A stretch of DNA of 63,435 nt, the filler included, from Octopus bimaculoides (lineage: Eukaryota), in the NCBI RefSeq assembly GCF_001194135.2. It is 8 parts of 7 records of this genome, joined end to end, with 100 filler letters (N's around TTAATTAATTAA, not from the genome) between each part and the next. Parts side by side here need not be neighbours in the genome. Positions count along the whole stretch, not along the records: positions 29,382 to 36,502 come from NC_069004.1; 7 more parts are not named here. One strand, given 5' to 3'. The translations under genes were made by a program, and so were the position numbers. A model generated the notes under the pieces. It saw only the letters and a program-made list of their open reading frames with translations. It searched no databases and had not been told where the DNA came from. Positions 1 to 63,435 of the stretch are shown one piece after another; the first letter of the stretch is position 1; every line of letters begins with the position of its first letter.

Positions 1-81
1 ATATATATATATATATATAAAGGAGACCACTAGGTGGACTGTTAATGTGCTATATATATATATATATATACATACATACAT

Positions 82-136
<55 letters not shown>

Positions 137-420
137 CATATCTATATACATATATATACACATATACATATATATGTACATATATATACACATATACATA
201 TATATGTACATATATTTACATATATATATGCACACATATATAAGTAGATATATATACATCTATACACACTTATATATATACAAATACATACATACATACA
301 TACACCTACATACATACATTCATATATATATATATATGTGTGCGTGTGTATATATACACACAAACACATATATGCAGTCAAAATTTATATATTTATAAAC
401 AGTCTGTTATATACACTTTC
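1..420. repeat. (TA)n/(TACA)n/(CA)n compound microsatellite
   Basis: Directly visible; explains the IYIY/HTHT ORFs. Similar tracts recur across the window, often next to N gaps. Confidence 0.95.
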
Positions 421-684
421 CATTTATACACAAATATACATTCCTCTATATACAATCTTTAGTTTATACACAATCTACCATCATACAATATTCATTTTCT
501 TCTGTTGATATAGTCATCACCTATATAACATTATTCTGTTAATAAATACAATATAATTACAATATTCACTTATATATACATTCTTCTATTTATATAGCCT
601 CCACTTATGTACAGTCATCTATTTATACAGTCTCTTACCCATATATGCAGTTCTGTTTATATAACTTCTTTTTAAATACTGTCT

Positions 685-717
<33 letters not shown>

Positions 718-1865
718 NNNNNNNNNNNNNNNNNNNNNNNNNNNNNNNNNNNNNNNNNNNNNNNNNNNNNNNNNNNNNNNNNNNNNNNNNNNNNNNNNNN
801 NNNNNNNNNNNNNNNNNNNNNNNNNNNNNNNNNNNNNNNNNNNNNNNNNNNNNNNNNNNNNNNNNNNNNNNNNNNNNNNNNNNNNNNNNNNNNNNNNNNN
901 NNNNNNNNNNNNNNNNNNNNNNNNNNNNNNNNNNNNNNNNNNNNNNNNNNNNNNNNNNNNNNNNNNNNNNNNNNNNNNNNNNNNNNNNNNNNNNNNNNNN
1001 NNNNNNNNNNNNNNNNNNNNNNNNNNNNNNNNNNNNNNNNNNNNNNNNNNNNNNNNNNNNNNNNNNNNNNNNNNNNNNNNNNNNNNNNNNNNNNNNNNNN
1101 NNNNNNNNNNNNNNNNNNNNNNNNNNNNNNNNNNNNNNNNNNNNNNNNNNNNNNNNNNNNNNNNNNNNNNNNNNNNNNNNNNNNNNNNNNNNNNNNNNNN
1201 NNNNNNNNNNNNNNNNNNNNNNNNNNNNNNNNNNNNNNNNNNNNNNNNNNNNNNNNNNNNNNNNNNNNNNNNNNNNNNNNNNNNNNNNNNNNNNNNNNNN
1301 NNNNNNNNNNNNNNNNNNNNNNNNNNNNNNNNNNNNNNNNNNNNNNNNNNNNNNNNNNNNNNNNNNNNNNNNNNNNNNNNNNNNNNNNNNNNNNNNNNNN
1401 NNNNNNNNNNNNNNNNNNNNNNNNNNNNNNNNTATATATATATATACTTTTATATATACCTATTGTTTTAAGGGAATTTCATTCTTTAAAAATACCAGGT
1501 ATTGAACCAGTATTTCCTTGGATGCACCTGTCCCTTGACAAGGTTAACATATCCTCTAATTAAATTTATGTATGGTTAGAGCATCGGGCTCGCAATCGTG
1601 AGGTAGTGACTTTGATTCCCAAACCAGGCTGTGTGTTGTGTTCTTGTGTTGTTCAGTAGAAAAGAACTGCGACGTCACTGGTACCAAGCAGTATCGGACC
1701 CTTTGCCTTTCTTTTGGATAACATCAGTGGCATGGAGAGGGGAGGTTGGTATGCATAGGCAATTGATGGTCTTGCATAAACAACCTTCACCTGGGTGCAA
1801 TTCTATGGTCATTCATGACCAAAAGGGGTCTCTACCCTTTTTACTTATATATATGTGTGTATATA

Positions 1866-3040
1866 TAGGGTGCAATGGGTAAATTGTTGCCGTTTCATAT
1901 TTTTAATTTCGCGCATGTGCCTCGTTTGTTTTTGATTTTGTCGACTACACAGTATAGTAGGATCACTTGGACACCGTCTGTGAGGAAAAACTGCACCATG
2001 ATGCAATTCACTCTGCCAGAAATTTGGAATTGGCATGCTGTATTGCTTGGCATTTACACCAGAAGCTCCAATACGAACATTTCAAAATGTTTGGGTGTCA
2101 ATTTGAGGACAGTGCAGAGGATTCAGAAAGAGTTGGATGAGTCTAACAGTGATTACGAAGGTACAGCAGCTTGAGGAACTCACTCTGGCCATTCTGATAA
2201 GAAAACAAGCTCCTGAATTTGTTGGTGAGATCCAAGCCATGATTGACAACAATCCCTCCAAGTCAGCCAGGTCCATAACCAGGGACATGGGAGTGTCTGA
2301 GTTTTGTATTAGGTACGTAGTGCATGAAGACATTCGGTATTCCTCATACAAGATGAGAAAGGGCCAAGGATAGACTGTGCTATGAAGCTTTTGAACAAAC
2401 TCAAGCATCCCCTCCAACCGAACATGCTTTGGTTTTTCTCACACGAGAAAAATTTCTGCCAAGGTCAAATGGAGAACACACAGAACAACCATTGGCTTGC
2501 CGTGTCCCCAAAACATGTATCGAGAATGATGAAAATCAAACATCCAGTTAACATCAAGGCGTTTGGAGTGATCTCTAGTGATGGCAACGTTATGCCTCCA
2601 TTCATCTTCCTACATGGCCTCAGACTCAACTCAGAGGCCTACATCAAGTGCCAGGTGGAGGCAGTGCTGCCCTGAGTCAGGAGGGTGGCTGCTGTGAGAC
2701 CCTATGTCTAACAACAGGACACTTCGCCATGCCGCACAAGCAGGAGAACCCAGTCGTGGCTATCAGACAATTTCTGCGACCACACCACCCCTAACATCTG
2801 GCCACCTAACTCCCCGGACTGCCACCCCGTTGATTATTACGTGTGAGGCACAGTTGAACGAGAGACCAACAACACTCCTTGTAACACCTAAAGCGAACTG
2901 AAGACATGTTGCAGGAGATTCCGAAGTTGTCTGGAGGCCGTGGTTGAAGCCAATGGCGATTTTATTGAATAAATTTACTATTTACTATTTCAAGATATTT
3001 TTATGTAATTTTGGTAAATATATTTATTAAAAGGAGATGT
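1866..3040 (+). mobile_element. Degenerate Tc1/mariner transposon, DD37D (maT) type
   Basis: Left TIR-like TA|TAGGGTGCAATGGGTAAATTGTTGCCG at 1866. HTH-like segment NISKCLGVNLRTVQRIQKEL. Catalytic region WFFS(H)EK ... QQD(2718) + 37 aa + D in WPPNSPDCHPVDYY. Stops at 2673 and 2709, frameshifts, first Asp changed to His, no right TIR seen. Confidence 0.9.
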
Positions 3041-3961
3041 CAATGACTAAAAATTCTTCAAGGTGGTGCCCCAGCATGGCCGCAGTCTAATGACTGAAAC
3101 AAGCAAAGGGTAAGATGTACAAAGATATGAATATTTTAGGATATCAAAATTTACAGTGATTACTTCCCTTTGTCCATTAATTTTTTCCTCTCATCCCATT
3201 TTGGTTCCATATAAAATCTTTGGCAAAATTCTGCTTTAAGTACCCCGTATGACCCCTCCACCTCATAAGGTTTTTTTTTTATTTTTTATTTTTGGAACTT
3301 TCAGAAAATTCTTGTGAATTTGTGATCTATACACTGGAATTCATACAATTATNNNNNNNNNNNNNNNNNNNNNNNNNNNNNNNNNNNNNNNNNNNNNNNN
3401 NNNNNNNNNNNNNNNNNNNNNNNNNNNNNNNNNNNNNNNNNNNNNNNNNNNNNNNNNNNNNNNNNNNNNNNNNNNNNNNNNNNNNNNNNNNNNNNNNNNN
3501 NNNNNNNNNNNNNNNNNNNNNNNNNNNNNNNNNNNNNNNNNNNNNNNNNNNNNNNNNNNNNNNNNNNNNNNNNNNNNNNNNNNNNNNNNNNNNNNNNNNN
3601 NNNNNNNNNNNNNNNNNNNNNNNNNNNNNNNNNNNNNNNNNNNNNNNNNNNNNNNNNNNNNNNNNNNNNNNNNNNNNNNNNNNNNNNNNNNNNNNNNNNN
3701 NNNNGTTTAAAAGAGTTCCAACACTGTCTGTTTTTTTATGTTTTATTTATATTCCTGCAAAACCAATGTGGGATATAGAATATGGAATATACAATATATA
3801 ATATAAAATAAAAATGGATGGTACAATGAAATAAAGTATTGAATGTCTTATTGAATATATGGAATATGTCTTATTGAATAGATGAAATATTGAGTGTTCA
3901 ATATAAAGGATTAAATATATAAAGGCGAATACGTATTTTCTATACCTTGTGGTATTTCAGG

Positions 3962-4255
3962 CAGTGGCGGACTGGATCTAAAAATATTGGCTGCCAGGAG
4001 ACTAAGGGGGCCCACACACACCCACAACTACAAACAATGCTATAATTTAATTTTTCTTTTTTTTTTGTTATAAGTATTCTTTCCAACTGTCGACAAACAC
4101 AGCCAGTCTGAAATAATTAATACATTCTTCCAGGAATGAATTTTAAAATTCTCAATCTTAAGGGGATACTAACATAGGCCCCCGTATCCGAATTCTAATG
4201 GTGCAGGAGCCCACTTGCCATCGGACAAGCTGGCAACCTGGACAGTCCGCCACTG
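3962..4255. mobile_element. hAT-like MITE (294 bp)
   Basis: Perfect 13-bp TIRs CAGTGGCGGACTG (3962-3974) / CAGTCCGCCACTG (4243-4255). Degenerate 8-bp flanks ATTTCAGG / CATACAGG. Subterminal GGGCCC-like boxes. Confidence 0.75.
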
Positions 4256-4337
4256 CATACAGGGTGTCCCAGAATTAGCTTTTTATTTGAACGAAATTGG
4301 ACAAATTTTAAATAAACTAAGACACTCCATCGAAGAA

Positions 4338-4373
4338 TATCTGAAGAAGGAATTGTAATTCCGAAATATCATC
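4338..4373 (+). ncRNA. Minimal type I hammerhead ribozyme motif (Penelope-type repeat end), weak stem I
   Basis: CUGAAGA-A-GGAAUU(GU)AAUUCC-GAAAU-AUC|AUC. Only 2 bp of stem I in this copy. Lies in a ~150-bp repeat also present at ~8530-8675. Confidence 0.55.
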
Positions 4374-6499
4374 GGACTATAGATAACCAAATTACAACAG
4401 GTATATAGTCTATTTTTTGTTCTATAGTGCATTGTTGTACCATTCAAAACTTTCTATTCTTTACTGAATTATATGTTTATTATTTGATTATCATACCAAA
4501 ACAAAATAGATTTATAAATTTTACATCAAAACTTTATTGAAAATTTTCAACATGGGCTCCATCTGTATCCCTGCAAATGTCAAATCTATCCNNNNNNNNN
4601 NNNNNNNNNNNNNNNNNNNNNNNNNNNNNNNNNNNNNNNNNNNNNNNNNNNNNNNNNNNNNNNNNNNNNNNNNNNNNNNNNNNNNNNNNNNNNNNNNNNN
4701 NNNNNNNNNNNNNNNNNNNNNNNNNNNNNNNNNNNNNNNNNNNNNNNNNNNNNNNNNNNNNNNNNNNNNNNNNNNNNNNNNNNNNNNNNNNNNNNNNNNN
4801 NNNNNNNNNNNNNNNNNNNNNNNNNNNNNNNNNNNNNNNNNNNNNNNNNNNNNNNNNNNNNNNNNNNNNNNNNNNNNNNNNNNNNNNNNNNNNNNNNNNN
4901 NNNNNNNNNNNNNNNNNNNNNNNNNNNNNNNNNNNNNNNNNNNNNNNNNNNNNNNNNNNNNNNNNNNNNNNNNNNNNNNNNNNNNNNNNNNNNNNNNNNN
5001 NNNNNNNNNNNNNNNNNNNNNNNNNNNNNNNNNNNNNNNNNNNNNNNNNNNNNNNNNNNNNNNNNNNNNNNNNNNNNNNNNNNNNNNNNNNNNNNNNNNN
5101 NNNNNNNNNNNNNNNNNNNNNNNNNNNNNNNNNNNNNNNNNNNNNNNNNNNNNNNNNNNNNNNNNNNNNNNNNNNNNNNNNNNNNNNCATTCGAGCATGG
5201 TCAATGCCAGTGGCACATAAAATGCACATAAAATGTATAGGGTTGCCCAAAAGTAGGGTTACATTTATCATGTCAGCACTTCAAATTTCTTTGTATGTTT
5301 GTATGCCTGTGTTTGTCCGCCAAACATCGCTTGACATAGCAGTTCGGCAAAAAGAGACCGATAGAATAAGTACTAGGCTTACAAAGAATAAGTCCTGGAT
5401 CGATTTGCTCGACTAAAAAAAAAAAAGGTGGTGCTCCAGCATGGCCGCAGTCAAATGACTGAAACAAGTAAAAGAGGGACGCTGGTCGATCGCGGAATTA
5501 CTCCTTTTTGCTAGCTGAATGAACTGGAATAACATGAAACGAAGTGTTTTGCTCAAGAATACAACGCATCGCCCAGCCCAGGAATCGAAACCACTATCTT
5601 ACTATCTCGAGTGCAACGCTTTACCGACTAAGCCACGCGCCTCCACAATGACGACGATGGTGGTGGTGGTGGTGGTGGTAATAATGGTGATGCAAAGGAT
5701 CAAGTTTCGAAACCGTAATGTTGGCAAAAATTTTCAAATGTTTACTTGTGGGGAAACGTATGAACATAAATCTACACATTATTGCTCTAGTGTTCTTCCG
5801 TAGTAAACACCCGCACAGTGAACACGCTGTAAATTTAAACACGTTTTATTTCGGAATTTAATTATTCATTATATATACGAGGGATTTAATTAAATTTTCC
5901 CCTAATTTAAGATAACAAGCAATTAGTTTATTCGTTTAATTTTTTTTTTTCATCCGTTAAGATTAAAGCTTCAAGTTATTTATCATTTCTGCTTATCGTC
6001 TGCCGGGTTTCCAGGACGTCTGTCTATTTATAAAGGAGGAAGTGGGGGGAAAAGAAGCGTATATTATTAAGTGCGTTTCACTTATACTTCCGCTTTCGCT
6101 AACGTGTCTATTTTTTAAATTTATTTTTATTTTAAAAAATTACAAGAACCAAATGTTTTAAATAAAAAAAAAGAAACATTATTTGTGCTGTTTACGATTC
6201 ATGCCGAGCATCACTAACAACTTTTTGAAAAAGCGGCATGAACGACGACGCTCACAGTCTTAATTTATGTCCCGTCATTTTGAAATATTTTACTCCTTTT
6301 GCTTAATTTATTTAAATTTTAATTTGTCCAGTTGCTTATTTAATTTTACATGCACATATATTATGGTATTTAATCTATCTTTATTTCATGTTTACAACAC
6401 CGTGATGGAGTGACGCGTTGCGTTTCATTAACTGCAGAGTATATACATCCACCGGCTGTGTCACTAACACTGCTCTTCCTCCTACTCCCATTTATTACC

Positions 6500-6690
6500 C
6501 TCCTCCTTCATCATCATTATCATCATCATCATCATCATCTTTTCTACTTCCAATTCTTCTTCTTCTTTCTCTTTTCTTTCTTCTTCTTTCTTTTTCTTCT
6601 TTCTTTCTCTTTTCTTTCTTTCTTTTTCTTCGTCTTTCTTTCTCTTTTCTTTCTTCTTCTTCTTCTTCTTCTTCTCCTCTTCCTTCCAAA
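6500..6690. repeat. (TCA)n/(TTC)n pyrimidine-rich simple repeat
   Basis: Directly visible; source of the poly-S/F/K/E ORFs. Confidence 0.9.
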
Positions 6691-6779
6691 GCTTCTCTAG
6701 CTCTCTTTCTCTCTCCACACACTCACCTTTACATACCATTTTCTTTCATCCGTCTTTCTCAAGAAACTACAGTCTAATC

Positions 6780-7100
6780 TAGCTTGTAAACGGGGGCCAC
6801 AATGCGGTACAGCACACCAAGCTGTAAATAGTTGCCACAGTGAGGTTCAGTCTACCCAGCTGTATACAGGTGCCACAGTGAGCTAACTGATCCCTCGCTA
6901 GTGACCAGAAGGGGGGATGGGGCCGTCCACTCAGCCAATATGCTGCTATGGGTGCCACTGGACGACGGACTCTAGTGATGATGTTATTCCACCCTTTCCA
7001 ATCCATGGTGCTGGCCTTAGCGTGTTTAAGGTTGAGGTGCTGTGACATCAGGTCTTCCTCAATTTGTTTCACCCATGTCTTCTTTGGTAGTGGAAGTGCG
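6780..7100 (-). mobile_element. 3' fragment of an RTE-like LINE ORF2
   Basis: Minus-strand translation PKKTWVKQIEEDLMSQHLNLKHAKASTMDWKGW resembles the GRPxxTW...DRxxW C-terminus of RTE-type ORF2. Confidence 0.55.
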
Positions 7101-7582
7101 TAGCTTAGTGGTTATGGTGTTGGACTCATAACTGTAAGATTGTGGTTTCGATTCCTGGATCAGGTGAAATAATGATGATGATGATAATAATAATAATAAT
7201 AATAATAATAACATTAATAATAATAACAAGACCACTCAGAGAACGCAAACCTCTGCCAAGGCATCACCAACGTTTTCTCAATGATTAACCAGGGATGATT
7301 TTTAAAATGAAAATATCTGAAATAAACTTGACTGCTCTCACAAACGAGAATACTAAAAATGAACCCCACCACTCTCAAAAATTAAGTTAAAAAAGGCAGA
7401 AAAATAATCCAGAATCCTTATCTGGTACCAGATCAATCCCAAAATCTAATTAGTTCATGCCAGTCACGAGGCCAAACATCCCTGAAAGTTTCATCCGAAT
7501 CTATCCAACGGTTCTTGAGATAATTGACTCATCCCCTCCCCCAAAATTGCTGCCCTTGTGACATAATTTGAAACCCTTAAAA

Positions 7583-7985
7583 GGGGTGAGCTGGCAGAAT
7601 TGTTAGCACACCAGGCGAAATGCTTTGTGGTATTTTGTCTGCTGCTATGTTCCACCAAGGTTGACTTTGCCTTTCATCCTTTTGGGATTGATTAAATAAG
7701 AGCCAGTTATGCACTGGGGTCGATATAATCGACTTAATCCATTTGTCTGTCCTTGTTTGTCCCCGCTATGTGTAGCCCCTTGTGGGCAGTAAAGAAATAA
7801 GAATTGTTAATACACCAGGTGAGATGCTTTGTGGTATTTTGTCTGCTGCTATTTTCCACCAAGGTTGACTTTGCCTTTCATCCTTCCGGGATTGATTAAA
7901 TAAGTACCAGTTATGCACTGGGGTTGATTTAATTGACTTAATCCCCTCCCCCAAGCTGCCCTTGTACCAAAAATTTGAAATCATT
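7583..7985 (+). mobile_element. Two tandem, CpG-decayed tRNA-derived SINE copies (family with GAGCTGGCAGAATCGTTAGCA head)
   Basis: Share the GCCTTTCATCCTTT..GG..GAT.AAATAAGTACCAG core with copies at 9558-9720, 10465-10660, 19990-20200, 41630-41830(-), 56940-57370(-). Confidence 0.8.
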
Positions 7986-8548
7986 ATTAGTCTGTCTGTC
8001 ATTAACAATGACCATGGTCATCACATGAGAGAAGACGGGGTATGTGTCTGGCTGTAGCCAATCAGTTTGATGCAGGCTCAGAAGGCTCTGCTGTAGGTTG
8101 GGCATTGGTGGTCTGTTGGGACAGAAGGTAAGGAGATGGCTTTAGAGCAGTACTCTGCAAACTTTTTTTTTTTTTACTTATGGTACACTTATATTCTTTT
8201 TAAAATTCACCAGATCAAATTCTAATATAATTTTAACTTGCACCATCTGGAGGAATTTCAACCATGTTTTGTGGTCTGCTACCACAACAGCTCCTTTATA
8301 GGATCCAGTTAGCTCAAGACATCATCAGGAGGAACCACGTCCGGTTTCGGCCCCTACTCCTCTACCGTTTTGACGTGGCGGGGCACCCCCTTTCGGAGGT
8401 GTCTTCAGCTCTGGTGTTGGGTGCATGTCTTCTTTCACTGTTTGTGACTGTTCTAATTCAACTGTGGAATGTAGCAAATTTGTAGGTATTTGTAGCAAAT
8501 TTAGATAAGAAAGAAATATCCTGTATTTAAATAGACTCCAGCAAAGAA

Positions 8549-8584
8549 GATTTGAAGAAGGAATTGTAATTCCGAAATATCATC
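8549..8584 (+). ncRNA. Minimal type I hammerhead ribozyme motif, C3U variant
   Basis: GAU-UUGAAGA-A-GGAAUU(GU)AAUUCC-GAAAU-AUC|AUC; 3-bp stem I GAU/AUC. Paralog of 4338-4373. Confidence 0.5.
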
Positions 8585-8959
8585 GGACTATGGATAATCA
8601 AATTACAACAGGTATATAGTCCATTTTTTGTTCTATAGTGCATTGTTATACCATTCTAAACTTTTTATTCTTTATAAACAATATACAATGCTTCAAGCGA
8701 ACTACAATACTCTTTTTTTTTTTTAGTGTTACGAGAAAACAAAGTTAGGATAGGGCACAAATGTGTAGGTATGCCTTATAAATGGAGTATTTATTTACAA
8801 ATGTTTTGTAATAAATCCACTTGCATCAGAGAACAGCCAAAGACTGTGTACCATAAAAAAAAATTACTGGAAATGCTAAACAAATGAACCACGATAGCAG
8901 CAATAAATCATTATCCTTCTGGTCTACCGTAGTTTTCTCTATTCCTACAGCGAAGCCGA

Positions 8960-9090
8960 ACCTCGAACTACAACTTCCGGGGACAACTTTTCGGCCATCT
9001 TTGACGACGGCTGTCGTTTATAATAAAGCTTCCTCTCTCTATTTCTCTCTTATAGGCTGTCCCTCTCTCAACGTGTCTTACGTGGCATTA
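8960..9090 (+). promoter_or_regulatory. Putative TMED2 proximal promoter
   Basis: CpG-rich patch upstream of ATG 9241. ACTACAACTTCC (ZNF143/THAP11-like, 8967-8978) overlaps ETS ACTTCCGG (8973-8980); YY1-like GCCATCTT (8994-9001); ACGTGGC (9080-9086). Motif matches only. Confidence 0.55.
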
Positions 9091-9240
9091 GCTGCAAGAA
9101 TCTATCTTGTTCCTTGTTTCCGCCATCACCTCCCCCCCATTTCTTTTCCTGCTCTCTCTCATAACGATCAGCAATTGGCCTGCCAACCATTTGACCGTTT
9201 CACGTTCTAGTCCAGCTGATCTTGGCTCAATAATTCAACC

Positions 9241-9429
9241 ATGGATACTCTCTTCTCCTACCTGTTTGTGTTGTCACTTACGGTCTTTCTACCGCAGTCA
9301 ACACTCGGTTATTTCGTCAACATTGACGCCCATGCCGAAGAATGCTTCTTTGACAAAGTAGCGTCCGGCACCAAGATGAGTCTCATGTTTGAGGTGGCCG
9401 AAGGCGGATTCTTGGACATCGATGTCAAG
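9241..9429 (+). CDS. TMED2: Transmembrane emp24 domain protein 2 (p24beta), exon 1
   Basis: [23 protein letters not shown] (signal peptide) + [40 protein letters not shown], the TMED2 GOLD start. Donor GTAAAC at 9430, phase 0. Confidence 0.97.
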
Positions 9430-10705
9430 GTAAACTATATCACATTCTTCCTCTGTCTCTGAGTATTTATATATATATACATGCTTTTCTCTATTTGTGA
9501 TCTCTCTGTAGTTGTCATTAAGCACTTCTTATAACAAGCAGAATATTATTATTATGGAGGCGATCTGGTTGGATCGTTAGATCACCGGGCAAAATACTTA
9601 GCGGCATTTCTTCCGATTACATTCTAAGTTCAAATCCTGCCGAGGTCGACTTTGCTTTTCCTCCTTTCGGGGTCAGTAAAATAAGCACCAGTCTATGTAT
9701 GATCGACAAGCCCTGTTTCCATAAAATGAACCGACAGTAGAAAACAAATTATGAAGGCCACGAGCTTGGTCAGTCTTTATATTGACCGAACAGAATCGTT
9801 GGTGCGTCGAACAAAATTGCTTAACGGCATTTCTTCCCATCTCTTTTACATTCTATATTCGAATAGCACCGAGGTCAACTTCATCTGACATCGTTTTGGT
9901 AGTCGATAAAATATCAGTTTAACACCGGGGTCGATGTTATGGACTAACCCCCTCCCCTCAAAATTGCCTGATTTGTGCCAACATTTCAACCCATTATTAT
10001 TACTGATCTGGTTCTGAACCGGGGTCCATATGGCCCTCGGAAGTCACTAATAAGACTTCGCTACTTCTGATTTCGCGAAATATTTTTTAACAAATACATG
10101 ATTTTTTGTAAAACATCGAATAGTTAGGAGGATTCCATCAGAGTAAAATAGAAATCGAAGGGATCCATAGGGAAAAGAAAATACAAGATGATTGAGAAAC
10201 ACTTGAGAGTGTCAGACAAAATGCTTTGCAACATATGTTCTGTATCTTTACGTTCGTGGTTCGATTCCCGTTGAGGTCAAATTTGTCTTTCATTCTTCCT
10301 GCATCGGGAAAATAATACTAAATAAAAGGCACTACTTAAATACAGAGGCCCCGATGCATCTACATAACGATATAAAGGGGAGAGTTAGTTTTTAGGGTTA
10401 CAGTATCTCTGTAGTTGTCATTAAACACTTAGAACAAGCAGAATATTATTATTATTATTATTATGGAGGCGTGCTGGTAGGATCGTTAGGGTGCCGGACA
10501 AAATACTTAGCGGCATTTCTTCCGACTCTGTTACATTCTGAGTTCAAATCTTGCTGAGTTCAACTTTGCTTTTTCGTCCTCCCGGGGTCAGTAAAACGAG
10601 CACCAGTCGTGCATTTGGGTCTATACTCGACAAGCCCCATTTCCACAAAACGATCCGACACTAGACAAATTATTATGAAGGCCTTACACGTCCACACAGC
10701 GTACA

Positions 10706-10750
<45 letters not shown>

Positions 10751-11630
10751 GACTCCTCTACCAAAGAGATGAATGGACAAGGTCGAATTTAAATCGCAAA
10801 GAGTTCAAATCCTGCCTGAGTCAATTTTGCCTTTTATCCTTTCAGGGTGGTTAAAATAAAGTACCAGTTNNNNNNNNNNNNNNNNNNNNNNNNNNNNNNN
10901 NNNNNNNNNNNNNNNNNNNNNNNNNNNNCCCGATGCGAAAAAATTGTTTGCCTTGTGCCTAAATCGGAAATATTATATGTGTATGTGTGTATATATAGAT
11001 ATGTATGTATGTATATATGTATGTATGTGTGTATATATAATGTATGTATGTGTATATATATAATGTATGTATATATATATATATGTTTATATGTATGTAT
11101 ATATATATATATATATATATATAAAAACAAATAGTAAATGAGTATATGCATATATACGTACAGGTATGTGCATACCGACATCCACCTGTATGTATAGGTG
11201 CATATCTGGGTACAGGACATTGCAAACAAAACGTAGACGAGAAAACACACAAGCCACATAGAGAACATTCTTCTTCATCAGCTACCCCCGTTTTAACACC
11301 GGCGTTTCGAATATATGTATATATATATATGTAAATGTGTAGGTGGGTGCATTTGTTCTTAACTTTGTTTTGTGAGAATTCTTGGTGTGAAATCATGTGT
11401 TTGAAACATTCGTATCTCGGGAGTGTCTGTCTGTGTGTCTCCCCCCACCCCCACCCCCCTTGTACGTGCATAGTTACTGACCAAAATGACTTGGTGATCG
11501 TGGCTGCATTTTCTTTCATTTTCCAACCCCTCGTTTTTGTGTTCCCTAAAGCAAAATTTCCTGGATGCCTCTTTCTTTTGTTTATCCACTCACCTCTGTG
11601 TGTGTGTGTGCGTGTATATAAATATATATA

Positions 11631-12034
11631 CGAAGAGGTGCTGAAAAGTTCCTGGCTTTTGGGTAAAAGAAAATACAGAAGGATAATTTAATAATGATTT
11701 TAATCAACATATTCCTGTTTCAGATTCACACACTTACTGCAGCAGTCGTATACTATTAATGACATCAGGTAGCCGAATGCTGTGGAGGGGCTTTAGATGG
11801 CATACTACAAGGTGTGCGAAGGGGTGCTGGAAAGCCTCTTGCTTTAAGGGTATCATGAAAGGCCTGGTTGGAGGCCCAACCTTCTGACTTCTTTTACAAG
11901 GCTTAAAAAAACTGAAGGACCGCTGCTATTAGTCTGTGAATCTGAAAGGGGAATTATGTAGAATAAAATCGTAATTAACTGATCCTCCTGTATTTTCTTT
12001 AACCCAAAGTCAGGAAATTTTCTACACTCCCTCA
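11631..12034. mobile_element. mariner-type MITE
   Basis: TA|CGAAGAGGTGCTGAAAAGTTCCTGGCTTTTGGGTAAAAGAAAATACAG on the left; imperfect inverted copy ending CTCCCTCA|TA at 12034. Confidence 0.75.
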
Positions 12035-12839
12035 TATATGTATGTATGTATATGTATATATATATATATATATATATNNNNNNNNNNNNNNNNNNNNNNN
12101 NNNNNNNNNNNNNNNNNNNNNNNNNNNNNNNNNNNNNNNNNNNNNNNNNNNNNNNNNNNNNNNNNNNNNNNNNNNNNNNNNNNNNNNNNNNNNNNNNNNN
12201 NNNNNNNNNNNNNNNNNNNNNNNNNNNNNNNNNNNNNNNNNNNNNNNNNNNNNNNNNNNNNNNNNNNNNNNNNNNNNNNNNNNNNNNNNNNNNNNNNNNN
12301 NNNNNNNNNNNNNNNNNNNNNNNNNNNNNNNNNNNNNNNNNNNNNNNNNNNNNNNNNNNNNNNNNNNNNNNNNNNNNNNNNNNNNNNNNNNNNNNNNNNN
12401 NNNNNNNNNNNNNNNNNNNNNNNNNNNNNNNNNNNNNNNNNNNNNNNNNNNNNNNNNNNNNNNNNNNNNNNNNNNNNNNNNNNNNNNNNNNNNNNNNNNN
12501 NNNNNNNNNNNNNNNNNNNNNNNNNNNNNNNNNNNNNNNNNNNNNNNNNNNNNNNNNNNNNNNNNNNNNNNNNNNNNNNNNNNNNNNNNNNNNNNNNNNN
12601 NNNNNNNNNNNNNNNNNNNNNNNNNNNNNNNNNNNNNNNNNNNNNNNNNNNNNNNNNNNNNNNNNNNNNNNNNNNNNNNNNNNNNNNNNNNNNNNNNNNN
12701 NNNNNNNNNNNNNNNNNNNNNNNNNNNNNNNNNNNNNNNNNNNNNNNNNNNNNNNNNNNNNNNNNNNNNNNNNNNNNNNNNNNNNNNNNNNNNNNNNNNN
12801 NNNNNNNNNNNNNNNNNNNNNNNNNNNNNNNNNNNNNNN

Positions 12840-12883
<44 letters not shown>

Positions 12884-12954
12884 TAATCACTCGCCATATC
12901 ATGGTTCACCTATTGCGCCCTCAGTTCATTGCAGATTTTTCTGGCTATCATCAT

Positions 12955-13160
12955 CATCATCATCGTTTAACATCCGCTTTCCATGCTAGCATGGGTTGGA
13001 CGATTTGACTGAGGACTGGCATGCCAGAAGGCTGAACCAGGCTACAATCTGATCTGGCAGAGTTTCTACAGCTGGATGCCCTTCCTAACACCAACCACTC
13101 CGGGAGTGTAGTGGGTGCTTTTAAGTGCCACCCGCATGAAGGCCAGTCACATGAGGGCTG
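12955..13160 (-). mobile_element. RTE-LINE 3' tail / derived SINE ending in (GAT)n
   Basis: CATCATCGTTTAAC.TCCGCTTTCCATGCTAGCATGGGTTGGAC...GATGCCCTTCCTAAC family. Other copies near 15745, 19375(+), 23335, 37085, 39763, 46525, 48405, 49270(+), 55435. At 46525 it is contiguous with RTE ORF2. Confidence 0.8.
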
Positions 13161-13479
13161 CATGAGCATTTGGTTGATACTGTATTTACCACTAAACACA
13201 TTATAGCTACATGAAATAAAGTGTCTTGTTCGGACATTTTCCAGGAAATGAACTTAAGGTCTTTAGATTGTGAGCCTAACATCTTAAAGTCACCCTTAAA
13301 GGCCCAGTAAAAATATCCAGGACATTACAGCTGGAGGAGAAGAGAAAGAGAGAGAGCGGGCAGCACGAAGATGTAGCTGGTACTGCATTTACTGCTAAGT
13401 ACACAGGGAACAGAAAATAAAGTTTCTTGTTTAAGGAGACAATGGGCTGCATGTTCCAGGAATTGAACTTGTGAGCTTG

Positions 13480-13770
13480 AGATTCTGACGGATATTTGTC
13501 CTCATCTTGTTTGTTGTTAACACAACGTTTCGGCTGATATACCCTCCAGCCTTCGTCAGGTGTCTTGGGGAAATTTCGAACCTGGGTTCTCATTCTTGTC
13601 GATGTTACTATTATTATTATTATATTATTATTATTACGAGCTAGTTTTTGATGGAGTTTCTCTATATGTCTCCAATGAAGTCTAATGTCGGCTCCATACC
13701 GATTAGATAATACAGTTCTATATTTAAGAGATGAGGAATTATTTACATTATTTACATTTGACGGATATTC
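13480..13770 (-). mobile_element. Penelope-like element terminal repeat (pLTR) fragments, apparently tandem
   Basis: GACGGATATTTGTCCTCATCTTG motif at ~13488, starting again at ~13759 before the gap and present at ~40047. Contains a hammerhead motif. Confidence 0.7.
13519..13564 (-). ncRNA. Complete minimal type I hammerhead ribozyme
   Basis: Minus strand: GACAC-CUGACGA-A-GGCUG(GAGGGUAUAU)CAGCC-GAAAC-GUU|GUGUU. Stem I 5 bp, stem II 5 bp, palindromic ACGU stem III, intact core. Confidence 0.85.
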
Positions 13771-14337
13771 NNNNNNNNNNNNNNNNNNNNNNNNNNNNNN
13801 NNNNNNNNNNNNNNNNNNNNNNNNNNNNNNNNNNNNNNNNNNNNNNNNNNNNNNNNNNNNNNNNNNNNNNNNNNNNNNNNNNNNNNNNNNNNNNNNNNNN
13901 NNNNNNNNNNNNNNNNNNNNNNNNNNNNNNNNNNNNNNNNNNNNNNNNNNNNNNNNNNNNNNNNNNNNNNNNNNNNNNNNNNNNNNNNNNNNNNNNNNNN
14001 NNNNNNNNNNNNNNNNNNNNNNNNNNNNNNNNNNNNNNNNNNNNNNNNNNNNNNNNNNNNNNNNNNNNNNNNNNNNNNNNNNNNNNNNNNNNNNNNNNNN
14101 NNNNNNNNNNNNNNNNNNNNNNNNNNNNNNNNNNNNNNNNNNNNNNNNNNNNNNNNNNNNNNNNNNNNNNNNNNNNNNNNNNNNNNNNNNNNNNNNNNNN
14201 NNNNNNNNNNNNNNNNNNNNNNNNNNNNNNNNNNNNNNNNNNNNNNNNNNNNNNNNNNNNNNNNNNNNNNNNNNNNNNNNNNNNNNNNNNNNNNNNNNNN
14301 NNNNNNNNNNNNNNNNNNNNNNNNNNNNNNNNNNNNA

Positions 14338-14645
14338 TTGTGAGTGTTTATTGAGCGAAAACACCTAAGGCTCCACGAGGCTCCGGCAGGGGATGGTGGC
14401 GAACCCTGCTGTACTCTTCCACCACAACTTTCTCTCACTCTTTCTTCCTGTTTCTGTTGTGCCTGTAATTCAAAGGGTCGGCCTTGTCACAGTCTGTGTC
14501 ACGCTGAATATCCCCGAGAATTACGTTAAGGGTACACGTGTCTGTGGAGTGCTCAGCCACTTGCACGTTAATTTCACGAGCAGGCTGTTCCATTGATCGG
14601 AATCAACTGGAACCCTCGACGTCGTAAGCGACGGAGTGCCAACAT
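14338..14645 (+). mobile_element. tRNA-derived SINE (GGAGGCGCAATGGCCCAGTGG family), 5' part in gap
   Basis: Near-identical to the body of the full copy at 17961-18332. Confidence 0.85.
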
Positions 14646-14864
14646 ACAACAGTGAGGTTGTGTGACTAATATCTTAAAATTACCCTTGGCCCAGCAGAAG
14701 ATCTGGAGCATCACAGCTGGAAGGAAAGAGAGAGAGAGTTGTACCAGTGCTTGGTTGGTGTTAATTTTTCCAGCTAAATAGACTGGAACAATCTAAAATA
14801 GAATACCTTGATCGAGGAAACAACCTGCTTTTTATTCCAGGAAATTGTGAGCTATGCAGCACAC

Positions 14865-14899
<35 letters not shown>

Positions 14900-16544
14900 C
14901 TGTAGCCATCTGTTTGATGGCATTTAGTTTCAGGGTGACGCTGTAATTGCCATGTGGAGACACGTGGTGTGGATTGTGACGTTGACAGGCTGTTAATTCA
15001 CACAGTAAAAGACAAACTAAATGTTGTCGAGAGGGCAAAAAGTAACATCTGTCTTGGATAATTACATGGACTAAATAACAAAATAACAGCTGGGTTGGAA
15101 GAGGGAGTTTATTGATTTTGTATATTAATATATATATGTTGTATGTATATTTGCATGTCTCAGTTTGTACATACATACATGTACATACTGGAGGCACATA
15201 GCCTAGTGGTTAGAGCGCTGGACACGCGGTCGAGGTATTGTAGGTTCGAATCTCAGACTGAGCGATGTGTGTGTTTATGAGCGAAACACCTAAGCTCTAC
15301 ACGGCTCCGGCAAAAGTGGGTTTGAATCTCAGACTGAACGATGTGTGTGTTTATGAGCGAAAACACCTAAGCTCCACGCGGCTCCGGCAGAAGGTAATAA
15401 CGAACTTCTGCTGACTCTTTCGCCACAACTTTCTCTAATTCTTTCCTCCTGCATCTAGCAGCTCTCCTGCGACGGGTTGGCGTCCCATCCAGGTGGGGAA
15501 CNNNNNNNNNNNNNNNNNNNNNNNNNNNNNNNNNNNNNNNNNNNNNNNNNNNNNNNNNNNNNNNNNNNNNNNNNNNNNNNNNNNNNNNNNNNNNNNNNNN
15601 NNNNNNNNNNNNNNNNNNNNNNNNNNNNNNNNNNNNNNNNNNNNNNNNNNNNNNNNNNNNNNNNNNNNNNNNNNNNNNNNNNNNNNNNNNNNNNNNNNNN
15701 NNNNNNNNNNNNNNNNNNNATATATATTACCATATATATATCATCATCATCATCGTTTAACGTCTGCTTTCCATGCTAGCATGGGTTGGACGATTTGACT
15801 GAGGACTGGTGAAACCGGATGGCAACACCAGGCTCCAGTAATATATATATATATATATATATATGTAAGTAACTGGGACTTCTGGCAAATTGCTGTGCTT
15901 GAGAAGGTACGTCAAGCTAAGTGAAATCGTGGTCGCGGATGACCTAAGAATGGCACCTGTGCTGGTGACACACAAAAAAGCACAAATGCCGGTGATACAT
16001 TAAGAGCACCCATGTTGGTGCCACATGAGTGCCAGTGACATTTAAGAGGCACTTGGGCTGGTGATACATATGTATGAGTGTGTGTGTATTCTTTTATTCT
16101 TTTAAGCCATTTGACTGCAGCCATGCCTTAAAGGGATTCTTTTAGGCAAAAGAAATCAAGCTATACATTTGATGTTATCTCATCTCTCATCCCTTTCTCT
16201 ATCATTTTCTTGCTTCTATCTTTCTCTCTTTCTACCGTTTCTTTCCCTCTCTCAACCCTCTATATTTCTTGCTCCCATTTTTCTCTCTTTGCCCCCCCCC
16301 TCTCTCTGCCCCCTGTATTCCCTGCTTCCATTTCTCTGTCTCTTCCTCTCTGTTTGCCACCCCTTACCCTTCTCTGTCCTCTATATTCCTTGCTTAGATA
16401 TGTCCTCAACAATTCTCCGCCCCTTTATCCTTCATAATCCTCAACACGACAACCCTGCAATCCATAATCTCTCTCCACGACCGCAGGGGGTCACAATTAA
16501 CATGCCGTCGCCCTTCGTCAACATTACCAATTCTTCAATTTCAG

Positions 16545-16740
16545 ATTTACAGTCCCGACGGCAAAGTAATCCACACGGGAGACAGGGAGTCAAATGGCAA
16601 GTATACCTTTGCTGCACACATGGACGGCACCTACAAGTACTGCTTCAGCAACAAGATGTCTACGATGACCCCTAAAGTCGTGATGTTCAGTGTGGACATT
16701 GGTGAGAAACCCAAAGACACAAACAACATGGATACTGATT
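16545..16740 (+). CDS. TMED2: TMED2 exon 2
   Basis: Acceptor TTTCAG|ATT; [65 protein letters not shown]; donor GTGAGT at 16741, phase 1. Confidence 0.97.
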
Positions 16741-16826
16741 GTGAGTTAATTTACTTGTTTAACCCTTTAATCTCAGATTTCAAAAAAAACCCCAGCATGG
16801 CCACAGTCTTATGACTGAAATAAGTC

Positions 16827-17652
16827 GGCGATCTTTCGACACTAGTCCACCACAACTCCCAGTCGTTGCGCGCACGCATACTAATTACATGATCGTATAG
16901 TGTGTTTATGTGTTTAAAGTTTCAGTTCGGATGGCACCTTACTCACTCGCACCTTGGCCACACGTTTGCCGCAGTACGAAGGCAAGAGCACCCATTATTC
17001 CTCTGTCCTTATTGCTNNNNNNNNNNNNNNNNNNNNNNNNNNNNNNNNNNNNNNNNNNNNNNNNNNNNNNNNNNNNNNNNNNNNNNNNNNNNNNNNNNNC
17101 TTGGCCACACGTTTGCCGCAGTACGAAGGCAAGAGCACCCATTATTCCTCTGTCCTTATTGCCCCTGTGGAGTGCTTTATTTGCTTCCTCCTCCGTTGTG
17201 AAGCGCACCTCCACAGTGGCGTATCTCCTCCCTATACTGATTACATGATCGTATAGTGTGTTTATGTGGTTAAAGTTTCAGTTCGGATGGCACCTTACTC
17301 ACTCGCACCTTGGCCACACGTTTGCCGCAGTACGAAGGCAAGAGCACCCATTATTCCTCTGTCCTTATTGCTCCTGTGGAGTGCTTCATTTGCTTCCTCC
17401 TCCGTTGTGAAGCGCACCTCCACAGTGGCGTATCTCCTCCCTATACTGATTACATGATCGTATAGTGTGTTTATGTGTTTAAAGTTTGAGAACTGTATGC
17501 ATCTGAGGGGGAGAAGGTTTGAGTTTCTATTTAATGTTGTCTTTTCATATTTTCAAGTCATTTAAACACATAAACACACTATACGATCATGTAATCAGTA
17601 TGCGTGTGCGCAACGACCGGAAGTTGTGGTGGACTAGTATCGAAAGATCGCC
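16827..17652. mobile_element. Foldback/MITE-like element with 92-bp TIRs and internal 209-bp tandem repeats
   Basis: Arms 16827-16918 and 17561-17652 are reverse complements with few mismatches (GGCGATCTTTCGA...GTGTTTAAA). Internal unit repeats at a 209-bp period (17235 to 17444). No clear TSD. Confidence 0.85.
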
Positions 17653-17791
17653 AACAAATGAAAGTAGAAGCATTGTCCTTAAGTATTCACATCCCTTTCC
17701 GAAACTGATTAAATAGATTATAATTTATGCATCGTGAGAAACCTGATGTAATCATTGTAACTAAGAGGTTTTTTTTTGCTGTTGTTTCTAG

Positions 17792-17899
17792 CACACCACA
17801 GTAAACTATCTGGCATGATTGACGAGCTATCGACAGCCCTAACAGGTGTGAAGCACGAACAGGAGTATATGGAAGTCCGTGAGAGGATTCATCGAGCCA
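17792..17899 (+). CDS. TMED2: TMED2 exon 3 (coiled-coil)
   Basis: Acceptor TTTCTAG|CA; (S)[35 protein letters not shown]; donor GTAAGT at 17900, phase 1; in frame with exon 2. Confidence 0.96.
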
Positions 17900-17960
17900 G
17901 TAAGTATTTCTGTTTATTATTGGGGGTGTTGTCTGAATAATTGTCCAGTACCTGACTTGT

Positions 17961-18332
17961 GTGGAGGCGCAATGGCCCAGTGGTTAGGGCAACGGACTCG
18001 CGGTTTCGATTCCCAGACCAGGCGTTGTGAGTGTTTATTGAGCGAAAACACCTAAAGCTCTACGAGGCTCCGGCAGGGGGATGGTGCCGAACCCTGCTGT
18101 ACTCTTTCACCACAACTTTCTCTCACTCTTACTTCCTGTTTCTGTTGTGCCTGTAATTCAAAGGGGTCAGCCTTGTCACACTCTGTGTCACGCTGAATAT
18201 CCCCCGAGCACTACGTTAAGGGTACACGTGTCTGTGGAGTGCTCAGCCACTTGCACGTTAATTTCACGAGCAGGCTGTTCCGTTGATCGGATCAACTGGA
18301 ACCCTCGTCGTCGTAAGCGACGGGGTGCCAAC
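17961..18332 (+). mobile_element. Full-length tRNA-derived SINE with target-site duplication
   Basis: A box TGGCCCAGTGG, B box GGTTTCGATTCC; 11-bp TSD ACCTGACTTGT at 17950-17960 and 18333-18343. Confidence 0.9.
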
Positions 18333-18367
18333 ACCTGACTTGTTCATTGAGTTTAAAGGGCAGTTAT

Positions 18368-19225
18368 TCCTGTTACTGATTGTGGTGTTGTAAGAACGAT
18401 CATCCCTGTTGTGTTGTCATTTGGGTTGACCCCCTGTTGTAGTGTTAGGAAAACAGTTACCCATGGTCGTGGTGTTGTGAGGGCTGCCATCTCTGTTGTT
18501 GTGTTGTGAAGGCAGTCACCCCTGTTGCGGTGTTGTGAGGGTAGTCACACAAGTTTTGGTTTTGTGAGGACAGCCACACTTGATTGTGGTGTTGTGAGAA
18601 CGATGACCCCTGTTTGCGGCGCTGTGTGAATTAGTCACCCTTGGTTGTGGTGTTGTGAAGGCTGTCATCTCTGTTGTTGTGTTGTGAAAGCAGTCACCAC
18701 TGTTGTGGTATTGTGAGAACAATGACCCCCGTTTGTGGCGCTGTGTGAATTAGTCACCCTTGGTTGTGGTGTTGTGAAGGCTGTCATCTCTGTTGTGGTG
18801 TTGTGAAGACAGTCACCCCTGTTGTCGTGTTGTGAGGGTAGTTACAAAAGTTTTGGTTGTGTGAGGGCTGTCGCCCCTGTTGTGATTTTGTGAAGACAGC
18901 CACACTTGATTGTGGTTTTTGTGAGAATGATAACCCCTGTTATGTAGACTGTCAATCCTGTTTGTGGTGCTGTGTGAACAGTCACCCTTGGTTGTGGTGT
19001 TGTGAGGGCTGTCACCCCTGGTTTTATGGGGGGGGCAGTCACACTTGGTTGAAGTGTTGTAAGAACAGTCACTCCTATTGTGTTGTTGTGTAGGCTGCCA
19101 CCCCTGTTTATGGTGTTTGTGTGAACAACCACCCTTAGTTGTGGTATTGTGAAGGCTGTGGTCTCTGTTGTGGTGTTGTGAGAGTAGTCTCCCTTGTCGT
19201 GGTGTTGAGGGTACAGTCACCTGCT
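18368..19225. repeat. ~30-bp minisatellite (GTCACCCCTGTTGTGGTGTTGTGAGGGCA-like) with ~119-bp higher-order period
   Basis: Monomer visible throughout. Variant GAGAAC.ATGACCCC recurs at 18596 and 18715, followed by the same run of variant monomers. Confidence 0.85.
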
Positions 19226-19341
19226 GTGGTTAACTATTGGTCAAGTATCTTCTACAATCCCAGGCTGACCAAAGCCTTACATGTAGATTTGGTAGACAGA
19301 AACTGAAAGAAGCTTATTGTATGTGTGTATCTATCTATCTA

Positions 19342-19374
<33 letters not shown>

Positions 19375-20899
19375 TCTCTGAGTGGTTGGCGTTAGGAAGG
19401 GCATCCAGCTGTAGAAACTCTGCCAAATTTAGATTGGAGCCTGGTGTTGCCATCCGGTTTCACCAGTCTTCAGTCAAGTCGTCTAACCCATGCTAGCATG
19501 GAAAGCGGACGTTAAACGATGATGATGATGATGATATCTAATATCTGCTTGTTGCCCACCACTGCTTGACAACCGTTGTTAGTGTGTTTACATCCTTGTA
19601 ACTTAGAAGTTTGGCAAAAAAGACCGATAGAATAAGTACCTGGCTTTAAAACAAAAATACTGGGGTCAGTTTGTTCAACTAAAACCCTTCAAGGTAGTGC
19701 TCCAGCATGGTCATAATCTAAAACACAACCTGGACCCTAAATAAGGTATGTGTAAAATTTGAATGAAATTGGTTGTGTAGTTCTCGAGTTTTAGGGATTC
19801 ACACAGACACAAACACACACATACATGGTGGGCTTCTTTCAGTTTCCACTTACCAGATCCATTCACAAGGCTTTGGTCAGCTCCAGGCTATAGCAAATGA
19901 CACTTGGCCAAGGTTGCCATACAGTGGGACTGAACCCGGAACCTTGTGGTTGGGAAGCGACCTTCTCAATCACATATACATGTCTACATGTTAGCACGCC
20001 GGGCGAAATGCTTAGCGGTATTTCGTCTACCGCTACGTTCTGAGTTCAAATTCCGCCGAGGTCGACTCTGCCTTTCATCCTTTCGGGGTCGATTAAATAA
20101 GTACCAGTTACGCACTGGGGTCGGTATAATCGACTTAATCCGTTTGTCTGTCCTTGTTTGTCCCCTCTGTGTGTAGCCCCTTGTGGGTAGTAAAGAAATA
20201 ACACACACACGCACACATATATGTGACAGGCNNNNNNNNNNNNNNNNNNNNNNNNNNNNNNNNNNNNNNNNNNNNNNNNNNNNNNNNNNNNNNNNNNNNN
20301 NNNNNNNNNNNNNNNNNNNNNNNNNNNNNNNNNNNNNNNNNNNNNNNNNNNNNNNNNNNNNNNNNNNNNNNNNNNNNNNNNNNNNNNNNNNNNNNNNNNN
20401 NNNNNNNNNNNNNNNNNNNNNNNNNNNNNNNNNNNNNNNNNNNNNNNNNNNNNNNNNNNNNNNNNNNNNNNNNNNNNNNNNNNNNNNNNNNNNNNNNNNN
20501 NNNNNNNNNNNNNNNNNNNNNNNNNNNNNNNNNNNNNNNNNNNNNNNNNNNNNNNNNNNNNNNNNNNNNNNNNNNNNNNNNNNNNNNNNNNNNNNNNNNN
20601 NNNNNNNNNNNNNNNNNNNNNNNNNNNNNNNNNNNNNNNNNNNNNNNNNNNNNNNNNNNNNNNNNNNNNNNNNNNNNNNNNNNNNNNNNNNNNNNNNNNN
20701 NNNNNNNNNNNNNNNNNNNNNNNNNNNNNNNNNNNNNNNNNNNNNNNNNNNNNNNNNNNNNNNNNNNNNNNNNNNNNNNNNNNNNNNNNNNNNNNNNAAA
20801 GAAAAAAAAACATAAAAAAAAACATTTAAAAAAAAACAACAAAAAAAAAATCAAACATTTTCTGAAATATTTTTTTAATGAAAAACTAATTTATGTTTT

Positions 20900-20939
20900 T
20901 GTTACTGCTTAATATGATTATTATTATTATTATTATCAT

Positions 20940-20971
<32 letters not shown>

Positions 20972-21032
20972 TTATGACTACAATCATCCTCATTGCAATC
21001 GCCATTACTAATAATAGTATTAGTATTATAAA

Positions 21033-21065
<33 letters not shown>

Positions 21066-21235
21066 AAATATGATCATCCTCATCATCACAATCATCAACT
21101 GCTATTGTTCTGATTATTATTATTATTACTAATTATTATCATTATTATTCTGAATACAATCTTCATCATCATTTTTGCAATCTTCATTATTAATTATTAA
21201 TTAATTATTATTGTTGTTATTATTATCAATTTCTA
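20900..21235. repeat. (ATT)n/(CAT)n degenerate trinucleotide array
   Basis: Directly visible; source of the poly-Ile ORFs. Confidence 0.9.
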
Positions 21236-21585
21236 ATATTGGCACACATGGTAAACAGATTTTTTTTTTTTTCTTGAAGCAGCGGGTGGGGTGAGGTGAG
21301 GTGGGGGCGGAGTGAACGGGGATAATGTTGATAAAAAAGAATTTGGTTTCTACCCCCCCAGCACACAGCTGGTACTTGCCTTTTCTGATCGACGGGGCGC
21401 CAACCGACCATCAGGGGCAAAATGGAAGGCAAAGAAGAATCGGTCAGGGTGAGATTTGAACTGGGAACCTGGCAAGAGATGCTGAAATTAACTAATAACT
21501 ACCACAAGACTATTCTCTTTGTCACTCTACCGATTCTATCAAACAGCCACACTATTAACGATTACTATTATGATTATCATGATAA

Positions 21586-21624
<39 letters not shown>

Positions 21625-21628
<4 letters not shown>

Positions 21629-21957
21629 TATACACTCAACAGATTAGACTGTTGGAAAAGAAAAAAATCCTAACATCAGGCCACAACAAGTTGCCTCAGA
21701 TGCCAAAACCCTCCTATCGGGTTACAGCAAGTAACCTTAGATGCCAAGAACCTTCCTAAGTATCCTAGCTGTCCCTAATAACACTGTTTTCTGGGGTTGT
21801 ACTAAACTGGGTTTCATGCCTATTTCCTCTATCCATCTGTTCAGATCTTTAGGCATAGTTCCCAATGCACCTGTAACTACTGGGATAAATTTTACCCACA
21901 CTTTCGGTAGTTTCTGTAATTCAATGGCTAGGTCCTGGTACTTTGTTATTTTTTCTA
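21625..21957 (-). mobile_element. 5'-truncated R4/Dong-like non-LTR retrotransposon (restriction-like endonuclease C-terminus + 3' UTR)
   Basis: EKITKYQDLAIELQKLPKVWVKFIPVVTGALGT...QKTVLLGTARILRKVLGI* matches the RLE C-terminal motif of R4-clade elements. Flanked by (TTA)n on both sides. Confidence 0.8.
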
Positions 21958-21974
21958 TTATTATTATTATTTTC

Positions 21975-22510
21975 GGATCTTTTTTAAAACGGGGGCCACA
22001 TTTTTCATTAACGAAACACTTTGAAACTTGGAACACTGGTAGAATGTGTCATATAAAACATCTTTTTCTCTTAGTCTTCTTAAAAAAAAAAGAAATCCCT
22101 AAGTTATTCCATGTTAAAGTTGTCGTATTTCTGTAATTTCAACCAATCACTGACGTCCATTCAGCCGATATACATTAAGTTCCGACTACATAAACAAACG
22201 ATTCTGAAACAATTCTATCGGTGATAGGGTTAGGGTAAAACAGCAAATTTAAAAAGAAAAAAGCAAATAAAAGGAAGCTATGGCCTTAATCAGCCAAAGG
22301 AGTAAATGTAAACAACTGAATACTTGTCAGTGATTGGTTGAAATTATCGAAATAAGACAATTTTTTACATGAAATAAATTCGAATACAAAAATATTTTTC
22401 TGTTCTATAACACAAAATAGATAAGTATACGAAGTTTGAAAGTCTTTCGGTACCAAAAACACTACGTAAAACATTAATGAAAAATGTGGCCCCCGTTTTA
22501 AAAAAGATCC
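21975..22510. mobile_element. MITE, 536 bp, ~37-bp perfect TIRs and 8-bp TSD
   Basis: TIR GGATCTTTTTTAAAACGGGGGCCACATTTTTCATTAA and its reverse complement at ~22474-22510; TSD TTATTTTC at 21967-21974 and 22511-22518. Confidence 0.92.
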
Positions 22511-22514
22511 TTAT

Positions 22515-22800
22515 TTTCATATACACACAACAGATTAGACTGTTGGAAAAGAAAAAAATCCTAACATCAGGCTACAAGTTGCCTTAGATGCCAAGAACCC
22601 TCCTAAGTATCCTAGCTACCCCTAATAACACTATAAACTGAGTTTTATGCCTATTTCCTCTAGCCATCTGTTCAAATCTTTAGGGATAGTTCCCAATGTA
22701 CCAATAACTACTGAGATGCATTTTACCCACACTTTCTCTGTAATTCAATAGCAAGGTCCTGGTACTTTGCTGTTTTTTTCTGTACTTCTCATATTAATGT
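22515..22800 (-). mobile_element. Second, more decayed R4/Dong-like 3' fragment
   Basis: Paralogous to 21625-21957 (CAGATTAGACTGTTGGAAAAGAAAAAAATCCTAACATCAGGC...); followed by (ATT)n. Confidence 0.8.
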
Positions 22801-23022
22801 TTCCATCATTTTTCATCATTTAGGACTATTATTATTATCATTATTATTATTGTTATTATTATTATAGTGGCAAGCTGGTAGAATTGTGAGCATGTCGGGG
22901 GGGAAAAAATGCTTAGCAGCATTTCATCCCTCTGAAATAAGTCCCAGATAAGCACTGGTATCAAAGTAAGTGACTAACTACTCCCTCCCTGAAATTATTA
23001 GCTTTGTGTCAGAATTTGAAAC

Positions 23023-23064
<42 letters not shown>

Positions 23065-23300
23065 CTGTCCCTGTGGCCAATAAAAAAATTATTATTATTA
23101 TTTTACTTGTTTCGTTATTTGAATGTGGCCATGCTGGAGCACTGCCTTTAGTCGAACAAATCAACCCCAGGACTTATTCTTTATAAGCCTAGCACTTGTT
23201 CTATCAGTGTCTTTTTGTCGAACTGCTAAGTCACAAGGAGGTAAACACACCAACATTGGTTGTTAAGCGATGGTGGAGGGACAAACACAGACACACAAAC

Positions 23301-23334
<34 letters not shown>

Positions 23335-23537
23335 CATCATCATCATCATCGTTTAACGTCCGCTTTCCATGCTAGCATGGGTTGGACGATTTGACTGAGG
23401 ACTGGTGCAACCGGATGGCTACACCAGGCTCCAATCTNNNNNNNNNNNNNNNNNNNNNNNNNNNNNNNNNNNNNNNNNNNNTTAATTAATTAANNNNNNN
23501 NNNNNNNNNNNNNNNNNNNNNNNNNNNNNNNNNNNNN

Positions 23538-23592
<55 letters not shown>

Positions 23593-24140
23593 CATGCACA
23601 CACAAACATACACACACACATATGTATATATACACACTTATATCTATATGTATACACATGTGTCTATATATATATATAAACTGCCCACTCTTCCATCCTC
23701 CTATTTATCTTGTCTATGGTTACCATTCCATAAATATTTACCTAATCTTTTTCTTTTTTGCCTCCAGCTTCCTCAAGTCCAAACACGTATTCGACTGCCC
23801 ACATCCCCCCCCCACCCGTCCACCNNNNNNNNNNCCGCCCACCACCCTTCCTTACTTCAACCCAAAGAGATCAAACTACAACACAGGGGTGCCATTGTGA
23901 CGTCATATCTTTTACTGTCCCCTTCTGTTTTGAACATTGAAGATGCGGTGGTGAGCTGCTCTGTGTAATGTTACGTTTGCTTCCCAACCACATGGCTCTG
24001 GGTTCAGTCCCACTGCATGGCACCTTGGGCAAACGTCCTCCACTGTAGCCTCACGCCGAACAGAGTCTTGTGAGTGGATCTGGTAGGCAGAAACTGAAAG
24101 AAGCCCTTCATATCTGTCTATAGATATATATGTGTATATA

Positions 24141-24176
<36 letters not shown>

Positions 24177-25441
24177 AATATTATATTATATTATATTTAT
24201 CTTATGATATTTACTTTACTTTATATTATACTCATTTATTGTGCTTTTAATTATTAATTTTTCTATATGTGATAGTGGATTTTCATCGATGAGTTCTTGA
24301 AAATTGGTTATTTTCCCTAAAACTATATATTTTATATATTAATATATATATNNNNNNNNNNNNNNNNNNNNNNNNNNNNNNNNNNNNNNNNNNNNNNNNN
24401 NNNNNNNNNNNNNNNNNNNNNNNNNNNNNNNNNNNNNNNNNNNNNNNNNNNNNNNNNNNNNNNNNNNNNNNNNNNNNNNNNNNNNNNNNNNNNNNNNNNN
24501 NNNNNNNNNNNNNNNNNNNNNNNNNNNNNNNNNNNGTCATTTGACTGTGGCCATGCCGGAGCATTGCCTTTAGTTGACCAAATCGACCCTTGTGAGCCTA
24601 ATGCGTGTTTTGTATTGGTCTCCTTTCACCGAACTGCTAAGTTACGGGGGACGTTAACACAGCAACATCAGTTGTCAAGAGATGGAGGGCAAACAAACAC
24701 AGACACACACACATGTAAATATTTATACATAAATATATATATTTCTATATATATATATATATATATACGGCAGGCTTCTTTCAGTTTCCATCAACCAAAT
24801 CCACTCACAAGACTTTGGTCGGCCCAAGACTATAATAGACACTTAAGGTGCCATGTGGTGAGACTGAACTCGGAACCATGTGGTTGGAGAGCAAGCTTCT
24901 TACCTCACAACCACATATATACATACATACATGCATCCATACATACATACATACACATATATATATATGTATGTGTGTGTGTGTGTATATATATATATTC
25001 ATACACGTGTGTGTGTGTTAATGCAGCAATTTTTGTTATCATTGTTCAAAATATAAATTATAATGGCTGAATAAACAACAACTACAAAAAAACAAATGAA
25101 CAACAATGGTGATGATGATGATGATGATGATGATAATAATAATAATAATAATAACCACATTAATGATAATAGACTCTAACAGAAAACAACTGTGAAGGAA
25201 ATATGATGCAGGCTATTGTTTTATATGTATGAATGTGTGAGGCTTATATGTGTATATATAGAAACATGTGTAGGAGTGTGTGTGTATATAGATATGTGTG
25301 TGTGTGTGTGTGTATTGTTGACAATGTGCAAGTTGTTTTAATTACTTAATCTTTTCAATACAAAAACAGTTTATACAAACAGAAAAACAATCAAACACGA
25401 ATGTCTCTTGGTGCATGCGTGTGTGTATGTATGCATGTATG

Positions 25442-25480
<39 letters not shown>

Positions 25481-26012
25481 TATTTATTATTTGCACCGTG
25501 TTACTGAAAACTAGGTCTTCGGATTCAATTATGCACATGATGCATAAATCATGGTTATTATGTCATCTGATCAACATCTCCAAGTGCAAGGGAAAAAAAA
25601 AGTAATGATCTTAGCTGAAGGGAAGAAACTCCAGACAGCGGTCTTTACAGAGATGACGGACTGTAAAGGGGATTGGAGTGGGAGAAGTTGCCTGTTATCC
25701 AATAGAGTCATTTTAAGGGGCACAAGCTACTGTGGTAGCTGAAGAATAGTGACATGGAGAAGTCAAAGGAGGCTGGTGTACAGTTTGCAGTGTTGGGGTC
25801 AGTAAGGGTCAGTGTAGGGTTTGCACTGTGTTAGAGAATGAGGTTCTGTTTCTCAGGTAACTGGATTTCTTTTGGATAGAGTTGTTGCTGTTGTTTTTTT
25901 GTTTAGCCCCAGGTCAGTCCTGATCCAGACAGAACTATGATCAAAGATGTTCCAGTTGTTTTATTCAGGCATAGTGTATCTAGGACTACATTATCTAATG
26001 TATAGTACACTA

Positions 26013-26187
26013 GGCGCAGGAGTGGCTGTGTGGTAAGTAGCTTGCTTACCAACCACATTGTTCCCTGTTCAGTCCCACTGCGTGGCACCTTGGGCAAGTG
26101 TCTTCTACTATAGACTCAGGCCAACCAAAGCCTTGTGAGTGGATTTAGTAGACGGAAACTGAAAGAAGCCCGTTGTATATATGTATG

Positions 26188-26222
<35 letters not shown>

Positions 26223-26357
26223 TTGTGTTCTCTGTTTGTCCCCCTGGCATTGCTTGACAACCGATGCTGGTGTGTTTACGTCCCCGTAACTTAGTGGTTC
26301 GGCAAAAAGAGACCGATAGAATAAGTACTAGGCTTACAAAGAATAAGTCCTGGGGTC
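26013..26357 (+). mobile_element. tRNA-derived SINE with internal (TA)n (GGCGCAGGAGTGGCTGTGTGGTAAG family)
   Basis: Same family as 46901-47320(+), 23095-23330(-), 24536-24915(-), 36865-37070(-), and 3' parts at ~5300-5475 and ~19560-19720. Confidence 0.85.
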
Positions 26358-26600
26358 NNNNNNNNNNNNNNNNNNNNNNNNNNNNNNNNNNNNNNNNNNN
26401 NTTAATTAATTAANNNNNNNNNNNNNNNNNNNNNNNNNNNNNNNNNNNNNNNNNNNNTATCTCCCCCTTTCTTAGCTCTCCTGAAATAAGAATTTCTAAC
26501 TTCCGGTCAGTCATTGTTATGATCGGCCATTATTATGATTGACCGTTGACTGAACACTATTCAATTTTTTTTCTCCGTGTTTTTCTCCTTGTCTCCGTAT

Positions 26601-26637
26601 TCTTTCTGTTGAAGAGCGTAGCTCGAAACGTCAAAGA
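26601..26637 (+). ncRNA. Minimal type I hammerhead motif, A6U core variant
   Basis: UCUUU-CUGUUGA-A-GAGC(GUA)GCUC-GAAAC-GUC|AAAGA; stems I and II pair perfectly. Confidence 0.7.
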
Positions 26638-26945
26638 CTTTCCGTATTCCCGAGCGTCATACTAATATATACTTTTGTTATTTACACCACCTGTCCTCGT
26701 CTGTTGTTATTATTTGTATATTCTCCCATATATATATATATATATATATTTCCCATACCATCCCATCCCATCCCTTACACCCTCTCCCATATACCTTCAT
26801 TTTGGAATCACTACTACTTTGTTATCTCCCATTCTTCTTAGCTCTCCTGTGTGACCCTTTTGTCCGCCATTCGCCATGATAGATCGCTAACCACTACACA
26901 CATTTTTTTCTCTGCTTATTCCTCTCCTTGTTTCTTTCTGTGTTC

Positions 26946-26981
26946 CTTTCTGTAGAAGAGCGTAGGCTCGAAACGTTAAAG
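26946..26981 (+). ncRNA. Minimal type I hammerhead motif, A6U core variant (second copy)
   Basis: CUUU-CUGUAGA-A-GAGC(GUAG)GCUC-GAAAC-GUU|AAAG. Confidence 0.7.
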
Positions 26982-27073
26982 ACTTTTCCAATTCCCGAGC
27001 GTTATACTAATACATCTGTTTTTTTTCTACACCACCTGTCTTCGTCTTTTGTTTTTTTTTTGTGAATTCTCCC

Positions 27074-27113
<40 letters not shown>

Positions 27114-27249
27114 TGTATGTATGTGAGTGTGTAAGTGTGTGTGCGTTTATATATATGTATACGTGTATGGATACGTATGCATATATCTATCTTTCCTTCT
27201 CTCGCTCTCTTTCTCTCTCCGATAGATCCCTCCCTTTCGTAACAGGGAC

Positions 27250-28330
27250 GATTCCGTTCATCTTGTATCACGATCGAGCTTGACAGGTGATGTAATTAGA
27301 ATTTAGAATAGGACGGAACACCTCGGAATTTTGATGAACCTCTGGAAGCAAACCATCTACACCACACTATTTGCTGGTCTTGAGCTGTTTAGCAGACGTT
27401 ATTGTTTCATTGAACGTAATTGCAGCAATTTGAATATTGGTGAGCAGCGGTGAGATTGGTGTGACAACAATATTGCCCGTGGGATATGTGTAGCTCTTGA
27501 GCAACTTTTCAAAGTGGAATTTACAGACAAGTCGATCCTATGTGTAACTTAACTTTACGTTTTCGCGCTGGCTTCGAATTGCATCCAACACAGTTCTCGA
27601 AGGGGACATCTTAACGCTTTTCTTTTTTATTATAGTCTTGGACTATGTAATAGGGCACACTTTGGTATCTGAACGAGTCATAAGTCTCTATCCTCACCGA
27701 GATTCATGTCATCTAGCATCGTATCTCATTGATCCCGAGTTTCCGGATGAGATTGCACTCGTTTCACGTACAATCATAAAAGTTCAAAGTCTCCTCATAA
27801 ACCAGGATTCGGCTGCAATTGAAGTTGTTCGCATGAAGAAAAAATTTTAAAATACCAGCACTGCTGAAAATTCGGTCTATGTGTATTTATAAATTAATTG
27901 GGTATTCGCCCAATCAGCATAGATGTTACCATTCATAGAGCGGTAACATGGTCAGTATCCGACAAGCTACGGAAAATTTGAGAAGAAGTATGACGGTCAC
28001 GTGACCTCCACCTATGCAAGAGTAGAATCTGTTCTGCTCTACGATTCTGAACGATCGTCCCTTACAGTGGCCCAATAGTGATCATTAGACGGCACGAACA
28101 CTTAAATTTTGCCCAAGTACTTTAACACCTTTGATATCGACCATACGCCAAGCAAGTCATTATATGGATCTTTACTACCCAGACAATCACATACGACTAA
28201 AACTCGCTGGCCACAGGTTTCGTCGAACGAAACAACCTGTCATTGCAATGTTTTCTTTTTATAAACCCATGGGGTCGTTAAAACCTAGCGGTTAACCTCG
28301 TAAGATGTATTGCCCGTAGACTTATACAAA
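27250..28330. mobile_element. Degenerate RTE-clade LINE with inverted 5' part
   Basis: 27640-28330(+): IDPEFPDEIALVSRTI (FADD-like RT motif) and RVESVLLYDSE. 27250-27620(-): QLKTSK*CGVDGLLPEV...IVPVTKGRD (RT N-terminal region). Confidence 0.7.
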
Positions 28331-29236
28331 AAAAAAGTACTATGCAATACCTCAGACTTGGCACAGGTAATGTCAGCTCGCAGAGCCTGGAAGAGAGTTT
28401 GCTCTTGAGTTGGACTCGACATCTACGAGTGATGCGATGTAGACTAGAAGAACCTTAGTTAAGGTTACTTATTAAAATGACACTTATTAAAATGACACTT
28501 ATAAAAATGTTACTTATTAAAATTTGGTAGAATAGAATTTTGTGCGTTATATATGTATCTACAAAGAATAAAAGTGTTTGGCTCTTCGCTAAGTCGGAGT
28601 TTTTAATTTATGGCCTCTAGATAAGGATTAACAGGTTGGGAGCGAATATACATTTGTTAGGACAAATCTATTGGTATTTGGTGTATACGTGCGATAGATG
28701 TGATAGTATGCAGTTATTGAAGATGTATCGTCAATAATGAATACTCCCAGATTGGACCGGTGATAACGAAAGTTCATACACAGACACACGCACACACACA
28801 TACACAAATACACATACATATACACACATACACACACACACACATATATATATATGTATGTATATATGTATATATGTCGATATGTATGTATGTATGTATG
28901 TATATGTCCCCATACTCACGAACACACAAACGCAATTTTATCATTTGAAAATAAGGTCAAATTTGGTAAGGAATATACAATTTGTCCTCAGCGTCAGATT
29001 GACAGTGTGGTTACACCAACGGTTAATTTTCGAATAATTAGAAAAGAATTCGGCATGAGTAATTTTTGAATCTTTTTAAATGTTGACCAGAATACGATTA
29101 CTCATTTCCTTTTCCTATAGAAAGCTGTAGCTGGTTGATATTTGAAATTATATTTAAAATCTATAGGTTCTTCGGCATTCATATTTATCATGTGTATCTA
29201 CAAATATACATATATAAATATATATAGCCATATATG

Positions 29237-29281
<45 letters not shown>

Positions 29282-29381
29282 NNNNNNNNNNNNNNNNNNN
29301 NNNNNNNNNNNNNNNNNNNNNNNNNTTAATTAATTAANNNNNNNNNNNNNNNNNNNNNNNNNNNNNNNNNNNNNNNNNNNN

Positions 29382-29456
<75 letters not shown>

Positions 29457-29639
29457 TCTCTGCGTGCCTAATTCGTAAATGTATTACGATGATACTCCAG
29501 GATGCATTGTCGTGGATGTTTCTGGGGTCGTAGGACATTTCGGGACTTTGAAAATCAGGTCTTCACTCTCACCTAATTGATCCAGCAGAGGTGATCAGGT
29601 CCCAACTTGTATCCCCAGAAGTAGTAAACCACTGGTCTA

Positions 29640-30910
29640 CCTTCTTTATCTAAAACCATCCAATGAACTTCTACGTAACGTCGGTGATGGAAAATATGGT
29701 CTTACTTTTTGCCATGCCAATAACTCCCAATCAGAGTTCCGCCATACTGGTAACCAGTGGTTCCTCTATATCTGCATGGATTTCTCCTTGGAGAAGAAGC
29801 TGTCGCTCTTTGACGTTACCATTCTGGCGGATTGGAAATTATCCCAACCTGAACATATAATCGCCATAGACCCAACCTGAGCTTTCTGCTTCAACTGTTC
29901 TCTGCCGCTTACAACTCTCTGGCGGCACTGCGCTTCTGACCCGAGCAAACTTCAATAACAATCGGAAATCGAGCAGAGATTCGACAACGCAGATGAACAC
30001 ATCAAATCGAAATCAAACACCCTGCAAGTCTGGATCCCTCACTCTTCTTGTATTTTGACACAAGATTACAGAAAAGGGTTCCATCTAATGCAACATCTGC
30101 AAGAAAGCAGCCAAGAAGAACCAAGTTATGCACTACAAATCGACCATCCCTCTGTCTATATACGAAAGGAAATCTCACGTAAAAGTGACAGGTGCAACGA
30201 TTCAGCTGACAATGCTACCAACACCAAAATGCTCCGGATATCCTACAAAACAACGGCTACCCACCATATTTCGACATAAAGCAGCATATAAACAGTAATA
30301 TATATGTTAAAGTTTATAAACGTCATAAGAAGGCCCATACTCCCAAGACAGATCCGTGCTTCGTAAAATTACCCTACTTAGACGACAGAGCTACTGCTGC
30401 AATCCATTTTGCGAACGGACTAAAGATACAGTTGATACATTCCAGTCTATCTCTAAAAACTTACTGCCCAGAAATCGTACAAATAATATCGTTGAGTGCA
30501 CACTGTCTTATGCCACTTCGACAATTTTAGAATGTGCTCGAGGGCCGACGTGGTCTATGATACAGTCTGCAGGAAGTGTTATCCGTCCTACATTGAGAGC
30601 ACCATCATCTGCATTAAAAAATGGCGAACGCTCAAACATTTTAGTTCATATTTACCCGCCAGATTTAACTGTATCTGTCAGGATCACGGAATGTAACACA
30701 GCCTGCGAACCAAGAAGGCTATCCTCATTGATAAGGTGAAACCAGTAATAAGCAAGAACTACACGAAACAGTCTATCATAACTACATCAACCCGCGCTGT
30801 CACTATACTCTCCTACGTGTATGAGCAACCATATAAGTTATATTCCTTCTCCTGTTAATCTACGTGTCTTGATGAAAGGTGTCATAACCTCCGAAATACA
30901 GAAGAAATAT
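29640..30910 (+). mobile_element. Degenerate Penelope-like element (GIY-YIG remnant and decayed hammerhead end)
   Basis: SRADVVYDTVCRKCYPSYIEST (~30520-30600) and RTKKAILIDKVKPVISK (~30705-30755) resemble PLE GIY-YIG motifs. UUGAUGA..GAAA remnant at 30869-30900. Confidence 0.6.
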
Positions 30911-30992
30911 AAGGTAAGACTTGATCTATTTTTCTCTCTTCACTTTTGTACCTAATTTCAAATTGTTTCGGCTTTTATTTTATGTAAAAACT

Positions 30993-32283
30993 GGAGGCGC
31001 AATGGTCCAGTGGTTAGGGCAGCGGACTCGCGGTAGTTCTTTTTCCAGCGAAGGCAAACAGAAATGTAATCACCAATTGTTTTAAGGCACACAAGAGAAA
31101 ACNNNNNNNNNNNNNNNNNNNNNNNNNNNNNNNNNNNNNNNNNNNNNNNNNNNNNNNNNNNNNNNNNNNNNNNNNNNNNNNNNNNNNNNNNNNNNNNNNN
31201 NNNNNNNNNNNNNNNNNNNNNNNNNNNNNNNNNNNNNNNNNNNNNNNNNNNNNNNNNNNNNNNNNNNNNNNNNNNNNNNNNNNNNNNNNNNNNNNNNNNN
31301 NNNNNNNNNNNNNNNNNNNNNNNNNNNNNNNNNNNNNNNNNNNNNNNNNNNNNNNNNNNNNNNNNNNNNNNNNNNNNNNNNNNNNNNNNNNNNNNNNNNN
31401 NNNNNNNNNNNNNNNNNNNNNNNNNNNNNNNNNNNNNNNNNNNNNNNNNNNNNNNNNNNNNNNNNNNNNNNNNNNNNNNNNNNNNNNNNNNNNNNNNNNN
31501 NNNNNNNNNNNNNNNNNNNNNNNNNNNNNNNNNNNNNNNNNNNNNNNNNNNNNNNNNNNNNNNNNNNNNNNNNNNNNNNNNNNNNNNNNNNNNNNNNNNN
31601 NNNNNNNNNNNNNNNNNNNNNNNNNNNNNNNNNNNNNNNNNNNNNNNNNNNNNNNNNNNNNNNNNNNNNNNNNNNNNNNNNNNNNNNNNNNNNNNNNNNN
31701 NNNNNNNNNNNNNNNNNNNNNNNNNNNNNNNNNNNNNNNNNNNNNNNNNNNNNNNNNNNNNNNNNNNNNNNNNNNNNNNNNNNNNNNNNNNNNNNNNNNN
31801 NNNNNNNNNNNNNNNNNNNNNNNNNNNNNNNNNNNNNNNNNNNNNNNNNNNNNNNNNNNNNNNNNNNNNNNNNNNNNNNNNNNNNNNNNNNNNNNNNNNN
31901 NNNNNNNNNNNNNNNNNNNNNNNNNNNNNNNNNNNNNNNNNNNNNNNNNNNNNNNNNNNNNNNNNNNNNNNNNNNNNNNNNNNNNNNNNNNNNNNNNNNC
32001 CTATAGCTCCACGAGGCACCGGCAGGGGATGGTGGCGAACCCTGCTGTACTCTTTCACCACAACTTTCTCTCACTCTTACTTCCTGTTTCTGTTGTGCCT
32101 GTAATTCAAAGGGTCAGCCTTGTCACACTCTGTGTCACGCTGAATATCCCCCGAGAACTACGTTATGGGTACACGTGTCTGTGGAGTGCTCAGCCACTTG
32201 CACGTTAATTTCACGAGCAGGCTGTTCCGTTGATCGGATCAACTGGAACCCTCAACGTCGTAAGCGACGGAGTGCCAACAACA
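30993..32283 (+). mobile_element. tRNA-derived SINE (GGAGGCGCAATGG family) split by other sequence and a gap
   Basis: Head at 30993-31032; body at 32000-32283 near-identical to 18055-18332. Confidence 0.75.
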
Positions 32284-32966
32284 AACTTTTATACTACTGG
32301 AAAAAGAAAAAAAGTAAAGAAAAAGCGGGAAATGTGTGCATGTGGAAAATGAAGAGGAGACATACCCTCTCCTTCTCCTTCTGTTCTGCTTGTCTGTGGC
32401 CAAACACCATGCATACATATATACATACACACACAAGTATGTATATATGAGTATGTATATATGTGTATGTATATATACATGCATATATATGTATGTGTGT
32501 ATACACACACACACACACATTCATTCGTCCGAAGTTAAAGCATGTGTGTGTGTATGCATGTTTGTATGTGTATGTGTGTTTGTATGTGTGTATGTGTGTT
32601 TGTATGTTGTGTGTGTTTCTGTATGCGTGTTTGTATGTGTGTGTGTATGATTATATGTGTATGTGTGCTTGTATGTTGTGTGTGTGTATGTGTGTGTGTG
32701 TGTGTGTGTGTGTTTTCCTTAATCGCAGCAAACCTGAATGACGTCACAAAGCGGAGCACAAACTGATGAGAAATAGCAAGAGAGAAAGAGAGGCAGAGAA
32801 TGAATGGGTAGTTGTGAAATAGTAAGACAAAGAAAGAGAAAGAAAGAGAGGGAGAAAGATCAAAGAGAGGGAAAGGTTAAAAAGAGAGTCAATTTTTTAA
32901 ACTGCTATATTATATCATTGATATTGACTTAAAGTTATTTCTGTTGTCTCCTGGATATTCTCTGAT

Positions 32967-35900
32967 ATGGTTGACCCTATTTGCGCAGACGACGTAGAAA
33001 AGTTTTTAGAAGAAAACCCAGAATTCACTAAAAACTGGATTTCTAAACACAATGCTAATACTTCTGAAGAGAAAGTTGTTGTGGTCCCGTCTTTAAGACA
33101 TTCATTTATAGACTGCGTTAAAATGATTATTTCTCGAAACAGCAGCATTGGTGTAAACAAGAATACGGTATTAACCGTAAAGGACACTTACAGAGAAATC
33201 ATGAAGGAATTGGCTTCCGAGCTTAATGAAGATAAATTGTGTTATGCGGTTCTTCAGAACACGTGTATTTTGATCCAGTCTAATAGCGCGAGTATTTATT
33301 TGGCTCGAGGTACCGGAAAGACGCGTTATCTTATATCTAAATACGTCGATGTGACCGCTACTTCTGACAGAAATGAAACCCTTCATTCAGAACCCAATAT
33401 CATTCGTATACCATTCGGTGAAGGAATCTTGGGTTATGTAGCTGAAAGTAAGCGTTCTTTGAACATCAAAGATGTTACTCGGCCTCATCATTCTTTAAGT
33501 GATGACAAATCGATTGGACTTCAAGTCCAAAGTATTCTGTGTATGCCGATTCTAAATAAATACGATAATGTAATGGGTGTCGTTAATGTCCAGAACAGCA
33601 AAGAAAATGCTAATTTTTCTTTAGAAGATGAAGCCTTATTTGAGAACTTATTATCTGTTTGTGGAATCAGTATAGAAAATGCTCATTTATTTCAAGTCTG
33701 TCTTGAAGAATTTAAACGCCACCAGTTATTACTAAAGCTCGCCAACTGCATTCTGAAAGAACAGAACAATCTACCAAAGCTTATTTCTCAAATTTTGCAC
33801 CATGCCATGGCATTGATTGACAGTAGTAATATCAGCATCTATTTAACTGACAGTAACAAAGAAACAGTTGGTCCAAATATAAATTCTAAAGTGTTTCAGT
33901 TATTGAAAGAAGAGAAAGAAGCAAAAGAAGTGACAATAGATAGGAAATTTATAAAACCTGTTGAAAATAATTTGAAGAGTGAAAATGTATTCGATGTTTT
34001 CAATTTAAAATTTTCTTCTGAAATCTCGTTTCCAAATCTCAAAGACAGTGAAATGTGGTTACTTGGTATGCCGATAAAAGATTCCACGGGAAACACTATT
34101 GGTTGTATAATGTTTGTCAGAGATTCGGTGGACGATTTTAGTGAAAATGATATCAAGATGATGAAAGCATTTACAACTTATTGCGGTTTGAGTATCTTCA
34201 ACTGTCGTTTGTACGAGAGTTCAGTTAAGTTGCTGTCTCGGGCGAAAATAATCGATGATGTTATTGCCTACAACAAGACGTGTGATCAAAAAACAATCGA
34301 TCGTTATCTATCAATGGAGATGAAATCTTCAGAACACTATCAAATATACAATTTTCACTTCGATGATTCATTATATACAGATGATGATACTGTTTTAATA
34401 TGTGCCCGGTTGCTTTTAAAGCTTGATGTTGTAAATGTTCTGAATATATCTATGGCTTATTTATATAGGTTTATTGTAACAGTGAAAGACAGCTATCGTC
34501 CAGTTACCTACCATAACTGGCGCCATGTTTTAAACGTTACACAATCAATGTTCTGTATGTTGACTACAGGTAAATTAGAGACTTACTTCACGAAATTCCA
34601 AATGATCTGTTTATTAATTGCTTGTTTGCTTCATGATCTTGAGCACAGAGGGCAGAACAATTCGTTCCAAGTGAGAATAGCATCTTCGCTTGCTACATTG
34701 TACAGTACGTCTATCTTAGAGCACTATCATATAAGTCGAAATATGATGATATTAAACAAATCCGGAACTAATATCTTTAAAAATCTTCCAGTTGAAAAGT
34801 ATCGAGAGGGTTTCAGACTAATAGAGAAAGCAATCTTTGCCACGGATCTCAAGAACCATTTTGAGAATAGGAGCATTTTTAGACACGAAATAGAAAGTGA
34901 TCACAGAACGTTTGATTCTCTTGAGAGTATTGATTTACTAATTGGCATGGTGATGACTGCAGCAGATCTGTCGGCTGCGACTAAGCCATGGGAAATTCAA
35001 AGAAAGACAGCCATTAAAGTCATATCTGAATACTTCGAGCAAGGAGAGCTGGATAAAGCTTTAAAATCTCAAGTCTTGTCTTTGGTGGATCGCGAGAAAA
35101 AATGTGAAATAACTAGGGCACAAGTTGATTTTATTGATTTTGTGTGTATGCCGATTTATAAACTTTTGGTAAAATTAGAAACGTGTTTGAGACCATTATA
35201 TGACGGGTGCATCGCAAACGGAACACACTGGCGTCTTATTGCTGCTGATAAAGAAAAGTTTAATATCGATGAAGAATTAATTGTTGCTTCACATCAGAGA
35301 TTAAGAGTTGACCAACCAAAACAGCACCAAGAATTCCGAAGTAGCTCAATGGATATTCAAACTCGAAATAACAAGATTTTAGAACCAATATTAGATAAAT
35401 TTCGATCACCTATAGCATTAAATTTAATTACAGAACATAATTCCTCCGTATGGTGTCATTCAGAACCATCGTTAATACCTAAACTAAAGAAGCTTACTAT
35501 GTTAAAATCACCAATTTCTGCTTGTCCATGGCAAGAAAGCATTGTGAAGTTTACTATGGCAGTACCTCATAAAAAAGTTGAAATGAAAGAAAAATCTTGT
35601 CAGACAGACATGTCAGTCGTCAAATTACACACCAGAAACACTGTACAAATATATAATTCCAAAGGTAAAATTACTTCAGAAGGTCCGATGAAAGTTAGCC
35701 TTCCAGTTAAAACAACTTATTCAGCCACAGTTCATTCAGATATCAATGAATTTGCAACTAACAAACACTCGAATAGCAATGCTACATCTATGCAACATCA
35801 AAATTATATCCCAACATTGGCTCTTTCACCGAATTCACTGAGAACATCAATAGACGTCAAAACATTCATAAAACATACTGATTCGACTCACCTTTTCGAT

Positions 35901-36149
35901 AATGTTGAACAAGTCGTCACCGATGATATTTATAGAGTTTCTGAAAAACTAAACAGAAAAATAGGGCAAAATTTGACTGTAAGTGATTCGATCTCTACTG
36001 TAAATGAATATAATGAGGCTCCTACTGTAGAATATGACTTTACACCAAATATTAATCAGTTTCGAAAGCGAAAATGTTTGAAGAAAATTCCCGTTAATAT
36101 GAAGGACGAGCAAGACATTTTGAAGAGTTATTTGTGTGTGATTTCATAG
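32967..36149 (+). CDS. Intronless GAF-GAF class I cyclic-nucleotide phosphodiesterase, PDE5/6/11 family, with C-terminal CaaX
   Basis: Uninterrupted 1060-aa ORF; in-frame stop 42 nt upstream. N-terminal VEKFLEENPEF; GAF-A (SILCMPILN..VMGV); GAF-B. Catalytic YHNWRH (H516/H520), HD (H556/D557), LEHYH, ATDL, AADLSA (D667), invariant Q719. Ends CVIS*. Exact orthology (PDE5, 6 or 11) not resolved. Confidence 0.95.
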   Translation: MVDPICADDVEKFLEENPEFTKNWISKHNANTSEEKVVVVPSLRHSFIDCVKMIISRNSSIGVNKNTVLTVKDTYREIMKELASELNEDKLCYAVLQNTCILIQSNSASIYLARGTGKTRYLISKYVDVTATSDRNETLHSEPNIIRIPFGEGILGYVAESKRSLNIKDVTRPHHSLSDDKSIGLQVQSILCMPILNKYDNVMGVVNVQNSKENANFSLEDEALFENLLSVCGISIENAHLFQVCLEEFKRHQLLLKLANCILKEQNNLPKLISQILHHAMALIDSSNISIYLTDSNKETVGPNINSKVFQLLKEEKEAKEVTIDRKFIKPVENNLKSENVFDVFNLKFSSEISFPNLKDSEMWLLGMPIKDSTGNTIGCIMFVRDSVDDFSENDIKMMKAFTTYCGLSIFNCRLYESSVKLLSRAKIIDDVIAYNKTCDQKTIDRYLSMEMKSSEHYQIYNFHFDDSLYTDDDTVLICARLLLKLDVVNVLNISMAYLYRFIVTVKDSYRPVTYHNWRHVLNVTQSMFCMLTTGKLETYFTKFQMICLLIACLLHDLEHRGQNNSFQVRIASSLATLYSTSILEHYHISRNMMILNKSGTNIFKNLPVEKYREGFRLIEKAIFATDLKNHFENRSIFRHEIESDHRTFDSLESIDLLIGMVMTAADLSAATKPWEIQRKTAIKVISEYFEQGELDKALKSQVLSLVDREKKCEITRAQVDFIDFVCMPIYKLLVKLETCLRPLYDGCIANGTHWRLIAADKEKFNIDEELIVASHQRLRVDQPKQHQEFRSSSMDIQTRNNKILEPILDKFRSPIALNLITEHNSSVWCHSEPSLIPKLKKLTMLKSPISACPWQESIVKFTMAVPHKKVEMKEKSCQTDMSVVKLHTRNTVQIYNSKGKITSEGPMKVSLPVKTTYSATVHSDINEFATNKHSNSNATSMQHQNYIPTLALSPNSLRTSIDVKTFIKHTDSTHLFDNVEQVVTDDIYRVSEKLNRKIGQNLTVSDSISTVNEYNEAPTVEYDFTPNINQFRKRKCLKKIPVNMKDEQDILKSYLCVIS

Positions 36150-36208
36150 TGTTTCTTGTTAACGTGGTTTGCTTAAAATGTTTCTTGTTGGATTTGTACA
36201 GAGAGTAG

Positions 36209-36248
<40 letters not shown>

Positions 36249-36319
36249 CATATCTCTTTATGTATGAATATGTATTATAGAGATCGTGCCACAACGTAGA
36301 TGTTGTTTTCTCATTGGAT

Positions 36320-36325
36320 AATAAA
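36320..36325 (+). terminator. Candidate polyadenylation signal of the PDE gene
   Basis: AATAAA ~170 nt after the stop; AT-rich context, motif only. Confidence 0.3.
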
Positions 36326-36602
36326 TAGATAATAAGCAGACGACCAGCAATCGATTTAACTTTCTAAAGATATTTGTGTTACTCTTTAATTAATAGTTAT
36401 TTTCAGCCGAATCGATAAATCATACCGAGATTTTCTTACCGAGAAATCACCGGGTCTTGACTCGAAGAATTCATCAATCCCTCGCAGACTGTTAAAGGTG
36501 ACNNNNNNNNNNNNNNNNNNNNNNNNNNNNNNNNNNNNNNNNNNNNTTAATTAATTAANNNNNNNNNNNNNNNNNNNNNNNNNNNNNNNNNNNNNNNNNN
36601 NN

Positions 36603-36634
<32 letters not shown>

Positions 36635-37520
36635 CATACGTATGTATGTTTATCACACTATCAAAGATAATGTTTATATATTTTCACATTCTTCTCCAAC
36701 TCTATGAAAATTTCTATATAAAAAGAAAATAAATTTCGTATTAACTAAATCTATATTTGTTTGTTTTGTATTTATTTATTTATTTGTTTATTTATTTATT
36801 TTAACTTCAGGTACAACAATCATCTAGAATCTTTGATTCCAAATACTTTTTGGTCTTTATCTTTTACCTGTTTCAGTCATTAGACTGCGACCATGCTGGG
36901 GCACCGCCTTGAAGGGTTTTTATTCAAATGGATCAACCCCAGTACTTACTTTTTAAGCCTTGTATTTACTTTATCAATCTCTTTTGTTGAACTGCTAAGT
37001 TACAGGGATGTAAACACACCAACACCGGCTGTCAAGTGATGGTGGTGGGGGGACAAAAACAGCCACACACACAGATATCATCATCATCATCATCGTTTAA
37101 CGTCCGCTTTCCATGCTGGCATGGGTATATATATACATAAATATACGATGGGCTTCTTTCAGTTTCCATCTACACTCGCAAGGCGTTGGTCAGCCCAAGG
37201 CTATAGTAGAAGACACTTGTCCAAGGTGCCACACANNNNNNNNNNTGTATGTGTATGTGTGTATGTGTATGTGTATGTGTGTCTGTGCTAAGTGGTCATT
37301 GATCTCTGGTCTTTATCCTCCATTCTATATGAATAAAAGACCAACCAATATTATCAGAAGGAGCTCCTTATAACTGGAGCAACACATTAACATACATCTC
37401 TACCTGTTGCATATCAGTCTTTCTGCAAAGAAAACCATGCTTTCTCATTCTCATAGACATATCCTCATATGTATATACACATTATACACAAATATATGCA
37501 TTCCCAAATAAACATGTGTA

Positions 37521-37560
<40 letters not shown>

Positions 37561-37889
37561 CACACACACACACACACATTTGATCAGATTCCAGAGAGAC
37601 AAGTGTTGGTTATGTCTGGAAAATTCACTGTGAGACAAATTCACCATGACAATGATAAAGCTTATTATATCAGCATTTTTTTTAATAAAAAAAAAAGTGA
37701 TAAAAGATTTTATAAAGGTATTAAGTAAACATGTCTTTATTCAACATCAAACATTAAAAAAAAAGTGATGAGGTCATTTAAAATGAAATTTCTTATGGTG
37801 AATTCTTTTCTGTGGCAAAAATGTTTGTGGCAAAATTTCCTATAAGCAGTGTTGGCCTGTGTAGGAAATATTTTGTATTATGTAATGAA

Positions 37890-38430
37890 ATCAACAAAAA
37901 GAAAGAGTACAACGAATTTGCTGTGAGGAGAGTGGAAAATCTAATGTTTCGGACACAAGAGTCCTTCTTCAGGAAAAAAGTTGATAGGAGAGAAATTAAA
38001 GAGAGGCAGCAGAATTTTACTTCTTTTAGGTTAGAAAATTGGCTGCAACTGATGAGGATTACAGGGCCACAGGAGCTTCAAATGTTAACAGGAAGTTCTT
38101 AGTTTATCAAACCTTTCCATATCCTTCAACTCCCCACTCACCTAATTTTTATCCCTTCACCTCAATTTTGCCTTCATCTACTTCTCATCCTCCCACTCAG
38201 TTCCTCTTTCTTTCTCCCACTCTCAGCCAGTCTCTCTCCTTCTACTTCTGGTTTGCACATGAAGCTCTTGTGGCCCTGCATTCCCTAACAGTTGCAACTA
38301 GTTCTTCTAACTTATTTGAAATAAAACTCTACTGTTCCTCATTCGTTTCTTTCGTGTCAACTTTTCCCTGAAGAGGGACACTGTTTAAAATGGTGAGTTT
38401 TCTGCTCCTCACAGCAAGTTCACTGTCCTC
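37890..38430. mobile_element. Inverted pair of Penelope-like terminal repeats with decayed hammerhead cores
   Basis: ~37890-38090(-) and ~38255-38430(+) share GAAGCTC.TGTGGCCCTG, TCAACTTTT..CCTGAAGA.GGGAC and CTCCTCACAGCAA. The minus copy reads CUGAAGA-A-GGAC(UCUUGU)GUCC-GAAAC-AUU. Confidence 0.65.
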
Positions 38431-38840
38431 TTTCTGTCAAAAATTATATATATATACATATATATATATTTATACTTTATTTAAAAGCAGCAGAAATATA
38501 ACAAAAGATTGTTACTCNNNNNNNNNNNNNNNNNNNNNNNNNNNNNNNNNNNNNNNNNNNNNNNNNNNNNNNNNNNNNNNNNNNNNNNNNNNNNNNNNNN
38601 NNNNNNNNNNNNNNNNNNNNNNNNNNNNNNNNNNNNNNNNNNNNNNNNNNNNNNNNNNNNNNNNNNNNNNNNNNNNNNNNNNNNNNNNNNNNNNNNNNNN
38701 NNNNNNNNNNNNNNNNNATATACATGCATACATACATAGGCAAACACGTATTTGCAAGTGAATATATATATATTTATATGTATATATATATAAACATACA
38801 CAAGTCTACATGTGTGTGTATATATAAACATGTATGTATG

Positions 38841-38879
<39 letters not shown>

Positions 38880-39191
38880 TATCCTCAAGCACGCATAGAT
38901 ATGTATATACATGTACCCAAACAATGACACACTTACATATGCATATGTATATACACATATATATATGTATATGAGTGCACATATATGTGTGTGTGTGAGT
39001 GTATAGTTGTTTGACTAAATGACTGGAAACATTGTGTACTAACACAGAAAAGAAAATAATTGGGAAAATCTGTTAATTAAAAAAATAGATTTTCTTGTTT
39101 GTTTGGTATTTTTTTTTAAAATTTTTATTTTGTTTCACCAACCATAATGAAATGTTAAACATTTATTATACACACCACACACACACATCTG

Positions 39192-39238
<47 letters not shown>

Positions 39239-40320
39239 NNNNNNNNNNNNNNNNNNNNNNNNNNNNNNNNNNNNNNNNNNNNNNNNNNNNNNNNNNNNNN
39301 NNNNNNNNNNNNNNNNNNNNNNNNNNNNNNNNNNNNNNNNNNNNNNNNNNNNNNNNNNNNNNNNNNNNNNNNNNNNNNNNNNNNNNNNNNNNNNNNNNNN
39401 NNNNNNNNNNNNNNNNNNNNNNNNNNNNNNNNNNNNNNNNNNNNNNNNNNNNNNNNNNNNNNNNNNNNNNNNNNNNNNNNNNNNNNNNNNNNNNNNNNNN
39501 NNNNNNNNNNNNNNNNNNNNNNNNNNNNNNNNNNNNNNNNNNNNNNNNNNNNNNNNNNNNNNNNNNNNNNNNNNNNNNNNNNNNNNNNNNNNNNNNNNNN
39601 NNNNNNNNNNNNNNNNNNNNNNNNNNNNNNNNNNNNNNNNNNNNNNNNNNNNNNNNNNNNNNNNNNNNNNNNNNNNNNNNNNNNNNNNNNNNNNNNNNNN
39701 NNNNNNNNNNNNNNNNNNNNNNNNNNNNNNNNNNNNNNNNNNNNNNNNNNNNNNNNNNNNNNCATCGTTTAACGTCCGCTTTCCATGCTGGCATGGGTAT
39801 ATATATACATAAATATACGATGGGCTTCTTTCAGTTTCCATCTACACTCGCAAGGCGTTGGTCAGCCCAAGGCTATAGTAGAAGACACTTGTCCAAGGTG
39901 CCACACAGTTGGTCTGAACTTAGGACCATATGGTTGGGAAGCAAGCTTCTTACCATATTTTTCTGGACCAGGGATGGTCACCTGGGTCGACTTACTCTTA
40001 ATTAAACAAATATTAAATTTGCATTATCTACATTATTTAAATTCAACGGATATTTGTCCTCATCTTGTTAGGGACGATTAATGAAACACCCATGTTTCCA
40101 GAGGTGAATTATTCAAACCCCAACAGAATTCCTCTCAACACATGGCTATGATGCTCCCCCACTACTTCTGCTCGTGATCAGAGATGCACATATCGCCAGC
40201 CACCAAGGGACATGCTCAACTGGTTAAAGTCAAACAAATGACAAGCAAATCTGTGGTATTGAGCAGAATATTTGCTGTAGCCCATCTTTTGTACCAAAAC
40301 AAAACATATACATGATGATG

Positions 40321-40352
<32 letters not shown>

Positions 40353-40719
40353 ATATTGCTGTTTTATCCCAAATATTGATGTTGTTGTTTGTTTTTTTTT
40401 TGTTTTCTGTAACAAGTGATCGCCAGATTGACTTCCTATCTCAAACTTAAACAGTTTTATCTTAATGNNNNNNNNNNNNNNNNNNNNNNNNNNNNNNNNN
40501 NNNNNNNNNNNNNNNNNNNNNNNNNNNNNNNNNNNNNNNNNNNNNNNNNNNNNNNNNNNNNNNNNNNNNNNNNNNNNNNNNNNNNNNNNNNNNNNNNNNN
40601 NNNNNNNNNNNNNNNNNNNNNNNNNNNNNNNNNNNNNNNNNNNNNNNNNNNNNNNNNNNNNNNNNNNNNNNNNNNNNNNNNNNNNNNNNNNNNNNNNNNN
40701 NNNNNNNNNNNNNNNNNNN

Positions 40720-40985
40720 TCTTCTCATTTGCCATCATCACCGCCACCACCACCACCGACACCACCACCACCAACATCACAACCACAAACACCACCACCA
40801 CCACCACCACCATCTCCATCACTATCATCACCAGCATTGTCATCACCACCAACATCATCATCATCGTCGTCGTCGTCGTTGTTATCATCATCACCATCAT
40901 CATCTTCGCCACCAGCATCCCCCATCACCAGCATCACCACGAACCGACTCCATCGTTATCCTCTCATCATTATCTTCATCTCTGT
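40720..40985. repeat. (CAC)n/(CAT)n trinucleotide array
   Basis: Directly visible. Confidence 0.9.
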
Positions 40986-42802
40986 TTATTTGCAAAACGT
41001 GTGTGTTTGTGTATGTATGTGTATGCGTATATGTATGTGTGTGTGTGCGCGCGCATGTGTTTGTGTGCGTGCTCGCGTGTATCGCTATATATATAGAGAG
41101 ATCTCGAATCACATACGCACACACATATCTGTATTCATACACCTAAACACACACACACTTAGGATCTTGTCATATTTCTTCCAGTCACTTCAAGTTTTTC
41201 AAATTTTCACCAAAATATTTTGAAAAAAAATGTAGTTCTTATGCAGTTCTTCATGCTGATGACAACACGAAAATTGCAGCAAGACTGCGTGATACTGTCA
41301 GACGTAGCATGCAGACCATCATAAGACTTGTTTAGCATTGCGTTTTTTATTCTTCACTTTTGTTTCTGGTTTGCAAGATTCTTTATGTGAATTCGTGTGT
41401 TGAAACAAATTTTGTTGCGTCTGGGGAGTATAATTATGCCTATATTATTAACACACCAACTGGTTTAATTCTACTCTTATATTATTAGTCAGCTGGTTAA
41501 AATCCAAATAACTGATCGATTGTTAATCATTGAAAAGGTTGCATGAAGCAACGAAAGAGCTTTGACAAACAAAAACAAAACAAATTAAACAATCGATTCG
41601 TTATTTAACCAGTTGACTAATAATTTCAAATTTTGACACAAGGCCAGTAATTTCGGGGGAGGGACAAGTCGATCACATAAACCCCAGTGTTCAACTGGTA
41701 CTTACTTTATTGACCCCGATAAGGATGAAAGGCAAAGTTTACCTCGACGGAATCTGAACTCAGAACGTGGAGACGGACGAAATGCCGCTAACCATTTCAC
41801 CCAGCATGCTAACGATTCTGCCAACTCGTTTGCCTTGACACCAACTGGAGTGGAATTGAACCAGTGCATGTGTTAATTATATTGACATAATGACACCCCC
41901 TAGACACAACAAATATTTTTTTTCTTCTCTTCCGTTTTATTTTGACATGCGCATTTCACTTTTATTCTTCTCTTCCGTTTTATGAATTCAGTGTGCTCAT
42001 GTGCATTGCCTGTTCGTACTTCTCTTTCCGGCCCCTACTCAAAACTGTTTACAGATCACAACCATCTCACGAATCTACGGTTATAAGGAGCATTTCGCGC
42101 TCCGACGTTTGTGAAAAAGTCGCATTCGTTTTCTAAAAATTAATAATAAAAAAAGTTACAAGCATTCAGTCTTATATCATTTTAGCCTATCGAAAATCTC
42201 AACTGATATTTTACAGCAGTTATAATGAAGCATATGTAACCAACAACGGCCAGAGCTGAATTATCCAAACGATGGATGAACCACCAGAATCCGTGATGTG
42301 TTTATTTAGTCCTCTGTATAATTTAGCTGAGGAATAAAGTCACGCTGTTATTTTAAATTTTGTTTCTTGTATTATTTCCACGAGTTAACACGCAACACAT
42401 GCTATATAATGGTATACAAGATGCCGTAGTAAACCAAGAGAGACTTTACAACAACCACACAGCTAAAACACCATAACGTTTTTAAAAAGACACCGTATTG
42501 TGCTATAGCAGCGTTTATTTTCTCGCTTGAGGCAATCCCGCTTGCTAAGTAATTATTGATAAAATTTAAATTAAAGTCAATTTCCATGGATGTGAACTTT
42601 TGTCGAACTCACGACTCTTCAAACACTTTCTGAGCCCCGCAGATCGATATTAAATGTACACGGTGATCCAAAAGTCACGCACAAAATAAGTTCAGTTCGC
42701 TCCGAAATCGGTAATTAAAATGCTTCAATTTTTCTAAATTTAATTAAAATGAATTAAATAATGATGGATACATACGTATTTGTATAAGATGAACAAAGTG
42801 AA

Positions 42803-42838
<36 letters not shown>

Positions 42839-44486
42839 TTAATAATAATAATAATAATAATAATAGACACAGGCTCTCTTTGTGGTAAGAAGCTTGCATA
42901 GATAAGCTGCCACGAAGAGTAAGTAGATCGTGAACTATTTTCAAGTGCAAACTGATAAATAATTGAAAGTAGTGATTTGTCCTCTGGCATAAATACATTA
43001 TGATTCGTAAGTAGCCTCGAAGCAAACACATTATTCCACAAGCTTTTATAAATTTCATTTATTTTCACACAACTACATGTATACATAATCATTTAATATC
43101 TATGGACACATAGATATTAACAGCCACACATCAACAGCCGCATATACATACACACACGTACGTATAGGTATAGTAAAGGTCACAAAGAGTAAAACATGGA
43201 CTATTTTCAAGAGCAAACTGTTAAGTAATTTAAAGTGGAGCTTGTCCTGTGGCATAAATACGTCTTTTTTTTTTTTTTTCCTTTATAGCCTTTATATATC
43301 TTATTTATTTTCAGCTTTTTCAGTAATAAATGTCATGATTTGCTACAAAAGTTGGTGTTTACTTTGATATTTTTTTCGAATATCTTTCAAATTATCCTAA
43401 TTCCAGAAAACATTATCTACTCGTATCTGGATATGTTTTAAGGATATAAAGCAATGATACAACCAGAAATGCAGGTTGTAACTATGCTCGGGGCTTCTTG
43501 TCTCCTGCTGCAGACAGTTATCACCGTCTCATGTTGCTTTCTCTTTTGGGGTTCTGTATACTACAGAAGGCCCTACCTCTTCTAGACATTTTTCGATTGA
43601 TGCACTTGTGAACAATGGTTCGCTTTTGCGAACAAAATCTTCAGACAACGAACATGGGCTTTTCTCTCGAAAGAACGTGAAGTCCATTGCTTTAAGAGAT
43701 GCGTGAAGGACTCCAACACTATATCAAACTATTCCATGGGCCGAGACCTTTACTATGAAAATATCCCGAATGGCGATCTTTTCTTCTTGTGATAACATTT
43801 GGAAGTACAAACATTTGGAAGTACAAATTTAAGCCTAAATTGACCAAGCCGCAAAATAGTTTGACCAGTGCTATCGGTATTACTGTAGCATTCACATTCA
43901 CGGTTCTTTTAGTCTCCTTTAAGAAAAAAAAAAACTACCGTTAACCCTTTGAGTACGAAGTATTACAGAAACTACTTTTTACACCAGTTCAATGGACTGA
44001 AAAACATGTCCACCAAGCTTAAAGGAAGACTTCTCCTACCTTCTTTTATAACATCATTTCTTTCAATATATCTTCCACATCTTTCGATGGCTCTTCAGTG
44101 ACCTTGTATTCTTAGAAACTGCGCCCTCATATATCGTTTTCTTGTTTTTTTTTTTTCTTAGTTATCTCCCTCATAAAATCCTTTTGAGATCTGTAGTCGT
44201 ATATCTCTTTTGACGTATGCCTCTGCTTCCGATTTCCCATACAACTCTATCTTGGTTTTACATTTTATAGAGGGGAAACTACTTTTTATGCAAATGTAAT
44301 TTTCGTTTCCTTCGCTGCCATCTTTATCATTTGCTTTATTTATTTATTTATCGATTTATTTGTTTATTTATTTCTTTTGATAAATGCTGATGCTGTCTTT
44401 GTTGCTATTGCTGCAGGTCAGTCTTGCTGAAAATACTAATGATAATGTTGTTGTTGTTATCAATATAATATATATGCGTGTGTATG

Positions 44487-44539
<53 letters not shown>

Positions 44540-44543
44540 GGAG

Positions 44544-44588
<45 letters not shown>

Positions 44589-44638
44589 AAACTCTCTCCA
44601 CCCTCTTTCTGTGTGTGAGTGGGTGTATATATATACAT

Positions 44639-44687
<49 letters not shown>

Positions 44688-44824
44688 GGGAGAGAGAGAG
44701 AGAGAAATTTATATATAAGCTTATATATGTATATATGTGTACATACACACTAACACAGGCACACACACATGTATGTATGCATGCATATGCATGTATGTAT
44801 ATATGTGTATATGTGTGTGTATAT

Positions 44825-44864
<40 letters not shown>

Positions 44865-45480
44865 CGCAGTTTTGTGTTATTACCATCTTGTAAAAAAAGT
44901 CACCGCTACTCGCGTTTTAGAAATCTTCCTTCCACTGTCAACCACCGCAGCAATGCGCAAAAACAAGAATTGCTGCCAAGAAGACAAGAAAGAAACAACA
45001 AATGCCTTCTCCTAAATGAGCAAGAAATACCAACAACAATAAAATAGACGTAAAATAACGAAAAACAAAAACACACTAGCAATATAACTGCAAATATAAG
45101 TTGCAATAGCAAAACAAAAAAAACAACTAGCAATTGGAAGGCGTATAAAACATGGATGAAATAATATGGTGTCGTCGTTTAGTAAGTACTGGTTTCTGAT
45201 TGGATAATGAGAGGGAGAGACGAAGAAGACTGATAATTGGGATGATGACGTTTCACCTTGGAGCATGGGCGAATACTTTCCGTGTTATTTTAGGTTTTGG
45301 TTTGTATGTATGTTATTTTGTTGTTTATTGTTTATTGCGAAGTAATGAAAATGTAAATGGAGAGATGAGAAGCGAACGATACATCCATAGCACATAAAAT
45401 ATTCTCTGTCTGTGTATGTATGTGTGTGAGTGTGTAGATACATAGACAGAGACAGATAGACAAACAGACAGACAGACAGG

Positions 45481-45523
<43 letters not shown>

Positions 45524-45962
45524 GTAGGTAGGTAGGTAGGTAGGTAGGTAGGTAGATAGATNNNNNNNNNNNNNNNNNNNNNNNNNNNNNNNNNNNNNNN
45601 NNNNNTTAATTAATTAANNNNNNNNNNNNNNNNNNNNNNNNNNNNNNNNNNNNNNNNNNNNGGGGGTAGATGGTTTTGCTATTAGCTTCTATCATCATAA
45701 GCAACAACCTTTGAGGTGACAGAGCATGTTTGAGGTGGTGGGCGTGGTAGGCAGCAAGAAATTGAAAGAAATGTTATGGCACCAGAAATGAAAAATGATC
45801 CCAGCAGTGACTTATCTCCTACTTGTTTCTATACCTACACCACACACACACACACACACATCACATAACCCCACTCCTGCTAAAAAAAAGCACATATACA
45901 CACAGTGATAACTATGTATCTATCTTACAACATTACATATATACATATATACACACACACAC

Positions 45963-46022
<60 letters not shown>

Positions 46023-46524
46023 AACAGACCTACAATCTACATGTTCAGATGGATGGGTAGATGGAGGGATGGACAGATGGATATGAATGTGTGTATGTGT
46101 GCTTGTGTGTCTGTGTGTTTGTCATATAGTCCTTCCGTGTTAGCGGTTTTTAGTTACTTTCAATGGAAATTAATTTGCTGCTGAGAAAATAGCAGAAGTG
46201 AAACAGTTTATTTGGGTCATTCATTGTTAGGAGAGGCATTCCAAAGGTATTATAAATAAACCACACAGATATTTAATGGTGGAGAAATATGGCTGCTTCA
46301 TAATATGACACGACTGATTACATGCATACACACACACACGTGCATACATACATTCATTCATACATAGACATACACACATACATACATACATACATACATA
46401 CATACATACACATGCACACACACATACATGGAGTAAAATAAATTCATTAATTTTAAGAGTGTTTGCTAGTAATATGAGTATATGTGTTTATGTATGTGTA
46501 TATCACCACCATCATTAGCATCAT

Positions 46525-47760
46525 CATGATTTAACGTCTGTTTTCCATGTTGGCATGGGTTGGATGGTTAGACAGGAGCTGGTGAAGCCAGAGGGTTGCA
46601 CCAGGTTCCATTGTCTGTTCTGGCTTGGTTTCTACAGCTCGATGCCCTTTCTAATGCCAACCACATTACAGAGTATACTTGGTGCTTTTTATGTACAACC
46701 AGCACTGGTATCAATTTTGCTGTGCTGTGTTCTAGAGAATAGCAAGATGCCAGACATCTCAGTCCTTTGCAATCTCCTTCCTAACGCACAGTGTCTTGAC
46801 ATCAGCCTTCAACACTTTGTCTCATGTCTTCCTAGGTCTCCCTCTTCTGCAAGCCCCATCCGCTTTAAGTGATCAGCACTTCTGTATGCAACTGTCTACA
46901 GGCGTAGGAGTGGCTGTGTGGTAAGTAGCTTGCTTACCAACCACATGGTTCTGGGTTCAGTCCCATTGCGTGGCACCTTGGGTAAGTGTCTTCTACTATA
47001 GCCTCGGGCTGACCAAAGCCTTGTGAGTGGATTTAGTAGACGGAAACTGAAAGAAGCCTGTCGTATATATGTATATATATATATGTGTGTGTGTATATGT
47101 TTGTGTGTCTGTGTTTGTCCCCCCAACATCGCTTGACAACCGATGGTGGTGTGTTTACGTCCCCGTAACTTAGTGGTTCGGCAAAAGAGACTGATAGAAT
47201 AAGTACTAGGCATCCAAAGAATAAGTCCTGGGGTCGATTTGCTCAACTAAAGGCGGTGCTCCAGCATGGCCATAGTCAAATGACTGAAACAAGTAAAAGA
47301 GTAAAAAAGAGTAAAGAGTAGCCATAAGCATCACACGACCAAACCAGAGCAGTTTTTTCTCTTGCACACAGCATCTAATTCTTATGCCCAACTTTTCTCT
47401 CAATACATTAACGCTTTGTCACACATGTAGACTAACATTGCACTTCCAGAGAAGCATAGTAGCTTCATTCCTCTCTAGTCTTCAATTGTCTTCTACATTC
47501 AGGGCCCATGTCTCATAACCATGGAGCATTATTGCTTGTATACATGCATCATACAATCTTCCTTTCATTCGGAGAGACATTTGGTTGCCAACAGAGATAA
47601 AAAAACAACTCCCTGAATTTTCTCCATCCTATTCTTATTCTAGCAATTACACTTTCCATGCATTCCAACCCACCTCCCACCCAATTAGGTCTCCTAGATT
47701 GCAGAAATTACTCACTACCTCTGAAGAGCTTCCGAGGCATTTGAGAAAATTGATTTCCTG
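46525..47760 (-). mobile_element. RTE-clade LINE 3' portion interrupted by a SINE
   Basis: Minus translation includes EVVSNFCNLGDL, REKLGIRIRCCVQEKKLLWFGRVML, and DSCIQKC..GACRRGRPRKT. 3' tail at 46525. SINE inserted at 46901-47320. Confidence 0.85.
46901..47320 (+). mobile_element. Full-length tRNA-derived SINE nested in the RTE LINE
   Basis: GGCGTAGGAGTGGCTGTGTGG head, GGTTCAGTCCC B box, internal (TA)(TG), (GTAAAAGA)n tail. Confidence 0.9.
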
Positions 47761-47911
47761 AGTATCTGTAGTTTTATGGCTGAGTGCATCTTCTATGCAC
47801 AAACATTACCTCTGATGATCTCTCTATTATTTCACTGTACCTCGTGTGTCCATAGCATGCACTCTCTCTCTCTCTCCCTCTCTCTCTCCCTCTCTCTCTC
47901 TNNNNNNNNNN

Positions 47912-47972
<61 letters not shown>

Positions 47973-48404
47973 TCATCATTTAATGTAGTGCTATATTGTT
48001 TGTATGAGCTGTATGATTCAATAGGATCCAACAAGCCAGGGGATTGTGTCTTGTTCCAATGTCATCTTTAGCATGGTTCCTATGGCTGGATACCAACCAC
48101 TTTACAGAGTGTCGACTGGGTGTTTATTTCATGGCACCAGCATCAGTAAGATCTTCAAGGAACTCAGAAGACAAGACCTACCCACTTCAACTGAGTAGAG
48201 ATGCAGCACTGAGGAAGGTGGCTTGGTGCTAGGTACTGCGAGGTTAAAGAATAATAGAGAGACAGGAACAGGTGTGTTGCAGGAGAGGAAATACATAACT
48301 ACCCCAGTTGGAAAAGGAGAGAAAAGAGACAGAGGTGATGAGGCATCAGGTTGCAGCCTCAAGGTATAAGAAAGCGATATAAAAAAGAATATAATTATCA
48401 TCGT

Positions 48405-48860
48405 CATTTATTGTCCGCTTTCCATGCTAGCATGGGTTGGATGATTTGACTGAGGACTGGTGAACCAGATGGCAGCACCAGGCTCCAGTCTGATCTGGCA
48501 GAGTTTCTACAGCTGGATGCCCTTCCTAATGCCAACCACTCCAAGAGTGTAGTGAGTGCTTTTACATGCCACCGGCATGAGGGCCAGTCATACGGTACTA
48601 GCAATGGCCATGCTCAAAATGGTGTTTTTTATGTGCCACCTGCACAGGAGCCAGTCCAGCGGCACTGGCAACGACCTCACTCGAATGATTTTCTAATGTG
48701 CCACCGGCACATGTGCCAGTAAGGCGACGCTGGTAGCGATCACGCTCAAATGGTGCTATATACAGGCTACTAGCACGGAAGCCAGACAGTTGCTCTGGCA
48801 ATGATCATGCTCGGACAGTGCTGTTAGTGCTCCACTGGCACAGGTGCCAGTCATCTAATA
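48405..48860 (-). mobile_element. RTE-tail SINE family member with internal ~70-bp GTGCCACCGGCAC subrepeats
   Basis: Family tail at 48405-48545, then repeated TGCCACC.GCAC...GCCAGT...TGGCAA.GA.CA.GCTC units; similar units at 56730-56830 and 60634-60730. Confidence 0.7.
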
Positions 48861-50389
48861 GGGAGAGAGAATTGAGGGTAAGTCTGTAAGTTTGTGAAAC
48901 AGGAATGACAGATGGTTAGAGAATGGTGAACAGGGTTGGAGGTGTGGCCGGTGATAAAAACAGTTTGGAGGGGGAGGTAAAGGAAAATAAGAATGGGTCA
49001 GGAAGGAGGAGGTAATAGATGGGGGTGAAGAGCAGCAGTGTAATAAAACCATAAAGATGAGAAATAGGGAGATGATATGAAGTAGCCAAAGAAAGATGCA
49101 CAGTGACAGAAATGGGGGTTAGATGTATGTAGGGTATCAGAGATAGGGATCAGATGTATCAGAGGTTGTAATCTTTGTTGATTGTGATCATAATAGAATT
49201 GAGACAAAACAAGGATCAAATGATCGACTAAGTGCAAGGATGGTGATGGTTTGGCATGAAAAAAGCAGCTAGTCTACACTGTGAGGTGGTTGGCATTAGG
49301 AAGGGCATCAAGCTATAGAAACCATGCCAAAACAGACATCGGAGCATGATGCAGTTGTTAGACACATTGGATCCTCTCAAACTGTCCAACCCACACCAGC
49401 ATAGACATTAAATGGATATTAAATGATGATGATGATGACGACGATGATTGTGTATATATTGCATGGATATTGTATATGTATGTGCTGTATATATATCATG
49501 TGTAGCATGAATGGCAAAGAAGGTCTATAAGGGGTGGAAGAGTTTTGCACCTTGAAGTGGAACTGGATGTGTGGTTTATATTACTGTTTGTTTGTTTAAT
49601 CTCAGGTCAACTCTAATTGAGAAAGATCTACAATCACTAGCATTCCAACCGTGACCATCCTGTTTTTCCTATGTGCAAGCAACCCAGGACTCAACCATCC
49701 AACATGTCCATTTTTTAAAGATGGTAGTGTATGATTTGAGGGAGATTTGGCTGCTATTTCAAGCAGGTTGATTAACACCATGGTTAGTCTTTCATATATG
49801 TATGTGCAATGTACATGCTGGTATGGTACAATGTGGGGGTCCAGGCTGGATTAGAGCCCCCTCCCGCTAGCACCAAAGAAAGAAAGAGGAACCTCTGTGT
49901 GATCATAAGGAATACATTGGATAATGTTAGCGTTGTTGTTGTTGCAGCTGTTCTTACTACTATTTAATCTCCCCACTCTTTCCCTTTCCTTCCATATTCC
50001 TCCTTTATTCCCTGTCCGTGGTCAAAACAATTTCATTTGCCTAAGGTTTCATAATTATTAATTCATTTTAAAACTGTTTATTTCCTGTGTCAACAGTAAT
50101 TTTCTGCTCATAATGGATAATGAGGTTACTATATTACTATTTTGCTTTTTTAGAAAATAATAAATTCATCCCAAAGTGATTTCTTCCACATAACCTGATA
50201 TCTGATTACATTTTTCTATTTGAAGACTCTTCTTATCCCCTGAAATCTGCAATTGGGTATCATCTTTCAGCTAAAAAAACTTGTTGTTATGCTCTCACTT
50301 CTTGTTTATCTCAAATTACACTCAAAATGATCTTACACACCCTAATTACAATATTTTCTTATTTTTATGTTAGTGATTTTACAGAGATG

Positions 50390-50560
50390 TATAGACAAAG
50401 TAGGGGGGATATGCCTTCTGTGTAGACAAAGTAGGGGGGAACATGCTCTCTCTGTAGACACTGTAAGGAGGAACATGCCCTCTGTGTAGCCACTGTAAGG
50501 GGGATACACCCTCTGTGTAGCCACTGTAAGGGGAATAACCCTCTGTGCAGGCAAGATAGG
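50390..50560. repeat. ~30-31-bp minisatellite (CCCTCTGTGTAGCCACTGTAAGGGGGATA..)
   Basis: About five diverged units visible. Confidence 0.8.
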
Positions 50561-50813
50561 CAGGGATATATGCCTTAGAGGTAGGCAAGGTAGAAATTGC
50601 TTACCTCTACAAAATCTATAAACATTAATTAATTGATTGATATAAAAAAAAAACCTGGTGATTTCCAATTCATTATAAAACAATGCTAGTCTTATACAAT
50701 AATTCAGTAACAAACGACTATTTTGATAATTAATAATGACAGAAGAAGAATGAATACCAAAAGGTAATATTTATCCCTATTTAAAAGTGGATGTTGCATA
50801 AGAACACAAAATA

Positions 50814-51109
50814 CTGCATGTTTTACTATGAGACAACCGCTCATGTGGACTTGTGGTGCATATAAGCACTCAACTCACGTTTCTATCATTGAGGGGTGTT
50901 AACTGTCTGCTACGGCCACTGGAACTGCCAGATCACATGACTTCACGCTTCCTTGAGTTGGTCAATGACAGACGTCCAGTGAAGACATCACATTATCTTG
51001 CAGTTCCGGTATTCATAGCAAATGGTTATCACCCGTCAATGATATGAACAAGAGTGCTTATATGAACCACAAGTCCATATGAGTGGTTCTCTCAGAGTAA
51101 ATAGCACAG
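50814..51109. mobile_element. MITE with ~57-bp imperfect TIRs, TA-flanked
   Basis: TTTACTATGAGACAACCGCTCATGTGGACTTGTGGTGCATATAAGCACT versus the reverse complement of 51053-51101; TA at 50812-50813 and 51110-51111. Confidence 0.75.
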
Positions 51110-51393
51110 TATTCTAAATTCTAATGCCACATCCTTGTTGAGTGAGAGATATTTTGATGTTTGATTGATAAAATATTTCCTCACTTTCAAAATCAATGTT
51201 CATATTATATTTGATGTAAAATTATCAAACACACATTTTGTTTGTTTCTATCTAAAAATTATTTTGTGTGTGTATGTATGAGTGCGTGTGTGTCTGTAAG
51301 TATGTATATGTATGAATATTTTATCCAACAATTGGCAACATTTTACCAGACTTTAATATTCCTCATCGGTCTATGCAATAGTAATGATGTATG

Positions 51394-51435
<42 letters not shown>

Positions 51436-54038
51436 TGTGTATTTCTTCTATCTTAATGAATNNNNNNNNNNNNNNNNNNNNNNNNNNNNNNNNNNNNNNN
51501 NNNNNNNNNNNNNNNNNNNNNNNNNNNNNNNNNNNNNNNNNNNNNNNNNNNNNNNNNNNNNNNNNNNNNNNNNNNNNNNNNNNNNNNNNNNNNNNNNNNN
51601 NNNNNNNNNNNNNNNNNNNNNNNNNNNNNNNNNNNNNNNNNNNNNNNNNNNNNNNNNNNNNNNNNNNNNNNNNNNNNNNNNNNNNNNNNNNNNNNNNNNN
51701 NNNNNNNNNNNNNNNNNNNNNNNNNNNNNNNNNNNNNNNNNNNNNNNNNNNNNNNNNNNNNNNNNNNNNNNNNNNNNNNNNNNNNNNNNNNNNNNNNNNN
51801 NNNNNNNNNNNNNNNNNNNNNNNNNNNNNNNNNNNNNNNNNNNNNNNNNNNNNNNNNNNNNNNNNNNNNNNNNNNNNNNNNNNNNNNNNNNNNNNNNNNN
51901 NNNNNNNNNNNNNNNNNNNNNNNNNNNNNNNNNNNNNNNNNNTGTGTGTGTGTGTGTGTGTGTGTATCATCATCATCATCCTCCTCCTCTAACATCCGTG
52001 TTCAGTGCTGGCATGGAGTGGATGGTTAGAGAGGATCTGGCAACCCACTTTTTTTCCTGCCACCAGCACCACCGAAATTGCCAAGTTACTTGTGAGACAG
52101 AAAAGAAGAGGAAAGAGAAAAGCCCCTGTGTCTAAATAGGGGGAGTCTTAGGAAGGGCAAGGCGGCCTTATGCTGTGTGTTGAGTGGCTAAAATATGATA
52201 GAGGGACAAGCACAGGTGTCTTGCTGGTGAGGTGATACATTAACTGCCAGACATTATGTAAGGGAGAATAATAAGGGAGAATAATAATAATTGGGAAGAT
52301 GAAGATAGAGAAGAAAGATGGTAGTGATGGGGTGCCAGAGCAAACTCTCAAGTTGGATGAGTATATGATGAACAGGGGTGGATATTCCGAGTGTGCTAGG
52401 TGTGTGCTGCACACCCTTCGCAAATGGCAAATTCATTATGAATATTAACCTTACTCGTTAATTCAATCACAAATCTTAATGGAAAACTTTTGTTATACCC
52501 CTGCTTGAAATTTGATGGCATTGGATGTGGCAGCACACCCAGGACAACAACCACATGGTCAGTNNNNNNNNNNNNNNNNNNNNNNNNNNNNNNNNNNNNN
52601 NNNNNNNNNNNNNNNNNNNNNNNNNNNNNNNNNNNNNNNNNNNNNNNNNNNNNNNNNNNNNNGTATGGTGGGGTGAATTGGGGGTGGGGATAAATTTATA
52701 ATACACATATATAACATATATGGTAATGATGCCACATAAGGAAAGAAAAAAAAAAACAAGTACACTCTGTGAGGTGGTTGTTGTTAGGAAGGATATCCAG
52801 TTGAACCAACCAACCCATGCCATGATAGTGGTTGTGAATTAGTGTTATTGTCCTAAAAGCAGTGTTGTTCCTTTCAAATATTCTGCAGAAAAATGTCAGG
52901 CAAAGTCAGGAACTATTACTTTGTTTGGTGCCTGAAAACAAGTGAGGTTTGGCAACAACAATGGTATCTGGCTCTAGCCATAGAAAATCTCTCAAACTCC
53001 ATCCAACCCATGCAAGCATGGAAAAGCGGACGTCAAAATGATGTTGATGATTATACACAGACACACACACACACATCATTATTTCACACATACATTCATG
53101 CACACACACACATCTTTTGTGCGTGTATTATTTGATGTAAATATTTTTGATGTTGAAATCAAAGCAACCTCTTATCATCTGTAAAATTTATAACGGTTGC
53201 TATCGTTTGTCACAGCTACATTAGTTTATCGACCAATAAAGAATGTAAATATATCCATTGTTAAATATTAACTTGCAGTTTTGTGTCTTCTGATAAGACT
53301 TTACAATTCTATTTATTGGTAACTCTGATATAATTCCATCACACGTTCTTCTGATATCACAGCTTCATTCAATTTTCCAATTTTTCAAAGTATTTTTAAC
53401 AAATACCATTTTTCCTTTTATTAGCCAAACTTTTTATTTTGGCAATATTTGCTTTCACTTTTCACTACAAAAAAGCAAACATTGATTACTATTATTTGCA
53501 TGAACAGCCATCTTGGAGGGGACCAAAGTAGTAAATACCTCATGTTGTTATATCCATGGGTAGTTCATTGATTTGAACACAGATCCACAAAGTGACAGTT
53601 TGGTTTAGTCTAACACCAGACTGGCTGATGGCAACAGATGTGTGTGTCTGTATGTCTTCACCTTTCAGAACCAATCAACTGGTACAACAGCCCATTCATC
53701 TCTCTGGAGGCACTGATGCCAACAGATGGAGTGACACCATTACCTTCACATGTCTTCTGCACTCAAAGCCTTCATTCATCTAAACACCATTCAATCTCAA
53801 GTGTGGACTCCTGGTATGTAAGATGCAGCAGCAGCAGTGGTAGTGTTCATGCTAGTAGTTGTAGTAGTGGAGAGGTGATGATGGTGATAGAAGGATAGGG
53901 AGAAGAATCAGTGCCTAAGTGAGCTATAGGTGGCAATGGGTGAATCAACCAATGAAGTGGACAGCTTCTTTTGAATGTGGCACAACATGTTTGAATGTGT
54001 AGGCTGTAATATGGCCATAAATACTGTGAGCAGTACAA

Positions 54039-54071
<33 letters not shown>

Positions 54072-56386
54072 AACTTTAAATAGAGCTCAAAATTAATCCG
54101 TTGAAAATACTTTATTGCAACAACAATAACAATAATAACAATAATAATAACAAATAAATAGACCTATGTACATTTCGATAGAACATCCAGAATGATTAAT
54201 ACATATCATAAAATATTATAAAATATAGGATACTCCATCTCCTCAGAGTCCCATTANNNNNNNNNNNNNNNNNNNNNNNNNNNNNNNNNNNNNNNNNNNN
54301 NNNNNNNNNNNNNNNNNNNNNNNNNNNNNNNNNNNNNNNNNNNNNNNNNNNNNNNNNNNNNNNNNNNNNNNNNNNNNNNNNNNNNNNNNNNNNNNNNNNN
54401 NNNNNNNNNNNNNNNNNNNNNNNNNNNNNNNNNNNNNNNNNNNNNNNNNNNNNNNNNNNNNNNNNNNNNNNGAGTGACACCATTACCTTCACATGTCTTC
54501 TGCACTCAAAGCCTTCATTCATCTAAACACCATTCAATCTCAAGTGTGGACTCCTGGTATGTAAGATGCAGCAGCAGCAGTGGTAGTGTTCATGCTAGTA
54601 GTTGTAGTAGTGGAGAGGTGATGATGGTGATAGAAGGATAGGGAGAAGAATCAGTGCCTAAGTGAGCTATAGGTGGCAATGGGTGAATCAACCAATGAAG
54701 TGGACAGCTTCTTTTGAATGTGGCAATAGAGCTGCTGGAAGGCATTTTAATGCTAATGAAGCTAATGTTTGAAATTGGTGTAAACAGTGTAACAAACTTA
54801 AAACTGTGCCTCGTAATGAACAGATAAAAATAAAACCATACAATCAAGATTATCCATATCATTACATTTTTTCAGTTAGGAATATCCATATCACTATGTA
54901 TGTGAATGGTGTTCCATTACAATAGGTAGAAACTCCAAGCAATGTAAAATATGGCCCAAACCGTATTTACCAGCATGAACGTCAGACTTCAAAGGCTAGT
55001 TAACCATTTAATGGTTTCAGTAAATTTATACAGAAAAAGTAAGCATTATACTGTCCAACATAAATAAAAGTCAACTTCATTATATTTAAGTCATTATTTT
55101 TTTCTGCAAAAACCTTCTCTGACATTAAATGAGTCAACTTCTGGTACAAATGTTTATGTTTTGTACGTCTTTTTGCAACAACAAAAATTTCAAACAAAAT
55201 TCTGGAAATGATCTACTCATGTAATTTATGCACCCACTAAAGTTTGATTTTATTTTTGCAAAAAAAGTGTGTAAATTACATGGGTTTTTATAGTAAGTTC
55301 TTTGGGATACAGTTTTGATGATGCTACATGTGTAAGATTGCATGTGGGATCATTGGAGGTTATAATATGTAGCATTTGTACCAAGTTTGTAAGGTTTAGT
55401 TATTTAAGACTGTCTGTCATGAAGGAAACATTTATCATCATCATCATCATTTAGCATCCATTTTCCATGCTGGCATGGGCTGGACAGTCTGAGAGGAGAC
55501 GGCCAGGCCAGAAGCTGTACCAAGTTCCATTGTGTGTTTTGGCATGGTTCCTACAGCTGGATACCCTTCCTAATGCCAACTATTTTACAGAGTGTATTGG
55601 ATGCTTATTATGTGGCACGTAAAAATATTTAGTGATGTTTCTGTGGTTTGACGTCGGTGTCTGGGGAGGCTGACCGGAAGGGCGAGTCGACCGGAAGGGG
55701 AAAAAGGGCAGAGGGAGCCTCGATCGGGATTCGTGCCCTTTTCGAACGGGGTTGTGGTCAGGACAAGACGTGTTAAGCGACGGTCTAGGTTTGGGAGAGG
55801 CAGCTGCTATTCCTGGCGTACTTTGGGTCGGGGCAAGCTTCAAGGATTGGATACTGCAAGACAGACTCGCAGTCGAGGAAAGGAAAACCGAGGTAAGGCG
55901 ATTACATCTACTCGTACGCACACACTAAACCTAACAATAAGTCTTGTATTACTAACTACTCATGATTTCAACCCTATTCTCTTCTCAACGTATCTATTTT
56001 TGCATTATACTTACCATTATGCTCTCTCTCTCCCAGTCAAGGTGACCCTGGGGAAACAGTAATGAAAGCTGTCCTTTCTACCTCTGAGAACAATTGTGAA
56101 AAAAGACTTTGTTTTAAGACAAATTTGGCTTCTGTGTCATGTTTGACATTTTGGTTTCTTATTAAAGTGAATTACTTAGATTAATACTAACAACCTAAAA
56201 ATAGAAATAAATTAAGTACAATGATTGCTAATTAAATTAATGACACAGAGAAGCTATTAGTCATCATGGATTGAATATCCCCCCCAACCACCACCACCAC
56301 CACCCATATTAGCATGACTGACACTGAACTGCCCAACAACGTAAAGATTAAAACTTAAAACTTCAGAATCACAGCAAAATTTCATT

Positions 56387-56442
<56 letters not shown>

Positions 56443-57112
56443 AAAAAAGACTAGAATATAACAGAATGCAAAATTTAACAATTTGTTTTTATTACTTTGA
56501 AAAACTAAAATGAGTTTAAATCGTAACATAAAAATGGTGGTGCCCCAACATGGCTACACCTCTGGTAAAGCCAATATTAGAACAACAGAATCTTACCTCA
56601 GTAGATTCTGGGGTGTGTTTAACCCTTTAGCATTTAATTCAGTCATATCCAGCCCAAATATTCTGCCTGTTTTATGTTCAAGATGGTTAGATCTGGCCTC
56701 TCACACCTACCTTACAATGTCATTGTAAAGATGCCAGTGCCACCTGACTGGCTCCCATACTGGTAGCATGTAAAAAGCACCATTCGAGCATGGTTGATGC
56801 CAGTGCCACCGGACTGGTTCCCATGCCGGTGGCATGTAAAAGGCAGAATTTGAACTTGGAACATAAAACAAACAAAAGCATTTTGTCCAGTACAGTAACA
56901 ATTCCACCAACTTGCTACCTTTTTAATAATCCTTTCTACTAAAGGCACAGGCCCTGAAATTTTGGTGGGGGGGGATAGTCAATTACATCAACCCCAGTGT
57001 TTCACTGGTACTTAATTTATTGACCCCAAAAGGATGAAAGACAAAGTAGACCTNNNNNNNNNNTGAAATACTGTTAAGCATTTCGCCTGGCATGCTAACG
57101 TTTCTGCCACCT

Positions 57113-57183
<71 letters not shown>

Positions 57184-58729
57184 CCTTTCCACTAAAGGCG
57201 CAAGGCCTGAAACTTTGGGAGAGGGGACTTGTCGATTACATCAACCCAAGTATTTCACTGATATTTAATTTATTGACCCCAAAAAGAAAGGTAAAGTCAA
57301 CCACAGCAGAACTTAAACTCAGAGATAGACATGCTTGGCATTTTGCCTAGCATGCTAACGATTCTGCCATCTCACTACCTTTAATAATATCAATAACACT
57401 AACAAAATTAGCAGGTAAAATATAAGTGACTATGATAAACTTTGGGGCTACATAATACTTTATTGCAGAGCTAAAAGACCCTAATAAAATTGCTGTGTAA
57501 TTTTATATTCTACTATTCTGTTTTTTTCTTTTCTTTTCAGTATGAATTACAGGTTTTCATAAAATCCTGTCAAAAAAAAACAAAAAAACTAAACATTATT
57601 TGTGTGTAAAACACATTGCTAAACAAAGGAAGTAATGAAATTGTTTATTCTGATATTGTAAGAGAAAATAGCTGTAATGTTGTTGGTTGTAAAAGAGTTA
57701 AGTTCTTCCTGAAAACAAATTTCAGTGTAACAGCTCTGGAATCATATAATTAGTTCCTACACATTTGATAGCATGCCATCTATCAGTTTAGCCTGAAGTG
57801 CCAAGATTGTTTTCATTTCACCAGATGCTTCTTCTATAACATCTATTGGTTGGAGAGTTACTTCTCAGAAACTCTAGAAGAGAGAGAGAAAGGAAAAAAA
57901 AAAGAAAAACAAAAAAAGGAGAAGAAAAAGAAACTGAATTTAAAAACGTGAAGATTACTCTCCTAAGTAATTAACTTTTCCAAAGTTTCCCCAAGTAAGC
58001 CTGCCCAGGGATTGAGTTGTGTGCAACTTCTTTTACTTTCAAAGCACTTTACAGCTGATGAATTAAGGTAAGCTGTTGTTGTTGCTGTTGTTGTGTGTTT
58101 CTTTTTTTATATATTTTTTTATTATGAAGTAACTGTCTACATTTGATATTTTCAAGACAAGATAGAAATGTGTTTAGCAAAGACCTGTTGTCATGTGTGT
58201 TAACTATTGAAGTAAAACACAAACTTCAACAGTAAAGATAACAAGCCTTATGTTTATTATTATTTAGACAGCTGTAACCATTCACTTAAAAATTTATTCT
58301 AAACAGTTGGAAATTATTCTGAATTCAGTACATTGGTGACAATTCTATAGCAGAGAACAACTGGTGTCTTCAATAAATTGTAAATCTATCCTATCAGAAT
58401 ATCTTCTGTGTGTTTTATTGCCCCATCTTATCTGTTGGAATAGGCACACACAATACTTAACACTTAACCCCCATACAATATTTCTTGTTGAACAATGTGA
58501 GTAGAGATTTATTTACTCTTTAGCATGTGTATATACACACACACACACACACGTTTTTATTTATGATGGTAATGATGGCAGTTTTATGGCCGCTTCTATT
58601 GTGTATTTTGTGCTGTTACTGATTTACATGACAGCACTGCTAGCTTTACTGAACTGGCAGAATAAGGATTTGCTTACAGAATGGGCAGTCATTGACTGAT
58701 ATTACAATAAACCCTAAGGTGGCAAGCTG

Positions 58730-58846
58730 GCAGAATCGTTAGCAGAATCGTTAGCAGAATCGTTAGCAGAATCGTTAGCAGAATCGTTAGCAGAATCGTT
58801 AGCAGAATCGTTAGCAGAATCGTTAGCAGAATCGTTAGCAGAATCG
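58730..58846 (+). repeat. Perfect (AGCAGAATCGTT)n array, ~9.7 units, derived from a SINE head
   Basis: Follows GGTGGCAAGCTGGCAGAATCGTT and runs into a scaffold gap. Confidence 0.9.
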
Positions 58847-59177
58847 NNNNNNNNNNNNNNNNNNNNNNNNNNNNNNNNNNNNNNNNNNNNTTAATTAATT
58901 AANNNNNNNNNNNNNNNNNNNNNNNNNNNNNNNNNNNNNNNNNNNNCTTTTCGTAGGTTTTTCTTTCCACGGATAACCTCCCCATTTATTGGGAATTTTC
59001 TGTATTATTTCATATTTTTTTTTGTAAATACCCCAAACGTTTTGCGATGTTCTTTTTCCATCGTTGTCCCCACTTTTGTTTTTTTTTCTGCTTTGTTTTC
59101 GACCCCCTCGAAAAGAAAAACTCTACATTTGTATTTTGTCCCCTCTGTGTTGAGCCCTGTGTGGCTAATAAAGAAAC

Positions 59178-59216
<39 letters not shown>

Positions 59217-59217
59217 C

Positions 59218-59251
<34 letters not shown>

Positions 59252-59344
59252 GTCTGTCTACCTGTCTGTCTATCAACTCATCTATCTATCTGTCTATCTG
59301 TCTGCCTGTCTGTCTGTCTGTCTGTCTGTCTGCCTGTCTCAACG

Positions 59345-59628
59345 GGGCAACAAAGCCACCATAGGTCCCTGACAGATGAACAGGGGCGCGAATTACTCGA
59401 GCCTGGAAAGATGTGTGAGGCCTTCCAACAACATTTTGCCCGACTGTTCGGGACAACTGGTGGGTCAGAACGCAGAGTGGACTTTAGTGCCTACCTGGAT
59501 AGCCTGCCACGACTCTCGGCAAGAGAGGCGGAGTGTTGTGAAAAATCCATCACAGCCGCGGACGTACGGGATGCGATGGCAGGCTGTGCGGGTAACAAGT
59601 CGCCAGGCTTGGATGGTCTGCCCTACGT
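59345..59628 (+). mobile_element. Tx1/L1-clade LINE ORF2 fragment
   Basis: LTDEQGRELLEPGKMCEAFQQHFARLF...YLDSLPRLSAREAECCEKSITAADVRDAMAGCAGNKSPGLDGLPY matches the endonuclease-RT linker (KSPGxDGLPxE) of Tx1-like elements. Confidence 0.85.
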
Positions 59629-60223
59629 ACCCATACACATATCCACACATTCCGACTCCGTCTACGTACACATGCCAACATCACCCCCCTTCAGACTGCC
59701 TCTCAAATACCCTTCAACTGCCCCAACTACTACTGACCATCCCATCTACGCGCATGTGCAAAAACACACAACCACCCATACATACACCCGTCACCATAGC
59801 TGTTGACCTCTCACTATGACATTAACAGATACACACAGATCACTCACGTAAGCACATATAAACAGAGTTACCACCACACGCACACACGCTATCACGCACA
59901 CATACGAAATCAGTTACTGCCACACAAACACACGCTACCTTACATACACACAGTATGACATACACATACCACCAGCACACGCACACACACACACACACAC
60001 ACACTCAGTTACTGCCATACACACACGCTATCACACACACACACATATCACCGCGCACACACCCACACATACCCACATATACCAACCATTCTTCACACAT
60101 TCCTGTCCCAGAAAGCACTTTCTCTTTGTCCATCTACTTCCGGTCATTCCAAAAAATACCTACACGTGGACTATTAGCCTTTTTTTATCCTCTTTCCTTT
60201 TCTTTTGGACTTTCCTGTCTCCT

Positions 60224-60258
60224 GTTTCCGAAGAAGAGCTTTGCTCGAAGCATAAAAC
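60224..60258 (+). ncRNA. Decayed hammerhead motif in a Penelope-like terminal repeat
   Basis: GUUU-CCGAAGA-A-GAGC(UUU)GCUC-GAAGC-AUA|AAAC; three core changes, probably inactive; retains A6. Confidence 0.45.
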
Positions 60259-60370
60259 AACCACACTTTCTTTTTCCTTCTGTGAGCGTCTTATTAATAC
60301 TTTGCATGTACCACGTCCTCGCGTTGTTGTTTTTCCTTGTCATTTTTCTCCGTTTTTTAAATTATTAACT

Positions 60371-60448
<78 letters not shown>

Positions 60449-60788
60449 ATACCTTGTGTTCTGGATTCGAGATACGAAAATTGCGATGCGGATGACACTT
60501 ATTGAGGCAGAAACACTTGTTAACAGCTGTTTTCNNNNNNNNNNNNNNNNNNNNNNNNNNNNNNNNNNNNNNNNNNNNTTAATTAATTAANNNNNNNNNN
60601 NNNNNNNNNNNNNNNNNNNNNNNNNNNNNNNNNNGAGAGTGTAGTGGGTGCTTTTACATGCCACTGGCACAAAGGCCAGTCAGGAGGTACTGGCAACGGC
60701 CACAGTCAAAATGGTGTATTTTAAGTGCCATTAAACAGATCAATAAAATATTAGAGAGAGTGTATATAATATGTATTTGTTAACTAAC

Positions 60789-60825
60789 CTGGGACAGCAT
60801 CAAAGTCACCACATCATAGCGTTCG
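60789..60825 (-). CDS. Ankyrin-repeat protein, 37-nt internal exon
   Basis: Long pyrimidine tract + TTTCAG acceptor; (N)ERYDVVTLMLSQ; donor CAG|GTTAGT. Phase 2 start matches the 61754 exon and completes HLAVRNERYDVVTLML. Confidence 0.8.
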
Positions 60826-61753
60826 CTGAAATTTATGGAAAGAGGAAAGAAAAACATGAAAAATACAAACATCACAGAGATTAAGATAATTAATAGTTAT
60901 TAGGTCATTAGAGAAAACAAATGTAATTAGGTCATCACAACCTAATTACAGCAATTATTACACACACACATTCATTCAATACACACTCTACACAATAGAA
61001 CAATGATATATACACCCCTAAGTATACACAGAAATGTATATATGGTACAATAAACATATATTATATAAACTTGAAATTTAGGAGTGAAAGAAGGGATACA
61101 GTTAATTATATGGACCACAGTAAATGACTGGTATTGCATTTTCTCAACCTTGCAAAGATGGAAGGACAAGTTGACCTTGGCAGGATTTGAACTCAGAACA
61201 TAAAGAGTCGTAAATAAATACCACAAGGTAGTTTGTCCAACAGTAATAAGACAAGGATCAGAGAGGAGAGGGAGAACAGTTTATGAAATAAACTCCTGGA
61301 TGTTACTGGTACAGATTATGTTGACCCCAGAGTGGTAACAGATACTCTGGCAAGATTTGAACATGGAACATAAAGAGACAAATGTAAATACTGTAAGGGG
61401 ATGATTCTGTATTTAGCCCAGGGTCAGAGGAAAGATGGAAACAAAAAGAGAGAGAGAAAGAGAATGCAGTTCTGCATGGGATGAAAGGAAGAAAAGGGAG
61501 GATTTGAACCTGTAACCTTGAGGTAACGGAGGATGAGATGAATTAGAGAGTCCAGTCAGGCAACAACAACAGCAATTAAGGTGATGATTAATTAATGAAG
61601 TAGATTACAGTGCCATTACAATGTGAAAGAGAGAAGAACGACAACAACTCCATGGTGGGATTATGACATGACTGACTCATTGAAAAAGGGACCAACATTA
61701 TTGAAAGTGTAAAAGAAACAGATTTGGATATTCCAGAATCAATAGGGACTTAC

Positions 61754-61908
61754 TTTCGAACTGCCAAATGTAAGGATGTGTCACCATATTTGTCCACCAG
61801 ATTCACTTCGATGCCAGTGTGGTTCAATAAGAGTCGAACCGTGTCTGTGTAACCACAACTACAGGCATAGTGTAGGGGCGTGAAACCATCGATATCTTGT
61901 TGGTTCAC
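61754..61908 (-). CDS. Ankyrin-repeat protein, internal exon
   Basis: Acceptor TTTTTTTCTTTTTTAG|; VNQQDIDGFTPLHYACSCGYTDTVRLLLNHTGIEVNLVDKYGDTSLHLAVR (GxTPLH/GDTSLH ankyrin motifs); donor AA|GTAAGT. Confidence 0.9.
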
Positions 61909-62136
61909 CTAAAAAAGAAAAAAACATTAAAGATGGTGTTTTAAGGGGGTCAGGGTAGAAAAATAAAAAGAAACAAAAAATGAGAAAGAATAAAATTAAT
62001 TAAAGAGGTGGAATGATCGGGGTGGGGAGTAATTAAAGGAGCTTTATATAGTATTTATACACATGCGTATATACAAACATATACATACACACACACATAT
62101 ATATATTATATATATATATGTATGTATATATATATG

Positions 62137-62186
<50 letters not shown>

Positions 62187-62336
62187 AAAAATAGGGTAAA
62201 ATCTTTATAAGAATTTATCAAGTAGTTAGCTTGAAAAACCTAATATGGGAAAAATTTATGCAATGTGTTTATGGTGGTTTTGACTTTAAGAGTCCCTCCT
62301 AGCGTGAGGCATTTATGTATAGTAATGCCCTCAATA

Positions 62337-62371
<35 letters not shown>

Positions 62372-62639
62372 TCCTATCACACACTTACTCCCACACATAT
62401 ACAAACATATGTATATCCGTATAAATGAAGGGGACACGTGCATGAAAGTCGTACTTATGCACCGGACACAGCCTTACACTCATTTACATATAAAATATAT
62501 AGATGCATATACATATATTCACGTACGTACACATTCATACAATTAAAAAGGAAAAAAAGAAAAAAATAGATATAAAAAATAAAAAAAATTAAAAGCAGTG
62601 AAGACATATGGGAAGCTTGTGCAGGAACACAGTAAAAAT

Positions 62640-63200
62640 TTGGATTCTAATTGTGATCTTGTGGGGTCCTGAAATCATAACATGTATTTTGTCAGTTCTT
62701 GAACTTAGACATGTATCGGGGTCCAAGGAGCTTTTCTAGATGAGTCATCTTTCCATATTACAAAGACCACACTTGCCACTAGCGTTGGTGTAAGGTTTAC
62801 ACTTGGCTGAGATCTTCCATTAAATCCTGTAGCTGACACCTAATTCTTTTAAGAACCATATATAACTGGATACTTTGGTAGCTTTTCATTTATTCCAGTG
62901 TCTAAAGCTGAAGATGGTTGAACCTTGCTTTGAAATTTCCCTCTGTGAGACCCATATTCCCTTTTGATGAAACCGTTATTCGTAGAATTTATGGCGGCCC
63001 CGGTCATACAGGCTCCATTTAGCAGGCACAAGTCTTCATCTTTGTAGGAACAACTGGCTTCGTGTTGTTGTTTTGCATTGTGTGTAGTTATGTTGTTAAA
63101 ATTTGGAGCTGAACTAAAACGAATTTTTAGGTTATGCCTATGAAAGAGTTTCCCAATAAACAGCCAACGAGAATGCATCGTAACTCTTTGCTCCGACATT
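62640..63200 (-). mobile_element. Degenerate Penelope-like element, RT-EN linker and GIY-YIG region
   Basis: KLFHRHNLKIRFSSAPNF...SCSYKDEDLCLLNGAC and WKISAKCKPYTNASGKCGLCNMER match PLE linker (CxC..CPLxGxC) and GIY-YIG C-terminal motifs; frameshifts and stops. Confidence 0.8.
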
Positions 63201-63312
63201 GAAAACTCTGAGTACTGTAATGACAACTTTTACTGTTTGTTCTCAATTATAACATATATAAATAATCCTCTATTTCTCTAATAATGAGGTCTCGTTCTTT
63301 GTTGTTACTTTT

Positions 63313-63350
<38 letters not shown>

Positions 63351-63435
63351 GGTGGTGCTCCAGCATGACCACAGCCACTTGGCTGAAACCCATAAATAAA
63401 TAATATATCCCATTCCTTACACCCCACCCCTACAC

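What the first reader, a model, noticed from the sequence alone, without database searches (positions are those of the whole stretch)
32967..36149. Intact 3.2-kb intronless PDE5/6/11-family phosphodiesterase: probable functional retrogene
Seen: one unbroken 1060-codon ORF in TE-dense DNA, with every first-shell metal ligand intact. By-eye alignment to human PDE5A gives a near-constant offset (H613/H617/H653/D654/D764 = H516/H520/H556/D557/D667). Established: animal PDE5/6/11 genes are normally split into roughly 20 exons. Inference: an old retrocopy under purifying selection, divergent enough (HDLEH, EYFEQGE) to be a neofunctionalised, possibly cephalopod-specific and tissue-restricted paralog. 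No poly(A) remnant or TSD is visible.
Basis: partly seen in the sequence, partly recalled or inferred. Interest (0 to 1): 0.8.

Follow-up and report, generated by a model that had tools for sequence, protein, structure and literature searches.

The report
Intronless octopus PDE5/6 gene in array
This is an intact, selectively maintained cGMP-phosphodiesterase gene of Octopus bimaculoides; it is not a lone retrocopy but one member of an octopod-specific tandem array of intronless PDE5/6-type genes that appears to have replaced the usual multi-exon gene.

Summary
The source is Octopus bimaculoides chromosome CM046624.1.

The lone-retrogene reading does not hold. The gene (paralog "B") sits in a tandem array of at least 7 paralog groups, 41-56% identical to each other. 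Every full-length member I could read is a single uninterrupted ORF, in O. bimaculoides, O. sinensis and O. vulgaris. That includes the slow-evolving deepest copy, E. An Argonauta protein falls inside the clade.

The clade is sister to the gastropod and bivalve PDE5/6-type genes. No intron-containing PDE5/6-type parent turned up in any octopod protein set. Octopus PDE11, by contrast, spans 293 kb.

Paralogs share a CRE-bearing promoter block, so B arose by DNA duplication of a gene that was already intronless. Any retroposition was older, and the parent has since been lost.

B is constrained but fast-evolving: core dN/dS is about 0.4, the tail is near 1, and 0 of 2000 neutral simulations keep the ORF open. 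Its nucleotide pocket and GAF-A motif are altered. One unidentified family member is reported as testis-only in O. sinensis. Interest is moderate.

The parts
32967..36149 (+). Single-exon CDS of paralog B, 1060 aa plus stop: a PDE5/6-type GAF-PDE. Source coordinates: O. bimaculoides CM046624.1:10,428,409-10,431,591.
   Evidence: Orthologs are intact in O. sinensis (P0002), O. vulgaris (P0221) and a third species (P0003).
32967..33191 (+). Short N-terminal region (aa 1-75). The motif 'VEKFLEENPEF' is shared with all family members. No PDE5-like R[RK]xS PKG site is visible.
   Evidence: L14 nearly invariant; partly low pLDDT
33192..33701 (+). GAF-A (aa ~76-245). The NKFDE motif is present but degraded in B (N210-S-K...F217...D221-E222).
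33762..34262 (+). GAF-B (aa ~266-432). The NK of its NKFDE-like motif is lost in the whole cephalopod clade.
34287..35306 (+). Catalytic domain (aa ~441-780; Pfam PDEase_I covers 515-747). It holds H516, H520, H556, D557, D667, Q719 (Gln switch), Q678, F722 and W755.
35310..36062 (+). Long, fast-evolving C-terminal tail (aa ~782-1032). Residues 782-985 are confidently predicted disordered; a weakly predicted helix lies at about 975-1002.
   Evidence: pLDDT about 25; omega 0.5-1.3; no database match
36063..36089 (+). Conserved basic-Cys motif R1033-K-R-K-C1037-L-K-K-I, found in paralog groups A, B, C, D and E and in relaxed form in ENA P0226.
36135..36146 (+). CaaX box C1057-V-I-S1060, a predicted farnesylation signal, followed by the stop codon at 36147-36149.
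32739..32746 (.). Perfect palindromic CRE (TGACGTCA), 228 nt upstream of the ATG. It is conserved in B orthologs and in paralogs A and E; C and F carry the variant TTACGTCA at the same place.
32760..32966 (+). Putative proximal promoter and 5' UTR. It is GA-rich (tandem repeats at 32816-32888) with a TATA-like 'TATATTATAT' about 55-60 nt before the ATG and a good Kozak context (gatATGG). Function is inferred only.
36320..36325 (+). AATAAA polyadenylation signal 171 nt after the stop. The equivalent signals lie at +124 to +151 in O. sinensis and O. vulgaris.
32543..32713 (.). (TG)n-type microsatellite bounding the conserved upstream block.

Best explanation
The ORF encodes a working, membrane-tethered cGMP phosphodiesterase of the PDE5/6 type. 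Two N-terminal GAF domains form the dimerisation and allosteric module. The HD-type catalytic domain keeps every metal ligand and the glutamine-switch network that favours cGMP. About 200 disordered residues then link to a polybasic-Cys motif and a CaaX box (CVIS) that should be farnesylated, as in other invertebrate PDE5/6-type enzymes such as Drosophila Pde6.

In evolutionary terms it is paralog 'B' of an octopod-specific, tandemly arrayed family of intronless genes. Together these genes are the co-orthologs of the single multi-exon PDE5/6-type gene of other molluscs. All introns were lost once, at the base of the family. The most economical route is a processed cDNA copy that replaced the parent ('retrogene replacement'). 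The family then expanded by DNA-level tandem and segmental duplication that carried along a compact promoter containing a CRE.

Paralog E kept the conserved role (core omega 0.11). B is a fast-evolving derived copy (core omega about 0.4) with an altered nucleotide pocket and a weakened GAF-A NKFDE motif, so it probably has a sub- or neo-functionalised and possibly tissue-restricted role.

Shown here: the ORF, domains, motifs, array, intronless state of all readable full-length members, phylogenetic position, selection and shared promoter motif. Inferred: enzymatic activity and cGMP preference, farnesylation, CREB control, retroposition as the mechanism of intron loss, and loss of the parent.
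For: Domains and fold: (PDE5A E=1e-109; Foldseek best hits are PDE6 and PDE6C full-length chains; catalytic domain TM 0.85-0.94 to PDE5A). Catalytic and Gln-switch residues are intact in four species. CaaX with preceding basic residues is general to invertebrate PDE5/6-type proteins and absent from PDE11-type. The basic-Cys motif is conserved across paralogs.

Array: O. bimaculoides order is Z(-) A B C within 23 kb, with F 650 kb away. O. sinensis and O. vulgaris arrays carry consecutive accessions XP_029650736-743 and CAI9740184-195, spanning more than 128 kb.

Intronless: gene span equals 3 x aa + 3 for A, B, C, D and F. E maps as one ORF to L009:10001-13123. Control: octopus PDE11 spans 293 kb for 872 aa.

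Phylogeny: the clade of octopus paralogs, Argonauta P0234 and two unnamed ENA proteins has 100% bootstrap. It is sister to the gastropod and bivalve PDE5/6-type genes and separate from PDE11. No other octopod PDE5/6-type protein appears.

Selection: omega values; all CDS indels are in frame; 0 of 2000 neutral simulations keep the ORF open; omega=1 is rejected at p=1.4e-12.

Promoter: 9 of 14 perfect CREs in 178 kb lie 219-413 nt upstream of A, B or E start codons, and C and F carry TTACGTCA in register.

Expression hint: a 'cGMP-specific PDE-like' gene is testis-only in O. sinensis (PMC11202624).
Against: There is no direct transcript evidence for B itself. The third-species contig L003 is colinear with genomic DNA and is not proof of expression, and the testis-expressed gene in PMC11202624 could be any paralog. 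No poly(A) or TSD relic supports retroposition. Synteny with the ancestral PDE5/6 locus was not examined, so intron loss in place cannot be excluded. Absence of an intron-bearing parent rests on annotated protein sets and a word-indexed search, not on a tBLASTn of whole genomes. I could not directly verify the exon structure of a non-cephalopod mollusc ortholog because the look-up failed; that rests on the many NCBI splice isoforms listed and on PMC4906994. The tree is neighbour-joining with long branches. B's pocket changes, its variable EH[Y/R/H]H site and a core omega of 0.4-0.5 leave room for reduced or altered activity. CaaX processing and CRE function are predictions.
Confidence: 0.72

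Rival explanations
1. One reading: this locus is itself an old retrocopy of an extant intron-containing PDE5/6/11 gene located elsewhere in the octopus genome, later neofunctionalised.
For: The CDS is intronless, divergent from other animals (35-38% identity) and under purifying selection. A family member shows testis-only expression, as is typical of retrogenes.
Against: The flanking genes are paralogous intronless PDEs in tandem. The promoter block with the CRE is shared among paralogs. Even the basal paralog E is intronless and in the same array. No intron-bearing PDE5/6-type protein was found in four octopod proteomes. PDE11, the only multi-exon relative, lies outside the clade. There is no poly(A) or TSD.
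Confidence: 0.05
2. The family is the same, but the introns were lost in place at the ancestral PDE5/6 locus. This would happen through recombination or gene conversion with a processed cDNA, or by stepwise intron loss, rather than by retroposition to a new site followed by loss of the parent.
For: No parent gene remains. No retroposition scars are present. The genes have a proper compact promoter with conserved CRE sites, which is easier to explain if the original promoter was kept.
Against: Simultaneous loss of roughly 20 introns by conversion is rare. The N-terminal region is shorter than in canonical orthologs: family members align from about residue 1-10, whereas PDE5A aligns from 153. 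That could reflect a new 5' end. Synteny was not tested here.
Confidence: 0.25
3. B is an active enzyme but no longer a cGMP-specific, cGMP-regulated PDE. Its remodelled pocket and degraded GAF-A motif give it a different substrate preference (dual or cAMP) or make it constitutively unregulated.
For: Changes specific to B lie next to the substrate pocket: AIT to AAT, F to Y in EYFEQGE, M to A before Q719 and G to D after it. The EHHH site is variable. NK becomes NSK in GAF-A, and D becomes H in the third species. Core omega is elevated. Sister paralog A has actually lost the invariant Gln.
Against: The residues that fix the Gln orientation for cGMP in PDE5 (Q775, A767 and W853 equivalents: Q678, A670, W755) are all retained, together with Q719 and F722.
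Confidence: 0.2
4. B is a non-functional or decaying copy whose ORF happens still to be open.
For: The tail evolves at omega of about 1. The array contains damaged copies: A2 is frameshifted in O. vulgaris, and there are C-like fragments.
Against: The ORF is intact in four species despite 356 substitutions between the two most distant, while 0 of 2000 neutral simulations stay open (mean 11 stops). All indels are in frame. Omega is significantly below 1 (p=1.4e-12). The last 40 residues and all catalytic ligands are conserved.
Confidence: 0.03

Closest known systems
[quoted passage not shown]
   Same: The GAF-A, GAF-B and catalytic architecture is the same, as is the C-terminal extension ending in basic residues plus a CaaX box. 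The octopus clade is sister to the gastropod and bivalve members. The cGMP-type Gln-switch network is retained.
   Different: The gene is intronless and tandemly multiplied instead of a single multi-exon gene. Branches are 2-3 times longer. The tail is about 290 aa against a typical 50-150. There is an extra conserved basic-Cys motif 20-31 residues before the CaaX cysteine. The GAF-B NK motif is lost clade-wide.
Human PDE5A
   Same: It is the best PDB sequence match (E=1e-109), colinear from GAF-A to the end of the catalytic domain. All metal ligands and H613, Q817, F820, Q775 and W853 equivalents are present. The catalytic domain model superposes at TM 0.85-0.94.
   Different: There is no long N-terminal regulatory region with the PKG phospho-site; B has only 75 aa before GAF-A and no R[RK]xS. 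PDE5A has no CaaX and no long tail. Several inhibitor and substrate pocket residues differ. PDE5A is a multi-exon gene (own knowledge; PMC4906994 for the shared PDE5/6/11 exon-intron organisation).
Vertebrate PDE6 catalytic subunits (PDE6A/B/C)
   Same: These are the best full-length structural matches. They are C-terminally prenylated through a CaaX box (established knowledge).
   Different: The PDE6 gamma inhibitory subunit is a vertebrate novelty absent from invertebrates (PMC4906994). There is no evidence of a phototransduction role. The octopus clade branches with invertebrate PDE5/6-type genes.
Retrogene replacement (for example amphioxus SYCP1, PMC5803294) and tandemly expanded intronless gene families
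   Same: A multi-exon ancestral gene is represented in one lineage only by single-exon copies, and the parent is no longer detectable.
   Different: Here the intronless copy went on to form a large, fast-evolving tandem array with a shared promoter. Retroposition scars are gone and the mechanism is inferred, not shown.
PDE11 (dual-specificity GAF-PDE)
   Same: It has the same domain architecture and about 33-36% identity.
   Different: It forms a separate clade and lacks the CaaX and tail. The octopus PDE11 gene spans 293 kb.

Membership tests
Class I cyclic-nucleotide phosphodiesterase (Pfam PDEase_I, HD superfamily) | HD-domain catalytic core with the metal-binding H...H...HD...D set and the general-acid His | tested here: met
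   PF00233 E=1.2e-71 over aa 515-747. H516, H520, H556, D557 and D667 are present and conserved in four species.
GAF-PDE group (PDE2/5/6/10/11) | Two tandem N-terminal GAF domains followed by the catalytic domain | tested here: met
   Pfam GAF hit. Colinear alignment to PDE5A GAF-A, GAF-B and catalytic domain. The AF2 model shows two GAF folds joined by long helices. Foldseek hits full-length PDE6 and PDE2A.
PDE5/6-type lineage (as opposed to PDE11) | Phylogenetic placement with PDE5/6-type orthologs | tested here: met
   NJ trees: the octopus clade (100% bootstrap) is sister to the gastropod and bivalve 'cGMP-specific' genes, and PDE11 sequences are separate. Caveat: distance method, long branches, and no vertebrate PDE5/6 sequences in the tree.
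PDE5/6-type lineage (invertebrate, Drosophila Pde6-like) | C-terminal extension ending in a basic patch plus CaaX prenylation box | tested here: met
   B ends ...RKRKCLKKIP...YLCVIS. CaaX is present in most PDE5/6-type hits and in none of the PDE11-type hits. Actual prenylation is not testable here.
cGMP-specific PDE | Invariant Gln (PDE5 Q817) held in the cGMP orientation by Q775, A767 and W853, plus the hydrophobic clamp F820 | tested here: met
   Q719, Q678, A670, W755 and F722 are all present. This is a sequence-level test only; substrate preference needs kinetics.
cGMP-regulated GAF-A (PDE5/6) | Intact NK(X)nF(X)3DE motif in GAF-A | tested here: inconclusive
   N210, F217, D221 and E222 are present, but the Lys is displaced (N-S-K). 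The third species has D to H. All other paralogs keep NK...F...DE.
PDE5 proper | N-terminal PKG/PKA phosphorylation site (R-K-I-S, Ser102 in human) upstream of GAF-A | tested here: not met
   Only 75 residues precede GAF-A, and they contain no R[RK]xS motif (sequence; the alignment starts at PDE5A residue 153).
Vertebrate PDE6 | Inhibition by the P-gamma subunit and coupling to transducin | not testable with these tools
   P-gamma genes are absent from invertebrates according to PMC4906994, so membership is not expected.
Retrogene (processed retrocopy) | Intronless CDS where the family norm is multi-exon | tested here: met
   One ORF covers the whole protein. Octopus PDE11 spans 293 kb. Many splice isoforms are listed for other molluscs' orthologs. 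PMC4906994 describes the shared exon-intron organisation of PDE5/6/11.
Retrogene (processed retrocopy) | An identifiable intron-containing parent gene elsewhere in the genome | tested here: not met
   No such protein was found in O. bimaculoides, O. sinensis, O. vulgaris or Argonauta sets. The only 'multi-exon' model (CAI9740184) is a chimera of two adjacent single-exon genes. A genome-wide tBLASTn was not possible.
Retrogene (processed retrocopy) | Poly(A) tract and target-site duplications; no parental promoter | tested here: not met
   No poly(A) or TSD is present. B shares a promoter block with its paralogs, so B itself is a DNA-level duplicate. Erosion of scars from a much older founding event cannot be excluded.
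Tandemly duplicated gene family | Adjacent paralogs, largely in the same orientation, with homologous flanks; orthologous arrays in related species | tested here: met

The most novel reading that the evidence does not exclude
Octopods lost the ancestral multi-exon PDE5/6 gene and now rely entirely on descendants of one processed copy. That copy radiated into a fast-evolving, CREB-responsive tandem array. Derived members (B, and A with its lost glutamine switch) have acquired new substrate or regulatory properties and serve male-germline or sperm cGMP signalling, making this a lineage-specific rewiring of cyclic-nucleotide signalling in cephalopods.
Probability: 0.2. Interest if true: 0.6.

Novelty: new member of a known kind. 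Interest (0 to 1): 0.4.

Why it matters
The enzyme itself is an ordinary kind, a prenylated GAF-PDE of the PDE5/6 type, and its orthologs already carry automatic NCBI names. The gene-family picture is the noteworthy part. In octopods the whole PDE5/6 branch appears to exist only as intronless genes in one dynamic tandem array, evolving 2-3 times faster than in other animals. One conserved copy (E) sits beside several derived ones. I found no paper describing this. If confirmed, it would be a clean invertebrate example of retrogene replacement followed by tandem radiation in a core second-messenger enzyme. It would also give cephalopod biologists candidate genes for tissue-specific (possibly testis or sperm) cGMP control, and a natural series of pocket variants for PDE5-type pharmacology. 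A practical point: annotation pipelines mis-join these genes (see the chimeric CAI9740184 model), so copy numbers in published gene sets are unreliable.

Tried and rejected
(1) I first considered the 3.5-kb Logan contig L003 (SRR11869390) as possible transcript evidence. It is colinear with genomic DNA from the upstream (TG)n to the downstream microsatellite, promoter included, so it is best read as genomic and proves nothing about expression. Literature searches for the SRR accessions found nothing.

(2) The O. vulgaris model of E (CAI9740184, 1193 aa over 23.6 kb) looked like the sought multi-exon parent. tblastn shows E is one ORF (L009:10001-13123) and the model is spliced onto the N-terminus of the next array gene.

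(3) Look-ups for the genomic loci of P0052 (O. bimaculoides E) and Pecten P0057 failed. A direct exon count for a non-cephalopod mollusc ortholog was therefore not obtained.

(4) The 'venom phosphodiesterase' of Paroctopus salivary glands (PMC12607849) is the unrelated ENPP type.

(5) The supplements of PMC11202624 do not identify which paralog is the testis-specific 'Pde'.

(6) Pfam scans of small ORFs upstream of the gene, and of mariner-looking peptides downstream in L001, gave nothing significant.

(7) The search for TSD or poly(A) found only microsatellites and chance 12-17-mers.

(8) The organisms behind ENA proteins P0222 (ERZ21867824) and P0226 could not be identified. P0222's gene call used a TGA=Trp code, and its first 118 aa are spurious.

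(9) Bacterial promoter and terminator scans, tRNA scans and Rfam searches were judged irrelevant for this eukaryotic protein-coding locus and were not run.


Full report
OBSERVATION. The piece (29382-36502) contains one long ORF, 32967..36149 on the + strand, ATG-initiated, 1060 codons. Pfam finds a PDEase_I catalytic domain (aa 515-747, E=1.2e-71) and GAF domains. The best solved-structure sequence match is full-length human PDE5A (E=1.1e-109), colinear over query 76-770 and PDE5A 153-868 with no frame breaks. H516 and H520 lie in YHNWRH, H556 and D557 in HDLEH, and D667 in TAADLS. They sit at a constant offset of 97 from PDE5A H613/H617/H653/D654/D764. No poly(A) tract or target-site duplication is present; the gene is bounded by a (TG)n-type microsatellite (32543-32713) and a (TA)n (36209-36246).

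SOURCE AND NEIGHBOURHOOD. The protein is encoded at Octopus bimaculoides GCA_001194135.2, chromosome CM046624.1:10,428,409-10,431,591. Within 10 kb on either side lie further PDE genes. Upstream are a minus-strand copy (Z) and a plus-strand copy (A, whose N-terminus is lost in an assembly gap). Downstream is a plus-strand copy (C). A further member (F = P0050, 973 aa, 2922-nt gene) lies about 650 kb downstream on the same chromosome, between OATP genes.

The same situation holds in O. sinensis and O. vulgaris. In O. vulgaris the gene models CAI9740184-195 are essentially all members of this family and span more than 128 kb of OX597837.1. O. sinensis XP_029650736-743 are likewise consecutive.

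All-against-all comparison defines paralog groups A, B (ours), C, D, E, F and Z. Paralogs are 41-56% identical to each other, and orthologs across species are 78-98% identical. B has orthologs in O. sinensis (P0002, 88% aa), O. vulgaris (P0221) and an unidentified third octopus (P0003, 80% aa). Gene order differs between species: O. bimaculoides has Z(-) A B C, O. sinensis has D(-) B C, and O. vulgaris has A C D with B on the opposite strand nearby. O. vulgaris also has three D copies at least 90% identical to each other. The array is therefore still being rearranged.

ALL READABLE MEMBERS ARE INTRONLESS, AND NO PARENT IS FOUND. For A, B, C, D and F the annotated gene span equals three times the protein length plus a stop codon. 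The deepest paralog, E (O. bimaculoides UniProt A0A0L8HM88 = P0052), at first seemed multi-exon in O. vulgaris (1193 aa over 23.6 kb). However, tblastn shows P0052 residues 1-1046 mapping at 92% identity to one uninterrupted ORF (L009:10001-13123) ending in ...CVIA*. The annotated model is a chimera spliced onto the N-terminus of the next array gene.

As a control, octopus PDE11 (872 aa) spans about 293 kb. Other molluscs' PDE5/6-type genes are listed with many splice isoforms, and PDE5/6/11 are known to share an exon-intron organisation (PMC4906994). I could not fetch a non-cephalopod mollusc locus directly.

Three searches returned no other octopod PDE5/6-type protein: a profile search with the family, a search with E, and an exhaustive phmmer against 1.84 billion representatives. 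The proteomes concerned are in the database, because their PDE11s were found. Caveat: this is absence from annotated proteins, not from genomes.

PHYLOGENY. In neighbour-joining trees (794-797 columns, 100-200 bootstraps), all octopus paralogs form one clade with 100% support. The clade also contains Argonauta hians P0234 (GAB1609066.1) and two unnamed ENA proteins, P0222 and P0226. It sits as sister to the gastropod and bivalve PDE5/6-type genes and apart from PDE11. Inside it, A/B/C/D/F/Z form a 100%-supported group, E groups with P0226, and P0222 is basal. Argonauta's protein groups with D, so the radiation predates the Argonauta-Octopus split. P0222 is also a single 1155-codon ORF on its 260-kb contig.

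Branches are long: B to Pecten is 1.31 substitutions per site, against 0.47 for Aplysia to Pecten and 0.45 for octopus to Physella PDE11. The family is therefore the octopod co-ortholog set of the invertebrate PDE5/6-type gene. The intronless state is most simply ancestral to the whole set.

HOW B AROSE. Paralogs that share only about 45% protein identity still share an upstream block. A perfect palindromic CRE (TGACGTCA) lies at -219 to -236 from the ATG in B (four species) and A (three copies), and at -385 to -413 in E. C and F have TTACGTCA at -196 to -221, in register in the alignment, often followed by a second CGTCA half-site about 12 nt later. Across 178 kb of fetched loci there are 14 perfect CREs, about 2 expected from composition. 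Nine of them are in these promoter positions, although only 5.7% of the sequence lies within 600 nt upstream of a family ATG. These are not nine independent events, because they fall in three paralog groups.

A retrocopy does not carry its parent's promoter. B therefore arose by DNA-level tandem duplication of a gene that was already intronless. Whatever removed the introns happened once, earlier. The likeliest route is a processed cDNA that either inserted elsewhere and outlived its parent (retrogene replacement, as in PMC5803294) or converted the gene in place. I cannot distinguish these two without synteny data.

IS IT FUNCTIONAL? B's ORF is intact in four species. Between O. bimaculoides and the third species there are 356 nucleotide differences. 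In 2000 neutral simulations with that number and spectrum of substitutions the ORF never stayed open (mean 11.4 new stops). All CDS indels are in frame, and omega=1 is rejected (p=1.4e-12).

Constraint is nevertheless weak for a PDE. Omega is 0.36-0.47 for the N-terminus through the catalytic domain and 0.5-1.3 for the tail. The last 40 residues are more constrained against the distant species (0.11-0.16). By contrast E has a core omega of 0.11, C has 0.67 and A has 0.48. E therefore looks like the copy that keeps the ancestral role, and B like a derived, fast-evolving one.

ANATOMY AND LIKELY MECHANISM. The AlphaFold2 model gives confident GAF-A, GAF-B and catalytic domains (pLDDT 80-96), flexible H- and M-loops, and a disordered stretch at 782-985. 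Foldseek's best hits are full-length PDE6 and PDE6C chains (E about 1e-41), and the catalytic domain superposes on PDE5A at TM 0.85-0.94.

All metal ligands are retained. So are the invariant glutamine (Q719), its cGMP-orienting partners (Q678, A670, W755) and the clamp Phe (F722). The prediction is therefore a cGMP-preferring hydrolase.

B-specific changes line the pocket: AIT to AAT, F to Y in EYFEQGE, M to A before Q719 and G to D after it. The EHHH motif reads EH-Y/R/H-H in different B orthologs, even between near-identical O. sinensis and O. vulgaris. The GAF-A NKFDE motif is degraded (NK to NSK, and D to H in the third species), whereas other paralogs keep it. The GAF-B NK motif is lost clade-wide.

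The C-terminus carries R1033-K-R-K-C1037-L-K-K-I-P and then, 20 residues later, the CaaX box CVIS. A basic patch plus CaaX is near-universal in invertebrate PDE5/6-type proteins and absent from PDE11-type ones. The additional basic-Cys motif 20-31 residues before the CaaX cysteine is conserved in paralog groups A-E. By established CaaX rules, a final Ser predicts farnesylation. The polybasic stretch and C1037 could add electrostatic or palmitoyl membrane affinity (inference).

My reading is a dimeric, membrane-tethered cGMP-PDE on a long flexible leash. It would be transcribed from a compact CRE-containing promoter (a possible cyclic-nucleotide feedback loop), with a short 3' UTR (AATAAA at 36320).

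EXPRESSION. There is no direct evidence for B. [quoted passage not shown] Every O. sinensis protein I retrieved under that NCBI name belongs to this array, so at least one family member is probably testis-specific. The supplements do not say which one.

COMPARISON AND NOVELTY. Functionally and by membership this is a PDE5/6-type GAF-PDE of the prenylated invertebrate kind (Drosophila Pde6-like). It is not PDE11, it is not PDE5 proper because the N-terminal phospho-site is absent, and it is not vertebrate PDE6. [quoted passage not shown]

What I could not find described is the family-level pattern: an octopod-wide, intronless, tandemly radiating, fast-evolving replacement of the PDE5/6 gene. 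The striking 'lone functional retrogene' claim dissolves into a tandem family. The family story is worth a short follow-up.

LIMITS. The trees are distance-based with long branches. 'No parent' rests on annotated proteomes. The species behind P0003/P0051, P0222 and P0226 are unknown. Enzymatic activity, prenylation, CRE function and B's expression are predictions.

Noticed in passing
window 32739-32746; L004:2975-2982; L009:9588, 32786, 39624; L010:9765; L006:48-55: A perfect CRE (TGACGTCA) lies at a fixed distance (-219 to -236) upstream of the ATG in paralogs A and B, and at -385 to -413 in E. C and F carry TTACGTCA at -196 to -221. There are 14 CREs in 178 kb against about 2 expected. This suggests CREB/ATF control of the whole PDE array, a possible cyclic-nucleotide feedback loop.
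   Followed up: partly
L004:3197-6298 (paralog A, O. vulgaris); also L009:39843-42923: Paralog A has replaced the invariant substrate-binding glutamine (MQV to MEV), the supporting Gln (IQ to FE) and the clamp Phe (F to Y), yet remains an intact ORF with a CaaX box. It may have a changed substrate or be a pseudo-enzyme.
   Followed up: partly
L009:10001-33626 and 33006-36331: The O. vulgaris gene model CAI9740184 (1193 aa, 23.6 kb) is a chimera of single-exon gene E and the N-terminus of the next gene. That next gene (A2) is split by a frameshift near 33563-33623, so it is either a pseudogene or a sequence error.
   Followed up: yes
window 32000-32277 and 30992-31034, flanking the N gap 31103-31999: A SINE-like interspersed repeat of roughly 280-380 nt, with many 88-95% identical copies scattered through the PDE arrays of O. 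vulgaris, O. sinensis and O. bimaculoides. The assembly gap sits next to it.
   Followed up: partly
L010:3374-6790(-), L004:22597+, and CAI9740188/192/195: There are three D copies at least 90% identical to each other in O. vulgaris, and gene order and orientation differ among the three Octopus genomes. This points to recent segmental duplication and inversion within the array, or to assembly differences.
   Followed up: partly
L005:10001-12922 (P0050, paralog F): F lies about 650 kb from the main array between OATP/SLCO genes. It has a Glu/Gln-rich tail and has lost both the basic-Cys motif and the CaaX box, so it is predicted to be soluble.
   Followed up: no
window aa 585-588 (nt ~34720-34731) and orthologs: The normally invariant EHHH motif near the metal site reads EHYH (O. 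bimaculoides), EHRH (O. sinensis), EHHH (O. vulgaris) and DLHH (third species). The site flips even between near-identical species.
   Followed up: no
L011:10355-13822 (ENA ERZ21867824, ctg120600l): An unnamed 260-kb contig in an ENA assembly carries a single-exon 1155-aa PDE5/6-type gene that branches at the base of the octopus clade. Its database gene call used a TGA=Trp code and added 118 spurious N-terminal residues. A second ENA protein (P0226, ending KRKC...CSII) groups with E but has a degenerate active site (HDLDYEG, and Q to M).
   Followed up: partly
P0234 (Argonauta hians GAB1609066.1): Argonauta has a very divergent family member (31% identity to B, ending in CITS) that groups with paralog D. 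No Argonauta counterpart of E or B appeared in any search.
   Followed up: partly
window 32760-32890: A GA-rich tract (GAAAGAGA-type tandem repeats) lies between the CRE and the ATG. It is conserved among B orthologs but not in other paralogs.
   Followed up: no

What the first reader, a model, noticed from the sequence alone, without database searches (positions are those of the whole stretch)
35250..36149. PDE ends in a CaaX box (CVIS) after a ~300-aa non-catalytic tail: PDE6-like membrane anchoring
Seen: last codons TGT GTG ATT TCA TAG (C-V-I-S-stop, 36135-36149) after a long Ser/Thr/Lys-rich tail, with a basic patch (RKRKCLKK) ~25 aa upstream. The N-terminus VEKFLEENPEF recalls vertebrate PDE6 N-termini. 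Established: vertebrate PDE6 catalytic subunits and Drosophila PDE6 are prenylated through CaaX boxes, and X=S favours farnesylation. Inference: a membrane-tethered cGMP PDE in an animal whose main retinal cascade is Gq-based, hinting at a separate cGMP signalling compartment (cilia, sperm, extraocular photoreception).
Basis: partly seen in the sequence, partly recalled or inferred. Interest (0 to 1): 0.7.

Follow-up and report, generated by a model that had tools for sequence, protein, structure and literature searches.

The report
Octopus cGMP phosphodiesterase with lipid-anchor tail
This is an intact, transcribed octopus gene for a cGMP-degrading enzyme whose tail ends in a conserved lipid-anchor signal; that signal is the ancestral state of this enzyme group in animals, and the less expected point is that the gene has no introns and sits in a tandem cluster of fast-evolving copies.

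Summary
An uninterrupted 1060-codon ORF (32967-36149, +) encodes GAF-A, GAF-B and a class I phosphodiesterase catalytic domain. A roughly 290-residue tail, predicted disordered, ends RKRKCLKK...LCVIS-stop.

The CaaX box is not chance. It is identical in two orthologues, and most octopus paralogues keep a CaaX together with the upstream R-R/K-R-K-C motif. The last 40 codons are the most constrained part of the tail (dN/dS 0.11-0.16, against 0.58-1.11 for the rest).

"PDE6-like" is too specific. Basic residues plus CaaX occur across invertebrate PDE5/6-type enzymes: Drosophila Pde6, sea-urchin sperm PDE5, amphioxus, molluscs and cnidarians. By sequence the closest solved structure is human PDE5.

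It is in Octopus bimaculoides, has a single exon, and lies among at least four single-exon paralogues within 23 kb. O. vulgaris has at least six. The clade is only 35-41% identical to the otherwise well-conserved canonical family.

Expression is restricted. One of many O. bimaculoides RNA runs holds it, and that contig stops 130 nt before the stop codon, which I could not explain. RNA from a sister species runs through CVIS and the stop.

Prenylation, membrane location and the suggested testis or sperm role are all inferred. It is a new member of a known kind, of modest interest.

The parts
32888..32966 (+). Minimal 5' untranslated region
   Evidence: The RNA contig of run X13 starts at 32888 and is colinear with the genome. 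No ATG lies between 32888 and 32967. A GA-rich tract and a (TG/TA)n microsatellite lie just upstream, so the true start may be further 5'.
32967..36149 (+). Single-exon coding sequence, 1060 aa plus TAG
   Evidence: ORF list. The public gene call equals the ORF length in O. bimaculoides and in the O. sinensis orthologue. The RNA contig shows no joint across 32888-36019.
32994..33026 (+). N-terminal motif VEKFLEENPEF (residues 10-20)
   Evidence: Present in canonical PDE5/6-type and in PDE11 sequences, so it is family-wide and not specific to PDE6.
33192..33686 (+). GAF-A domain (about residues 76-240)
   Evidence: Pfam GAF at 89-236, E = 1.3e-18. Aligns to PDE5 GAF-A. AF2 pLDDT about 75-90.
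33687..34256 (+). Linker helix and GAF-B domain (about residues 241-430)
   Evidence: Second GAF stretch in Pfam. Aligns to PDE5 GAF-B. The AF2 model shows a beta-sheet core with pLDDT about 75-90.
34509..35207 (+). Class I PDE catalytic domain (residues 515-747)
   Evidence: Pfam PDEase_I, E = 1.2e-71. It contains H516/H520, H556-D557, H560, D627, D667 and Q719. These are invariant columns in the 30-sequence alignment and align to PDE5 H613/H617/H653/D654/H657/D764/Q817. The modelled catalytic domain matches PDE5 crystal structures with TM 0.89-0.95.
35277..36062 (+). Fast-evolving tail, predicted disordered (residues 771-1032)
   Evidence: AF2 pLDDT is 25-42 from residue 782 onward. dN/dS is 0.58-1.11 and amino-acid identity is 59-78% between species. 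It cannot be aligned between paralogues.
36063..36086 (+). Basic motif with a conserved cysteine, RKRKCLKK (residues 1033-1040)
   Evidence: Conserved as R-R/K-R-K-C-(L/V/A)-(K/R)-K in orthologues and in paralogues that are otherwise only about 37-50% identical to the window protein.
36135..36146 (+). CaaX box C-V-I-S (residues 1057-1060)
   Evidence: Sequence. Identical in two orthologues. Paralogues end CTIS, CKIS, CMIF, CVVC/CVIC or CAIA. The last 40 codons have dN/dS 0.11-0.16 in the two deeper comparisons. A sister-species RNA contig is unchanged across 36094-36168.
36147..36149 (+). Stop codon TAG
   Evidence: It is read as a stop in the sister-species RNA contig, with no A-to-G change visible at contig level.
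36209..36246 (.). (TA)19 microsatellite in the 3' flank
   Evidence: Tandem Repeats Finder. It breaks all assemblies laid here.

Best explanation
The window holds a working, single-exon gene of Octopus bimaculoides for a GAF-A/GAF-B/catalytic phosphodiesterase of the PDE5/6 type. It most likely hydrolyses cGMP.

The folded part is followed by a flexible tail of about 290 residues. Only the last ~40 residues of that tail are under strong constraint. They carry a basic R-K-R-K-C motif and a terminal CaaX box (CVIS).

The inferred mechanism has three steps. Farnesyltransferase modifies C1057. The VIS tripeptide is then removed and the new C-terminus is methylated. The lipid, helped by the nearby basic residues, holds the enzyme on a membrane at the end of a long tether, so that cGMP is degraded locally.

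This anchor is inherited from the ancestral animal PDE5/6 enzyme. It is not copied from, or specific to, vertebrate PDE6.

The gene belongs to a cephalopod-type clade of intronless copies arranged in tandem clusters. That clade most likely arose from one retrocopied mRNA followed by local duplication. It has evolved much faster than the canonical family.

Expression is restricted to few tissues, probably the male germ line.

Shown: the ORF, domains, catalytic residues, conservation, intronless structure, clustering and transcription. Inferred: prenylation, membrane location, cGMP preference, retrocopy origin and testis/sperm role.
For: Domains and catalytic residues:
- Pfam finds GAF (two stretches) and PDEase_I at 1e-71.
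- Human PDE5 aligns over residues 76-770 at 1e-109. The aligned residues include H613, H617, H653, D654, H657, D764, the glutamine switch Q817, and Q775, A767 and W853.
- The metal ligands and the glutamine switch among these are invariant columns in a 30-sequence alignment.
- The AF2 model gives confident GAF and catalytic folds and a tail with pLDDT 25-42. The modelled catalytic domain matches PDE5 crystal structures with TM 0.89-0.95.

Anchor:
- LCVIS is identical in three species.
- Paralogues share the RKRKC motif and a CaaX.
- dN/dS of the last 40 codons is 0.11-0.16, against 0.58-1.11 for the rest of the tail and 0.35-0.46 for the catalytic domain.
- Basic residues plus CaaX also end Drosophila Pde6, sea-urchin sperm PDE5 and the amphioxus, Aplysia, oyster and cnidarian enzymes. 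The PDE11 sequences read (Narcine, Coccinella) lack it.
- Half of the 357 homologues fetched have Cys at position -4.
- Prenylation of Drosophila PDE6 is published (Day et al. 2008, PMID 18503409). I saw this only as a reference-list entry.

Gene structure:
- The gene range equals the CDS length for this gene and for its relatives in three octopus species.
- Each tblastn match is one unbroken segment of about 770 residues.
- The sea-urchin gene of the canonical family spans 79 kb and has at least 12 exons.
- Four paralogues lie within 23 kb in O. bimaculoides. At least six lie in about 90 kb in O. vulgaris.

Clade: 100% bootstrap support, and 35-41% identity to a canonical family whose members are 54-88% alike.

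Transcription:
- A 3135-nt RNA contig at depth 110, with no joint, in one O. bimaculoides run.
- A sister-species RNA contig that runs through CVIS and the stop codon.
- No reads in three other deep RNA runs, and 0.00 word share in about 15 further runs.
- A gene with the same product name is testis-only in O. sinensis.
Against: - No lipid has been shown. CaaX rules are only predictive.
- The only O. bimaculoides RNA contig stops at 36019, 130 nt before the stop codon. No contig of that run covers 36020-36207. So the CaaX-coding end is not yet seen in RNA of this species. Contigs show presence, not absence.
- Overall dN/dS is 0.40-0.57, high for an enzyme. That is consistent with relaxed constraint.
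- The lysine of the GAF-A NKFDE motif is displaced (N-S-K instead of N-K), so regulation by cGMP binding is uncertain.
- Two family gene models (P0162, P0163) end without a CaaX.
- The tissue of the expressing run is hidden by coded ids. The O. sinensis testis gene may be a different paralogue.
- No retrocopy scars were seen: there is no poly(A) remnant in the 350 nt downstream. No multi-exon parent gene was identified.
Confidence: 0.72

Rival explanations
1. It is a true functional counterpart of vertebrate PDE6: a G-protein-activated, membrane-bound effector of a ciliary-opsin or other cGMP light cascade in extraocular or ciliary photoreceptors.
For: - It has the same domain order and a C-terminal CaaX.
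- Full-length Foldseek hits are led by PDE6 cryo-EM structures, but these make up most of the full-length GAF-GAF-PDE structures among the hits.
Against: - By sequence PDE5 is the better match (1e-109 against 1e-94).
- In the tree the clade lies outside every canonical group.
- The inhibitory gamma subunit that defines PDE6 regulation is absent from invertebrates (PMC4906994).
- The CaaX is ancestral, not PDE6-specific.
- The gene is absent from nearly all O. bimaculoides RNA runs.
- The family evolves fast and duplicates often. That is unlike a core transduction enzyme.
Confidence: 0.06
2. It is a decaying or neutral retrocopy. The ORF and CaaX persist only because too little time has passed.
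For: - It is intronless.
- dN/dS is high overall (0.40-0.57) and about 1 in most of the tail.
- The region is repeat-rich and full of assembly gaps.
Against: - A 3.2-kb ORF is intact in three species at dS up to 0.25, and in paralogues only about 37-50% identical to it.
- dN/dS is 0.35-0.46 in the catalytic domain and 0.11-0.16 in the last 40 codons.
- Every catalytic residue is retained.
- RNA depth is about 110 in one run.
Confidence: 0.04
3. In O. bimaculoides the mature transcript ends or is rejoined near 36019, so the protein actually made lacks the basic motif and the CaaX.
For: The X13 RNA contig (depth 110) ends at 36019 with 3 unmatched letters. No contig of that run lies on 36020-36207, even at 80% likeness. 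The run holds 96% of the ORF's sampled words, which matches loss of exactly this piece.
Against: - No joint and no loose end are reported at 36019.
- There is no GT at that place and no AATAAA/ATTAAA just upstream.
- A cut there would leave no stop codon.
- The missing 40 codons are the best-conserved part of the tail.
- Five or more sister-species RNA contigs pass 36019, and one reaches 36168.
- Assemblers clip short terminal branches, and by the tool's own caveat contigs do not show absence.
Confidence: 0.08
4. The C-terminal module does not target the plasma or flagellar membrane. The R-K-R-K stretch would act as a nuclear localisation signal and the CaaX as a nuclear-envelope or endomembrane anchor, as in lamins. 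Alternatively, the conserved cysteine in RKRKC would be a second lipidation site.
For: - The motif R-R/K-R-K-C-L-K-K is conserved across paralogues, including its cysteine.
- It lies 17-24 residues from the CaaX. That is further than the basic stretch that adjoins the CaaX in K-Ras4B (my knowledge).
Against: - The canonical relatives have plain Lys/Ser-rich stretches directly before the CaaX.
- The fly enzyme is reported as membrane-associated through prenylation (Day et al. 2008). This is from my own knowledge; I saw the paper only as a reference-list entry.
- There is no direct evidence either way.
Confidence: 0.12

Closest known systems
Drosophila melanogaster PDE6 (CG8279), a prenylated cGMP-specific PDE (Day et al. 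2008, Biochem J 414:363)
   Same: - GAF-A/GAF-B/catalytic order.
- A long low-complexity C-terminal tail that ends in basic residues plus a CaaX. The Drosophila orthologues read here end KRSKLCSLL and KRSKLCALL.
- No gamma subunit.
   Different: - The fly CaaX ends in Leu, which predicts geranylgeranyl; here it ends in Ser, which predicts farnesyl.
- The fly protein is a typical member of the conserved canonical clade (54-57% identical to snail or urchin), whereas the octopus protein is 34-36% identical.
- The octopus gene is single-exon and clustered. From my own knowledge, not checked here, the fly gene is a single multi-exon gene.
Sea-urchin sperm PDE5 (Strongylocentrotus purpuratus; P0123)
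   Same: - A PDE5/6-type enzyme that ends KKNKSSLCSVI.
- It is named by its source as a sperm enzyme. That parallels the suspected male-germline expression here.
   Different: - The urchin gene spans 79 kb and has at least 12 exons.
- The sequence is only about 34-35% identical to the window protein.
- Sperm expression of the octopus gene is not shown.
Vertebrate PDE6 catalytic subunits (rod alpha/beta, cone alpha')
   Same: Domain order, C-terminal CaaX, and the overall fold.
   Different: - PDE6 has a short C-terminus. It is controlled by the vertebrate-only gamma subunit and by transducin (PMC4906994).
- Its sequence match is weaker than that of PDE5.
- The octopus protein has a 290-residue disordered tail.
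Human PDE5A
   Same: The best sequence match among solved structures (1e-109, residues 76-770). Identical metal ligands and cGMP-selectivity residues.
   Different: - From my own knowledge, not tested here, PDE5A has no CaaX and is soluble. The held PDE5A sequence stops at residue 868.
- The GAF-A NKFDE motif is intact in PDE5 but altered here (N-S-K).
Ras-type membrane anchors (H-Ras CVLS; K-Ras4B polybasic plus CVIM)
   Same: - A CaaX with aliphatic a1 and a2 residues.
- X = Ser as in H-Ras.
- A basic cluster that could serve as a second membrane signal (established knowledge).
   Different: - The basic cluster lies 17-24 residues upstream instead of adjoining the CaaX.
- The cargo is a large enzyme, dimeric in its relatives (my knowledge), on a long disordered tether.

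Membership tests
Class I cyclic nucleotide phosphodiesterase (Pfam PDEase_I) | HD-type catalytic domain with the conserved His/Asp metal ligands | tested here: met
   PF00233 at 1.2e-71, well above its cut-off. H516, H520, H556, D557, H560, D627 and D667 are invariant columns and align to the PDE5 ligands.
GAF-containing PDEs of the PDE5/6/11 group | Two N-terminal GAF domains followed by the catalytic domain, with closest similarity to PDE5/6/11 rather than PDE2/10 | tested here: met
   Pfam finds two GAF stretches. PDB ranking is PDE5 1e-109, PDE6 1e-94 to 1e-90, PDE2 1e-72, PDE10 1e-53. Database hits are named cGMP-specific PDE or PDE11.
GAF-containing PDEs of the PDE5/6/11 group | cGMP-selectivity residues of PDE5 (Q817 switch held by Q775, plus A767 and W853) | tested here: met
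   Q719, Q678, A670 and W755 align to these residues. This is sequence evidence only; substrate preference was not measured.
GAF-containing PDEs of the PDE5/6/11 group | NKFDE signature in GAF-A | tested here: inconclusive
   N210 ... F217 ... D221-E222 are present, but Lys is replaced by Ser with a Lys one position later (QNSKEN at residue 209).
Vertebrate photoreceptor PDE6 | Orthology to the PDE6A/B/C clade | tested here: not met
   PDE5 scores higher than any PDE6 chain. The octopus clade falls outside the canonical PDE5/6-type group in the neighbour-joining tree. No vertebrate PDE6 sequence was in that tree. That the PDE6 paralogues arose within vertebrates is from PMC4906994.
Vertebrate photoreceptor PDE6 | Regulation by the inhibitory gamma subunit and by transducin | not testable with these tools
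   Gamma-subunit genes were not found in any invertebrate genome by Lagman et al. 2016 (PMC4906994). I could not search the octopus genome for them.
Vertebrate photoreceptor PDE6 | C-terminal CaaX box | tested here: met
   CVIS at 36135-36146. The feature is shared with non-PDE6 relatives, so it does not discriminate.
Canonical invertebrate PDE5/6-type enzymes (Drosophila Pde6, urchin sperm PDE5) | Groups with this clade in a phylogeny | tested here: inconclusive
   The cephalopod-type clade is sister to the canonical clade, but the canonical clade has only 57% bootstrap support. It does not nest within molluscs. Identity is 35-41%, against 54-88% within the canonical clade. A long branch is likely.
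Canonical invertebrate PDE5/6-type enzymes (Drosophila Pde6, urchin sperm PDE5) | Basic stretch followed by CaaX at the end of a low-complexity tail | tested here: met
CaaX prenylation substrates | Cys at position -4, aliphatic a1/a2, and an X residue that selects the transferase | tested here: met
   C-V-I-S. From established knowledge, Ser at X is a farnesyltransferase preference. The motif sits at the free end of a region predicted to be disordered.
CaaX prenylation substrates | Covalent isoprenoid on the cysteine, followed by -aaX cleavage and methylation | not testable with these tools
   This needs biochemistry.
Processed retrogene | No introns where relatives have many | tested here: met
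   The coding sequence is a single exon here and in all octopus paralogues. The urchin relative has at least 12 exons over 79 kb.
Processed retrogene | Poly(A) remnant, target-site duplications, and an identifiable multi-exon parent gene | tested here: not met
   There is no A-run in the 350 nt after the stop codon. Target-site duplications were not searched for. No cephalopod protein appears among the best 120 relatives of the snail canonical enzyme. Scars would be expected to be erased at this age, so this weakens the retrocopy origin but does not exclude it.

The most novel reading that the evidence does not exclude
Octopuses, and perhaps cephalopods generally, may have lost the conserved multi-exon PDE5/6 gene that other animals keep. 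In its place would be a retrocopy that then multiplied into tandem clusters of at least five fast-evolving lineages. These would be lipid-anchored cGMP phosphodiesterases expressed in the male germ line. That would be a case of retrogene replacement followed by diversification of sperm cGMP signalling, possibly driven by reproductive competition.
Probability: 0.25. Interest if true: 0.55.

Novelty: new member of a known kind. Interest (0 to 1): 0.3.

Why it matters
The lipid-anchor signal itself adds little, because prenylated PDE5/6-type enzymes are known from flies and vertebrates. This survey shows the signal from cnidarians to amphioxus. That is useful mainly as a correction: the CaaX is ancestral, it was lost in vertebrate PDE5, and it is not a PDE6 invention.

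The clustered, intronless, rapidly diverging octopus family is more interesting. I found no description of it in the searchable literature. If the canonical gene is truly missing, it would be a clear example of retrogene replacement in a core second-messenger enzyme. It would also offer a route into cGMP signalling in cephalopod sperm, which is almost unstudied.

The conserved RKRKC-plus-CaaX module at the end of otherwise unconstrained tails is a compact, testable targeting signal.

Tried and rejected
- **Logan contig L003 as transcript evidence for the CaaX:** rejected. The contig is bounded by the same two microsatellites as the genome, so it is probably DNA.
- **3' end in O. bimaculoides RNA:** the X13 contig stops at 36019. 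Lowering likeness to 80% found nothing beyond it. A separate search with the last 188 nt found only a sister-species RNA run. This remains unresolved.
- **Test for a canonical PDE5/6 gene in octopus:** I tried to lay octopus runs on a canonical mollusc transcript (L004). I also tried to test co-expression of the neighbouring paralogues (L008).
- **Intron check in molluscan canonical genes:** look-ups of P0006 and P0048 found no record. I used the sea-urchin gene instead.
- **N-terminal 75 residues against the PDB:** no PDE hit.
- **Rfam and tRNA scans of the piece:** nothing found.
- **Day et al. 2008:** the paper could not be read. Only its citation was verified.
- **Literature searches for an octopus PDE expansion or retrogene:** nothing relevant.
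- **Identity of the expressing runs:** run ids are coded, so the tissue of X13 could not be learned. The match of the organism C runs to the O. maya testis study (PMC6341066) is only a guess from year, number and size of runs.
- **First read-laying run:** failed on a filtered microsatellite stretch.


Full report
**What is in the sequence.** The piece 29382-36502 holds one long open reading frame, 32967-36149 on the + strand, 1060 codons, ending TGT GTG ATT TCA TAG at 36135-36149.
- Pfam finds a GAF domain (two stretches; best stretch residues 89-236) and a PDEase_I catalytic domain (residues 515-747, E = 1.2e-71).
- Against solved structures, the best match is human PDE5 over residues 76-770 (E = 1.1e-109). 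Next come cone and rod PDE6 (2e-94 to 6e-90), then PDE2 and PDE10.
- In that alignment the general acid and the metal ligands are all present: PDE5 H613, H617, H653, D654, H657 and D764 correspond to H516, H520, H556, D557, H560 and D667 here.
- The glutamine switch is present (Q817 = Q719), as are the residues that hold it in the cGMP-selective orientation (Q775, A767, W853).
- The metal ligands and the glutamine switch are invariant columns in a 30-sequence family alignment.
- The one irregularity is in GAF-A, where the NKFDE signature reads N-S-K...F...D-E.

- The non-catalytic tail is about 290 residues (35277-36146).
- RKRKCLKK is residues 1033-1040 (36063-36086), 17-24 residues before the CaaX cysteine C1057.
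- The N-terminal motif VEKFLEENPEF is residues 10-20.
- 'Ser/Thr/Lys-rich' is only mildly true: 28.6% in the tail against 21.1% in the folded part.
- An AlphaFold2 model built on the family alignment gives confident GAF-A, GAF-B and catalytic domains (pLDDT mostly 80-97). From residue 782 to the end pLDDT is 25-42, so the tail is predicted to be disordered.
- The modelled catalytic domain superposes on PDE5 crystal structures with TM 0.89-0.95. The full-length hits are led by PDE6 cryo-EM structures, but these make up most of the full-length GAF-GAF-PDE structures among the hits, so this does not discriminate.

**Is the CaaX more than chance?** Yes.
- The O. sinensis orthologue (88% identical) and a third species (80%) both end ...LCVIS.
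- I made codon alignments of the three orthologues and computed Nei-Gojobori dN/dS.

| Region | dN/dS |
|---|---|
| Whole gene | 0.40-0.57 |
| Catalytic domain | 0.35-0.46 |
| Tail, residues 771-1020 | 0.58-1.11 |
| Last 40 codons (two deeper comparisons) | 0.11-0.16 |

- So most of the tail drifts almost freely, while its end is the most constrained part of the C-terminal region.
- The octopus paralogues cannot be aligned in their tails. Most still end with the same module, R-R/K-R-K-C-(L/V/A)-(K/R)-K, then 15-25 residues, then a CaaX: CTIS (twice), CKIS, CMIF, CVVC/CVIC and CAIA.
- Two gene models (P0162, P0163) end without a CaaX. I could not tell whether that is real or an annotation problem.

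**Is it 'PDE6-like'?** Only in the sense that vertebrate PDE6 kept an older feature.
- The canonical invertebrate PDE5/6-type enzymes end in basic residues plus CaaX: Drosophila Pde6 (KRSKLCSLL, KRSKLCALL), sea-urchin sperm PDE5 (KKNKSSLCSVI), amphioxus (CAIL), Aplysia (CAVS), a land snail (CSLS), oyster (CVLL) and two cnidarian-type sequences (CNIV, CNIL).
- The PDE11 sequences read lack it.
- Prenylation of the fly enzyme and its binding to a prenyl-binding protein were published by Day et al. 2008. I could verify only the citation, not read the paper.
- The N-terminal motif is also family-wide. It occurs in canonical enzymes and in PDE11 (Narcine VEAFLDRHPDL, Clytia VEAWLDKHEDF). The first 75 residues alone find no PDE in the PDB.
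- The feature that sets PDE6 apart, its inhibitory gamma subunit, has not been found in any invertebrate (PMC4906994).

- The window comes from Octopus bimaculoides, chromosome record CM046624.1, about 10.42-10.44 Mb.
- The public gene call spans exactly the ORF, so there is no intron in the coding sequence. The RNA contig of run X13 is colinear with the genome from 32888 to 36019 with no joint.
- Within 23 kb there are four PDE paralogues: one on the minus strand, one ending CTIS, the window gene, and a 1091-residue gene 7 kb downstream. Many assembly gaps truncate two of them.
- The O. sinensis orthologue is also single-exon, with PDE genes on both sides.
- O. vulgaris has at least six single-exon copies within about 90 kb of one chromosome, three of them more than 90% identical.
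- Each tblastn match of the window protein to these loci is one unbroken segment of about 770 residues.
- By contrast, the sea-urchin member of the canonical family spans 79 kb with at least 12 exons.

**Phylogeny (neighbour-joining, 764 columns, 200 bootstraps).**
- The octopus genes form one clade with 100% support and at least five paralogue lineages.
- Two sequences of unknown species join them, also at 100%. One (P0163) is a single 3.8-kb ORF on its contig. The gene structure of the other (P0165) was not looked up.
- This clade is sister to the canonical PDE5/6-type clade, which itself has only 57% support. It does not nest among molluscs.
- Its members are 35-41% identical to the snail enzyme. 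Canonical enzymes from cnidarians to amphioxus are 54-88% identical to that snail enzyme.
- No cephalopod protein appears among the best 120 relatives of the snail enzyme.
- The simplest reading is one retrocopy, then tandem duplication and rapid divergence, possibly with loss of the parent gene. The loss is not proven. No retrocopy scars remain.

**Expression.**
- Of the O. bimaculoides RNA runs listed, only X13 holds the gene, as a 3135-nt contig at depth about 110.
- Three deep runs kept as raw reads have no read on the ORF. About 15 others hold none of its words.
- In a sister species about 96% identical in DNA, at least seven RNA runs hold it at low depth (six of them from one 2018 sample). 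One contig runs from 35700 to 36168, through the CVIS codons and the stop, with no change after 36093.
- That argues against splicing or editing away the anchor in that species.
- The number, year and small size of those runs fit the O. maya testis study (PMC6341066). Run names are coded, so this is a guess.
- In O. sinensis a gene with the same product name is expressed in testis (FPKM 13.9) and not in ovary (0) (PMC11202624). Which paralogue it is remains unknown.

**An unexplained point.** The X13 contig ends at 36019 with three unmatched letters, and nothing from that run covers 36020-36207, even at 80% likeness.
- There is no joint, no GT and no standard poly(A) signal at that place.
- A transcript ending there would have no stop codon.
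- I think an assembly artefact is most likely: a short terminal branch clipped between a variable site and the (TA)19 repeat at 36209.
- Even so, the CaaX-coding end has not been seen in RNA of this species.

**Mechanism proposed.**
- Shown: an intact, conserved, transcribed gene for a GAF-GAF-PDE with all catalytic and cGMP-selectivity residues, a tail predicted to be disordered, and a conserved basic-plus-CaaX end.
- Inferred from established CaaX rules: farnesylation of C1057 (X = Ser), removal of VIS, and carboxyl methylation. Membrane binding would be reinforced by the basic residues, giving local cGMP breakdown at a membrane.
- The conserved cysteine inside RKRKC, and the distance of that motif from the CaaX, leave room for a second lipid or for a different target such as an endomembrane or the nuclear envelope.
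- A role in sperm is plausible by analogy with sea-urchin sperm PDE5 and from the restricted, possibly testis-specific expression. It is not shown.

**Verdict.** The lipid-anchor signal is real and under selection, but it is the ordinary ancestral state of this enzyme group. The gene is already named in public annotation as a cGMP-specific PDE-like protein. The intronless, clustered, fast-evolving family is the more noteworthy feature and appears undescribed in the literature I could search.

Noticed in passing
window 29382-36502 in context: L008 1-23183 (O. bimaculoides CM046624.1, 10,418,409-10,441,591): The gene is one of four PDE paralogues within 23 kb. The others are a minus-strand copy, a copy ending CTIS, and a 1091-residue copy 7 kb downstream. 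Eight runs of N lie in the region and truncate two of the neighbours, so the real copy number may be higher.
   Followed up: partly
window 36019-36207: The only O. bimaculoides RNA contig for this gene (run X13, depth about 110) stops at 36019 with 3 unmatched letters. Nothing from that run covers the last 130 nt of the ORF or the first 60 nt after it. Sister-species RNA contigs run past this point.
   Followed up: partly
window 35976-36003: A direct repeat ACTGTAA...ACTGTAA flanks 21 nt that encode SDSISTV. O. sinensis lacks exactly these 7 residues, which looks like a slippage deletion. The first repeat also reads ACT|GTAAGT, a perfect splice-donor consensus, but the RNA contig reads straight through it.
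   Followed up: partly
window 30976-31037 and 32000-32284: These are two halves of one interspersed repeat of about 370 nt with a tRNA-like head (GGAGGCGCAATGGTCCAGTGGTTAGGG...). In other octopus loci the two halves lie about 60 nt apart (L005, about 7145-7512), and copies are 78-96% identical to the window's. In the window they are separated by the N run at 31103-31999, so the assembly gap sits inside a repeat. ARAGORN and Rfam call nothing here.
   Followed up: partly
window 32417-32713 and 32790-32890: A complex (TA/TG)n microsatellite is followed by a GA-rich tract directly upstream of the first transcribed base seen (32888). The same arrangement is kept in O. sinensis (85.9% identity over 32540-32965).
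   Followed up: no
window 29382-29461: (CT)40 microsatellite at the edge of the piece.
   Followed up: no
window 36320-36325: This is the first AATAAA after the stop codon, about 170 nt downstream and beyond the (TA)19 repeat. No RNA evidence reaches it.
   Followed up: no
tails of paralogues P0004, P0163, P0164 and P0165 (not in the window): A second shared tail motif occurs in several paralogues. It has the form RR(S/T)S..DE(L/I/V)...R(R)(S/A)S..V(I/F)(P/Q)PP(N)P(I/V)R and contains sites that resemble basophilic kinase sites. The window protein has at most a degenerate version (FRSSSMDIQ...).
   Followed up: no
O. vulgaris OX597837.1, 28.756-28.846 Mb (L002, L007): At least six single-exon PDE genes lie here, including three 1135-residue copies more than 90% identical to each other (ending CVVC or CVIC). 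This indicates very recent tandem duplication.
   Followed up: partly
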